A stretch of 64,000 nt of DNA, taken from NCBI GenBank assembly GCA_964016885.1, contig OZ024740.1, positions 400,458,001-400,522,000 on the forward strand, given 5' to 3'. This stretch comes from Eledone cirrhosa. Taxonomy: Eukaryota. The notes beneath the pieces were generated by a model. The model saw only the letters and a program-made list of their open reading frames with translations, did no database searches and had not been told where the DNA came from. Shown here one piece after another: positions 1-64,000 of the stretch (its first letter is position 1; every line of letters starts with the position of its first letter). A program made the translations under genes and the position numbers.

Positions 1-3000
1 CACTCATGCATCACCTTGTGAAATAAGCAAGGCATAGTCGGGTGTTCTATGATATCTATACATTCTCCTCCTCAACGACAATCTATATGAATTATCACGT
101 ATACCTAATTATCTGATTTCAGAAAATTGATAACGAGACGGTGATGGAGAGACCTCTCTAAAAGGACCGTTACTATTGAAAATTAGCTTGAATTAAGATT
201 AAATGGAGAAGTAGAAAGGAAAGAATAGAGGAGTTTAGAGGAAAATGTACAGAAAGGAAAATGTAAAGAGACAGAGATAAAATTAATTATGTCTTCATGA
301 ATGATAAGAAGATATAAACGCAGATTTACAAATTGATACAGAGAGAGAAAGTGAGACAAAAATAGGTAAATGAATAGGCAGATAGATAGATAAGAAAATA
401 AGTTGACGGATTCATAGATTAATAGCTTAACGGAATAGTAGAAAATACTTAACACATAGAAAAACAGAAACTGAAGAAAGAGGAAAAGAAATAATTGGTG
501 AACGATATGTTGTGAGTGTGTTAGCCTTTTCTATAGAGGAATATTATTAAGAAATTTAATAGATATATAAACGGACAACAAAATGGCCAAAATATGAAGC
601 AAGCGTGAAATTTAGGCGGAGATGGCGGAATAAGATTAAAACCAAGTGTGATGTTGAGAGGGAAGTGGTGTGGGGTAAATTAAGACAATAACTGGGAATA
701 AAATGCAGTGTGAAAAACGAAGAAGAAAAGAAGAAAAAGGTAATTATGGAGACAAAACTACAATGACGATGACAATGAAGAAGAAAAGCTGAAAGAAAGG
801 ATGAAATAATAAAGAAGAAAAATGGATAAAACAAATAATGATGACGGGGATGTTGAAGGTGATGATGATGCACAAAGGCAGAAATGAACTTTATATTATA
901 AATGAAAGACAAATAACAACACATGAGCTTATAGTTTGAAGTGGGTTGATTAAAAAACCCTCCCACAAAAATTCAAAAGAAACATAAATAATTCAAATAA
1001 ATGCAAACATATAAAATGAGGTATAGAAACGAATCAAATGTAATTTTCTAACACACTATTTTCCATACAATTCGTCTTCATAGAGTGACCAGAACTACAT
1101 TAAAACAAATTATTTAAACTACTTTAGCGGAAGGAAATGTAACATTATCACATTCACAGAAGTTAGTAATCTTCGCATTTATACTGCTCACATTTTAACT
1201 AGAAATTGAAATTAACCTGAAACTTTGCACCGTGCATTGGTGTTTTTTTATCAATGATTTTAAAATATATAGAATATTACTGAATACATGAAAACTAGCA
1301 TGGAAAATTTGATTTAAACAATAAAGTGAAGACGTAAATCCCATCCATACCATCTGGGACAACAGTGTTTTGTTACATTTGCAATGTGTCAGTCTTAGAT
1401 GTTTCGAAACACATAGTGAGCAATGAATAGCCGGAAATACAACTGATTTAGATTCTTGATTCAGAAAACAGCTGCTCACGACAGCATAGCATATACCAAT
1501 CATTTATAAAGGCGTTCTTGTCTTCATTTAGAAAATCTTACTAATTAATTCATTGATCGTCTGTGAATTTTAAAGAACACATTCAGAAGTCAATTTCATG
1601 GTGTATTCCTTACGGTGATGTCTCTCTCTAACAATAACCAGCTACGCTTGAGCTTGCTCATCAAATACACGAAGAAAATGCACCAAAGGTTGAATCCACC
1701 CACATATGTGGCCAGCTAAATCCTCCCAAAGTAGACTTCCCAGCGTTAATAAGACAAAAAATAGTTTGAGAAATGTTGTGTCTGGAAACTTGAAATATAC
1801 AACACTTTAATGCTTTTGATTTATAACTTAATCAGGGATCACATGGAGGGAAACAACAGTAACTATGAATTAATCTAAACAGCTTAATCAGTAAAATATT
1901 TTTGAATTTCTAATGGGATGGGTCGATACGTGTATTTTAGTTTTCAGGGAAAAATAAAAACTAAAGATACAGGGTCCTTAGTGGGAAAAGAAATTTAGAA
2001 ATTCCCGTATTAGTTCACCACAAACTTTATTTTCTGCTTAGAAATTCAGATAGCATAAACTTTCCGGTACAGACATTGTGTGAAATATTTTGACGATTTT
2101 CACTAATTAAAATTGCATTAAAGAAGTTACACGATAGGTGATTTCATATCGTCAACCCACTTATCAGAAATTTGTCTTATTCAGTTGGCAGATAATATAT
2201 CAAGTTTTTACGATTTCCGCGATTTCCTCCTATCCCAGCCTCTATATATCTTTCTTCTTCACACTTTCGTCATCACTCTTTATTTCTCTGTTTCTCCAGC
2301 TCTCTGCAACATAAACACAATGGCAAAGACACATATATGTGCATATATGGTCATATATCTTGATTTTGCTTCTTGCTTTTTTATCTTGCTATCATCGTTG
2401 TTATCATTGTCATATGTGTTTTGGTTTATTTTTTTTATTTCTTAAAATTTGCTGTGTCGTTGTCGTTGACAATGAGGATCATTGCTTGCTTTGTATACTT
2501 TTATTGTTTTAGTTCTTCTTTTTAATTTTTCTTCTTTTTATCTTTCTATTTTAAACGATTTCCTTTTATATGTTGATGTATATTTGTTCATTGTTGTTTG
2601 TATCTTAATTCTTTTCTGCAAATTTAACTGGTGTTATTGCAATTAGCCTTATTGATGTTCTAACTGTTAATCTTCTTATTGTTGCAGATGTTGCTGTTGC
2701 TGTTATTTTTGACACTGTCATTGTTGCTGCAGCTTCTGCTGGTCTTGTTAATGTCCTTGTTACTGCTGTTGCTGTGGCAGTTGCACATGTGTATGTGTAG
2801 ACGGATGAAAGCTCAAGGAGTTGGACAGATTGAAAAGAACGCCAGCCGTAGTTGACGTCGGCAATAAATATGACCCAATCAGTAAATATGGTGACTGCAA
2901 CGACATGAGATTTGTAAAAGTGGCGCTAGCTGTACTATAACGAGTTGTCGGTCATGTCTAAAGACAAAGACACTTCTGACGGTTGATGGATGGCTATGAG

Positions 3001-3412
3001 CAAGGCCTATCACGTGGGTGAATATGAGTTGACGGCAATGACAACATCAGTAAAAAGGATGAAAACCTCTGTTATATCAAGTCAACCGCCGATGAAAGAG
3101 ATAACAACAGCGTAAACGCTAGAAATAATAACAGAAACAACAGTATGATCAAGAAATATTTCAATGGTGCAGAGAACGATATAATTTGACAAAGAAACGC
3201 AGGAATATTCGTCATTGACTGGGCAATTCAATCACTGCACACATATTATCGTTAATTGTATTAGTGCTATCGGTGGAAGGGTGAATGTGTATCAATATCG
3301 GTGATGAATTCATACGCTACTGGACTATGAATCATTAGACAGGAACGTCGGGAAGGATTCTATGAATATATATATATATATGATATATATAGTCTTGTCC
3401 AATAACACCACA

Positions 3413-3414
<2 letters not shown>

Positions 3415-3493
<79 letters not shown>

Positions 3494-3555
3494 CTCTCTC
3501 TAGCTATATATGTATCCATCTATCCATTCATCTATCTATCTATCCATCCATCTAT
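3415..3555. repeat. (ATCT)n/(ATCC)n microsatellite
   Basis: Direct tandem tetranucleotide repeats; explains the spurious IYLS ORF. Confidence 0.95.
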
Positions 3556-3689
3556 CATTAACATCTCTCACTCTGTCTCTCAAACTTCAACCCCAAATAT
3601 ATGGTTGTTTAAACAACTATTTTATGATAAACGAGGCACCAAATACTATGAAGATACAGATAAATACTAATTTCAGCTGAATCACGCTG

Positions 3690-4190
3690 ACACTTGATAA
3701 ACACCCAGACCTTTATAGAAATAATTGATAGGCACTTTTTGATTAGCTATACCTACCAGAAACTTTTTAAGAAATATAATCTAAAAGTTAGCTATAATTC
3801 TGCTTCTAACATGAAAAGTATAATTGTGCATATGTTTACAGCGAGGTTTGTTGCTTCTACAGGAAGTGAATTGTGCTATTGTTTATGAGGCAGAAGGTAT
3901 ATTGACAAAGACGGACGGCACCACTAGCCTAAAAGGCTAGTGGTGCCGTCCGTCTTTGGTATAATGGAAGATAAATCAAGGTGAGGTCTAAAAAACAGAC
4001 TTCCTTCTTCAGCTAGATGTATAAACACAAATCAACGAGATTCTTAATATAAGCCTGCAATATAAAAGAAAGGAAGATTGTTGTCCTGTTAGCTAAAAAG
4101 ATACTAATTCTCACCAGCTCAACAATACGCCGCCCTAGCTTAAACGTAAAATGTCAAGAACACAACATCAGGCACTTCTCTGAAACGCGT
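3690..4190 (+). pseudogene. Decayed Penelope-like element remnant (RT C-terminal linker, possible GIY-YIG region)
   Basis: Translation FIEIIDRHF...QKLFKKYNLKVSYNSASNMKSII resembles the PLE linker motif (recalled as IDKHF...[22 protein letters not shown]); downstream sequence is heavily decayed. Confidence 0.5.
3906..3958. repeat. Perfect 25-bp inverted repeat (hairpin) with AAA loop
   Basis: caaagacggacggcaccactagcct (3906-3930), aaa, aggctagtggtgccgtccgtctttg (3934-3958). Confidence 0.95.
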
Positions 4191-4592
4191 GAAATGTTTT
4201 AGTTACAGCTACGATCAAAGCAGCATTGCATTCGGCGGCATCATAGCGGATGGTGGTGCAACAGTACTTCAAATAAATAATTTCTCTTCACGTGTTTCTT
4301 ATTCTTTTAAAATCTTGGTTTTAATTATTCCAACAACATTTATGACACATTGGTTTTTGTACTGCCACAACCTTGGATTTCTTTAGTTATTTTAATTATT
4401 CAAACATAATCAGAAATAATGAGGCACACAACGAAAAGCAACAACTTCGATGATCAGAACAATAAAAGACAAATAAACTGCGCTAAATAATATAAAGCCG
4501 TTGAAAAGGCTTGGTTTTTACTTAACCTAAATGTCACCTTTAGTAACGGATACATTTGACACATGCATTCTAAATTAGTACTTAATTTATTA

Positions 4593-4839
<247 letters not shown>

Positions 4840-5049
4840 GTGCGTAAGAAGCTTTATGTTTGCTACTTTACTTCATCCCACTGTTCGTGCAGCATTTCTT
4901 TTAGACTTCTTTAATTGTATTTAATTACAAATATTTTTTTCTGTAATACAAAGAGAGAAAATAATGAATACAGCAGAAACATCAGCAATACCAACATTAA
5001 CAAGATTAGCAACATAATCAACCCACATATCAACAAGGAAAATAAAATT

Positions 5050-5830
5050 TGTTAATATTCTAACGGATTAATATATAACACTTTTGACGTTCATCTAGTA
5101 ACTAACATTCATTCGCCCAATTAGAAGTTCTATTTAAAAGCTAATTGATTCAGTTAATTTGTTTCTGTAGTCGCAATGACTCACACAAATTTCTTGATTA
5201 CTATTAACTTCCAGCGACGTTCGGCATTCATTCATGTCGTGTCCATATGTGTTTGGTATAATAGTTATTGAATAGGTTTAAATAAGACTACGCCACAAGG
5301 GCTTTATCGTACTCGGATTTCAGCAACACACTTGTTTCTAAAGTATTTTCACTGTTTATCTCAGTGAACTATAGACTTATTTAGAAGTGTGTACTCGATT
5401 TTGATTGGCTATTGCGGTATTTGAGTTTCTTCTGCGGACAATGTACCACTGGGGATGTTATATAAAGTAGCGAAAGGTCGTCTCGTCTTCCTATAAGTTT
5501 AATTAACTCTCTATATCGTTGATAAATATTTGTCTAGTTTAACGAAATAGTAAATACATTTTCGGGACGAGTTATTGTTGTTTGGTATAGAATTTCACAG
5601 AAAGTTTGATACATTTTCAGTAGCATTCCCCAGCCAACAACGGTCGAACTTAGATGCTCGAGTCCAATTAAATCAATTTGTAGCTTATGAAATTTGATAT
5701 CAAAACAGCCCGACAATAAAGGCCTGGATTGGGGTTTCAAGCGTTTACCTCCAGTCATTAATTTACGTATAGAATTAATGAGACACTTGCTGTTGGCTAT
5801 CTCCTCAGAAGACATTGCTTATCCGACAGA
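5050..5830 (-). pseudogene. Possible highly decayed PLE reverse transcriptase remnant
   Basis: Minus-strand KRLKPQSRPLLSGC...KLQIDLI resembles the PLE RT K..P.RPIISG motif; many stops. Confidence 0.3.
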
Positions 5831-5855
5831 ACTAGAATTACAACAGTTAACATGT

Positions 5856-6022
5856 GAAGGTGCGTGGCTGAGTGGTTAGGGAATTCGATTCCTGGACCGG
5901 TTGACACATTGTGTTCTTCAGCATGACGTTATATTTCACGTTGCTCCTTCTGCCTGGAGTTGCGACCGGTAGATAGTATCAGCAATGACCAATGGAAACA
6001 TTGTTTCCTTGGTCCGAACTGA
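5856..6022 (+). mobile_element. tRNA-derived CORE-type SINE (diverged)
   Basis: A-box-like gtggctgagtggttag, B-box-like ttcgattcc, CORE-like gtgttcttcagcatgacgttatatttcacgttgctcc; homologous to 30090-30282. Confidence 0.65.
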
Positions 6023-6986
6023 AGAGTTCCAACTCACTCTGTAAGCGAATGAGATCTGGCATCTTGTCTTTTCGGATAATCAACATGTTTTGCAAGATTT
6101 TATGGCATAATTAGCCGGTTCTTCAGAGTATCAGCGGAAATACCTTGTGATATTTCTTTCGATTCTAAGTTCAAATCCCTCCGAGGAAACTTTCTCTTTC
6201 ATCCATGCGGATCGATAAAATAAAGTACCTGTTCATAGCAAGGGTTGCCGGATTTTCTTGGAGCATCGAAAAAGAGATACATTATTGTGTTTATCTTGAC
6301 TCTTTGCCTAAGGAGACACATTCTACTATAGGCCAGGGATAATCCAGGGACCATCTCATAACATTTAACTAGAAAATCTGCAATGGGTGGATGAGAAACG
6401 TGATCGTCTGTTTAACCATGTCGGAAGAGGATAATGATAAAGATGATCAATATACCATTTAAAAAATCATTTGTTATTATCTCCAGCGAATTTGAATGAC
6501 CAGGTGGCTGTTTTAAACAATCATATTGGATAGATTGCTTTAAAGTTTTATACGTATAGAGAAATAGTTCCTAATCCCCAACCATTTAATCCATTTTATG
6601 ATTAGGATTTTCCCCATGAAGAAATGCTCAATTTTATGAGACAGAAGAAACTAACCTATACGAAGTTCATGATTTCTCTTTGATAGAGAATATGAACTGA
6701 TTCTAATTATGATCTGATACAACCCAGTTATTGTTCACCTGCAACTTTACAGCTAATCAGTAAAATTGAATTATATCAAATCGGTAAATGCGTGGCAATT
6801 ATAACTTAAACACTTAGGTTTTATTAACCTTGGGTTTCATTGTGATTAGTAAAAACAATTAGAAATAGGTTGAATTACTTGGTTCTATAATTAGAAAGTT
6901 TTAATCCGTAATTTAATGTAAATTTTACTTTTATTGAATAATTGTATGTTATTTCTCGATGAAATTCCTGTTATGATAATAAAATT

Positions 6987-7188
6987 AATAATAATAATAA
7001 TTGTTTCTACTATTGGCACAAGGCCAGCAATTACCCAGTGTATTACTGGTACTTTATTTTATCGACCCCATAAGGATGGAAGGCAAAGTTAACCTCGGCG
7101 GGATTTGAACTCAGAATGGCAAGGGCCGTAACTCCATGCGCCAAAGCATGGCGTCCGACCCTCTACCGATACTGCCAATTCACTGCCC
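6987..7188 (-). mobile_element. tRNA-derived SINE, main family (short-tail form), full length
   Basis: Reverse complement has A-box (tggcagtatcggtaga), B-box (gagttcaaatccc), central domain gccgaggttaactttgccttccatccttatggggtcgataaaataaagtaccagt and (ATT)n tail; about 25 homologues in the window. Confidence 0.92.
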
Positions 7189-7189
7189 A

Positions 7190-7815
7190 AAAGGCCAGCA
7201 CCAGCCTACAGGCACATACTCAGAGTAAACCCATTCATACGGGTTATTTTTTTAATATTCACTCACCTTTTAGCAAATGTGCTAGGGAGGCAGCACTTCT
7301 CTTCCGGCCTCGCGTTTCTTTCCAAGTGAAACTTGAAAAAGTTGATGAGGGATTAGCCAAAGTGAAAAGTGTGTGTCTTCAGTCCTTTCAACCCATTCCA
7401 CTCTTCGCTACCGTCACGAGACTGAGGAAAATTGGCTGCCTTGTCTGATCAAAAGAAGGCGGTGGGCCGATCTTTACTATGGACTCGGTCGATAGCCGGA
7501 TCCGTCCTACACGCGAGAAAATCTGTTCGTCATAACTCCACAAGTCAATAATACACTGACACTGGACAAGTGCCTGCAGAACGGTATCGTCGCTCTGCGT
7601 GCATCTCGGGCAGGTCCACCAGACAGCCCTTCCCTGCATCTAGAGTTTAACTCGAACCGGCGGTGGCCCTTTACCCGGTAGCACTGCCAAGCGAGGGGTT
7701 TCTGGAAGTCATCCATAGTCCCCGTCTCGAAAGTCTTCCGGGACAGGCTGGTTAGATCGATTTCGTCGACGCCCAGAGACTCCCCGAGAGTGTCGTCGCT
7801 CTTGCCCACCACTAA
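7190..7815 (-). mobile_element. Tx1/L1-type LINE ORF2 C-terminal fragment
   Basis: Translations MDDFQKPLAWQCYR, CPRCTQSDDTVLQALVQC and GRIRLSTESIV match the C-terminus of the element at 58730-59340. Confidence 0.9.
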
Positions 7816-7909
7816 CTCAGACTAAACCAGAGCCCGAGCATCTTGACCAATCAGATGCTCCGGCGTCCGGCGTCGCTGCTGAACGGCATAGATTTACCTC
7901 TCAAGGCAC

Positions 7910-7998
7910 CTGGATTTATGTCGAACCGATGTTGTTGCGTGTAGGACGGATCCGGCTATTGTCCAAGTCCATAGTGAAGATGGCCCCACCATCTTCTT
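7910..7998 (+). mobile_element. Short plus-strand Tx1 ORF2 fragment, inverted relative to 7455-7545
   Basis: tggatttatgtcgaac...taggacggatccggctat...agtccatagtgaagat matches 58990-59080. Confidence 0.75.
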
Positions 7999-8224
7999 AT
8001 GGCAGCTCCCTTGGATGTCGGTCCGTTTAGGCACAGAACTGTACAAAAACTTCAAATAAAGTTTCAGAAACAAAACTCACAGAACAAACACCCCGTTGTG
8101 CAAAGTTCAGAAATCAATAATTATAGTTTCTGATTTAGGCTCAAGGCCAACAATTTTGAGGGAGGTGAGTGTCGATTAAATCAACCACATTGTGTTACTA
8201 TTGTGTAGTTGAATGATATAGATG

Positions 8225-10110
8225 GTGTATATATCTAGACTGTGTATATATCTAGACTGTTGTATATATCTAGACTGATGTATATATCTAGACTGTGTAT
8301 ATATCTAGACTGTTGTATATATCTAGACTGTGTATATATCTAGACTGTTGTATATATCTAGACTGTGTATATATCTAGACTGATGTATATATCTAGACTG
8401 TGTATATATCTAGACTGATGTATATATCTAGACTGTGTATATATCTAGACTGTTGTATATATCTAGACTGTGTATATATCTAGACTGATGTATATATCTA
8501 GAGTGATGTATATATCTAGACTGTTGTATATATCTAGACTGTGTATATATCTAGACTGTTGTATATATCTAGACTGTGTATATATCTAGACTGTTGTATA
8601 TATCTAGACTGATGTATATATCTAGACTGTGTATATATCTAGACTGTTGTATATATCTAGACTGTGTATATATCTAGACTGATGTATATATCTAGAGTGA
8701 TGTATATATCTAGACTGTTGTATATATCTAGACTGTGTATATATCTAGACTGTTGTATATATCTAGACTGTGTATATATCTAGACTGTTGTATATATCTA
8801 GACTGATGTATATATCTAGACTGATGTATATATCTAGACTGTGTATATATCTAGACTGTTGTATATATCTAGACTGTGTATATATCTAGACTGTGTATAT
8901 ATCTAGACTGTTGTATATATCTAGACTGATGTATATATCTAGAGTGATGTATATATCTAGACTGTTGTATATATCTAGACTGTGTATATATCTAGACTGT
9001 TGTATATATCTAGACTGTGTATATATCTAGACTGTTGTATATATCTAGACTGATGTATATATCTAGACTGTTGTATATATCGAGACTGTTGTATATATCT
9101 AGACTGATGTATATATCTAGACTGATGTATATATCTAGACTGATGTATATATCTAGACTGTTGTATATATCTAGACTGTGTATATATCTAGACTGTTGTA
9201 TATATCTAGACTGTGTATATATCTAGACTGTGTATATATCTAGACTGTTGTATATATCTAGACTGATGTATATATCTAGAGTGATGTATATATATAGACT
9301 GTTGTATATATCTAGACTGTGTATATATCTAGACTGTTGTATATATCTAGACTGTTGTATATATCTAGACTGTTGTATATATCTAGAGTGATGTATATAT
9401 CTAGACTGATGTATATATCTAGACTGATGTATATATCTAGACTGTTGTATATATCTAGACTGATGTATATATCTAGACTGTTGTATATATCTAGACTGTT
9501 GTATATATCTAGACTGATGTATATATCTAGACTGTTGTATATATCTAGACTAGATATGTATATATCTAGTCTGATGTATATATCTAGACTGATGTATATA
9601 TCTAGACTATTGTATATATCAAGACTGTTGTATATATCTAGACTGTTGTATATATCTAGACTGATGTATATATCTAGACTGATGTATATATCTAGACTAT
9701 TGTATATATCAAGACTGTTGTATATATCTAGACTGATGTATATATCTAGACTATTGTATATATCAAGACTGTTGTATATATCTAGACTGATGTATATATC
9801 TAGACTGTTGTATATATCTAGACTAGATATGTATATATCTAGACTGATGTATATATCTAGACTGATGTATATATCTAGACTGTTGTATATATCTAGACTG
9901 TTGTATATATCTAGACTGTTGTATATATCTAGACTAGATATGTATATATCTAGACTGATGTATATATCTAGACTGATAGGTATATATCTAGACTGTTGTA
10001 TATATATCTAGACTTATATGTATATATATCTAGACTGATGTGTATATATCTAGACTGATGTATATATCTAGACTATTGTGTATATCTAGACTGATGTGTA
10101 TATCTAGACG
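8225..10110. repeat. Minisatellite, 17-18 bp unit TG(T/TT/AT)GTATATATCTAGAC, about 100 copies
   Basis: Uninterrupted tandem array with variant units of 17, 18 and 21 bp. Confidence 0.97.
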
Positions 10111-10369
10111 AGATATGATATTGAGTAGTCTAACTGATGATGCTGAACATTGAGAAATGATGTTCCATCCTCGAGCACAAATTCTTGGCCCATCGAGGAT
10201 TACATTGACCAAGTAGTCATTTTCTCTATTAAGACTGAACCGTATGATATGAGGGAGAATTGGCTGCTATGTCACGAGGGTGACAGTTCAACTCTCGCTA
10301 TTACACATATGCCAAAACGTGTCTCTAATGAAATTAGATATGTGAATAAAAGACGCAAAACACTCATAA

Positions 10370-10513
10370 TTATCGTTTCTTATATAGGCACAAGGCTGGC
10401 AATTTTGGGGGAGGGGAAAGTCGATAAAATCGACCCCAGTGCGTGACTGGTATTTTATTCTAACGACCTTGTAAGGATGAAAGGCAAAGTTAACCTCGGC
10501 GGGATTTGAACTC
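10370..10513 (-). mobile_element. Main SINE (long-tail form), 5'-truncated, 14-bp TSD
   Basis: TSD caaaacactcataa at 10356-10369 and 10514-10527. Confidence 0.9.
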
Positions 10514-10942
10514 CAAAACACTCATAACTAATAAAATATATTAAAGTTAACAAATAAACCAAAATAACAATTTCAAAAATACGTGTGTGAAATGTGTGTA
10601 TGTGTGTGATTTTTTGCGGTAGTATATCTGTAAGTGAGCTTATCCATAATATGTATGTTCCATACACTAAATAGAAAGCGATAAAATAAGTACTAATTTT
10701 GGAAGACAAGAACGGGGGTTAATATCGACTACAGCACATGAAAGTTGTGACGTAAAATAACCATGGTTTAATGACCGAAACTTGTAAAATAATAAAGGAA
10801 TAATTACACTTAATAATATTATAGAAGTATCAAACTCAGAGATTCAGTTAATACTGCTGAGAAAGAAATGAATAGCTGTTACTACAAATATCAAATCGAT
10901 ATTTAACTCGGGACTATATATCTCTATATATATATATATATA

Positions 10943-11293
10943 TGAAAGACGTAAATAAGAAAGTTATGAAAATTGACTTACTTACTAAAATTTCACTCCA
11001 ACTAATTAGTTTCTGTAAGGGGATAAATATGATTAACCTCAGTGTCACGTGATTGATTCTTTTGAATTTGCCACTTGACCAAGTAGGCAGTGAATTTTTC
11101 AATGTCTTGGAATCTAGTCCCCGCTCGCTTTTTTCCATCCACTGAATTATTTTTATATAAGTTCCCAGTGTCCTCGCATTGCCTGGAAGCTTAGCTGAGA
11201 ATAGACTCCCTGATGACGTAAGGCTTCTCTATGGATACGCTCCGTAACCATATTTATCCGCTTACAGAAACTAATTAGTTGGAGTGAAATTTA
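10943..11293. mobile_element. TA-flanked fold-back element (PLE pLTR-like) with hammerhead motif
   Basis: 10988-11035 is the reverse complement of about 11245-11292; ~45-nt tail on the left arm; (TA)n on the left and tatata on the right. Confidence 0.7.
11205..11285 (+). ncRNA. Type I hammerhead ribozyme-like motif
   Basis: Stem I actcc/ggagt; CTGATGA 11210-11216; stem II gtaag/cttac plus ggata/tatcc; GAAAC; palindromic loop TAATTA; GTT triplet. Confidence 0.7.
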
Positions 11294-11491
11294 TATAATT
11301 GTTCTGCATCCCCTTGCATAGAACCACAAAGTTACTAAGACAAAGCATAGGTATACATCTGTATACATATGTTGGTAGATATGTTGGTAGATATGTTGCT
11401 GGCATAGGTATACATCTGTATACATATGTTGGTAGATATACTAATTCTTTATATATATATATATATATAATTCCGACGGAATTACTTCATT

Positions 11492-11524
<33 letters not shown>

Positions 11525-11525
11525 G

Positions 11526-12192
11526 ACCACCACCAACATTGGATTCTACACCACCGGTCATCTCACAGCCATCCACTCCATAACATAAAAAATATCCAGC
11601 ACCTCTTCGCACACTCGTCGGAACTACTTCAGGAACTTACCCACGAACATACACTCACGTTTTTTTTCGCACCACGCCACGTATAAACTCAAACACAAAC
11701 GTGCGTACCCCCACATATACACACTCGACCTCCGGAATCCACACGCCCCCTCCCCAACCCCCTGATCCCTTTCCTTCCACACGCAAGCACACACCGACTT
11801 ACACCCCACCCCACGCACACACCTTTTCCTGAATATGGAATCTCGTTCTTCCTCCAACTCTCACATACACACGCACACACACTCACGTACACCTACACAA
11901 ACACCACCTTCAGCCTTTCCCGCTTCGACCCCCCCGAACTCCCCCCGCCATCCCCCTTTCCACCACTTGTTCATTTTATTGTTTATTCTTATGTTTATTT
12001 TTATTTGTATTTGTTCTCCTTCCCCCTTTTTTTCTAAATGTATTTCCACACACCCGCGAACTCTCTGCCTAACCTATTTTCTCCTGAAGAAGGGCTTATG
12101 CCCGAAACATCGTTCCCCCTCCCTACCCTCAAGAGCGTGAATCTAATAAACCTTATTTCTCTGCCTCTCTGTTTTGTTCCCGTCTAAATTTA

Positions 12193-12196
<4 letters not shown>
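11526..12196 (+). mobile_element. (TA)n-flanked PLE-like terminal fragment with partial hammerhead motif
   Basis: CTGAAGA-a-gggc-ttat-gccc-GAAAC at 12084-12108, then AATAAA and (TA)n; stem I not evident. Confidence 0.5.
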
Positions 12197-12256
<60 letters not shown>

Positions 12257-13239
12257 CTGAACAGCTATAAATAGTAGACGTGTCTTAAGTCATAGCCTCT
12301 CGCAAATGAAGTACACTTTGGATAACAATCCAATAAACACTATACCTCCCCTGCTCCACCTCCTGCTCCTATCCTCCCCTTCTTCTTCTTCTTCTTCTTC
12401 TTCTTCTATTATCCTGCTTATTACTGCCACCCCCGCTCCCATAAGTGGCAGCCTCAACACCTAATGTTATGGTTCACAAACAAAGGTAAATAAAGTTTAT
12501 TACCCTTCCTAAATACAAGTATCTTGGACAGTACACACAAACGCCAATACTTTCTACAGCAAGCTATCATCCTATCCACTCCACGATTGCAACCAATATC
12601 GTTATACATATAATCATCTTCCAGTAATTATATTTTGTACGTTGTAATAAACTTCAATTGGAACAAATAAGAAAGCAACGATTTGTCGGTGGACTGTAAA
12701 GTTGAAGAACTGAATCAAGTAATCGCTGTTATAACTCATCAAAGAAACGACTGCATCATATATCTTGGTAAGTTGGCTAAATAGCTTCTGGCGTGATCCG
12801 TATGTGACATGATTACAGCACAGAGCTTGATTAACAGTATCTATTAAAAGACATTCGTAGCAAAGACTTTTATTAAGAAGTTCTATTAGAAAGCTATAAT
12901 TGAGGTAAATAACCTACTCAGTTGAATGTCTTGACAATTTTATTTTCATTCGATGATCACTGTTCGAATGTTAAGAATTCAAATGTTATGTGAAACTATT
13001 GGTAATTTGCAAATATGCTTCCTAAGATAAAATTAAAGTTGGCGTCCGTTCATCGGCCATTGTGTCTTATTCAATTTAGTTGTAGAAATATTTATGTATA
13101 ACAAGACTTCCTTATTGTATAATTCATGGTTGCGGCGGCCACCAATACAAGAGGTAAGTAATCCAGAATTGTATGAAGATATTATTTAGTTTAAACTCGT
13201 TTCCTTTACTATGGAAGTAAAATTAAAATATGAAATATA

Positions 13240-13711
13240 TAAATATATATGTAAATATATAGAAGATAAACAAATATATATATGAACATATACAAATATA
13301 TACAAGATAAACAAATAAATAAATATATATTAATAAATAAATAACAAATGAATATATATATAAATATATACAAGTTAAACAAATAAATATATACAAGATC
13401 AACAAATATATATATATATAAATATATACAAGATAAACAAATAAATATATATATAAATATATACAAGATAAACAAATAAATATATATATAGATATATACA
13501 AGATAAACGAATAAATATATATATATATATATATAAATATATACAAGATAAACAAATAAATAAATATATATATATATATAAACATATACAAGATAAACAA
13601 ATAAATATATATATATATATAAATATATACAAGATAAACAAATAAATATATATATAAATATATACAAGATAAACAAATAAATATATATATAGATATATAC
13701 AAGATAAACGA

Positions 13712-13780
<69 letters not shown>

Positions 13781-13960
13781 TATACAAGATAAACAAATAA
13801 ATAAATATATATATATATATAAATATATACAAGATAAACAAATAAATATATATATATAAATATATACAAGATAAACAAATAAATATATATATATATATAA
13901 ATATATACAAGATAAACAAATAAATATATATATATAAATATATACAAGATAAACAAATAT
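13240..13960. repeat. Minisatellite AAATATATACAAGATAAACAAATAAA(TA)n, variable length, about 20 units
   Basis: Tandem units with an internal variable TA tract. Confidence 0.92.
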
Positions 13961-14544
13961 AAGATGTTGACAATAATATCTTGCAAACTAATACACGTGT
14001 TACTATATTATGTCTTCATTTACTAGATCATGTCTTCATTTACTAGATTATGTCTTAAGACACAATTCTTATAACATATTCGAGTCCTACCATTAATATT
14101 CCTGAATACAACTGATAGGGCTGGTTTCATTTAATTAGGGCACAGGTTAAATAATTACCTTAATATTTATTTGTATAATTAGCAATTTCAAGATGAGATA
14201 TTCGTACAAGGACATGTACGGGCACTTGAGCAAGCAGTGGACAAACTATGATTGCAATTTAGTTTGAACTCTCTTTTGTAGTTGTTTCACTTTATTTATA
14301 CTTCCATAATTTTCAGTTATACAGGGCCTTCATGATAAACCTAATTTTACTAACCAAACATTGTTTTTGTTATGGTGAAGAAAAATACGAAATTACATAT
14401 TCACTTGATTTTCACATGGGTACAGGTATTTGGATAGTACAGTATAACTTTAATCAATTTCGAGAAAATACGATGAATACATAATCTCTAAAATACCTGT
14501 ACGCATGTTCCAAATACCTGTACCCATGTTCAAAATCAAGTAAA

Positions 14545-14610
<66 letters not shown>

Positions 14611-14611
<1 letters not shown>

Positions 14612-15008
14612 GGATATAGAATATAAATAGAAATGCAAAATATATCGCTGGCAATTAGTCTTTTACCTTAGATTTATTTGAATATCCTTAAGTTTCGAGA
14701 TAATCTCTTCTTCAGAAGGAATAAAGGGGTTAATCCAGTGTTCTAATTAGCAAGCTAGTTAGAACACTGGATTAACCCCTTAGCAAGCTAATTAGAACAC
14801 TGGATTAACCCCTTTACTTCATTCTGAAGAAGAGATATTATCTCGAAACTTAAGGATATTCAAATAAATCTAAGATAAAAGACTAATTGTCAGCGATATA
14901 TTTTGCATTTCTATTTATATTCTATATCCATATCTACATTGTTCTATCCTTCTAACTCCAAACGTTTATACCTCACTATGCAATGCTTCAAGTAAACTAC
15001 ACTTTCCT
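14611..15008. mobile_element. (TA)n-flanked fold-back element (PLE pLTR-like)
   Basis: 14611-14750 inverted at about 14788-14930; 33-bp tandem duplication at the centre; ~75-nt tail on the right; CTGAAGA-a-gagat-att-atctc-GAAAC-TTAAG at 14824-14854. Confidence 0.75.
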
Positions 15009-15029
15009 TATATATATTTATATATATAT

Positions 15030-15166
15030 ATAACAAAAAAGTGTGGTAAGGAACCGGGTGGACCATAACGCACCAGAGAACTCGATACTTAGGGTAGTAG
15101 AGTGGGTAGTAGGAGAAGAGTCAAGAACACGACGGCTGAGCTCCGGCCGTTTCGACTCTTTTCCTT

Positions 15167-15170
<4 letters not shown>
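15030..15170 (-). mobile_element. 3' end fragment of the hammerhead-bearing family at 29011-29273 and 33883-35081
   Basis: gtggtaaggaacc...ccataacgcaccagag...gtagtagagtgggta...gacggctgagctc...gccgtttcgac is homologous to those loci. Confidence 0.85.
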
Positions 15171-15238
<68 letters not shown>

Positions 15239-15622
15239 TTCAACTTTTACATATTTCAATTTTTGTACATTGCGATGTTGAATTAGATTTTGAAAGATCC
15301 ATTCAGGCTTAGGGTGTGTGTTTCTCCCACTAATTGTGACCAGTTGTAAGACATCTTTTAGCATATTTTACTCGATGGCTGTTCAGTTTCACCTGAAAAT
15401 GACATCTCTCGATATAGGCTTTAGCCAATATTTTATGTAATAGTCAGGTGAAAATATCTTGTCATGTATATAATAAATGCTTGGACAGAAAAAAATGATT
15501 ATTAGATAGATTAGTTCGATTCTTGTTTGGATTACTTCGGCAAACGAGTAACTTTTCTTTGCTCAGAGGCAATGTTTATAAACACTCGAGTAGAAAGAGA
15601 TTAAGTGCATATGACAGAGCAA

Positions 15623-15822
15623 TTAGTAGTAGTAGTAGTAGTAGCAGTAGTAGTAGTAGTAGTAGTGGTAGTAGTAGTAGTAGTATTAGTGGTAGTAGTA
15701 GTAGTAGTAGTAGTTGAAGTAGTAGTAGTAGTGGTAGTAGTAGTAGTAGTGGTAGTAGTAGTGTTAGTAGTAGTAGTAATAATTGTGTAGTAGTAGTAGG
15801 AGTAGTAGTAGTTGTTGTAGTG

Positions 15823-15871
<49 letters not shown>

Positions 15872-15882
15872 CAGTAGTAGTG

Positions 15883-15914
<32 letters not shown>

Positions 15915-16201
15915 GGTAGTAGTAGTAGTTGAAGTAGTAGTAGTGGTAGTAGTAGTAGTGTTAGTAATAGTAGTAATAGTTGTGTAGTAGTAGTAGTAGT
16001 AATAGTTGTAGTAGTAGAAGTAGTTGTAGTAGTAGTTGTAGTAGTAGTTGTAGTGTAGTAGTAGTAGTAGTAGTAGTAGTAGTAATAGTAGTAGTAGTAG
16101 TAATATTTGTAGAAGTAGTAGTAGTACTTCTAGTAGTAGTAGCAGTAGTAGTAGTAGTAGTAGTAATAGTAGTAGTAGTAGTGGCAGTAGTAGTAGTAGT
16201 G

Positions 16202-16262
<61 letters not shown>

Positions 16263-16297
16263 CAGCAGTAGTGGTAGTAGTAGTAGTAGTAGTGGTG

Positions 16298-16341
<44 letters not shown>

Positions 16342-16342
16342 G

Positions 16343-16417
<75 letters not shown>

Positions 16418-16420
16418 ACA
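15623..16420. repeat. Long degenerate (TAG)n microsatellite
   Basis: About 800 bp of TAG/TGG/CAG/TTG triplets; explains the poly-V and poly-S ORFs. Confidence 0.97.
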
Positions 16421-16659
16421 GCAGCAGCAGCAGCAGAAGAAGGAGAAGAATGCGCTGATGATGTCGATGATGTTAAAGAGGAGATGTAGTTGAGAATATA
16501 TTAAAGCATGAACAATGATAAAGAAAAGGGAAGCGCACTACAAATACTTAAACAGTTAACTTCCCCATGAACTCGATCTTACCACAGACACGTGTAGTCT
16601 ACTTGAACATCAGCTCGACTCAAGCAACGTAAGTGAAACTGAGTAGACTTAAACTGTGT

Positions 16660-16900
16660 TCAGCGTGTGTTTGTGGCGGCATCCCCCCTGGGTCGGTTGA
16701 GCCGGCTCCGTCCAACGAATTTACCGTATCCCGAATGAAGGCCGACCAAGCACGAGGGTCCGACTCTATCGAAGATATGAGTGACAGCCATTCGCGGTTC
16801 CATCGCCGAACCCAACACAGGCGTGGGCCTAAGGTCAGTTCAGAGTCTTGCCTCACTGTCCTAAGCCATGTTTTCAGTTGGCCTCCACGACGTTTCCTTC
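16660..16900 (-). mobile_element. Probable RTE-like LINE 3' fragment
   Basis: GC-rich island; minus-strand sequence encodes ...R.RGRPT.TWL and DPRAW motifs typical of LINE ORF2 C-termini. Confidence 0.5.
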
Positions 16901-18010
16901 ATCCCAATGATTACATATGCAATAAGAACGGCCTATCTTTTACATGATGATTCAGCATACAGCTTACATTAAGGTACAAAGGTAACGGAATGCTGAGCCA
17001 TTTACACTGAAATAAAATGATTGGGCAATTCGATTGATTGAACACTCGAACACTTGTACTCGAAAAAAAATGCTAGATCTGTGAAAAGAAAGAAGGGAGA
17101 AAGGAAAATATCGGTAATGGAAAGAAAAAAAAAAGAACGAAACGAAGATTCTTGTTCAAATTGTGGATAGAGAAGAAAACTAGGAAAGGAAAAGAGGTGG
17201 GGAAACGTGGTGATGAATGGAAAACAGTTGAATAGCAAATTATATAACTGAAAATAGTAAACTTAATTAGAAATTATTAAGGTTGGAAGATATAATAGAG
17301 AACAAAAAAAAAATACATTTGAAACAAAGCAAAAGAGGAAGAATGTTGAAGTAATAACAAGTTGAATAGAAATGAAGAAATGGAAAAAGATTTTAGTTGA
17401 ACCCTAGGTGAAGGAAAGAAATCATAGCGTTTATGTTTACATAAAGTACAAATCTTAGTGGCTTTTAAACTTAATTAATGATATTTATTGATGCAATTAG
17501 TGAAGGCAGCACAGATGTTTATCAGTGAATCAGATGGTAGTGCCGATAAAAAGGTTTCAAATTTGTATGCTCAACATAACTAAAAGAATGTGTTTATTAA
17601 GGAATGATAACTGTTAATCTGGCCTACGGAGGTAATATGTTTGAAAGCGAAATTAAGATCAAGAGAAAACATAAGAGAAATACTTAAAGTATTTTTGACA
17701 AAGAAAAAGTGATAAGACCATATGGTGAATGTGTTAGTTCTCACCTAAAACTAATGTCAAGTCAGAATAGAGATAGAGAGAGAAAGAGAGAGAGGGTGTG
17801 ATTGTAAGAATGAGGTAGAGAGAGGAACCTAGGAATAACTAGACGGTGTTGTGTTGTGTGACAGTTACAAATAGAATGACAGTGTGAAAAGAAATAGGTA
17901 AAAGTAAGACGAAACAAAAATGAAATACAAAAAATAATTATTAGAAATAGATTTTAAAAAGAAAATAATCTGTACATATATATATGTCTCTCCGCTTGTT
18001 TTATTTTCCT

Positions 18011-18041
<31 letters not shown>

Positions 18042-18051
18042 ATATATATAT

Positions 18052-18144
<93 letters not shown>

Positions 18145-19558
18145 TATGTAAAAGAGATATGTAAAAGGTAAACAGAAATAACAAAGATAAGAAAACATAC
18201 GGCGCAGTATATGGAAGAAATATATATATATATATATTATCTTTGTGTGTGTGTGTGTGTGTGTCTGGCTGGTGCACGTATTTGTGTTGTTTACATGGTT
18301 GGACTTGTAAGGGTGTGTGTTTATATAAGTATCTGAGAACACGTTTTCAGAAACATATTGTGATAGTTTGTAAAATGAAAGTAAGAAATATGTAAAACCT
18401 GTGAAGTTCTGTTCCTTCTACGACAACTAGTTAAAGAAGATGTGGTAAATGTTGATACCCATTACTTTTAAAGGTCGTGTAATATTCATAATCATTATTA
18501 TATAGGGAATTCGTCGACAGCAACACGTTACCTTTTAATGCTGGAAGCACAACTGAGAAAAACATTTGTTTTTCAATTAATGTAGCCTATATTTTATGAA
18601 ACAGCTGAGAGAATTATACCACCAACATTAATTTCTCTTTGGTTCCTGTTGGTAGTATCATTGATATTATATTTTCACCAATCTCTCCTCACTGGGATAG
18701 CATACCTCCCTCTTTCTTACACGACTAAGAATATTGCTTTATTTGTATTTATTTTAAATAATCGATTATTTACAGAGGAAGAGATAGCGCGGGAGATGAA
18801 ATAGAAACAATTATAGATACAGTGTATATATTTAAAATTTATTGTAACATATGCTAGTTCATATTTTATTAATATAATTTCTTTTTGCGGGTATACATAA
18901 ATGATATGGTATAATCCAATACATTTGAAATAATGTAGTTCGTAAATTTAAATTGAAAATGAATTGCACAGATGTCTATCGACAAGGAAATGTATGTATT
19001 GAATGTAAAAAAAAAAAAAATGATAAATGATGAATCGTTTCAAGTAATCAGTGCATTTGTTAAATAGATGACATAATATATTTAAGTCAAAATTGTAAAT
19101 ATTCAGTAAGTAACTGGATTTCAGATGGTGAGATGAAAGAGTAACAATTATATCATGTGAGGGTCAGGACAAATATGAGAAATAAACATTAGAACAAAAG
19201 CAAACATGTTCTGTATCTCAATCAATCATGGGAATTCTATGTGGTTGATCGAGGATAAAAAAATAAGGCAAAATACTCACATATTAAAAACAACCGTGAA
19301 GATTATAATAAAAAAAAGGAAATATTCAGTTCTGGAATACTTTTAACAAAGAACTGTTCGTACTAGGTAAACTGAACTAAACAACAACACTATCATCAAA
19401 AGAGAAACTCCTTCAAAAGACTCCGATAATTCAGTACTGTTATACATGGATATCTATGTTCAAATTCTACAACATGAGGTTAAATATATTTGATGTGAAA
19501 TATATTTCCACCTGGTAACCTTCCATCACAACTAGAAATATTAGTTAGATTAATACTG

Positions 19559-20053
19559 CTCAGATTACAACAAGATGGATCGAGTTTGGTGCTCAAATAT
19601 TTCCAACCACACCAAGATCACACTCTTCCAAGTAACAATTCAACCAATCTTGCTATATGGGAGTGAAACATGGACGCTTTCACCCAAACAACAAAAGCGC
19701 CTTGATGGCACTTACACTCGCCTGCTTCAGCGCATTCAAAACATAAGCTGGCGACATCTGCCTTTGAGAGAGATATATGCCGGCCTCCTGCACATATCTG
19801 TCGTTGTACGTAAGAGGAGAGCAATATTTGCTGGCCACTACCATCATGCCACCTACAAGGCTGTGTCCCCATTATTGCTTTGGAAACCACAAGCAGTCAC
19901 TAATAACAGGAGACGCAAGCTCTCCTATCCCGATGTCATCTCCAGAGATTCTGGTGTTGAAATCCAGGACTTGGCAACGGCAATGAACGACAGACCCACG
20001 TGCAGATCAATGGTTGAGTCCATTTCAGCTGCGGCCGAGGGATGATGATGATG
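19559..20053 (+). mobile_element. 5'-truncated RTE-type LINE with (GAT)n tail and TSD
   Basis: ORF 19575-20045 with PILLYGSETWTL...RLDGTYTRLL...NISW; (GAT)n tail; TSD aatactg at 19552-19558 and 20054-20060. Confidence 0.88.
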
Positions 20054-21167
20054 AATACTGATCCCCAATGCACTCCAAGCTCCACTTCAAACTCATCAAT
20101 GCTCATCTCCTTCATTCTTATGAGTATGCATGCTCTCTCATTGTCATCACTACTCGAACTAACCTAAAGGTGAGATGAAATTACTTTTTATAGAAATTAA
20201 CTTTATTTCTGAAAATAGTTTTCTCAGTAGAAACTATAAAAAAAAGAAACTCAGTACAAACTATAAATACAGAAGGGTAGACATTTGTTTATATGTACAA
20301 ACTTCAGATATTAACACATTTGAAACTCATTCTTCTTAAATCGATTCTGGGGTGTAATATTCTTAATAGGTAATACTATAGACTAGCGTAAATGATGCAG
20401 ATATTTTAATTAATATAAAAAAGAAATTGCCTATAACTACAGCATTCTCTGGTATTTATCTACTGATAAGCGACCGGGAAACTAGTAGAGGAAATCATAT
20501 ATTTTTTTGCTGTTTAGAAAGAGAATAACGGAATGTTTTTCTTATTTGTTTTAATTTAATCTGTAGCTTTACCTACTTTAAATTGAACTTCAATTTTCTA
20601 ATATACATTATACATAAATATTCATTACACAGACACACGGTCACAGACAGTCAAACACACACGTGTATGTATGTATATATATATATATATATATATTGGT
20701 AAACGGAATAGAAAATGCTGACAAATTGTTCACAGTTGAAAAATGGTTTAATTAGGAATAAAAGAGTATTAGTGATTGTATGGGTTAGTATTCAGTTGTG
20801 GTTTTAAGTTTTTAAGTTTTTACCGGTTGCGCATTTCTAAATGCTTTTCAAAAATAATTTTGAGATAGAGTGTCCGTGCTGTTTGCTCTGATCTGTATAT
20901 ATATATATACATATACTTGCTATGTACCTAAATAATATTTTGAATAAGTAATGTTCTGCGTAATACGGATTTTAGCATGTGTAAAGCATATTTGGGCTGA
21001 TTTATGGTATAATATGATTGCAATAAATTTTATTTTAATCCACTTTAATAATGTTGCTACTCCCTTTTAGTTATTCAATTAAATTCATTTCACGTTGTGT
21101 TGTTAATTTTTGAAAATATTTTAAGCTATTTATAGTTTCATTTATGTTTTCTCATTAATAACTATTA

Positions 21168-21354
21168 GGGCGGCGGATTGGAGATATCGGTAGAGCGTCG
21201 AACTACAACCTTGAGGCATAGAGTTATGTGTTCAAATCCCGCTTTCATCCTTACGAGGTCGATAAAATAAAGTACCAGTAAGGTACTGAGTCGATTTAAT
21301 CGACTTCTCCCTAAAAAAAAATTACTGGCCTTGTGCCTATACTAGAAATCATTA
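21168..21354 (+). mobile_element. Main SINE (long-tail form), diverged
   Basis: gggcggcggattgg head, B-box, central domain, ggccttgtgcc...agaaatcatta end. Confidence 0.85.
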
Positions 21355-22029
21355 ATAGATATTTAACTTTATATTGAATAGCTACAGCTAAACCACGTGG
21401 AGTTCATAACGTTACGCTTTCCGTTTACCTGTAACGGCTGTCCATTCTAGACGTTATTTCCAACACAAGACAATTCATTAGAGGTTTTCTTGGTATGACT
21501 ATGTCCTTAATCTTAATAGTAATATGCTAAAGTAGTGTACCTGAAGCATATTTTGAATACATAATGTTCTGTATAATAGGAATTCACTTTTATAATATAA
21601 ATATTTTATATGTATATATGTATGTGTGTATATATAGCAGGCAAAAGACTCCGTGTTGAGCAGTAGTCGGATCGCGCCTCTGAATCTGAATATTGATATT
21701 ATAAAATACGATATCGTTATAGTTAACATTTTAATTGAATATTCATTTATTTCGTATTTTAAGAATTGTTTTGATAAAATAATATATACCTATAAAAACT
21801 GAAGGACATGATATAATAATGGGAGGGCTGAAACGACATGCAAATGTAGTTGTCGGTTAGCAGCCTGTTCGGTATAATTGAACACCAAGCCCACTTACTT
21901 TTCTTTTTTTCCCATCTTTTTCCTAAGTATTTTTTATTTACTGAATTTACATTCATTCTTAAATTCTTTATAACATTCTTTTTGCACTGTTGCAGTTACC
22001 TCCCTTTATTTTACGGGTTCGATTCCAAC

Positions 22030-22365
22030 CCTTTTAGATGCCTGCGTTGGTCCTATCCACCCTTCTATACAAATGCGAGTCAATAACCATGCTACAAGGA
22101 AAGATCCAAACAGTGGAGATGAGATGCTATAGAAGGATCCTAGGAATCCCCTGTATAGAACACATAACGAAGAAGGAGGTCCGCAAAAGAATCACTCAGC
22201 ACGTGGGTCACTTTGAAGATCTGCTGACCACGGTGAAGAAGAGGAAGTTGAAGTGGTATGGGTCATGCGACAAGATTGGACGGACTCTCTGTCACAATTC
22301 TCCAAGGAACAGTGCGGGGGGAAGAGAAGGTGGGGGCAGACAGAAGAAACGGTGGATAGACAACA
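22030..22365 (+). mobile_element. RTE-type LINE ORF2 C-terminal fragment
   Basis: LLYKCES...EMRCYRRILGIP...VKKRKLKWYG...RQKKRWIDNI. Confidence 0.85.
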
Positions 22366-22514
22366 TATCTTTTCGGCCCAGGGCGGAAAAGCAGCAGGCA
22401 AAAGACCCCGTGTTGTTCAGTAGTAAGGTCGCGCCTGTGAATAGTTGTCGATTAGCAGCCTGTTCGATATAGTTGAACACCAATCTCACTTTTTTCCTAA
22501 GTATATATATATAT

Positions 22515-22559
<45 letters not shown>

Positions 22560-22570
22560 ATCAATTGTAA

Positions 22571-22624
<54 letters not shown>

Positions 22625-22639
22625 GTGGGTAATATTAAA

Positions 22640-22750
22640 TAATCGTTTCTACTTTTGGCACAAGGCCAGCAATTATTCCAGTACATTACTGGTACTTTAT
22701 TTTATCGACCCCGTAAGGATGAAAGGCAAAATTAACCTCGGCGCGATTTC
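22640..22750 (-). mobile_element. Main SINE, 5'-truncated
   Basis: Central domain and tail; TSD-like taatattaaataat at 22630-22643 and 22757-22770. Confidence 0.85.
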
Positions 22751-22807
22751 AATTTTTAATATTAAATAATATTCAATTACAAGTATGAGAAATGTAATGT
22801 ATTTAAA

Positions 22808-22922
<115 letters not shown>

Positions 22923-23550
22923 ATATATACTCGTTATACCTGAATGTATAGCTGTATCTGCGTCTGTGTACACTTTGCGACTAAATTCCCAAGGAATTAC
23001 TACCGATTGTAGGAGGATGCAAACATATGAAGGCTTAGCTAATCTCTAGGTTTAAACAGCGCGATCTAAATAAATATCACTTTCTATGATATAGTTCTTC
23101 GTTTTAAAAGACAAACTTTTCCCATGTAAAATAGTTGTGATAGTCCAGTGTTCATTTCCTAAGTGAATTATGACATAAACGTTTAGTATGCACAAACCGA
23201 AGGCGTTTGTTAGATCTATACATTATTGTTGTCTGTAAGGAATTCTCTTATTTTTTGTCGTCTTTCTTTAAAAGTTATTCTAAACACTTTACTCCATCAA
23301 ACATCTCTAAGGTGTCATGGTCTGCAATTTTACTCCTCTAATGCAGAAAATCTTTCTTGATATCACCACCCTGGAATAATCTATTGAGGAAATGGCAGCT
23401 CTCTCTACACCTACGATTATTTAATAAAATAAATCACTGCAATGTTGTTCACCCTGCCTCCATTCATTTCCCACTGCATATTGCAGCCTTAACATGGAGA
23501 GTCGACTAACTAGAAGTAGCCGTCAACTCGCTTTCAAAATACCATTAATA

Positions 23551-23889
23551 TTATGATTTCTACTAAAGACACAAGGCCAGCAATTTTGGGGGAAGGGAAA
23601 GTCGATTAAATCGACCCCAGTGCATTACTGGTACTTTATTTATCGACCCCGTAAGAATGAAAGGCAAAGTTAGCCTCGGTGGGATTTGAACTCAGACCAT
23701 AAAGGGCCGTAACTCTTTGCTGCTTTACGGCCCTTTATGGTCTGAGTTCAAATCCCGCCGAGGTTAATTTTGCCTTTCATCCTTACGGGGTCGATAAAAT
23801 AAAGTACCAGTCAGGCACTGGTGTCGATTTAATCGACATCCCCTTTTCCCCCCAATTGCTGGCGTTGTGCCTATATAAGAAACCATTAT
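23551..23889. mobile_element. Head-to-head pair of 5'-truncated main SINEs (minus 23551-23723, plus 23725-23889)
   Basis: ctcagaccataaagggccgtaa and ttacggccctttatggtctgag are perfectly inverted near the junction. Confidence 0.9.
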
Positions 23890-23904
23890 ATTAATTGGAT
23901 TTCT

Positions 23905-24268
23905 GGGCGGGGGATTATAAGTATCGGTAGAGCATCGGACAAAATACTATATGGTATAGAGTTACGGCCCTTTACGATCTGAGTTCGATTGCCGCCGAGG
24001 TTAGCTTTTTCTTTCAATCTTACGGGGTTGATAAATAAAGCCCCATTAATGCACTACCCTATGGTCATTGGCAGAATAGATTTGAATTCAGGTATGACCG
24101 TTTTCTTCTAAATAACAACATTATCTTATAATTGCTCGTTACTGCCTCCATGACATCGTTAATTAATGGTTTCTTATATAGGTACAAGGATAACAATTTT
24201 GGAGAGGGGAAAATCGATTAAATCGACCCCAATGTGTGACTGGTACTTTATTTCATCGACCCCGTAAG
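23905..24268. mobile_element. Two further diverged main-SINE copies (plus 23905-24055, minus 24166-24268)
   Basis: Homology to head, central and tail domains. Confidence 0.8.
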
Positions 24269-25432
24269 CGTTTCTTTAGCAGACTCAATTTGCTCTTCAA
24301 ACGATTGTATTCCATTCGCAGAATTACATGATGTGGAATTCTATTTAACTTTAATTCCTTTCACTTAGGGAACGACCACCAATAACATACACGAACATAA
24401 ACATACTATCACACATACATATTTATATATACAAACTCACATAAACACAAGCAAAAACACAATAATACTTTTCTACTTTTCTCCCTCACCTCTCTCGGGC
24501 ATTATAAGAAATCCATCTATTCCTCAATTCACATTCAACCATCCTTAGTAACCAGTGAACGCATTAGATAGTGCAATACTAAACACCTTTAAATAAATAA
24601 TTGTTTTTACTTTTGGCACAAGGCCAGCAATTATGACAATGCATTACTGGTACTGATAACAAGAAATATATGAAATAGGTATTAGGATTCATACGATGAA
24701 AGAACATCTTCAGGAAGGTGTGCTAGCATAGCTACAGTACAATGGTAGCTACCAGTAAAATGTATGAACCTATAAATTACTATCAAAGGAGCGAGGAAGT
24801 AGGAAGAGGGGTGTATAAGATCGACCGGCTGACAAGCTGATAGGATCATCGTAATTAGTGGAGACACACTACATAAAAATAATCTTCATTGTTTGACAGC
24901 TGTTTTAACCCTAATATTTCTGTCAACTGAAATTGTCCGTTCACAATAATGTTATTGAAACAACAGATTCACATATCTTTCGCCAACACTTTCACGGAAC
25001 GAGTTAGACAGGCTCAAATTCATACTAAACACTCAACACACATTCACGCACATACACATAAATACATCACCAATATACATCGTATAATTTCAATAAAATA
25101 ATCACGTGTTATATGATTCATCACAAGTAGAGTTTTAATCAGAGTTGGGACATTTGCTTTAAGATTTCGCATTCTAAAAGAATGTTCCAGAAGCCGATAG
25201 CAGCTCGAACAGAAGCCAAGTGATGACCGCGTATTTGCTTGACATGCTTGACATAAGACTTGCATTATCTAAAATCGTCTATCTTTTCTTTTTCAGATGC
25301 AAGGTTCTGATTTGGTGCAGTTTTGACTGCTAACTTTAGAATGGTGAGAGGCCAGGGATTAAAGATTCTCACACAGGCTGATTGTAAACAACATATTGCA
25401 ATAATATGAACATTTTCAGTTAGGAATTAAAA

Positions 25433-25630
25433 AAATAATAATTGTTTCTACTTTTGGCACAAGGCCAGCAATTAACCAGTGTATTACTGGTACTTTATTT
25501 TTATCGACGCCATAAGGATGAAAGGCAAAGTTAACCTCGGCGGGCTTTGAACTCAGAATGGCAAGGGCCGTAACTCTATGTGTCAAAGCATGGCGTCCGA
25601 CTCTCTACCGATACTGCCAATCCACCGCCC
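25433..25630 (-). mobile_element. Main SINE, full length
   Basis: Nearly identical to 63372-63560. Confidence 0.92.
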
Positions 25631-26349
25631 TTTTTAATCAAAAAAATAATAATATTAGCACAAATTATAGAACACACACACACATTCGCACATGCACACC
25701 ACACCCACCAAACACACACACACAACAAAAGCAACAATGACAAAAACAACAAAACAGGGGAAAGACAAACAGACAATATGAAGTATGTTTAAAGTAAAGT
25801 CGTGAGGCGAGAAAGGATATACAAATACTTGGCCTGATTTCTCATTGATTTATTTCATTCCATTAACACCACATAGATCATCGCATTGGTTCTTTGATTT
25901 GCATTTCTCGTCTTCTAAACCTTCTGACATCCTTATTAACTATCTCTCCCTAATTTTGTTTCCCAATACCTGTGGCGTTTTTCTCCATATGTCTACCCTT
26001 TGAGACATACGTTTTTACAACCACCCGCTTATTCCAGCCCTCCCTCTATTATTTGGGACCCGAGTGTATATATGTATGTATGTATGTATCTCCAAAATCA
26101 TTGGGTGAGATGACCCCTTAGCCTTTGTCAAGGCAGAATTATAGGAGAAGGAAAACTCAGATATAACACCTGCACTCCTGATGGTATCCAATGATGTTGA
26201 CTTGTTTTTCTTTTTGGTAAATATCATCTTGGTTAAGAGAGTGGGACTGGCTTTGTGCAGTGCCTTTGCTCACTATAAAAGCTTCACGGCACAGGCATTG
26301 CTTTATATCCGGAGATCTCTCTGCACTTGTCACATGGTACCATGGGCCC

Positions 26350-26510
26350 AGCACTATGTGTCAATAATTATCACAAGTGTAGTGTTTGTACCAGAGTTTT
26401 CAAGTCGCTGGCTGGACTAAAAAGTAACACTCGTTCAGCCCATCGGTAGGGGTTCTCCTACATGGATATAAATTAGTGGTCGTGCTCGAAAACGAGTTGG
26501 CAGCCACCAT
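26350..26510 (+). mobile_element. RTE/BovB-like LINE 3' end fragment
   Basis: CSVCTRVFKSLAGLKSNTR resembles the terminal C2H2-like motif of RTE ORF2. Confidence 0.45.
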
Positions 26511-26519
26511 ATATGTATG

Positions 26520-26765
26520 TAGGTTCTTCTGGTTTTATAATTTCACAATATTTTGCCAATAGAGAGAGTGAGTCGGTTTCTAACATAGATACAAGACTGT
26601 CTCATTGGAATTTACACAACATCATCTAGGTAGATATGTATATATGTCTGCATGCATGTGTGTGCAGGTATGGATGTTATCGTATGTGTGGATGTGAATG
26701 TTTTGAGTTATATGTGTGCATGTGCATATGCTTTGTATCTGTATAAGTGTATATGCAGTTATTAG
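26520..26765 (+). repeat. Unclassified dispersed repeat, second copy at 41763-42012
   Basis: gttcttctggttttataatttcacaa...cattggaatttacacaacatc...aggtagatatgtat is shared by both loci. Confidence 0.85.
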
Positions 26766-26829
26766 ATGCCGAATTTTTGTATGTATGTGTGTATGTATGC
26801 ATGTTTGTATAAGTATGTATATATTGTCA

Positions 26830-27470
26830 GGTCGCTCTTCAGTGCTACTGGTAACATGTAACCTAGTACAATCTATGCATGGTCGGGTCGTTGGCAACTG
26901 AACCAGCAACCCCACCAAACTTGCTTGGTGAGGAGTGTGATTTGGACACCTTGCAGGATGAAAAACAAAAAAAAGTCAACGGTCGGAAAAAATCAAGAGA
27001 GCCAACGGCCATCCAATAATTTTAGGCGAGGGGCAATGGAGTGAGAGAGCCCTTGTCTTCATTAAGACATCTCTGTAGGGGGAGGTCAGTCTGATATTTA
27101 TATATGAAGGCTGCAACTGGATTTCGAGTAATATTTCGCTTGATACAGCATGAGCAGTACGGACATGGCTTTTTAGTCCTGCCAGGGACTTGTCTACGGC
27201 CAGCAATGCCATGCATAGCAAATAATCAAAAGTTGTTTCATATCAAGCGATGTGCCTGTGCTTCAGTCCTTTGTAAGTGAGGAAAGGTTTTGCACGGAGT
27301 CAATCCCACTCTCTAAACATCTAATGCATTTACCCAAAAAGTAGAACTGTTCTACATCAAGGGATGCAAACGAAGTGGCAGGTTTTATATCAGAGTAGCC
27401 TTCTCCAAGAGAAATGTCTTTATTATGACAAGGGGTCTCTCACTCCATTCCCCACCCTAAAAAATACATT
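26830..27470 (-). mobile_element. Decayed RTE/BovB-like LINE 3' portion
   Basis: Minus-strand KSLAGLKSHVRT zinc-finger-like motif, similar to 26350-26510. Confidence 0.45.
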
Positions 27471-27501
27471 ATAATATATCTATCTATCTATACATATATA
27501 A

Positions 27502-27549
<48 letters not shown>

Positions 27550-27849
27550 GGGGTATGAGTGTGTATGAATATTTTCTAAACTTAGGATGCTTCAAGTCAT
27601 TAATTCTTGGATATGCCCAGTTAAGTTTACGGAGAAATGCAATAGGGCTTGCATGGTCTGTGTTAACGAGTCTCCGAGGGTTACAAACAGCATTAAGTGT
27701 ATCTTGGGGGTTGAAATTGTAATGCAAACCAATCTAAAACCTACTTATTACGAGATGGTGTTAGAAGTAAATTCCGCCTGTAATTTCACTCATTACGGAA
27801 ATATATATTTTATTGTAATCTAAACCTTCTTCTTCTTCTTCTTCTTCTT

Positions 27850-27880
<31 letters not shown>

Positions 27881-27882
27881 TA

Positions 27883-28087
27883 GGGCGGTGACTTGGCAGA
27901 ATCGTTAGAGGGTCTGACGCCATGATTTTGAAGCGTGGAGTTGCGGCCCTTTCCATTCTGAGTTCAAATCCCGCCGAGGTTAACTTTGCCTTTCATCCTT
28001 ACGGGGTCGATAAAATAAAGTACCAGTAATACACTGGGATAATTGCTGGCCTTGTGCCAAAAGTAGAAACAATTATTATTATTATTA

Positions 28088-28120
<33 letters not shown>
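27883..28120 (+). mobile_element. Main SINE with expanded (ATT)n tail, preceded by (TTC)n
   Basis: Complete head, central domain and tail. Confidence 0.9.
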
Positions 28121-28121
<1 letters not shown>

Positions 28122-28802
28122 CATCATCCTTATTATGATGATGATTATCATCCCCCTCATCATCATTATCCTTAAAATCACTATCCTTATCTCCATCATC
28201 ATCATAGATGGAACTATTTTTTTATACTGCTTATACGATATTGCTAATAGTTGCTTCAATGGTGGAGCAAATAATATTGTCAATCTACCGTAACATTTCG
28301 TGGTAAAGCGTCCTGAAAATTGTTAATAATATGAAAGAATACAATAAAAAAACTAAATTAGAAAAATGAAAAAAAAAAATCAGTTGTAGATTAGTATATT
28401 TTCTCTTATTGAAATATAAGATAAATGTATATAAATATTAATTCTATGTGTAGAAAATATGATTTAGAATAATTCTTGACAAAATATATTTTGTTACAAA
28501 TGTGTTTTTGTTTATATATTAGAATATATATTTGTTTGTTGGTTGAATTTAAATTTATATTTATTTTTGTCTTGTCATTAAGGAAGGAAACTTAGGTATC
28601 TATTTTCATTTATTGCTAACCGCTTGCTTAACTTTTGCCTTTTCGTCCGCAATGGGAATATCAGACTCAGCGACGTTTAAGATATTCCCCTCTCGTCCCC
28701 CACACAGACACACATACACACACACGCACACGTACGCACACATACACACACACACACACACACACAAACATATATATATATATGTACAAATATATATACA
28801 TA

Positions 28803-28872
<70 letters not shown>

Positions 28873-28972
28873 TATGTATATATATTTGTATATATATATA
28901 TATAATTATGAATACATAGCCTCATATTTATAATGTATATATATATATATATATATATATGTTTGGATATAA

Positions 28973-29010
<38 letters not shown>

Positions 29011-29015
<5 letters not shown>

Positions 29016-29273
29016 AGAAAATACGACCCCGACGGCAGAGGTCAAGCCGTTTCGACGGCTATTTATGGACTAAAGTAAGAGTTTTTTTAGTTTGGTAAAT
29101 AAATATCTACCAGACTAAAAAAAACTCTTACTTTAGTCCAGAAATAGCCGTCGAGACGGCTTGAGCTCTGCCGTCGGGGTCATACTTTCTCCTATTACCC
29201 ACTCTACTACCATAAGTATTGAGTACTCTGGTGCGTTATAGTCCATCTGGTTCCTTACCGCAACTTCTCCGTT
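29011..29273. mobile_element. (TA)n-flanked fold-back element, short copy of the 33883-35081 family
   Basis: Arms 29011-29100 and 29105-29195; ~78-nt tail 29196-29273; contains the 3' half of the hammerhead motif. Confidence 0.88.
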
Positions 29274-29283
29274 ATATATATAT

Positions 29284-29326
<43 letters not shown>

Positions 29327-29356
29327 TACATACATAAATATAAATATATATATATA

Positions 29357-29417
<61 letters not shown>

Positions 29418-29763
29418 TTATAGCTAAACATATATATACATATACATTATAAATATGAGGCTATGTATTCATAATTATATATATACGCAAACACATATGT
29501 ATTTGTACGTATATAAATGTAGTTGTAGGTATTATGTATATATATATGGATATGTTTAGATATACATATATATATATGGGGGGGGGTTCAAGTGTGGATT
29601 TACCAAGATTCATTTCAATACAAAGTTGGTTGATTAAGACTCATGGTCATGGAAGATAGGATATGAAATTGATAGATTCTACATGAAATATATAATTATT
29701 TACGATATGTTTTTATACGTCTTTGCATGTATATATATATATATACATATATATACATATATA

Positions 29764-29835
<72 letters not shown>

Positions 29836-29837
<2 letters not shown>

Positions 29838-30900
29838 CGTATGTGTTGAACATATTATTTCTTTCGGATTTAAGCTATTTTTAGAATTGAAGCCTGTCAC
29901 TAACAAAACGACAAGACATCTTCTTTTAGTGAAGTGAGTTTCGTGGATGTGTTAATAGTGAGTTAACTCTTCAGTATATGGAGGTGCTTTTTGAATCGAC
30001 ATTGGATTCGAATATGAGACGGTGTTGCTTGTTCTTTTTATCTAAAAATAAAACACTATTTCTATGCGTTTATGCACCATACACCTACGTGGGGGCATGT
30101 GGCTGATCGATTAGAGAACTGGATTCACAATCGTGAGGTTGTCAGTTCGCCCTGGGGCGGGCTATGCGTTATGTCTTTGAGCAAGACACTTTATTTCACG
30201 TTGTTCCTTCTACCTAGAGTTTCGACCGATAGATAATATGAGAAAGACCAACGGAAACATTGTTTCCTCGGTCCGAATTGACGAAAGTCGATCGACACCT
30301 ACGTTAGTAAGTGGTCGAAATGAGAATCTATAACTCGAGTACAAAAACTGTGAGTTCTGCATTAGTTCTACATAGAGGTTTCCCTTTGTCTTAAACTGAT
30401 ATGTTCACATCCGCTGAGCAGCTGGCTTATAGAACAGGGATTGGCCTTTGTTCTGTCTCATACAACAATATTGGATCTGATTGTATAACATTGGATTACT
30501 GTTTTTATTACAATGAATCCCCAGTAATATTCATTTTCAAAATTGTTGGTAAAATTTGTGTCCGGGATACTTTGGTCAGATCATCAAGGCATTCCATGTT
30601 CCGGGTGGTAATGTAAATACATTTTGCAACTATCAGGAAATGTTTGTGGTGCTCGTACTGATGAGGTGATGGCATACTGGTATGATACAAATAATATTTT
30701 CTGTTAAAACGTGGTAGTTTGGAGGCACAATTATGTCCCATATTAATCATGTATTTGGAAAATATCTGATATGCATGAATAACGAAAACATCGTTTTAGG
30801 TCTACGAATAACTAGTCTTCCTTTTAATGATGTTGAAAGCAGCTAATTTGCGCAACATCCTCACATGCATTATTTCTGAAGATATGCTAAGTGCTTTTCT
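29836..30900 (-). pseudogene. Decayed PLE remnant interrupted by a CORE SINE
   Basis: KYYLYHTSMPSPHQYEHHKHFL...KCIYI resembles the PLE YL.F.SCHP.HTK..IP..LARRI motif; minus-strand CTGAAGAG...CGAAAC near 29936-29974 precedes a TA tract. Confidence 0.4.
30090..30282 (+). mobile_element. tRNA-derived CORE-type SINE
   Basis: tRNA-like head; ctttgagcaagacactttatttcacgttg; tail shared with 5856-6022. Confidence 0.7.
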
Positions 30901-31548
30901 GTGAAGTTACTTTTTAATTAACTTTAGGTTGCATGGAATAACTTTACAGTTCGAATCCCTATTCTTTACCTGCTCAATAGATGTTGTTTTCACAGCTGAG
31001 TACGTGTCTGGTGTACTTGTCTCCATTTTTGCTCTTAAGAAAATGTTGCCTGAGAGATACTCTGCAGTAGTGTGCATCCAACTAACCTATGATCAATGAG
31101 AGATAGACATGGACAGTTAGACAGACAAACAAAGATACAGCCATATAGACAGACAGAACAGACAGACAGGAAGATAGACAGACATATATCGAGTTTGTCT
31201 CCTGACAAGTTCGAAGCTCGAGATTTATCCTTAATAGGATATCTCAAAATGCGAACGACCCCCAAGGGTAGGGACTTTATCCTGGTATGTATATAAGCAT
31301 TTCTAACTTTAATTTTATACCTAATTGTGTATGGTTGACCGTATTTAATTGAATTCCAGGTGCTGTTGAAATGTTATAGCGGTTGGCCGCGAAGACACTG
31401 CTATCGTTTATTTATTTACTGTTTCTTCATAGGTGCCTTTTAATCTTATAGCCTGGTCTAATTGATTATTTTGTGTGGTTAATTACGCTCATTGGGAGAA
31501 GAAATGATGTATATATATTATCAAATGATTCTATGTACATACTTTATA

Positions 31549-31596
<48 letters not shown>

Positions 31597-31671
31597 ATAT
31601 ATATTAACTCACAGTTGGGTGCGGATGCATTCATGTATATATGTGTGTGTCCGCATGTATCTGTGTGTTTC

Positions 31672-31706
<35 letters not shown>

Positions 31707-31710
31707 AGAG

Positions 31711-31743
<33 letters not shown>

Positions 31744-31747
31744 TATA

Positions 31748-31953
31748 TATTTCTTTATTAGCCACAAGGGCACAAAAGAGGAGGACAAATACAATTGGGG
31801 AGTTTACATACAGGTATATGAAAATAAAACTATTAATACAATAACAAATAACAATTGAAATCCCCAATAGGGGGGAGGTATTACACAGGGGTTGTACACA
31901 CAAAAATGTACAACCCTCATCTCCAGGAGTACCAAGAATGCGTACTCCCTTCC
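31748..31953 (-). mobile_element. 3' UTR end of a Tx1-like LINE inserted in an (ATAG)n/(AT)n tract
   Basis: Reverse complement ends cccttgtggctaataaagaaat and contains cctcccccctattggggatttcaattgtt, matching 59430-59586. Confidence 0.8.
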
Positions 31954-31971
31954 TAGATAGATAGAGCGACA

Positions 31972-32023
<52 letters not shown>

Positions 32024-32059
32024 AAGAGAGATAGATAGATAGATAGATAGATAGATAGG

Positions 32060-32115
<56 letters not shown>

Positions 32116-32124
32116 GCGACATAC

Positions 32125-32169
<45 letters not shown>

Positions 32170-33882
32170 GAGAGAGAGAGGAAAATGGGGTTTCTCTGAA
32201 ATTGAAACCACAAACTGTAAGACACGTAAAATCATTTTATTAAAATGCTTGAAATTAAGTCATCAATTCATAAATAGTAGATGAGCATATCGTAAGGCTG
32301 CTCAATTATATCAGGCGTGGCAGAAGAGGCATATTATCAACGTCTTACCATCCGTGGCCATCTCATTTTTGTTTGTGTAATTTCAAGTACTACATTGCAC
32401 ATCTGTCTTTTCTTTTACAGATACTAGTGTGATATGAAAGGAAATTGCCAGGCATTTCCCTCAGGTCAAGCAAACACATAGAGACGCTTGCATTGGCACC
32501 TATCTTATAGAGTTAATATACTAGGAGTAAATGATTAATTGATCTGACTACTGTCTTCTGATTCATGTGCTGAATCTCATAGCAATTGTTTAGTTATATT
32601 TCTGATATTTTACCACAGATGACCTAACAGACAGACACTGGAAATTTACTTGCTATAGCCCGGCGGCCTTTCCTGTGAGAGATGTTTTGTAATCTCCCAT
32701 TTGCTTACCGCCATGAAAGCCTGAATGACGCCATGTCCCTAGGGCTCCTGTGGTAAGATTAACAAAGTAATTTCGGAAGCTAGTTGAGTAACTTAACACC
32801 TAAATTTCTAAATAATTAACGCTATCTCACTCACTCTTTCACTCACATAGACTCTCACTCACTCTCGCTTTATAATATTCTACTTGTCTTAGCTTCATTG
32901 TTTTCTCTCCATTCTTTTTTGCATCCCTCTTCTTACACCTAATTCACCCCCCCCCCACACACACATGACAATGAATACAGTATTCTAAAATCCAGGGTTA
33001 ATTAAGACATACGGTATTTATCATGAAAATCTAGTGTGTGTGTGCGCGCAGACACAAGCACCCTCACACACACACTTACACACATACTCTCTCTCACCCC
33101 CCCCCCCACACACACTCCCACACACACTAGCACGTGTGTAAACTAATTAATACTACTAGTAATAATGGTTACCTTAATGAGAAAGAAAGTGTAACACGTA
33201 AGTAAGGTATATATTTATAGAGAGAATTGAATGGGAAATTTTCCACAATGACTTACAAATCCTCTCATGGTCTTCAATTCAAATGGAATCAGTCAACTGA
33301 CTCAACATGAAGTTTCAAATGAGATTTGCTATGGCATACTTTTCTTAAATCTGTCTCTGTCTCGTTGCTACATATGTAGACGTCTTAGAATGCCTGAGAA
33401 ATAAGCCCAAACAAATAAACACAAATGAAATATGGTCATTCGCTTACAATCATACTTGTTACATCAGATTTCTGTCTTTATAAACATTATAAATATTCCT
33501 ACTGCTCTTCAGAAAATGGTCACATTCTAGGTCCATCCAGGATGGCCAACTCACTCGTCAAATCTCTTCTCGCTATGCAAATTGTGCCTATCACTAATCT
33601 ATGTGTAACATCCACACCAAGTCCTATCCAACACATCAACACTGGAATTCTCTAAGTGCCTCTGTTATAGAAAAGACTAATAAAAAACCTCAAAAGAAAA
33701 CACAGACCCACAAACTCACAAGAACGCGCACATATATCCACGCACAGGTACGCACTCACAGTGATACAAACGCACGCATATCAAACGTACCTTTCACATT
33801 TTGTCTACTCTCCTTCACTCTCTCTCTCTCTATATATATATGTGTGTGCGTATGTGAGTGTGTGTTTATATATATATATATA

Positions 33883-35078
33883 TAACGAAGGGAACGTGGT
33901 AAGAGACCAGATGTACCATAACGCACCAAAGTACTCAATACTTAGTGTAGTAGAGTGGGTAATAGGAATGAGTAGGACCCCGACGGCTGAGCTCAAGCCG
34001 TTTCGACGGCTAATTCTGGAGTAAATGAACATTTTTATCCTGGTAAATGAATAGACGAGCTTCTCAGTGGGTAATTCCATATATGGTAAAAGTGATTGTC
34101 ACAAGGATTGGTCAAAAGTTTGTTGTTGAGACACATAATTCTATCATGGCATTTTGTGGACGGAAGGGGTAGCTGAACTTGCCAGTAGAAGAAAGAGGGA
34201 GAGGGAGTGGAGGAAACCCAGTCGTGCGTTGAAAGTGACATCTACAGCAGAATCCTAAGGATAAGAGGTCAAGAGAAGTATACTAGAGAGGGGGAGGGGG
34301 GAGGAAGTCGAAACAATAAGTAAATCTATATGGAGTAAATATATAGAAAAAATAAGAATGTTAAAAATATAAAAAAACACAATTTCTGGTTACTATTCCC
34401 CTACCACAATCATCATTCTGAATTGAAATTTCGTATTAGTTTCGGGACTCTGAATTATTATTTCGTATTAGTTTTTTTTAGTATTTTGGCCTCCTACTTG
34501 TTGACCTATCATTGTAAGATAGATTTGATCGATTACTACTAACTCATAAAATTCTTTCACTAGAATCTCGTATTTAGTATTCCGTCCCACCTATTAAACT
34601 TTTCTATAGTTTAGCAGTACCGGTGAGAGATTTGATGATTGTGGTAGGGGAATAGTAACCAGAAATTGTGTTTTTTTATATATTTAACATTCTTATTTTT
34701 CTATATATTTACTCCATATAGATTTACTTATTGTTTCGACTTCCTCCTCCCTCCCCCTCTCTAGTATACTTCTCTTGACCTCTTATCCTTAGGATTCTGC
34801 TGTAGTTGTCACTTTCAACGCACGACTGGGTTTCCTCCACTTCCTCACCCTCTTTCTTCTACCGGCAAGTTCAGCTAACCCTTCCTTCCACAAAATGCCA
34901 TGATAGAATTATGTGTCTCAACAACAAACTTTTGACCAATCCTTGTGACAATCACTTTTACCATATATGGAATTACCCCCTGAGAAGCTCGGCTATTCAT
35001 TTACCAGGATAAAAATGTTCATTTACTCCAGAATTAGCCGTCGAAACGGCTTGAGCTCAGCCGTCGGGGTCCTACTCA

Positions 35079-35081
<3 letters not shown>
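33883..35081. mobile_element. Large (TA)n-flanked fold-back element: ~450-bp inverted arms, ~217-bp spacer, ~83-nt one-sided tail
   Basis: 33966-34415 is the reverse complement of 34633-35081 with few mismatches. Confidence 0.92.
34975..35070 (+). ncRNA. Type I hammerhead-like motif with variant core (mirror copy on minus strand at about 33977-34072)
   Basis: Stem I acccc/ggggt; core CTGAGAAG (not canonical CTGANGA); stem II cggcta/tagccg; GAAA; stem III acggct/agccgt with loop TGAGCTC; GTC triplet. Confidence 0.6.
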
Positions 35082-35137
<56 letters not shown>

Positions 35138-35142
35138 TATAT

Positions 35143-35345
35143 ATGATGATGCTGCAGATGTGCAGCGAAGGAATTTTGTTAGACTATATTTATATATAAA
35201 TACACACACGCAAACGCATGCGCGGAGACAAAAATAAATAAATAAAATAGCAATGACGTAACCATTACAATACAATAGGAGGAAACATGATAATAGTACC
35301 ACTGATGATGTTGCTGATGTGCGACGAAAGAAGTTTGTTAGACGA
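35143..35345 (+). repeat. Two direct copies of a minimal hammerhead-like motif
   Basis: ATGATGA-t-gctgc-agatgt-gcagc-GAAG...tttgttagac and CTGATGA-t-gttgc-tgatgt-gcgac-GAAA...tttgttagac. Confidence 0.55.
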
Positions 35346-35407
35346 TATATATATATATATCTGTATTTTTAACCGTTGGTTAGTCAATGATAAACATCGA
35401 TTGCTAA

Positions 35408-35519
35408 ATAAATTAACTATGGAGATATAAAAGATACAGAAGCGAAAACCAACCAAACAGTGAACGTGTTCTGTTATTATTTCTGGCTATATTATTACAA
35501 CAATATGACCCTCCCCAAG
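35408..35519 (+). repeat. Unclassified TA-associated dispersed repeat, second copy at 41551-41656
   Basis: taaattaac...acagaagcgaaaaccaaccaaacagtga...gtgttctgttatta...atatgaccc...cccaag is shared. Confidence 0.85.
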
Positions 35520-35547
35520 AATAACAATATGTATATATATATAAATG

Positions 35548-35618
35548 TTCATTCTGACGACCGAAGCCAGACGTCTGTTTCAGGTTCGTCTGTCTTCGTG
35601 AAACGTTTGGTAAATGAA
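35548..35618 (+). ncRNA. Type I hammerhead ribozyme, canonical core
   Basis: Stem I ttcatt/aatgaa; CTGACGA 35554-35560; long stem II cgaag.cagacg/cgtctg.cttcg; GAAAC 35600-35604; GTA triplet 35610-35612; lies between TA tracts. Confidence 0.75.
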
Positions 35619-35647
35619 ATAATTATCTTATGTTGTTTATTACATAA

Positions 35648-35795
<148 letters not shown>

Positions 35796-38217
35796 GTGTG
35801 TGTGTGTGTGTGTGCATGCGCGCGTATGTATGTATGTGTGTGTTTAGATGATGTGAACATATTCCGAATTGTAAACATCAGATAATTTCATGAGCTGAAA
35901 TATTACGAAAATAAAGTGTTGGATTCACCCATTTTGAAAATGCCAGTCATGGTCCACATTCTCTAGCGACCAGTATTGGACATTATACTAATATTTAGAA
36001 TATTGCTCAGTGATGTAATTTCTGTCGTCTGTCATTTAGGTACGGCCCCATCGGGGTCACCTTTGTTTTTTATTCTTCCGAGATCGATAAAACATAGTAC
36101 GATTCAAGTACTGAAGTTGATATAATCGACTTTCTGTTCCCAAAAATTGCTGACTTGCACCAAAATTTAACATCTTTGATGCCATTTTTCACTTATTGAC
36201 AATTTAACCTAGCACAATTATTGTTGTCAAGAAACTTCCAGAATTTCAAGCCACATTCTAGACTTAGATTATATATGACTATTTTATAAGATTCACTCAT
36301 CTAGCTGAGCAAAGAAAGAAAAGGTTGAATCTGCAGAAATTATAAATGAGAGAGCGTCAACCTACAGTTATGACTGAGTATGGTATAATTCGAAGATTAC
36401 GAGATAGTGCAATCATAGATTATATATTTGCTCAGGGATGTTGATTTTCTTCATTCACTCATTGCTATAAATAATAACTAAGAAAATCGGGCAAAATAGG
36501 CTTCTAGATGAAAAAAAAAACAAAGATGACCTGCAACTACGGAGAATGGAATTTTGGCAGACTGCCTCTAACTATATTTCTAGAGATTCGCCAGGAGAAA
36601 GAAGAGTCCAATTCTTATTTGGCACAATCTCTGAAACTTTTCTAGGAGATGTTGGAGATAAACCTCGATTCAAGTTTTGTTGCCGTATCATGATAGCGTG
36701 GTATATTCTTATAGAAGGCTCGGTCTTATTACCTGCATGACATTGCACTCTGATGAAGACACTGAAATGGCAAGTGATTCTGTTAAACTGGACAACGGAG
36801 TCTACCACACACAATTATGTCTTCTCGATGGACTACGATTTACGTTTTTTTCTATTCTTCTTCGGATGAATAGAGAATAAGATAGAAGAGGTTGTACTTT
36901 GGTTATGTATCTGGCACGAACACGACAACGCGTGAAAATAAAGCAATCGCCTTAACTACATGGCTATGCTTGCAACATATAATAATATACATATATGTTC
37001 ACATATGTTTATTCATGCATACATAAAAATCATATAGGACCACCATAGTAAGAAATAATTGATCTTACCCCAGGAGGTGAAAAGAACACCTAATCTAATT
37101 TGAATGTTTTGTCAGCATGTTAAACATAACCAAGCTGCATAATTACCAAAGCTGTACGTCATAATCATTTTAACGATACGTGCATGGTAATGTCTCTGTA
37201 TGTTTGTGTGTGTGTGCAAGTGTTTGCGTATGTACGTGATATTTTCACTTAACAGATGTCCATCGCTGTGTTTACACGACCACTTGCTAATTGGTAATGG
37301 CTTAAATACATATTGCTACGTTCAGGTACTTACGTATATTTATGGTAATTAACAGAGGAAAGTTTCAAATCAGGAAACAATATATTTTTTCCTTCTGCTT
37401 CGTGATATTCTATTTTCAGATTTGTTTTTAATTTGTAGTAACCTTAAGAACCTACGGATGTAATTTACTAAAGCATTAGTCGACGGGTGTTCTCTGTGTA
37501 ATGTGTATTATATGTAGATAATCATGGCTTGGTAAACTGTAATTAATCGACTGAAACAACTGGAATTAGACAAAGCGAAAATATTATAGTTCCATTTATA
37601 AACATTAGATGGCTTCATGAGCTAAATATACTATTTATTATGTTTCATTGTCATGATTAATTTTCCGTGTCAATAAAACAATCATACTCTCTAGGTAGAT
37701 ATTTTAGAAAGAGCTTTTTTCAAAGACATTTATGTCTGGGCATATAGTTGCGTGCGTGTAAGGTGATACTGTCATTTGCATGTCAATCTATAGTTAAGTG
37801 TGAAATCTATGCGTTTTTATCTGCTTGAGTGTTTATGCACGCATGAATATTGGCGCGGGTGTGTTTGACTGAGACAGTGTGCCTGTGTGTGTCTCTTGAA
37901 TACATAAATTTCTGTATAAGCATTTTATAATTTCTGTATATTAGAAAACAAGGCATCGGGATCATGTGCTACATATTGCTTGTGAATCCTAGTTACGTTT
38001 CATATATCTAACAAAGGAGTATACGTATAAGTAATTTATCTATAATCTCATACGCGTAGGTGACTCATTTAAAATATTTCACTGAGATGCTGTCCCGAAC
38101 AAAACATAAGATCAGACATTTTTTGGTATAGTTCTCCGCACTTTTCACCTTTCGGGTAACTATAATTTTACAACCAGTAATAACTATAGCTGTTTTATTG
38201 CCATCCCAAATCCACAT

Positions 38218-38387
38218 TAGAGGGTCGGACGCCATGCTTTCCAGCATAGTTACGTCCCTTTACGATCTGAGTTCAAATCCCGTCGAGGTTGACTTTGCTT
38301 TTCATCCTTACAGGGTCGATAAAAATAAAGTACCAGTAATGCACTGGGTAATTGCTGGCCTTGTGCCTAAAGTAGAAACAATTATTT
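38218..38387 (+). mobile_element. Main SINE, slightly 5'-truncated
   Basis: Homology to the family. Confidence 0.9.
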
Positions 38388-39808
38388 CTAATTAGATTAT
38401 TAAAACAACATATTAAACTTTTAAACACTAATATAACCTTTGAGATAGCTTCTTATTTTATCTAGAGGTTGTTCAGTTGTTTACACCCATATCAAGCGAA
38501 TTGGGAAGATTTATGATCAAGCAAAAGCATCGGATCTTGACCATTCCATCTTTTAGTATATATTAGTATATATGAGAATGCATTGTTTAATATATCCTTA
38601 CTGTTTAGGACAGAAGGGTAAGATATGTGGGAAGTTAACTGACATTTCTATTGGGACAAACGAGTTCTTAGAAGCTCAGGCACTTGTTAAATGAGCTTAA
38701 GATTATATTAATGGATGAAGTTGTGCTTTTATGAGAAACAATTTTGTACTTTGAAGCAATAAATATTATCTTTAGCGTGTTTATAAAAACATTGCTGATT
38801 ATATGTCAAGATGAAGTAAGATAAAATAAATTGTTTTATTGGAGATATTTGACTACCATTCATTTCATTGCAAAATATTAGAGCGAAGCATTAGTCTTGG
38901 ATATCTCCAGCTTTGCTACAGTTACTAATTAATTAGTATATATTTTCTCTACTCCGACATGCACTAATGTAGGCTCTTAATGAATCATTTTTGATCGTGA
39001 CATATATTTTAACCATCACAATTGAGAGTTACAATAAATCTATTGTAACATGTGTATTCTATAAGACGAGGGATTGTAGTTTTGAGATGGGTTGGATGAA
39101 CATGTATTCAGTTGCATCTAAAACCTAATAAACAAAACAAATAAGATGGGACACAACGTATTTTCTAGCCAAATAAGATTCAGAAGGATTAGCAATCGGA
39201 AGAATTTAAACCGTCGTTGGAACAAGGTCAAACAAGAATATGATAGCAGTTTGATATTGAAATACTTCAATAATAATTACATTGAGATGCAAAGGAAATT
39301 TTTAAGTAGATTCGAGTCTATTTCTTTGTAGCGAGGGGACAGGTAATTGTTAAGATACAGTAAAATCTTTGGAGCATTGGAAGGTGAGTGTTTAATAATA
39401 TTTAAAATGTAATAATATTTTATAATATTTATCAATTTTGTTTTAGTTTAAATTTTAACTGTATTTATTCATTATGGGTGTTAAAAATCCTTCATATATT
39501 TTTAGTTTCTAAAGATATATGCTAGTTATTTCCTTCGGGCAACTGTGTGCCTTACGTGATACAAAGGGAGGAAGGTGTTTGATTTGATTGCATACTTCCT
39601 GAAAAGTGTATGAAAGGTGGGGCGACGTCGGTTACTTCCGTTTGGCGAGGGCATGTAGTCATTTCCTAATTGTAACTAAAACAACGAGCACGTGAAAGTC
39701 GGTTTTAGTTGAATAGGTAGCATGTGGTGGCGAGGGCTAATTATATATTTAATCGTTTAGGCTATTTCATTGTTTCTATGGTTAAGTAAGCTGTTTTTAT
39801 AATACGCT

Positions 39809-39992
39809 TTGGCAGTATCGGTAGAGGGTCGGACGCCATGCTTTGACGCATAGAGTTACGGCCCTTGCCATTCTGAGTTCAAATTCCGCCGAGGTTAACT
39901 TTGCCTTTCATCCTTACGGGGTTGATAAAATAAAGTACCAGTAATGTACTGGGTAATTGCTGGCCTTGTGCCAATAGTAGAAACAATTATTT
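39809..39992 (+). mobile_element. Main SINE, near full length
   Basis: Homology to the family. Confidence 0.92.
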
Positions 39993-41364
39993 AATATTTA
40001 TTACATCGTGTTGTTTAGATTTTGCTTTACTATTTTTTTATATGGTTTAAACACCTCATGTTAGTTTTTTTTACCTGTTTATATCAATTGTTTGAGTTGC
40101 TTAGTATAAAGCTCTAAATTCTGGTTTTAATTATTAATTAGTTTAGGCTGTGAGCCCATTTCGTTTAGGGTTTATAACTGTTAAATTAATAATTGGTGGT
40201 TTCTTTATACGGTTCATTGTCTTGTTGCTTGTTTACCTTTTTAGCTTGTCTTAACTGATCGTTAAGTAAGTTGTTGGTTTCGGGAATGATGTGGATTCGG
40301 TTGATAGGTAATTTTGAATTTTTGTTTTATACAGTTATGATTCTTATCGTTAAGCGAGTTGATTGTATCGGCGAGAATTTCTGTTTTGATATTAGTGGAA
40401 TATGACGCTGCGAGTGAACATAAAATAATTTTCCTTTCGGATCGGTTCTTATTCGTTGATGGTATAATACTGGAATTTGTTAATTTGTGTTTGTTCTGTT
40501 TCTGTTTAAGTGTAATACTGATTACATAAAGAAGTATGGAGGCTTTAGCTACATAAAAATCACATAACGTGACGTTTGAAGTTTGAAGGCGTCTGCCACC
40601 CTTGTACCACTAGTTGGCATTGGGTTGGTTATTGTTAAGTAGTTAGGTGTGTTTAATATATAGATGACAATTGTTCCTGGATAGCATGGGTCAGTGGTCA
40701 CTCTGACTGCGGCTATAATAAGTCAATTAACAATTATATATACATTATATATATATATATAAATCAGAATGGAATCAGTTTGAAATTGATTAGGCCATTA
40801 CTCAACAGAGTACTAGAGACTTTCGGAATTAAAGTATGGCTATATTATAAAGAGTCGGGACTCGACGGCTAAGCTCTTGCCATTTGAACAGCTAGTTATA
40901 TATATATATAGTATAAGAATATCACCGAATTTATTTCAACGATCTACGGTCACTACCTACTCACTCGACGAGAGAATAAACTTGCAATTAAAAAACTGCA
41001 AATTATCATAAGATCAGACTGCACAGAATTAGTTAATTAGTGGGAAAGATGGCACAGTTTTGGTAAGGATACCTCCGTATCAAATTCTTAGAAGTATCGC
41101 GTTTCTGCGCAGTATTCTGTCTATAGCAGTTATTAAAATTGTAATTCGCAGAGAATTGCATACTAGCAGCAGACATCACATACTTTTGACTGTTGCACGT
41201 CATAAGCAGGCTGTCCATCTCAACATTTCAGTCTTTAAAGCAAACACAACTGCACAGAATCATAGCTTGACGAAATCTAGCTGTTCGATGTTGCCGTGAC
41301 ACGTGACCTCTAAAAAAGACCAAGACCTTCAGTTCAGAAAAAAGCTGGAATTCGTTGCTTGTGC

Positions 41365-41443
<79 letters not shown>

Positions 41444-41655
41444 CGTATATATATATATACCGCATATATATGTACCGTATATATATATATATATATATAT
41501 ATACCGCATATATATGTACCGTATATATATATATATATATACCGCATATATAAATTAACCGATATAAAAGACACAGAAGCGAAAACCAACCAAACAGTGA
41601 GTGTGTTCTGTTATTAATTCTGGGAATATTATTAAACAAATATGACCCACCCCAA

Positions 41656-41693
<38 letters not shown>

Positions 41694-41725
41694 AGACAGA
41701 GAGAGAGAGATTTTTTCTCTCTCTT

Positions 41726-41758
<33 letters not shown>

Positions 41759-42755
41759 GTATGTTCTTCTGGTTTTATAATTTCACAAATGTTTTCCCAA
41801 TAGAGAGAGAGTCGGTTTCTAACACAAGACTCTCTCATTGGAATTTACACAACATCAACTAGGTAGATATGTATGTATGTCTGCATGCATGCATGTGTGT
41901 ACAGCTATGGATGTTACTGTATGTGTGGATGTGGATGTTCTGAGTTGTATGTTTGCATGTGCATATGCTTTGTATCTGCACATGTGTACATCTGTACATT
42001 CATTGATTAGATGCAACAGTTTTGGAATGTTTTCCATTAATGGATTGTACTTGTAATTTCCTAACTAGTTGTGTATGTATGTATGTATGTATGTATGTAT
42101 GTATGTATGTATGTATGTATGTATGTATGTATGTATGTGCACGTTTGTGTGTATACTATATTTACAATTTTCTGAGTGTGCTCGTATATATAAGTTCACA
42201 CTTTCCCGCATAAATATCGAGAAATATGTTAAATACATATCAATATAATCATAACGAATATGAGTTCCCCAACCTTCCTTTCGCAGATATATACAAATAT
42301 ATAGTAAAACAAATCAAGCAGTAGTAACAGACTGAAAAGCGCTAATCTCCGAAGGTCTGATGCTCTTAAATGTTGATAATTTAATTGTTTCTGAATGAGG
42401 TCCATGAAGAAAAAAAAAAAAAGAAAGAAATAGATAAACATAGAACTGATGATAATAATATGAAAGATTGCTTAAATAAGGTGTCGACGATACTAAGGTT
42501 TAAGCAGTTAATGGTATTGCTATGGAAAGGAAGTACTTCTGAGAAAATATGTACGTGTATATATTAATTTATTTTATCTATTTTTCCTGCCATTCAAATC
42601 CGATTTGTTTTCACCTTTTTATAATGTACTTGTTCCGCCTAGAATCAGGTGATAATGAGAAGTTGTCTGACAACATCTCTGTCATTACTCATCAATATAT
42701 ATAAATATATATATATGTGTATATATATATATATGTATATATATATATTTATATA

Positions 42756-42804
<49 letters not shown>

Positions 42805-42937
42805 GAGCAGTTACACGCACATGCATGCACCCACACAAGTACACACGCACACACATGCATATATATATATATGCGTAAGTGTGGTGTATGTGTGTGTGCA
42901 TATGTGTTTGTGTGTGTGTATGCATGAGTATGTATTA

Positions 42938-42973
<36 letters not shown>

Positions 42974-43068
42974 CTTATACATTCATATTATATATTCATT
43001 TTAACTTATTTTATACTATTCGGACAAATTCCTCTTCCAATACATTTCTTACTCTTCTCTCTGTCTTT

Positions 43069-43112
<44 letters not shown>

Positions 43113-43113
43113 C

Positions 43114-43192
<79 letters not shown>

Positions 43193-44119
43193 GGAAAATA
43201 TGAAACGAAATTTCATTTCTCACTCTTAGTACGGCTGTTACTTAAATATAAGTATGTATACGTAAATACATATATGTATACAGACGTACAGTAGTATGTA
43301 TATATATATACATACATGCACACATATATATATGTACGTATGGATTCACCGAACATTTATTATAATGCTCGGTGTGTTTGTAAACAAACATCCCGTATTA
43401 AGCCGTAGTGTATGCAAATTAGGCTGCTCAGCCATTAATATACATAAGGAAAGTATATACTATTCTAGCAACATCTCTATCAATGGTCCAGTAGTTTCGC
43501 CAGTCTTACGAGTAATGATTTAGATACTTGTGCATTGATGAAACTGCGTTGTGCCAATCATTGATACCTAAAAGGAGGAAAGGGGTTGATTTAACAATTG
43601 CAATTCAGTTTTCAATTATTAACATTTTCCCAGTAATTTAGGCCCCTTTCTTCTATATATCTATTTAGATATTTGATTTTTTAGTTAATTAGTTATATTC
43701 TTAGGCAAGTAGTTAGCAGTTACTTGTGGTTTTATTGCACATTCTATTTACTGTTATTTGACTTGTTTTCAATTGCTGAATGACATAGTTTGCTTGTTTT
43801 CAGTTTATAAAGCAGGAGTGATTGAAACAAAAGCCAGCAAAATCAAATCAGGCCAATAATATATATTTGAAAGTATGTGTGAGCATGAAGTTATGAATGT
43901 ATGTATATATGTATAAACATATGTGTGTATGTATGAAGCACATGCTTAAATAATTTCTACCACATGAATACATTTAAATTTTGAGGATTCTATGATTCGA
44001 AATCAAGACATAAGGGGATATAAATATATGCTGCAAGACGTTTAATCCAAAACGATACAGATCCTACTATTTAGTGCCCTTTACTATAAGAATATTCCTA
44101 ACGCTAGGCGTAACATTGT

Positions 44120-44450
44120 TGAGTGGTTAAGAAGTTCGCTTCGCAATCATTAGCTGCCGGATTCGATCCCAATGTGTGGAATCTTGGACAAGGAACATTT
44201 TTAATAGACCCGAATCAACACATGCCTTGTGAGTGAGATTGAGTTGACGGAAACTGTTTGAAAGCACATCAGATGGACTGTAAAGGCAATTGAAAAGGCC
44301 AGCCTTGTCACATGCCGTGTCACTTTGAATATCTCTGAGCATTAGGTTAATGGTACATTTGTCTGTGGAATGCTCTGCTGTTACAAATTAATTTCATGTG
44401 GAGGCCGTTCCGTTGATTGATCTAATGAAACACTCGTCATGCAAACCGAA
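44120..44450 (+). mobile_element. Third tRNA-derived SINE family (diverged)
   Basis: gagtggttaagaagttcgcttcgcaatc...ggattcgatccca A/B-box head followed by a distinct body. Confidence 0.55.
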
Positions 44451-44595
44451 GGATTTAAGTTCCATTAATAATAATTCCCAGTTTAGGTAAGAAACGTCAG
44501 TTTTAGGAAAGCTAATATATTATCAGGGTCATACTGATAATTAAAATATGCGCACCAGTTGCTTTGCACTTCAGTTTTCATTATTAATCCGACTA

Positions 44596-44817
44596 GGGCG
44601 GTGGATTGGCAGCTTCGGTAGAGGGTCGGACGCCATGCTTTGCAGAATAGAGTTACGGCCTCTTATGATCTGAGTTCAAATCCCGCTGCGGTTAACTTTG
44701 CCTTTCATCCTTATGGGGTCGATAAAATAAAGTACCAGTCACGCACTGGGGTCGATTTAATCGACTTTCCCCTCCCCCTAAAATTGCTGGCCTTGTCCCT
44801 AAATCAGAAAACATTAC
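44596..44817 (+). mobile_element. Main SINE (long-tail form), full length with 12-bp TSD
   Basis: TSD taatccgactag at 44585-44596 and 44818-44829. Confidence 0.93.
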
Positions 44818-45385
44818 TAATCCGACTAGTAATCCATCTATCTGTTGGTTAATCACCTATTCGGGTATTTACCTAATTATCAAAGTTCTTTCGTCACACA
44901 ATCTGTGGCGTTATCAATGACATTTGTTGTCAGTTTTATCTCTCCGTCATGATTGACATCTAATTTATTCCATCTTTCTTCTTTACCTTTATCAGCCAAT
45001 TTATCCCAGCGTCCCTTGGCTCACATTTCCCCGACACCAGGAAGATGGAAGCGAGTTTGACAATGACGGAATTTGAACTCACTCCATAAGTTGTTTTTCA
45101 TCGACGCTTTTTCAGTTTTACCAACCCACCTCTACCCATAATGAGAATAAGGAGGGATAACACATGAATGATCATCGTGATGTTGATAGTAATAATGCTG
45201 ATTAAGGTGAAGATACTACTATTACTACTATCACTACTGTTACTACCGTTGCTGTTGCCACTACTACTAATTTCAGTAATAAGGGCATGTACCATATATG
45301 AACAGTCAAAGGTTGCGAAGAATATAACATAAATCTCACAATCCTTAATAGGATTGTTAATAAAATAACACAAGAAAAGTACATA

Positions 45386-45837
45386 AATAATGATTTCTAA
45401 ATTAGGCTCAAGGGCAACAGTTTATGGGTTGAGGAAAGTCGACTAAATCTACCCTAATACTTGACTGGTATATATATATTTTTTATTTTACCCAAAAAGA
45501 TCAAAGGCAGAACTAACCTCAGTGGGATTTGAACCCACAACGTGAAGGGCCTTAAATAAATGCTGCGAAGCAGTTTATTTCATAATCTAACCTTTCTACC
45601 AATCTACCTCCCTAAGAAAGGGTTTCTTATTTAGGCATGAGGCCGAAAGTTTTTAGGCAATGTAAAGTCGATTAGATCAACCCTAGTGCATTACTGGTAC
45701 TTTACTTTATCGACACTGTAAGGATGAAAGGCAAAGCTAACCTCGGCGGGATTTGAACACATAACGCAAAGGGCCCACACCCTTTGCTGCGAAACGTGCT
45801 GTCCGACGCTGTACCGGTACTGCCAATCGACCGCCCT
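45386..45837 (-). mobile_element. Two tandem diverged main-SINE copies (about 45386-45612 and 45622-45837)
   Basis: Each has tail, central domain and head. Confidence 0.82.
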
Positions 45838-48800
45838 AAATAATCAGAGATAAAAACGAATCAATTATACCATAATAGTAATACTCAGAATTTCACATTG
45901 CTTAAGACAATAGATCCACGTTAAAAGATGGAAGCGAAACGTTCCTCTCCGACACAAAAAGATTTCATAGAAAAAATACAATAGGAAATGGAGAGAGTGG
46001 GGATAAGAATTAACTAGAAAATTCGTAAATTGCCTGTTGGTTTGTTATGACTAGACATAATACTCGAAAAAGGAAATCAGTGACAATAAACAACATTAAT
46101 ATGAACTAAAACCGTAACATATAAGAACAGCGATAATAATATCTAATTGAAGGGCTTATAATAATGTAGCTGCAATATATGTTCAGTTGGATTGTGAATA
46201 GTTGTAATACGTTAAAACAGTTACGATTTCACTTCAACAAGGATTTCTGAAAAATCAATTAGTATGTAAGTGCAAGTTTTATATTCAGCCGATTGTACAA
46301 AAATAACCGTTGTGCGTTTTGATTGAGCAAACCCATCATTTCTTGCGTTTCACTAGTGGCAATCCTTCCTATTTCTTTCAGTGAGTACAACCAGGATTGC
46401 ATTATGTAACGTGTCTTTCTTTTTTTGGAAAGCTTAAGGTATTTTAAGGGATATGTGGCAACTCTTTATGCAGGTCTATGTACTAGCTTCCTTGATAACC
46501 AAATTTTATATAGATATAATATTAAGACAGGACCTAACATAACTATCTTGCATCAAATTCTATAATTCTGTTCATTATTGATTGTTGTCCTTTCGCTTCA
46601 ATGTAATACGGGACATATCACTTATAGCTTACAGGCTACTACATCGAAAATCTTCGGATAATTTTACATGTATATAAAACGGGAGCGTTAAATACGTAAT
46701 ATTAAAAGAAAAATTGCCCATAGATATAGCATTGTATTGCACCATTCATAAAATCTGAGGTGTGGCGACCTATATAGTAGACTGTTTTTTACAACATTGA
46801 CAATGCTTTTGAAACAGAAATATGAATCAGCTATCTTAATGGTATATGGATTCACATTCACATCCACATACGCACTTATGTCATGTCATCATTCTGACAC
46901 AACTTTCGCCTTCGTATATATTTTTCTAATTGTTTTCTTTTTTTCCTTTATGAGAGACAGATTCACCCCAATCAGTTATGAAAGACATGCAATGAGTTAG
47001 TTGGATTAGGTCGTCGCATTCATGTTACAATTATTATTATTATTATTATTTATTTTTTGATTCTGCACGATTCTTGTTAATGTTACTTCGCTTCTTGCTT
47101 ACTTTACAAATTTTAAATATTTTCTGCACTTCCTCTTTACACAATGATTGATTGTTAACTTTGTGTGTCTGTCATGGTGGTCTGAGTAGTCAATTTTGTT
47201 TCTTTTTTTCATCTAAGCAGATTCGAGGTGTTAACGTTTATGCAGTTACATTCTCGTCAGAGACGTGATCTTGTCATCTGTCACAGACAATCAGTCACAA
47301 CACTTGTACTTTTTACAAGATTTATATTTTTTATTGGTGCAGTTTTTTGTCGGATGGTGCCATATATGTTGTTACTTTCCTTGCTACTCTTCCCCACTCC
47401 TTTTCTCCTATTCAACCTCACCTCATTCTTCTTATTTATTGTTGCTGTTATTTGTTTATTGTTAGTTTCATTGTTGTTGTTGTTTCAGGCTGTCCACACA
47501 AAATAAATTTCATCGTCAGTGAGACAGTAAAAAGTAATCGTGACTAGTTTTCTATTCTTATTTATATTATTTATTTATATCCTCCCATTTAAAAGAAGCC
47601 ATGGATTCTTTTACTTTATATTTCATTCTCTTCTCAATATATTAGTATTTTGTGGGTGTTAATTTTCAACTTTCGAGATCAGTTGTGTACACATTTTCTG
47701 TTTCAAACACAACCAGGGCTATTGGATACGTATTACATCTAATTCTATGCAAATGATTTAACGGAATATTTTCTTTCTTAAGGTTCAAAACGCAATTAAT
47801 ATTTAGAAGCCGAGTAAAATTTAATATTTCTGAACCTCAGTTGTATTATATACGTTCATCTCGTAATTGAGGTTGTTTTGTCTATCGACATTCTTATAAA
47901 TGTTATCAAGATATACGTTCATATACATACATATCTATTCATTTATTATTTAAGATTATACAACAAAAATACATGCTTGCGTAATTCTAATTGCAGATGT
48001 ATTTCGTATAGAAAATATAAACTGTTCGTACCTAAATATTCGCCAGTCTGCGAAACGTAAAGAAGGTATACGGGATTAAAATCCTGCTTGTAAGGTAACA
48101 TATATCCAGTTGTCTTGATAGCATTAATTCTAACAAAGAATTTGAGTATGATACAACAGCTATTTAATCAATAGAGATATGAGTTCAGAAATACAGCGAA
48201 TCGCTACTATGGAGATGGAGTATTCCAATATTGAAGTCGTAATACTTTAACACGTATTTGAATGGCTATGTTGTACATGTGTTAAAGGAGGCTTGCATAT
48301 TTGTTAGTGTTTCTTATATGCTTCGAGAGTGAGAGCTTACTGAATGTTGACATAGGACGGTAAATCTAAGGTAAAATTGACAACGCAAAAAGCGTACTTT
48401 TGTTCGGAGAACATGGAATAAATCTCAGCTATTGGTGAGGAGCCCATGGTTGACAAGATCAGAGAGGCCGTAGCATGCTCGATACTTTATGGGAGACCAT
48501 CACGATATTTGGTACATACAATCAGATCCATTTTACACGTGGCAGAGGCTGGTTGACGGGACACAACATAACACATTTTGCAGACACATAACAATATGAC
48601 AATTGTTTGCAGAACGGTTTCAGTGCTTAGGCTGCATCTGGACAGCACCTTCCATATTAATTTGCAGTAGCAGTAACATAGCGCAGTTCATAAAATAGGT
48701 GTCTACGAAAGCACATATATGTTTATGGATAATAAACGTACTAGAATGTTGCTATGATTATTTATAGCTTTAAACATTCATAGCGAGAGTGTCGTATATT

Positions 48801-48852
48801 TATTGTACATAAACATATCGTATATGCTTTCATGCTTACCGCTATAATAATA

Positions 48853-50600
48853 ATTCTTCTTTCATTGGCCACAAGGGCCGAAACATATAAGACAATACAA
48901 AAGAAAAAGACAGTGTGAATTTACAAAAAATTGAAAATGTCTAAACAAACAAAACAAATAAAAAACAATAAATTGATATCCAACCTTATCAAAAAGAGCA
49001 CCATCGGATGGTGCACCTCTTCTCCGTAAACTCTCAAGCCTACTGGCGAGTGATCAGAGTAAGTCCATCCACTCCGGCCATTCTCACTACATTCACTTAC
49101 CTTTTAACATAAGTACTGGGAGGGGTGGGGAAGTACTTCCCTCTCTACACATAATTTCATTTCCAACCGGAACTTGATAAAGTTGATGAAAGCTTGGCCG
49201 AAGAGGAAAGTGCCTGTCTTCAGTCATTTGAAATGCGCCCATTACATAACTTGTTTCGCTACATCTCTCAGACAGAGGAAAGTTGCCTGCATTTCTGGTC
49301 CAAAAGAAAGTGGCGGGGTCATCTTCACGATGGCCTCCATCAATTGCCGGATCCCTCCTGCACGCGATATTAGGTGTTCGACAAATTACATGTCAGCAAT
49401 GCTTGTACACTGAACGAGTGCATGTAGAACGGTTTTATTGCTCTACGTGCATCTCAGATAGGTCCGACTGACAGCAGATCCGAGCCTGTAGTTTTTGTCT
49501 GAAACTGGGAGTGCCCCTCCGGCGCGATATACTTGGCGTCCCCTGTGCCTGATCTTCCATGGATAGATCCCTCTCGGCCCATTTCTGAGTAAGACTGGCC
49601 ATTCTAGTCGTTCTTTGCCTCCGTTCCTACCCACCTGGAGGACGGAACCAAACCAGTCCCGGGAAACCTCACCGATGAATATGAGTCCGGGACGCTTTTC
49701 AATGGCATGGATTTTCCTCTTCCGGTGTCGAGCTGCAAAACCACGGACTTTTCCCTGTTGCTCCCGTTCACCATAAAGTTGCCGACCATCTCAATTTCTG
49801 AGGTGTTAGACACCATCGTGGTGACGTTTTCCGCAGCCTTGTCACGTCCCTGTTCCAGCGGAACGTCATGTACCTGTTCCAGCTTCCACAGTAGTGGCTA
49901 GAGATTATGTACCTACAGAAGGAAGGAGAGGGCATTGAAAACTCGAGCGCAAGATCTGGAACGGTTCCGATATGTGACCATTTACTTTAACCACCGAGCA
50001 GATGCCGTTGTGCATTGCGGACAGCTTCCAATTAAAGATGCTCAAGCTTATCGAAAGCTTTCGTTTGATCTGAATTGATTAGTCTCACCAAAGCCAGGAT
50101 TTCTCTCTACCCTTTCAAAGATATATCGCATAAGGTTGGCGGTTTCGTGTGTGGACATGATCTGCATTGCGCACGTCTTCGCCTCTCCTACCAGGCATTT
50201 GATTACATGCGCCACTTGGCCACTTGGCGAAAATCTTAAACTATGTGTTAAACTGAGTTATGGGCTGGAAATTAACAATAACGTCCCACCTTTTCTCGTC
50301 TTTCCTCGTCAATAGACAGCTTCGAGGACACCAAAAAACAAGTCTGGCATGTTTACGAAACTTTCATAGACAGAAACACCCAAACCAGGCGATTTGGACC
50401 TCTTACAACGGGCCTGTACTACCCGTATCCCGGCTGTTGTTATTAGCTTCTCACATCACACAGCATCTTCCGTCACGAAACTCCGTCGAGTTAGGAATTG
50501 TAGTCCGCTACCCGCTCTGACCTCTTGCTCGCCCAGAACAGTTGTCCAAAGAGCTGCTGAAAAGTGGTGTTTTTTAAGCTGTGCTTACTATTGAGGCAAC
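48853..50600 (-). mobile_element. Decayed Tx1/L1-type LINE, internally deleted
   Basis: Minus strand: 3' end ggcccttgtggccaatgaaagaagaattatt; NREKSVVLQLDTGRGKSMP matches NQEKSVGLQLGTWRGRSMP; LINSDQTKAFDKL RT motif near 50050-50090. Confidence 0.82.
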
Positions 50601-50962
50601 GGAGTTCATGGTGGCAGACTTTGGCAGTGGTGGAAAATAAGATTCATTCATCCTCCTGCTGCACGTGTTTTCAGCTTTCTTTTTGCTGTCGTTGTTGTTT
50701 GTTACTATTTCTCCTTATACTGTTACTGTTGATGTTTCTACTGCTGTCACTATGAATTTTGGCTGTTTCGGATGCAAAGTTCTTGTCCGCCATTTTAATT
50801 GCAACAAACATTGACGGGCATGTTTAATAAACAAACGCAGTTTTAGCCCCTCGGGATTGCAGGTAGTGATAAACTAACTAGCCCACAAAGATGGGGATTA
50901 TTATTGCAACAACTCAATATATAATTTCCTGACAACAACAACAACAACGACAATACTAATAA

Positions 50963-51178
50963 TGATGATTTCCACTATAGGCACAAGGCCAGCAATTTGA
51001 AAGGGAGGGGAAAGTAGATTTATCGAGCCCAATGAATAACTGGTGCATTAGTTTATCGATCCTGTAAGGATGAAAGGCAAAACTAACCTAAGCGGGATTT
51101 GAACTCAGAAGGTAAAAGGCCGTAACCCCATGCTGCAAAGCACGTCTAACGCCCTACAGATACTGCCAATCGATCGCA
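50963..51178 (-). mobile_element. Main SINE (long-tail form), diverged
   Basis: Homology to the family. Confidence 0.85.
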
Positions 51179-51182
51179 GACA

Positions 51183-51255
<73 letters not shown>

Positions 51256-54200
51256 CACCCGGGTCAAAAAGGGCCGCGTCCCTCAGAGAGGAACCAGACT
51301 GGGGTCGAAAAATCAGCTAATGGTTCAAACCTTCCCATCACTTCGGAGCTGGAGACCTCCCATAACCGGAATACTCCTACTGTTGGCCCTTCATGCTCAC
51401 CACCAAGAAATCCAAAGAAAAAGAGAGAAAAATGGTCAAAGGAAGATAATAAAGAAGTCCTTGAGGCTTTCTACACTGCCATGTACTACCCATCAAATAC
51501 ATCGAATACAGAACAGACATATATCAACTGGAAAAAGAAACATCCCGAAAACAGAAGCTATATTAACAGTAACAAACTAGCCAATATACGAAGAAATATT
51601 GTAAAAAAAAAGTTACTAACTGATATAGAAATTGATCAGATCAAGCTATTAGCACAAAGTCAGCGAAGGGAAAATGAAACATGTGTCAGTGAAAACGAGG
51701 TAAATTGTAACACTTCGAATCCCAGGGTTGGGGCGGAATCACTGACAACAGAACAAATTAAAGAAAGGATCGAAAAAGTGGAGGGAGTGCATGCTCAAGA
51801 TGAAACTCAAAATGAAAACAATGAGATCGTAAATGATAAAGAAATGAATGAGAATGAACTTGCCAACTTGAAGGATGAAATTATGATCGAATGGATGAGA
51901 ATGAAAGGATCTGACATGGGGGAACGAGACACCCTCCCTAAGATCCAGAACTCCAAACAGAACCAAAAGATAATACAGAAGACTAACATAATTCTCAAAA
52001 ACATTATCATCACAAACAAACTAAACATTACTGATTTAAATCATCTCTATTATACATCGGCTAAAGTCACCACTCACTTATGTGAAGTGAAAATGAAAAA
52101 AACAAAGGAATTCCCACAAGAAATCTACTTGGCAAGAGAACATCAATCGCCAAATAAACCTTCTCCAATCTGACATATGAATTTTAACAAACTATAAAGT
52201 AGGTGTACATGTTAAACAAACTAAACTTAGAAAATTGAAAAGAAAGTACAGTATAAAATCAACAAGTGACATAGACATGCTGACAGAAATAATCAAGCAA
52301 AAAGTGTCGGCCAAAGCTGCTCGTATAAGGCGCTTTGAAAAACGATCTAGATTCTATAAGGACAATAATATGTTCAAAAACAACCAATGAAACTTCTACA
52401 GAAAAATTGGTAAGTCAACAATAACTGCTAAATCAATACCACCCAAGGAGGAAGTGCAAGAATTCTGGGAAAAGATCTGGGCCGAAGAAAAAGTTCATAA
52501 TATACATGCCCCATGGATAGACAGACAAATGAAAGATACAGCTCACCTTGAGGAACAAATATGGGAAAATATAACAGTTGAACAGTTGCGTTTGGCTCTT
52601 AGAAAAACCAGCAAATGGAAATCCCCAGGAAAAGACAAAATACAAAATGTTTGGATAAATGCCTTCACAGAGTCTCATGAGCTGTTAGCCCAACTTTACA
52701 ATGAAATAGTTAAGGAGCCAGAAAAGATACCATCATGGCTAGTTAACGGCATTACATTCCTGCTTCCGAAGAATGATGAGACAAACAATCCCAAAAATTA
52801 CAGACTGCTAACTTACTTGACCACAATGTATAAAATTTTAACATCAGTCCTAACTGAATATACATATGACCACCTGATAACAAATGACCTATTTCCCATT
52901 GAGCAGAAAGGGTGTAAACGAGGCTGTAAGGATCAGCTTTTGGTTAACAAAATGATACTGGATGATTGTCATAATAGACACAAAAATCTATCAATTGCTT
53001 GGATAGATTATAAAAAAGCATTCGATAGTTTGCGACACAGTTGGATTGAAAAATGTTTAGAGATTTTCAAAATATCTCCCGTTGTCAGGAGGTTTTTGTC
53101 ATTCAGTATGAAGACATGGAAAACGACACTCCTTTTGAATAGTGAAACAAAATCACTGGCAGCAGGAGAAGTTAATATTTATTGTGGAATTTTTCAGGGT
53201 GACTCTTTATCACCGCTTTTATTCTGCATCGCACTTATACCATTAAGTAAAATGCTCAATGAAACAAAACATAAAGTCTATGACAAAACCATTAATAACT
53301 TGTTCTACATGGATGACCTGAAACTATTTGCAAAAAATGATGAACAATTGCAAGGGCTATTATCCACTGTGGAACAGTTCAGTGATGACATTAAAATGGA
53401 GTTTGGACTAGATAAATGCGCCAAAGCAACGTTCACCAGAGGAAAGCTGCTGAAAAGTTCAGACATTAATCTTGATCGGGGGAATGCGATAAGAGAACTT
53501 GATCAAGAGGAAACTTACAAATATCTAGGTGTTTGTGAAGGAGACGGAATCAAGCACTCGACAATGAGGGAAAGGATAAGGAAGGATTGTTACCGCAGAG
53601 TAAGAGCAATCTTAAGAACGGAATTGAATGCAAGGAATAGGATCGATGCCATAAACACACTTGCCATATCAGTAGTAACCTACAGTTACAATGTCATCAA
53701 CTGGTCAAGCACAGAGATCCGTAGGCTCGATACAAAAATTCGAAAATTCTTAACCATGCACAGAATGCATCACCCTAAGGCAGATACAGATAGAATATAT
53801 CTCCCTAGGAAAGAAGGAGGACGTGGGTTAATCCAGTTAGACATTGCGTTGAAAACTGCAACAATTGGATTATCTACATATCTAAGGGAATCACATGATT
53901 GGATGATCAAACTCGTTTTGAAACACGAAAGCATCAAAAGATCATACTCCATTACAAAAGATGCACAAAGATACAGTAATGGACTACAAATTTCAGAAGT
54001 CCCATTTACTGCTGAAATGGAAAACACAGAACTGCAAAGAAAGAACTGCTACAGAAACTGGCTAAGAAATGGCAAGAAAAGCCTCTGTATGGAAAATACC
54101 CAGAACGAGCTAACAATCCTGATGTTGACAAAACTTTAACCCATCAGTGGTTGGCATCCTCTGGACTGAAATCGGAGACTGCAGGACTGAGTATATCAGC

Positions 54201-54834
54201 ACAAGATCAGTGTCTGCCAACAAAAAATTATCAAGCCAACTTAATAAAAAATGGATGCAGCGCATTATGCCGTGTATGTAAAAAACAACCAGAGACCATT
54301 GACCATATAATTTCAATGTGCAGTCCTATAGCTCCAACCGAATACCTAAACAGGCATGGCAGAGCTGCACAATACATACATTGGATAATGTGTAAGCATT
54401 TTGACCTGCCCCATCAAAAGAATTGGTGGGAGCATCAACCACCTCCCATACTTGAAAAAGATCATATCACAATCTTGTGGAACTTTAGCATCCAAACAGA
54501 CCGAAAAATAGATGCAAATAGACCTGATATAATACTGAAGGACTTTAAAAAGAGGGTATGCCTGCTAATTGATATGTCTGTTCCAATTGACAAGAATGTA
54601 TCTATAAAAACATTTGAAAAATTGAGCAAGTATAAGGACCTGGAGATAGAAATTGGAAAAATGTGGAAATTGAGAACTAAAACAATACCAGTGGTTGTAA
54701 GCGCTTTCGGAATGATACCTAAGGGGTCTAATGATTACTTATCGCAAATCCCAGGAAACCCGCGTATAGGAGAAATACAAAAGATAGTACTAATGAGAAC
54801 TGCCCATATACTAAGGAAGATTCTGTCAATATAA
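51256..54834 (+). pseudogene. Dong/R4 polyprotein (RT + RLE), broken into segments to 52173, 52454-54139 and 54151-54834
   Basis: IDYKKAFDS, GIFQGDSLSPLLF, YMDDLKL; CRVCKKQPETIDHIISMC; RPDII..LIDMSVP..EKLSKYKDL. Confidence 0.9.
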
Positions 54835-54979
54835 ATACATCACAAGTCTAAACACCTAAAGATGCATGTGTGTGTATGTATGTTCTTTCTTGAACATGGC
54901 TGACCTTGTTGTCTCTTGAGGTCACTGGTTGTGACTTGGTGATAACTCGTATGAACATAAAGCAAGATAAATACAACTA
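51256..54979 (+). mobile_element. Near-full-length R4/Dong-clade non-LTR retrotransposon in (TAA)n
   Basis: Single frameshifted ORF with RT and C-terminal CCHC plus restriction-like endonuclease; (TAA)n on both sides, the known Dong target. Confidence 0.9.
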
Positions 54980-55248
54980 TAATAATAATAATAATTGTTT
55001 CTACTTTTGGCACAAGGCCAGCAATTATCCAGTACATTACTGGTACTTTATTTTATCGACCCCGTAACGATGAATGGCAAAGTTGACCTCGACGGGATTT
55101 GAACTCAGAATGGAAAGGGTTCAAATCCCGCCGAGGTAAACTTTGCCTTTCATCGTTACGGGGTCGATAAAATAAAGTACCAGTAATGTACTGGGTAATT
55201 TTTGGCCTTGTGCCAAAAGTAGAAACAATTATTATTATTATTATCATT
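54980..55248. mobile_element. Head-to-head pair of 5'-truncated main SINEs joining the two LINEs
   Basis: Minus copy to about 55118, plus copy from gttcaaatccc at about 55118; tails point outward. Confidence 0.9.
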
Positions 55249-56043
55249 GATCGGAACAAAATCCAGGCGAGTTGAACGGGCAACGGAGTCACAGATCCAA
55301 AGACCTATCGGTGCCGTCTGGGCACAAAAAACATATATAGCCCGGGGATCGAGATATTGCACTGTGGGTGTGCTCTTCGCTACACCAGAGGAAGCCAGAG
55401 CACACTCCATTGCACCACTCCGCAGCGACGAAATCACAATGATGCCCACATATTGTGGCCAGAGAGACGTAAGGTTTCGAGTAGGCCAGGTTCCACCATC
55501 AGTGGAGAGGGCGTGGCTGACGGCAGCCGTCCTCGCTGACGTTGAAGATTCAACAACCATAATCAACGTTATACGAATAAGACAGGAAAATTGGACAGGG
55601 TCGGGGATGGAGCTAATCATCCAAGCAAACCACGAAAGCGTTTAGGCCATCCCCGATGTAATAGACCTGGACGATGGCAGCCATCTACCCGTGACTGTTG
55701 AAGGTAGGCGCCCAAGGTGTCATGGATGCGGTGACAAGACGCACCTTAAGGCCCAGAATTACCAAAACAGGCACGCGTCCACCCCTTCTTCCCACGCCGT
55801 GCCCCGCAACTGGAGCAGATAAACAAACAAAGAACAGTGGCAGAAGAGAAATCACCATCCCCAACAACAAAAACACCATCTCTTCCACCACCCACAAAAC
55901 CAATGGAAAGCATACCCCTTCCTGATATAGTCAAATCGGACAAGGAGTGCGATGAGGCCGAAGAGTGGAGAACTATTCCAACAAAAAAAGGAAGAACTCC
56001 CTACCCTCATCCCCCCGAAAAAAAGAGGAAGAATGAACCTTAA
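55249..56043 (+). pseudogene. Tx1 ORF1 (gag-like) remnant with zinc knuckle
   Basis: VTVEGRRPRCHGCGDKTHLKAQ near 55690-55756; in-frame stop at 55643-55645. Confidence 0.75.
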
Positions 56044-56059
56044 AAAAAAAGAAAATGAA

Positions 56060-59000
56060 AACTGCCCGACCTCCCCCACGATCTTCGGCGACTACGCATG
56101 TACGCATCTCGCAGCCGTCCTGGATCGGGGGGTGGGGGGAGTTGCTGTGCTTTTTCGGAGAGGTTTGGATCTCGCCATACGGGCCATCTTCATGGACCCA
56201 GAAGGTAAGTTGGTGGTGCTGGACGTGACAAGCGGAGACGGGCAAGCTTTCGGGCTAGTGGCCGTCTATGCCCCGACAGGAGCAGGGGGCCTGATTTCTT
56301 CCGGCGTCTGGAGCCTTTTCTAGGAACTTTTAGTGGGCGACTGAAACGGAATCTTAGATGCACGCTGGGACTGTGTGGGATTATCGGATAGGGAAGGAGG
56401 GTGCAAGAGACTCACCAACCTGCTCAGGCGTTTTGAACTGTCTGACAGGTACCGATTATATTTCCCGAATGTGCCAATGTGGACTTAGACAAACCCCATC
56501 GGGTCATCCAGATCATATCTAGATAGAGTATTTTGTAGGGAAATAGATAGGTCTAGCATAGGCTGTCCACAATTCACGATAGTCAGCTACACAGACCACA
56601 AATTCGTGATCTGTGTGCTTGACTTAGATAGGCTTCATAGACAAGGACGCGGCTACTGGGAGCTAAACGCGTCATTACCAGCGCGCAAGGGTTACAGAGA
56701 CCGGATTAGCGAACTAGTTAAGCGGGCTTGACGAGGGCCATCGTCAACAACAAGTGGTGGTTTGCTCTGAAAAGAGCGATTAGAAGAGAGTCCATTAGGT
56801 TTAGTAAGGCTTTAGCAATAGAGAAAAATAGAGCAGTGGGAGAACTAGTTAGAAAATTAAACGAGGCGCTTAGAAAAGGCATCTCGACTGACGCACTTGC
56901 GGCGAAATTGGCCCTCGACCAATTCTTCAATGCAAAGCACGAAGGCTGCGTTGTCAGAACTAGGGTGCGTGCACTCAGACACGAGGGGACGAAAGCCGTT
57001 CAATGGGTCCGAGTGGCGGAGGCGCGTCGTGGAAACAAAGCCACGATCCGGTCTTTGGTGGACCACGACGGGCGCATGCTACTCGATTCCGGGGAAATGT
57101 GTGAAGCTTTTCAGCGACATTTCGCTCAGCTGTTTGGGGGCAGCGGTGGGCCGGATCGAGAGATGGACTTTAGTGTCTACCTCGACGGACTGCCGCGGCT
57201 CTCGGCCACTGGGGCGGAGTGTTGCGAAAAGCCGATAACAGCCGCTGAAGTACGGGAGGCAATGACTGGCTGCACAAGGGGTAAATCGCCTGGTTTGCAT
57301 GGTCTGCCCTATGAAATTTATGTACAGATGCCAGACTTGTTTGGAGGCCTCTTGGCGGACGTCTACTGTAACTGGCAACAGAACGGGAGAATTCCCAGCT
57401 CTGTGAGCCGAGGAGCGGTGGCGCTGCTGAGAAAGGATCCGAACAAGGGGGATAACATAGATAATTTCCGGCCCATAACTCTGCTAAACACAGAGTTCAA
57501 GATTTTTGCCAAGGTGCTAGCAAAGAGGTTGGTGCTTGGCGCTGGTGGTCTGGTGGGAGAGGCGCAGACATGCGCCATTCCCGACAGATGCACCGACGAC
57601 AACCTCCACCTCAAGCGGTACATCGTAGAGAGGGTAGCTAGGGAACCTGGAATGGGTGGGTCCTTGATCAATTTAGATCAGTCGAAAGCTTTCGATAGGG
57701 TTGACCATCGTTACCTAGCGGCAGTCCTGGAGGCGGCTGGCTTTGGGCCCGTTTTCAGAGGCTGGATCGCTGCCATGCACAGCGATATCTGCTCTGTGGT
57801 GAGAGTGAACGGTCGGCTTTCGGAACCGTTCAACATCATGCGCTCGGTCCGCCAAGGATATCCGCTCTCGTCCCTCTTGTACGTATTGACTCTCGAGCCA
57901 TTACTGCACAAACTGGAGACGTTGAGAGGGATCCCGCTCGAACTAGGATGCGGAAGAGCCGTTTCAGCATATACGGACGATGTCACCGTAGTGGTGTCGA
58001 ACGCCAAACACATCGAGGCGATCGGCACACACTAAGAGAATACGAAGCGGTGACAGGAGCAATGATCAACCAGGAAAAGTCAGTGGGCCTGCAGCTCGGC
58101 ACCTGGAGAGGCAGGTCCATGCCGTCCAACAGCGTCGTCGGGCGCTGGACGGACGGACCGGTTAAATTGCTAGGGGTCTGGTTCGGTCCAGACCTCCAGA
58201 CGGACAAAAACTGGGACGAGGTGACGAGCAGGGTGGCTTCTCTCACCCAGAAATGGGCGGAGAGGAAGCTATCCCTGAAAGGTCGAGCGGAGGTGGCTAA
58301 CGCCTACATCGCGTCCGTCATCTACTACCGCCTGACCGTCGTACCTTGTCCTAAGCCTCGCCTGACTGCGCTGGAGCGTTTGCTCTTTCGCTTCTTGTGG
58401 AAGGGACGCGCTCCGATGGTCAGGCGGTCCATCTGCTGTCAACACCCGCTACGTGGAGGGCTGGGCATGTCGTGGCTGATGATGCGCAGACACGCGCTCA
58501 GGCTACGACATCTCCACCTCTTCCTCGACGGTGATCAGGTGTGGTCGCCGTTTGCTAGACACGTTTTTCCCCAGCTCGTCTCCTTGACGGAGCTGCAGTC
58601 CTGGGTCAAGCGAAGGCCTAGAGGGAGCGCTTGGAGACTGGAATGTCTTCAGGCGCTCACAGCCCTCGACCAATCGGGCAATGTGATCGGTGGAAACTCC
58701 ACCTCGGCGTTCTATAGAGGATTAGTGGAGGGCAAGAGCGACGACGTACTTGGGGAAACTCTAGGCGTCGACGAAAATCAACTAGCCAATCTCTTCGGAA
58801 GAACTTTCGGGCCAGGGCCTATGGACAACTTCCAGAAATCTCTGGCCTGGCAGTGCTACCGAGGAGCCTTGCCAGTTCGGGATAAACTCTACAGGCATGG
58901 AGGTGCCGTCAGCCGGGCATGTCCGAGATGCGCGCAGGGCGACAAAACCGTCCTGCACGCACTCGTCCAGTGTCCGAAAATTGCTGACTTGTGGGTTTAT

Positions 59001-59303
59001 GTCGAACACCTGCTGTCGCGTTTAGGACGGATCCGGCTATCATCTGAGTCCATCGTGAGGATTACCCCGCCCTCCTCCTTTAGCCGGGAAGGGCAGGCAG
59101 TTTTTATCTGTCTGGTGGACATGGCGAAAGAGATAGTATGGTGGACACGTTTGAAAGGGCTGAAGACGAGCACTTACCTCTTTGGTGATGCTATGATTGA
59201 CTTTTTCAAATGTCATTTGAAAAGGAAAATCAGAGTAGAGAGGGAAGTGCTCTCTTCCCAGCATTTTGTTGAAAGATGGGTGAGAGAAGCAAGAATGGCC
59301 TGA
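56060..59303 (+). pseudogene. Tx1 ORF2 (APE endonuclease + RT + C-terminal Zn finger), disrupted
   Basis: VYAP, GD*N, SRSYLDRVF, TDHK (APE); FRPITLLN, LDQSKAFDRV, VRQGYPLS, AYTDDV (RT); CPRC..TVLHALVQC; frameshift near 58030. Confidence 0.92.
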
Positions 59304-59624
59304 GTGAATGGTCCTACTTTGAGTATATATCTGTAAATTAAAGGTGGAAAACTGGGAGAGGGCACTTGCCTTGGTGGTCAGAGTCATTGTGGCCTTTTAC
59401 TGGGCTTTCTCCACAAATGTCCCTCCGAAGTCTCCCCCCTATTGGGGAATTTTTCATTGTTATTTTTTGTTACATCCTCTGTTTTTGTTTTTTACACGCA
59501 GAAATGCCCATTTGTAACGTCCTGTATTGTCCTGCACTGTCCTTAATGTCTACTTTATGTAAACCCTTGTGGTTAATAAAGAAATCATTATTATTATTAT
59601 TATTATCATTATTATTATTATTAT

Positions 59625-59999
59625 TAACTTTGCCTTTCATCCTTACGGGGTCGATCAAATAAAGTACTAGTAATGTAGTGGGTAATTGCTGGCCTTGTGC
59701 CAAAAATAGAAACAATTATTATTATTATTATTATTATATTGTCTGCGATGGATCGGCAGTATCTGTAGGGCGTTAGACATGCTTTGCTGCATGCAATAAT
59801 AATAATAATAATTTCTACTGTAGTCACAAGGCCGACAATTTTGGGGGAGGGGAAAGTCGATTAAATCGAGCCCACTGCATTACTGATGCTTTATTTTATC
59901 GACCCTGTAAGGATTAAACGCAAAACTAATTTCTGGGGGATTTGAACTAAGAACGCAGAGGGCCGTAACTCCAAGCTGCAGAGCATGGTGTCTGACGCT
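59625..59999. mobile_element. Cluster of main-SINE pieces (plus 59625-59735, head fragment 59745-59790, minus 59795-59999)
   Basis: Homology to the family. Confidence 0.85.
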
Positions 60000-62131
60000 A
60001 TTAATTAAAACTGATATGTTTATCTGAGGCAACTCCGAATTTCGCATGACGTAGTCGGTAACGCGAAACGCTGAGAACGTGCGTGTCCGTGTGTAAACGT
60101 ATTCTTGAGTGTGTACGTGTCCTTCATGGTAATAAATTATTCTAATAATTTGACTTTATATGCAGAGTTTAATATGTCCAGCATGTGTTATGGTACTACA
60201 CACCGATTTTTTTTATTTAAACTATTTCAGTTCGTAATAACGGACAAAATATTTTTCCACTTCAGATTTTTTATATTTAAACTACTGAAGACCAGAGAAT
60301 TATCTACAGAAATAAAATCACATATGTTAATTATATAGTACTAAGAGGAATTACATAATATATTTTAGATCTCCTACCATTTAAAACTCTTGTATATATA
60401 TAGATATCTTAAGAGTAAATTGACGAAATATTAAGATATTTCTTTGTGGTTTTATATTACAGTTCCTGTTATCATAATTACGACTAAGAGTTACGTATTT
60501 GCTATACGGGCACTGCACCGGGATAAATACTTTTCTCTGTTATGTATTTATGTACAGATTCTAAATATGAATCTAAATGCACACATCTCTAGTTTAAGGC
60601 ATCTACAAAAATCGATATTACAATTAATATTTACCTAATAGTCCTACTGTGGTGATATATTGATTTTCCTGTTAAGTCAGATCTGATTAAAATGTTCAGT
60701 TGAATGTCTGCTCAAAACGGAAACAATGATATTGATATTGATAAACGTTTATATCTTGAGTATGTTAAGGTGTGTACAGTGAAATAATGTTCTCAATATT
60801 TATTTGATGATAAATATAGACCAGTATATAAGCAGATTTACTTAAGGTTTTCATTGCGAGCTGAAGACTTTGCATAATTAATGTCCTTAGGGATGGGATA
60901 TATGTTACTAAGACCCATGGTTAACTTACCTCCAAAAAAATGCCTTTCTAAGAAGAAAAAACCAATACTCCCATTAACCTTTTGATACTAACCCGATTTT
61001 GTTACCAACCATCGATTTTAAAGCGTCCCTACTTAAATGTATACCTTCTTTCTTAACTTTGTAAGGATATTTTATTATGCTGCAAATGCCATCTTAATAT
61101 TATTATAATCTTAGGAAATACTTCTCAAATTCTTCATTCATTACTTACTTAAAACATGAAGTATTTTATTAGAAATACGATAACAAAAGTGTTAATGTTC
61201 ACAACATATTTACATCTGGAATATTTTTGTCGAATTGATTTGTCAATCTAAAATAAACTCGTTGACATTTATTATGTAAGCAGCACGATTTTATTTGATC
61301 TTTTTTTCAGAGCAGAGGATCATAAAAAAATATCTTTTGATGAACAAATCATACACACGTGTGTTGCAAAGCAAATCGCTATCGTAGCTAATAACGGTAT
61401 TTTATAATTAAGAAAGCTTAAGACCCAGACACTACTACTTAAGAGAAATACCATAAAACACGGGTGTTGGACGTGTCTGGTTTCTTAAACAACACCACCA
61501 CAACATAACTAAATCATCACTACCACCGACATTATCACCATCGAGCAGCAAGTGAGCTGCTATACTCTAGCTTGATCTGCTGGAAATAGCAACCAAATTA
61601 TTTTAAGTTACAGAATATTGCCTTAATTAAATAAACATTACCTTGATCAATATATATCGGAACAATTCCAAAATGATAGTCACGTCTGGATTGAATCAGC
61701 ACCAACGACATAACTACCACCATCACTACCTTCAATACTATAACAACAACATCTACGGTTATGTCAGAAGTGCTGGCTAGGACAAATTACTTTCTGAAAT
61801 CTTTTTAGCCGAATTCCTACCCAAAATAATTAAGAATGTTTCTTATATTTTTTATAATCATCTAATATAAAATAAGAAGAAATAATTTAAACACTATTTC
61901 TAATTAATGTTTTGCTTTCTTTTAATGTACGAAAATATCAAAACTGTCATTAAGCTAACCATAAACACAATCACTCACCCTAAATTAGGCTGTCGAATAA
62001 TCGCCTTGATACGAAAATGGATGCCCAGTTATAAACATTCATTTGCTGAGGATAGGTTAAAGAAAGAAATCTTTTAATACAAACACACAAACACACACAC
62101 TGACACACAGACACTCACACACGCATATGTA

Positions 62132-62222
<91 letters not shown>

Positions 62223-62318
62223 GGTGTGGGGTATGTGTGTGTATATATGTTTATCCCGGGCTCAATCGAGGGTAACCACAGTAAGTAAAGTACTCAATAC
62301 ATAATATTTCTATATTAA

Positions 62319-62417
<99 letters not shown>

Positions 62418-62887
62418 CTGTCTGTTTATTTGTTTGTTTGTTCACGAACCCCTCCTATGGTTTTCGACACCCATAACCATTTATATTCTGAAACTACATT
62501 GCTCAAGGTACTTGGTTAAGTATATTTCATTCTAATCAAAACATTCCTCGGAGGCACAAAACCCCCGCTGAAAATGTTTCCCCTTCGATGTATATGAAAT
62601 TTAAACCCTAGGTAAAGATATGATGCCTATTCACAAAAGTTTTGAATTGATATTTTGAAAAAATTATTTACAAGAAACAAAATAAGAATAACAATTTAAT
62701 AATGTAATTTTGATTTGATATATTACAAAAAATAATGTTTTCCAATTGTTCATGCATTACATTTTACATTGAGTAATATTAAAACGCAAATTTTTTCTCC
62801 ATAAATTATATCACTGATTTAAAATCAATCATCATTTTCTTACAAAAAAAATGTGTGAAACGCTGCAAGGCGCGGGTAATTCGGCTA

Positions 62888-62969
<82 letters not shown>

Positions 62970-63371
62970 GAGTGAGAGAGAGAAAGAGAGAAAGAGATTG
63001 ACAGACAGAGAAATTGTGAGTATGGGTCTGTATGTTTGTAGAAGAGAAAGTAATGTGGTATTTGGGAAATATGAATTTCTCATCTTGATACAAGAAGACA
63101 AAATTGGGTGAGGATATTTAATTAAATCAAGCCACTAATTGCTAAATAATTATTTGCATATTGGAAATACGAAAGGTACAGTGTAATCAAAACATAAAGG
63201 GACATAGTTAAATACTTTATTTTACATTCAAGATATTCGAGAATATGATCAGAACAAAGAAAGTACAAGAGAAAGAAAAGAAAAACGTGAGGATAGATGG
63301 GCGGAGTATGATACGTGAGAATTGGAAAGCGACAATGTATGAGGAAAAATAATGTAAAACAATGTTAAATA

Positions 63372-63560
63372 ATTGTTTCTACTTTTGGCACAAGGCCAGC
63401 AATTACCCAGTGCATTACTGGTACTTTATTTTATCGACCCCGTAAGGATGAAAGGCAAAGTTAACCTCGGCGGGATTTGAACTCAGAATGGCAAGGGCCG
63501 TAACTCTATGCATCAAAGCATGGCATCCAACCCTCTACCGATACTGCCAATTCACCGCCC
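63372..63560 (-). mobile_element. Main SINE, full length, young, 13-bp TSD
   Basis: TSD aatgttaaataat at 63361-63373 and 63561-63573. Confidence 0.94.
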
Positions 63561-64000
63561 AATGTTAAATAATGTAGAAATAAAGTACACACAGATTTAC
63601 GTAAGAATATAAAAGTGTGACTGAGTAAGTGAGTAATAAAAGAAGTGAAAAATTGGGAATGTGGAAATGTAGAAGTGATATTAAGAAACAAATACTAATG
63701 CAAAGTAAATAGGATAAAGAGATAATGAGAAAGGTGAGAAACAAAGCGGTATGAGGCAGAGAGAGAGAGTGGAGAAGAGAAAAATGAAATTCTGTGTGGT
63801 GGAGAAATTATAAAGTGACATTTTACTTTCGAAACGACTGAGAATATTCAGTTTCAGTTAACTAGATTCCAATTTGAAACGAGACAGATACACTTTGCTC
63901 TTCATTTATCATGTGTTCGTAACATATGTTTTTAATATCTTCTTTGTTTTTCCGAGGTGGTGAAACGGCAGATTTGTTAAGGTATAGATAAAATGTTATT

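What the first reader, a model, noticed from the sequence alone, without database searches (positions are those of the whole stretch)
33883..35081. Non-coding, TA-targeting, hammerhead-bearing fold-back retroelements with a shared asymmetric architecture
Seen: four loci from three unrelated sequence families (10943-11293; 14611-15008; 29011-29273 and 33883-35081) share TA flanks, two inverted arms with 3' ends outward, a 45-85 nt tail on one arm only and a hammerhead-like motif near the arm 3' end. The two copies of one family have arms of about 90 and 450 bp but similar tail boundaries, which argues against a fixed-TIR MITE. Further fragments lie at 15030-15170 and about 40855-40895. Established: Penelope-like elements have inverted pLTRs, 3' tails and hammerheads. 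Inference: a diverse non-autonomous PLE/retrozyme-like system mobilised in trans; decayed PLE ORF remnants occur in the window. The variant core CTGAGAAG with a long stem III and the alternative hairpin agccgt-cgaa-acggct could act as a conformational switch.
Basis: partly seen in the sequence, partly recalled or inferred. Interest (0 to 1): 0.75.

Follow-up and report, generated by a model that had tools for sequence, protein, structure and literature searches.

The report
Penelope fold-backs recording hammerhead cleavage
These mirror-image repeats are mostly cut-short copies of protein-coding Penelope-like jumping genes (one is a non-coding hitch-hiker), a known insertion form, but their two fixed ends suggest that one RNA is likely copied twice per insertion, and the smallest copies likely record the element's built-in RNA scissors cutting in living cells.

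Summary
The fold-backs, TA flanks, one-sided tails and hammerhead motifs are real, but three of the four loci are not non-coding elements. 33885-35082 and 29014-29272 are 5'-truncated insertions of an autonomous Hydra-type Penelope-like element (intact 710-aa RT/GIY-YIG frame in a genomic copy); 14611-15008 belongs to a second autonomous, Penelope/Poseidon-type family. The architecture is published for Penelope-like elements. What the copies add: in 74 of 74 position-sampled two-armed insertions one arm ends 17 nt and the other about 97 nt past the predicted cut; in tiny fold-backs 30 of 44 unambiguous arm starts lie exactly at the cut, a likely footprint of cleavage in vivo. CTGAGAAG is a C3-A8 mismatch of a U3-A8 core, held by 1,299 of 3,860 motifs, and its subfamily gives fewer cut-ended copies (p 0.02-0.03). 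The 'switch' hairpin has no covariation support. This scan reported cut-site footprints and two-armed retrozymes before on other DNA of this genome. No RNA or cleavage data.

The parts
33885..35082 (.). Locus D: two-armed, 5'-truncated insertion of a Hydra-type Penelope-like element in (TA)n
   Evidence: Arms 95-96% identical to the 3' UTR/pLTR of an endonuclease-bearing copy, L036
33885..33964 (-). 80-nt tail: leader of the next unit, ending about 90 nt before the ORF start in full copies
   Evidence: L032 and L037 run from hammerhead through tail into the ORF
33965..34415 (-). Left arm up to its 5' truncation point; hammerhead copy about 33977-34072 with one stem I and one stem II change
34415..35082 (+). 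Right, tail-less arm, ends 17 nt past the predicted cut; 34416-34632 is 3' UTR that the left arm lacks
34975..35070 (+). Type I hammerhead: core CTGAGAAG 34980-34987 (C3-A8 mismatch), 6-bp stem II with a 43-nt loop, GAAA 35043-35046, 5-6 bp stem III, predicted cut after 35065
35036..35051 (+). Alternative hairpin that would hide GAAA
   Evidence: predicted probability 0.74; no two-sided change
29014..29272 (.). Locus C: short two-armed insertion of a sister subfamily (U3-A8 core in longer copies); left arm tail-less, right arm tailed; core absent here
15032..15156 (-). Tailed single-arm stub of a third sister subfamily
40841..40897 (-). Decayed tail-less stub of the same clade (74% identity, E 0.002)
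14611..15008 (.). Locus B: two-armed 5'-truncated insertion of an autonomous Penelope/Poseidon-type family; minimal hammerhead-like motif, core at 14824; tail 14971-15008 is the start of the ORF
10943..11449 (.). Locus A: two-armed insertion of a 526-bp non-coding hammerhead tandem unit; left arm 10943-11035 ends at the short end, right arm 11030-11449 at the long end with a 47-nt deletion after 11292; core CTGATGA at 11210, predicted cut after 11280
3703..3882 (+). Small decayed remnant of a Hydra-like ORF, not linked to the four loci
   Evidence: tblastn E 5e-6 to 7e-4

Best explanation
Loci D, C and B are 5'-truncated head-to-head insertions of two protein-coding Penelope-like retrotransposon families and locus A is a 526-bp non-coding hammerhead repeat with the same two-end signature, and each insertion is likely made when the element's enzyme cuts both strands of a (TA)n tract and copies one RNA twice, from two fixed start sites. 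Shown: family identity, two fixed 3' ends (+17 and +97 nt from the predicted cut in D/C), one of each per insertion, variable 5' ends. Inferred: the two cDNAs stop at variable points and are joined head to head; the tail is the stretch between the two start sites; if the hammerhead has already cut the RNA, both cDNAs run off at the cut and leave a tiny 17 + 97 nt fold-back, so long copies need an uncut or religated template; the C3-A8 core at 34980 cuts poorly or not at all yet its lineage spread, so cleavage is not required for transposition; family A borrows such an enzyme in trans from a multimeric or circular RNA.
For: Intact 710-aa frame with RT and GIY-YIG motifs in L213; 12 of 23 position-sampled two-armed insertions reach the ORF; 8 of 8 long B copies (chosen for length) carry ORF pieces, Pfam RVT_1 E 4.9e-7 and GIY-YIG E 1.8e-3. 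One tailed plus one tail-less arm in 23 of 23 (22 by script, 1 by reading) and 51 of 51 insertions found by patterns that ignore the tail (binomial p 2e-7 and 9e-16); same core in both arms 24 of 24; 9 of 11 two-armed A insertions, and 13 of 20 A insertions with an arm longer than one unit. Arm starts at junctions with untemplated bases: 30 of 44 exactly at the cut, 8 one base inside, 0 at one or two bases upstream; of 22 tailed arms starting at the cut, the partner also starts there in 11 of 14 readable cases. First 100 of 3,860 full motifs, by eye: U3-A8 68 with all four bases at N7, C3-A8 30, U3-G8 2; C3-A8 1,299, C3-G8 7. Cut-ended insertions 16 of 30 in all-U3 subfamilies against 3 of 16 in the C3-rich one (p 0.03). 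Two RT start sites bounding the tail, both-strand cleavage and HHR-independent insertion were shown in vitro for PAc (PMC11167929).
Against: No RNA, no cleavage assay. The mini fold-back pattern cannot see arm starts more than one base downstream of the cut, so the spike is controlled on the upstream side only; about 4 of the 22 'clean' junctions may be mutated stem III joins or CpG decay. Family A shows no such footprint (0 of 31 arm starts within 3 nt of the cut). Covariation in D/C/E is a single stem II event. The subfamily test uses a downstream marker that is only 8 of 14 C3, and the second tally (p 0.02) overlaps the first. No partner element was found for A. PAc starts without homology, whereas here both ends fall where the element itself reads TA(T), so each end is uncertain by 2-4 nt. 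All samples come from the start of one chromosome.
Confidence: 0.72

Rival explanations
1. One reading: all four loci are non-coding elements of a non-autonomous system mobilised in trans.
For: True for locus A: 526-bp period, longest frame 82 codons, no attached Penelope ORF in 62 loci (one unrelated neighbour). Most D/C/B copies are short and ORF-less.
Against: Longer copies of D, C, E and B continue on the same strand into RT/GIY-YIG frames; 5' ends vary freely.
Confidence: 0.08
2. Same elements, but arm starts at the cut come from an RT stall at stem III, a transcription start, or collapse of the centre of longer palindromes, not from self-cleavage.
Against: A stall would include the unpaired C17: 0 of 44 clean ends do; both arms stop at the same base with 1-2 untemplated A/T in many cases; an extra cap-like G is seen in only about 3 arms; the class is rarer in the subfamily with the broken core.
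Confidence: 0.2
3. CTGAGAAG is an active, register-shifted core (C3 pairing with the G at position 7, no N7, one extra A), possibly gated by the alternative hairpin.
For: 96 of the first 100 C3 motifs have G at position 7 (by eye); the label needs 3-7 changes on a rough tree; hairpin probability 0.78 in C3 copies, 95.6% of cells paired.
Against: Position 7 takes all four bases and position 8 stays A in the U3 relatives; C3-G7 linkage can be inherited; fewer cut-ended copies in the C3-rich subfamily; the U3-G7 subfamily has the hairpin too (about 0.6) yet gives 11 of 20 cut-ended insertions.
Confidence: 0.12
4. Fixed-TIR MITE or other DNA transposon.
For: Inverted arms and TA flanks.
Against: No fixed arm length, single-arm and tandem copies are common, the partner protein is an RT, and the two ends differ by a fixed tail.
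Confidence: 0.01

Closest known systems
Hydra clade of C-terminal EN+ Penelope-like elements, incl. Hydra-1_Obim (Craig et al. 2021, PMC8557442: passages, section 11, supplement part 2)
   Same: DKT, RW[K/R], CxCX5C linker, no CCHH, CxxC and CxH around E/N, (TA)n target, hammerhead in the pLTR, inverted 5'-truncated copy, tail at one end.
   Different: Unit about 3.5-4 kb with a 1.1-1.4 kb 3' UTR (published ones mostly under 3 kb); tail 80 nt (30-40 typical); every Hydra hammerhead in File S2 has a C3-G8 core and loops II of 17 nt or less, here U3-A8 or C3-A8 with a 43-nt loop; the hammerhead sequence differs from Hydra-1_Obim.
PAc (Poseidon, Anolis), Frangieh et al. 2024, PMC11167929 (parts 1-2 of 4)
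   Same: Two RT start sites bounding the tail, AT-rich target, both strands cut and extended, predicted dimer, hammerhead mutants still insert; family B's tail lies in the ORF start as in PAc.
   Different: They saw no RNA ends at the cut and did not show that the two sites are used once each per insertion; start without homology there, TA(T) overlap here.
Minimal hammerheads of Penelope-like elements (Cervera and de la Pena 2014, PMC4209133, parts 1-2 of 4)
   Same: U3-A8 core in Schistosoma Cercyon; pairs of motifs 100-700 bp apart on opposite strands; family B's palindromic stem III without loop and extra base after A9.
   Different: D/C/E have a 5-6 bp stem III closed by a loop (monomer type); a C3-A8 core in over a thousand copies is not described in the parts read.
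Metazoan non-LTR retrozymes (PMC7229834, passages; Li, Clavereau, Pollet 2026, 10.64898/2026.07.22.740005, parts 1-3 of 5)
   Same: Locus A: non-coding tandem unit with one type I hammerhead, dispersed monomers to short multimers, proposed Penelope partner.
   Different: 526 bp, two opposed arms with two fixed ends 116 nt apart; expression and circles untested; the parts read do not use end signatures as evidence.

Membership tests
EN+ Penelope-like element (loci D, C) | Single ORF with PLE-type RT and C-terminal GIY-YIG endonuclease | tested here: met
   710-aa open frame in L213 read by motif; Pfam and PDB gave no match; 31 mostly unnamed homologues at 34-50%
EN+ Penelope-like element (loci D, C) | pLTR partial tandem, inverted truncated copy, tail at one end | tested here: met
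Hydra clade | DKT for DKG, RWK-type motif, CxCX5C linker, no CCHH, CxxC and CxH in EN | tested here: met
   (RWR in place of RWK), against section 11 of PMC8557442
Hydra clade | (TA)n insertion | tested here: met
   146 of 148 arm ends
Hydra clade | Canonical hammerhead | tested here: inconclusive
   Type I fold met, core is U3-A8 or C3-A8, not C3-G8
Hydra clade | Groups with published Hydra RTs in a tree | not tested
   No tree with published proteins was built
Penelope/Poseidon clade (locus B) | GxKF and DKG motifs, RT, C-terminal GIY-YIG, minimal hammerhead | tested here: met
   6 of 26 motifs have both canonical core and palindromic stem III, the window copy does not; no tree built
Non-LTR retrozyme (locus A) | Non-coding tandem unit with a type I hammerhead in each unit | tested here: met
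   526-bp period, longest frame 82 codons; two compensated stem II pairs in two diverged copies
Non-LTR retrozyme (locus A) | Self-cleavage, expression and circular RNA | not testable with these tools
   No run search was made with locus A; arms longer than one unit fit a circle or a multimer
Non-LTR retrozyme (loci B, C, D) | No coding capacity in the family | tested here: not met
MITE | Fixed TIRs, uniform length, transposase partner | tested here: not met
Hammerhead ribozyme, type I (34975-35070) | Three stems, G5 A6 A9, GAAA, UH site | tested here: met
Hammerhead ribozyme, type I (34975-35070) | Watson-Crick pair between positions 3 and 8 | tested here: not met
   C3-A8 in this copy; U3-A8 in 68 of the first 100 relatives
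Hammerhead ribozyme, type I (34975-35070) | Self-cleavage | not testable with these tools
   Only the indirect genomic footprint in sister subfamilies

The most novel reading that the evidence does not exclude
This genome holds a natural experiment on the Penelope life cycle: every insertion is one RNA copied twice from two fixed start sites; hammerhead self-cleavage happens in vivo and aborts copying into 17 + 97 nt palindromes; a lineage that lost cleavage (C3-A8, a third of full motifs) spread as well as its active sisters, so the ribozyme is dispensable or even costly to the element, while 526-nt hammerhead circles use the same two-start machinery in trans.
Probability: 0.4. Interest if true: 0.72.

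Novelty: new variant of a known kind. Interest (0 to 1): 0.5.

Why it matters
How Penelope-like elements make their inverted repeats and one-sided tail, and what their hammerheads do, are stated as open in PMC8557442 and PMC11167929. A strict one-long-end, one-short-end rule ties the two in vitro start sites to the two strands of one insertion; tiny fold-backs starting at the cut would be in vivo evidence of cleavage that RNA-seq of PAc did not give; sister subfamilies that differ by one core base give a ready-made active/inactive pair to assay. The same end rule in a non-coding repeat supports the Penelope-partner model for retrozymes by a route other than sequence likeness.

Tried and rejected
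Rfam at E up to 5: no hammerhead, only microRNA models on hairpins and microsatellites. Pfam and PDB: nothing for the Hydra-type protein. A core without N7, suggested by CTGAGAAG against TTGAAAAG, lost support when a third subfamily showed TTGATAAG; kept as a weak rival. A compensated C3-G8 subfamily: 7 scattered matches only. A-to-G editing between the arms of D: 11 substitutions of mixed kind, no bias. Partner for family A among the loci held: only other A-like copies. Arm starts at the cut in family A: 0 of 31. Run search with the D arm: no RNA holder listed; contigs of two runs of one sample cover all 30 bins of L213 and show short head-to-head joints near stem II, but may be the assembly's own sample, so not used. 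Tree of 80 rows (rows with under 130 nt of upstream homology left out): poorly resolved, no claim on the number of C3 origins. Look-ups of earlier findings by sequence or by core words: nothing. Paper searches for a C3-A8 or N7-less natural core found nothing relevant; the library lacks most older biochemical papers.

Full report
Observation. The window lies on contig C1 of a 3.0-Gb animal genome. The four fold-backs are present. Locus D has arms 97% complementary over about 450 bp; C is 79-84% like D; A and B are unrelated to D and to each other. Rfam gives no hammerhead, but a type I descriptor finds two complete motifs in 64 kb, at 11210 (A) and 34980 (D), and none in five shuffles. The predicted cut after 35065 is as stated.

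Loci D and C are pieces of a coding element. The 30 best genomic matches to the D arm (2,491 first-look candidates) have fixed 3' ends and scattered 5' ends; single arms, two-armed copies and partial tandems all occur. Longer copies run upstream through a 1.1-1.4 kb 3' UTR into an endonuclease and RT frame, and in L032 and L037 the hammerhead and tail sit directly in front of the ORF, so the tail is the leader of the next unit. L213 has a natural open frame of 710 aa with RWR, DKT, YRDD, a CxCX5C linker, YIG, CxxC and CxH and no CCHH. These are the marks of the Hydra clade in section 11 of PMC8557442, whose supplement lists an octopus member and (TA)n targets. Pfam and PDB do not recognise it; 31 longer homologues are almost all unnamed. 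I built no tree with published proteins. The arms of D are 95-96% identical to L036, and the apparent spacer is extra UTR on the longer arm. C and the stub at 15032-15156 are sister subfamilies whose longer copies also reach the ORF.

Locus B belongs to a second coding family (1,343 candidates). Eight of eight long copies, chosen for length, carry ORF pieces with GPKF, DKG and YVDD and Pfam RVT_1 and GIY-YIG hits. Its tail of about 38 nt is the ORF start. Seven other inverted arms among 30 loci end at the equivalent of 14970; the window arm is 37 nt shorter. Its motif is of the minimal type of PMC4209133, but only 6 of 26 copies combine a canonical core with the palindromic stem III, and the window copy does not.

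Locus A is non-coding. A 19-mer over its core has 1,102 exact matches. The unit is 526 bp, the longest frame 82 codons; the first 30 matches by position give 20 insertions, 13 with an arm longer than one unit and 11 two-armed, of which 9 have one short and one long end 116 nt apart; no Penelope ORF is attached in 62 loci, apart from one unrelated neighbour. Among 33 aligned motifs two diverged copies show two compensated stem II pairs and a changed N7; core conservation in the rest is biased by the search. This fits non-LTR retrozymes (PMC7229834, passages), and their derivation from Penelope-like elements is argued in 10.64898/2026.07.22.740005 (parts 1-3 of 5; supplements not seen). No partner was found among the loci held.

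The asymmetry is a rule. A pattern for the complete D/C/E motif that ignores the tail gives 3,860 matches, reversed control 0. Among the first 100 by position, 46 form 23 outward pairs. All 23 have one arm ending about 17 nt and one about 97 nt after the predicted cut (22 by script; L226 by reading); 45 of 46 ends abut TA repeats; 12 of 23 reach the ORF. Both arms carry the same core in 24 of 24 insertions, although at least five cores circulate. A second tail-blind pattern gives about 950 tiny fold-backs; all 51 loci of the first 100 rows have one tailed and one tail-less arm. A tail at only one end and an inverted truncated copy are published (PMC8557442, passages; PMC4209133), and PMC11167929 (parts 1-2 of 4) shows two RT start sites bounding the tail, extension of both strands and a predicted dimer. 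I infer that one RNA is primed twice, once per nicked strand.

A footprint of cleavage. 412 tailed ends are not preceded by the TC of the cleavage triplet; in 22 of 30 examined, foreign sequence starts exactly at the cut, 8 are mutated intact motifs; where the partner arm can be read, 11 of 14 start at the cut too. In the 51 tiny fold-backs, 22 junctions hold untemplated bases; 30 of their 44 arm starts are at the cut, 8 one base inside, none one or two bases upstream. Limits: the pattern is blind to starts further downstream, about four of the 22 may be mutated stem III joins, and about 21 of the 51 are microhomology joins in stem III. Family A shows no such spike (0 of 31). Since both start sites lie 3' of the cut, a cleaved RNA can yield only a 17 + 97 nt palindrome; long copies need an uncut or religated template (inference). 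I reached this before seeing earlier notes of the scan that report the same on other DNA of this genome; one note there disagrees.

The variant core. By eye, the first 100 motifs are U3-A8 in 68 (N7 G 29, U 15, C 13, A 11), C3-A8 in 30, U3-G8 in 2; positions 3, 7 and 8 were free in the pattern, the others fixed. Genome-wide C3-A8 has 1,299 matches and C3-G8 has 7. U3-A8 is a published Penelope variant (PMC4209133); breaking the 3-8 pair by C3G or G8C abolishes PAc cleavage but not insertion (PMC11167929); that a C-A mismatch is likewise damaging is recalled, not from a call. Subfamilies that are U3-A8 in 16 of 16 sampled arms give 16 cut-ended of 30 tiny fold-backs; the subfamily of locus D, C3-A8 in 8 of 14 arms, gives 3 of 16 (p 0.03); an overlapping hand tally gives p 0.02. 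RNAalifold recovers the three stems; one stem II pair changes on both sides in 10 of 34 rows, one event. The alternative hairpin is predicted at 0.74 here, 0.78 and 0.61 in the G7 subfamilies, 0.00-0.16 in the others, is 95.6% paired but never changes on both sides, and does not keep the U3-G7 subfamily from giving 11 of 20 cut-ended insertions. A switch is possible but unsupported. A register-shifted active core stays a minor rival because 96 of 100 C3 motifs have G7.

Literature searched. None listed a paper reporting genomic ends at a Penelope hammerhead cut, strict pairing of the two ends, or a C3-A8 core; the library is incomplete, and older papers on Penelope tails were not read. Also seen as passages only: PMC3088659, PMC7151607, PMC6765202.

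Verdict. New families and a new hammerhead variant within known kinds. Identity of the elements is secure; the mechanism (double priming, cleavage in vivo, weak C3-A8 core) is inferred from genomic copies alone. Interest 0.5.

Noticed in passing
window 23537-23902 and 54996-55227: Two fold-back copies of another, very abundant ~190-bp repeat (also at 6996, 25437, 27881, 38218, 39809, 44596, 63368); both arms point outward; no hammerhead by my descriptor.
   Followed up: no
window 51103-54834 (+): Non-LTR retrotransposon frames with RT and a restriction-like endonuclease motif (R4/Dong-like by recall).
   Followed up: no
window 55931-59303 (+), with decayed relatives at 7200-8000 and 49040-50400: L1/Tx1-like retrotransposon frames (endonuclease, RT), label by recall.
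   Followed up: no
window 3906-3958: Near-perfect GC-rich 53-bp hairpin beside the Hydra-like ORF remnant at 3703-3882.
   Followed up: no
window 8170-10010: Array of 17-18 bp units (TATATCTAGACTG core).
   Followed up: no
L124:291 (+), L064:2668 (+), L118:5589 (-), L161:426 and 965 (+), L035:131 (+), L047:8866 (+): At least eight further hammerhead families in the flanks, several with long loops II; L124 has another U3-A8 core.
   Followed up: no
L037:143-1697 (-) and L050:2829-4963 (-): A second, more distant Hydra-type family next to D-family insertions.
   Followed up: partly
L286 around 1500: A tailed arm that starts at the cut is joined to ORF sequence of the same element on the same strand: a possible template jump from the RNA 5' end.
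   Followed up: no
L152-L180; joints: Many short fold-backs turn 10-25 nt upstream of the GAAA box, in the 3' strand of stem II: a stall site or RNA start.
   Followed up: partly
L114 (family B): About 2.9 kb lie between the end of the ORF and the hammerhead in this and other B copies, long for a Penelope 3' UTR; in L114 it includes an inserted D-type mini fold-back.
   Followed up: no
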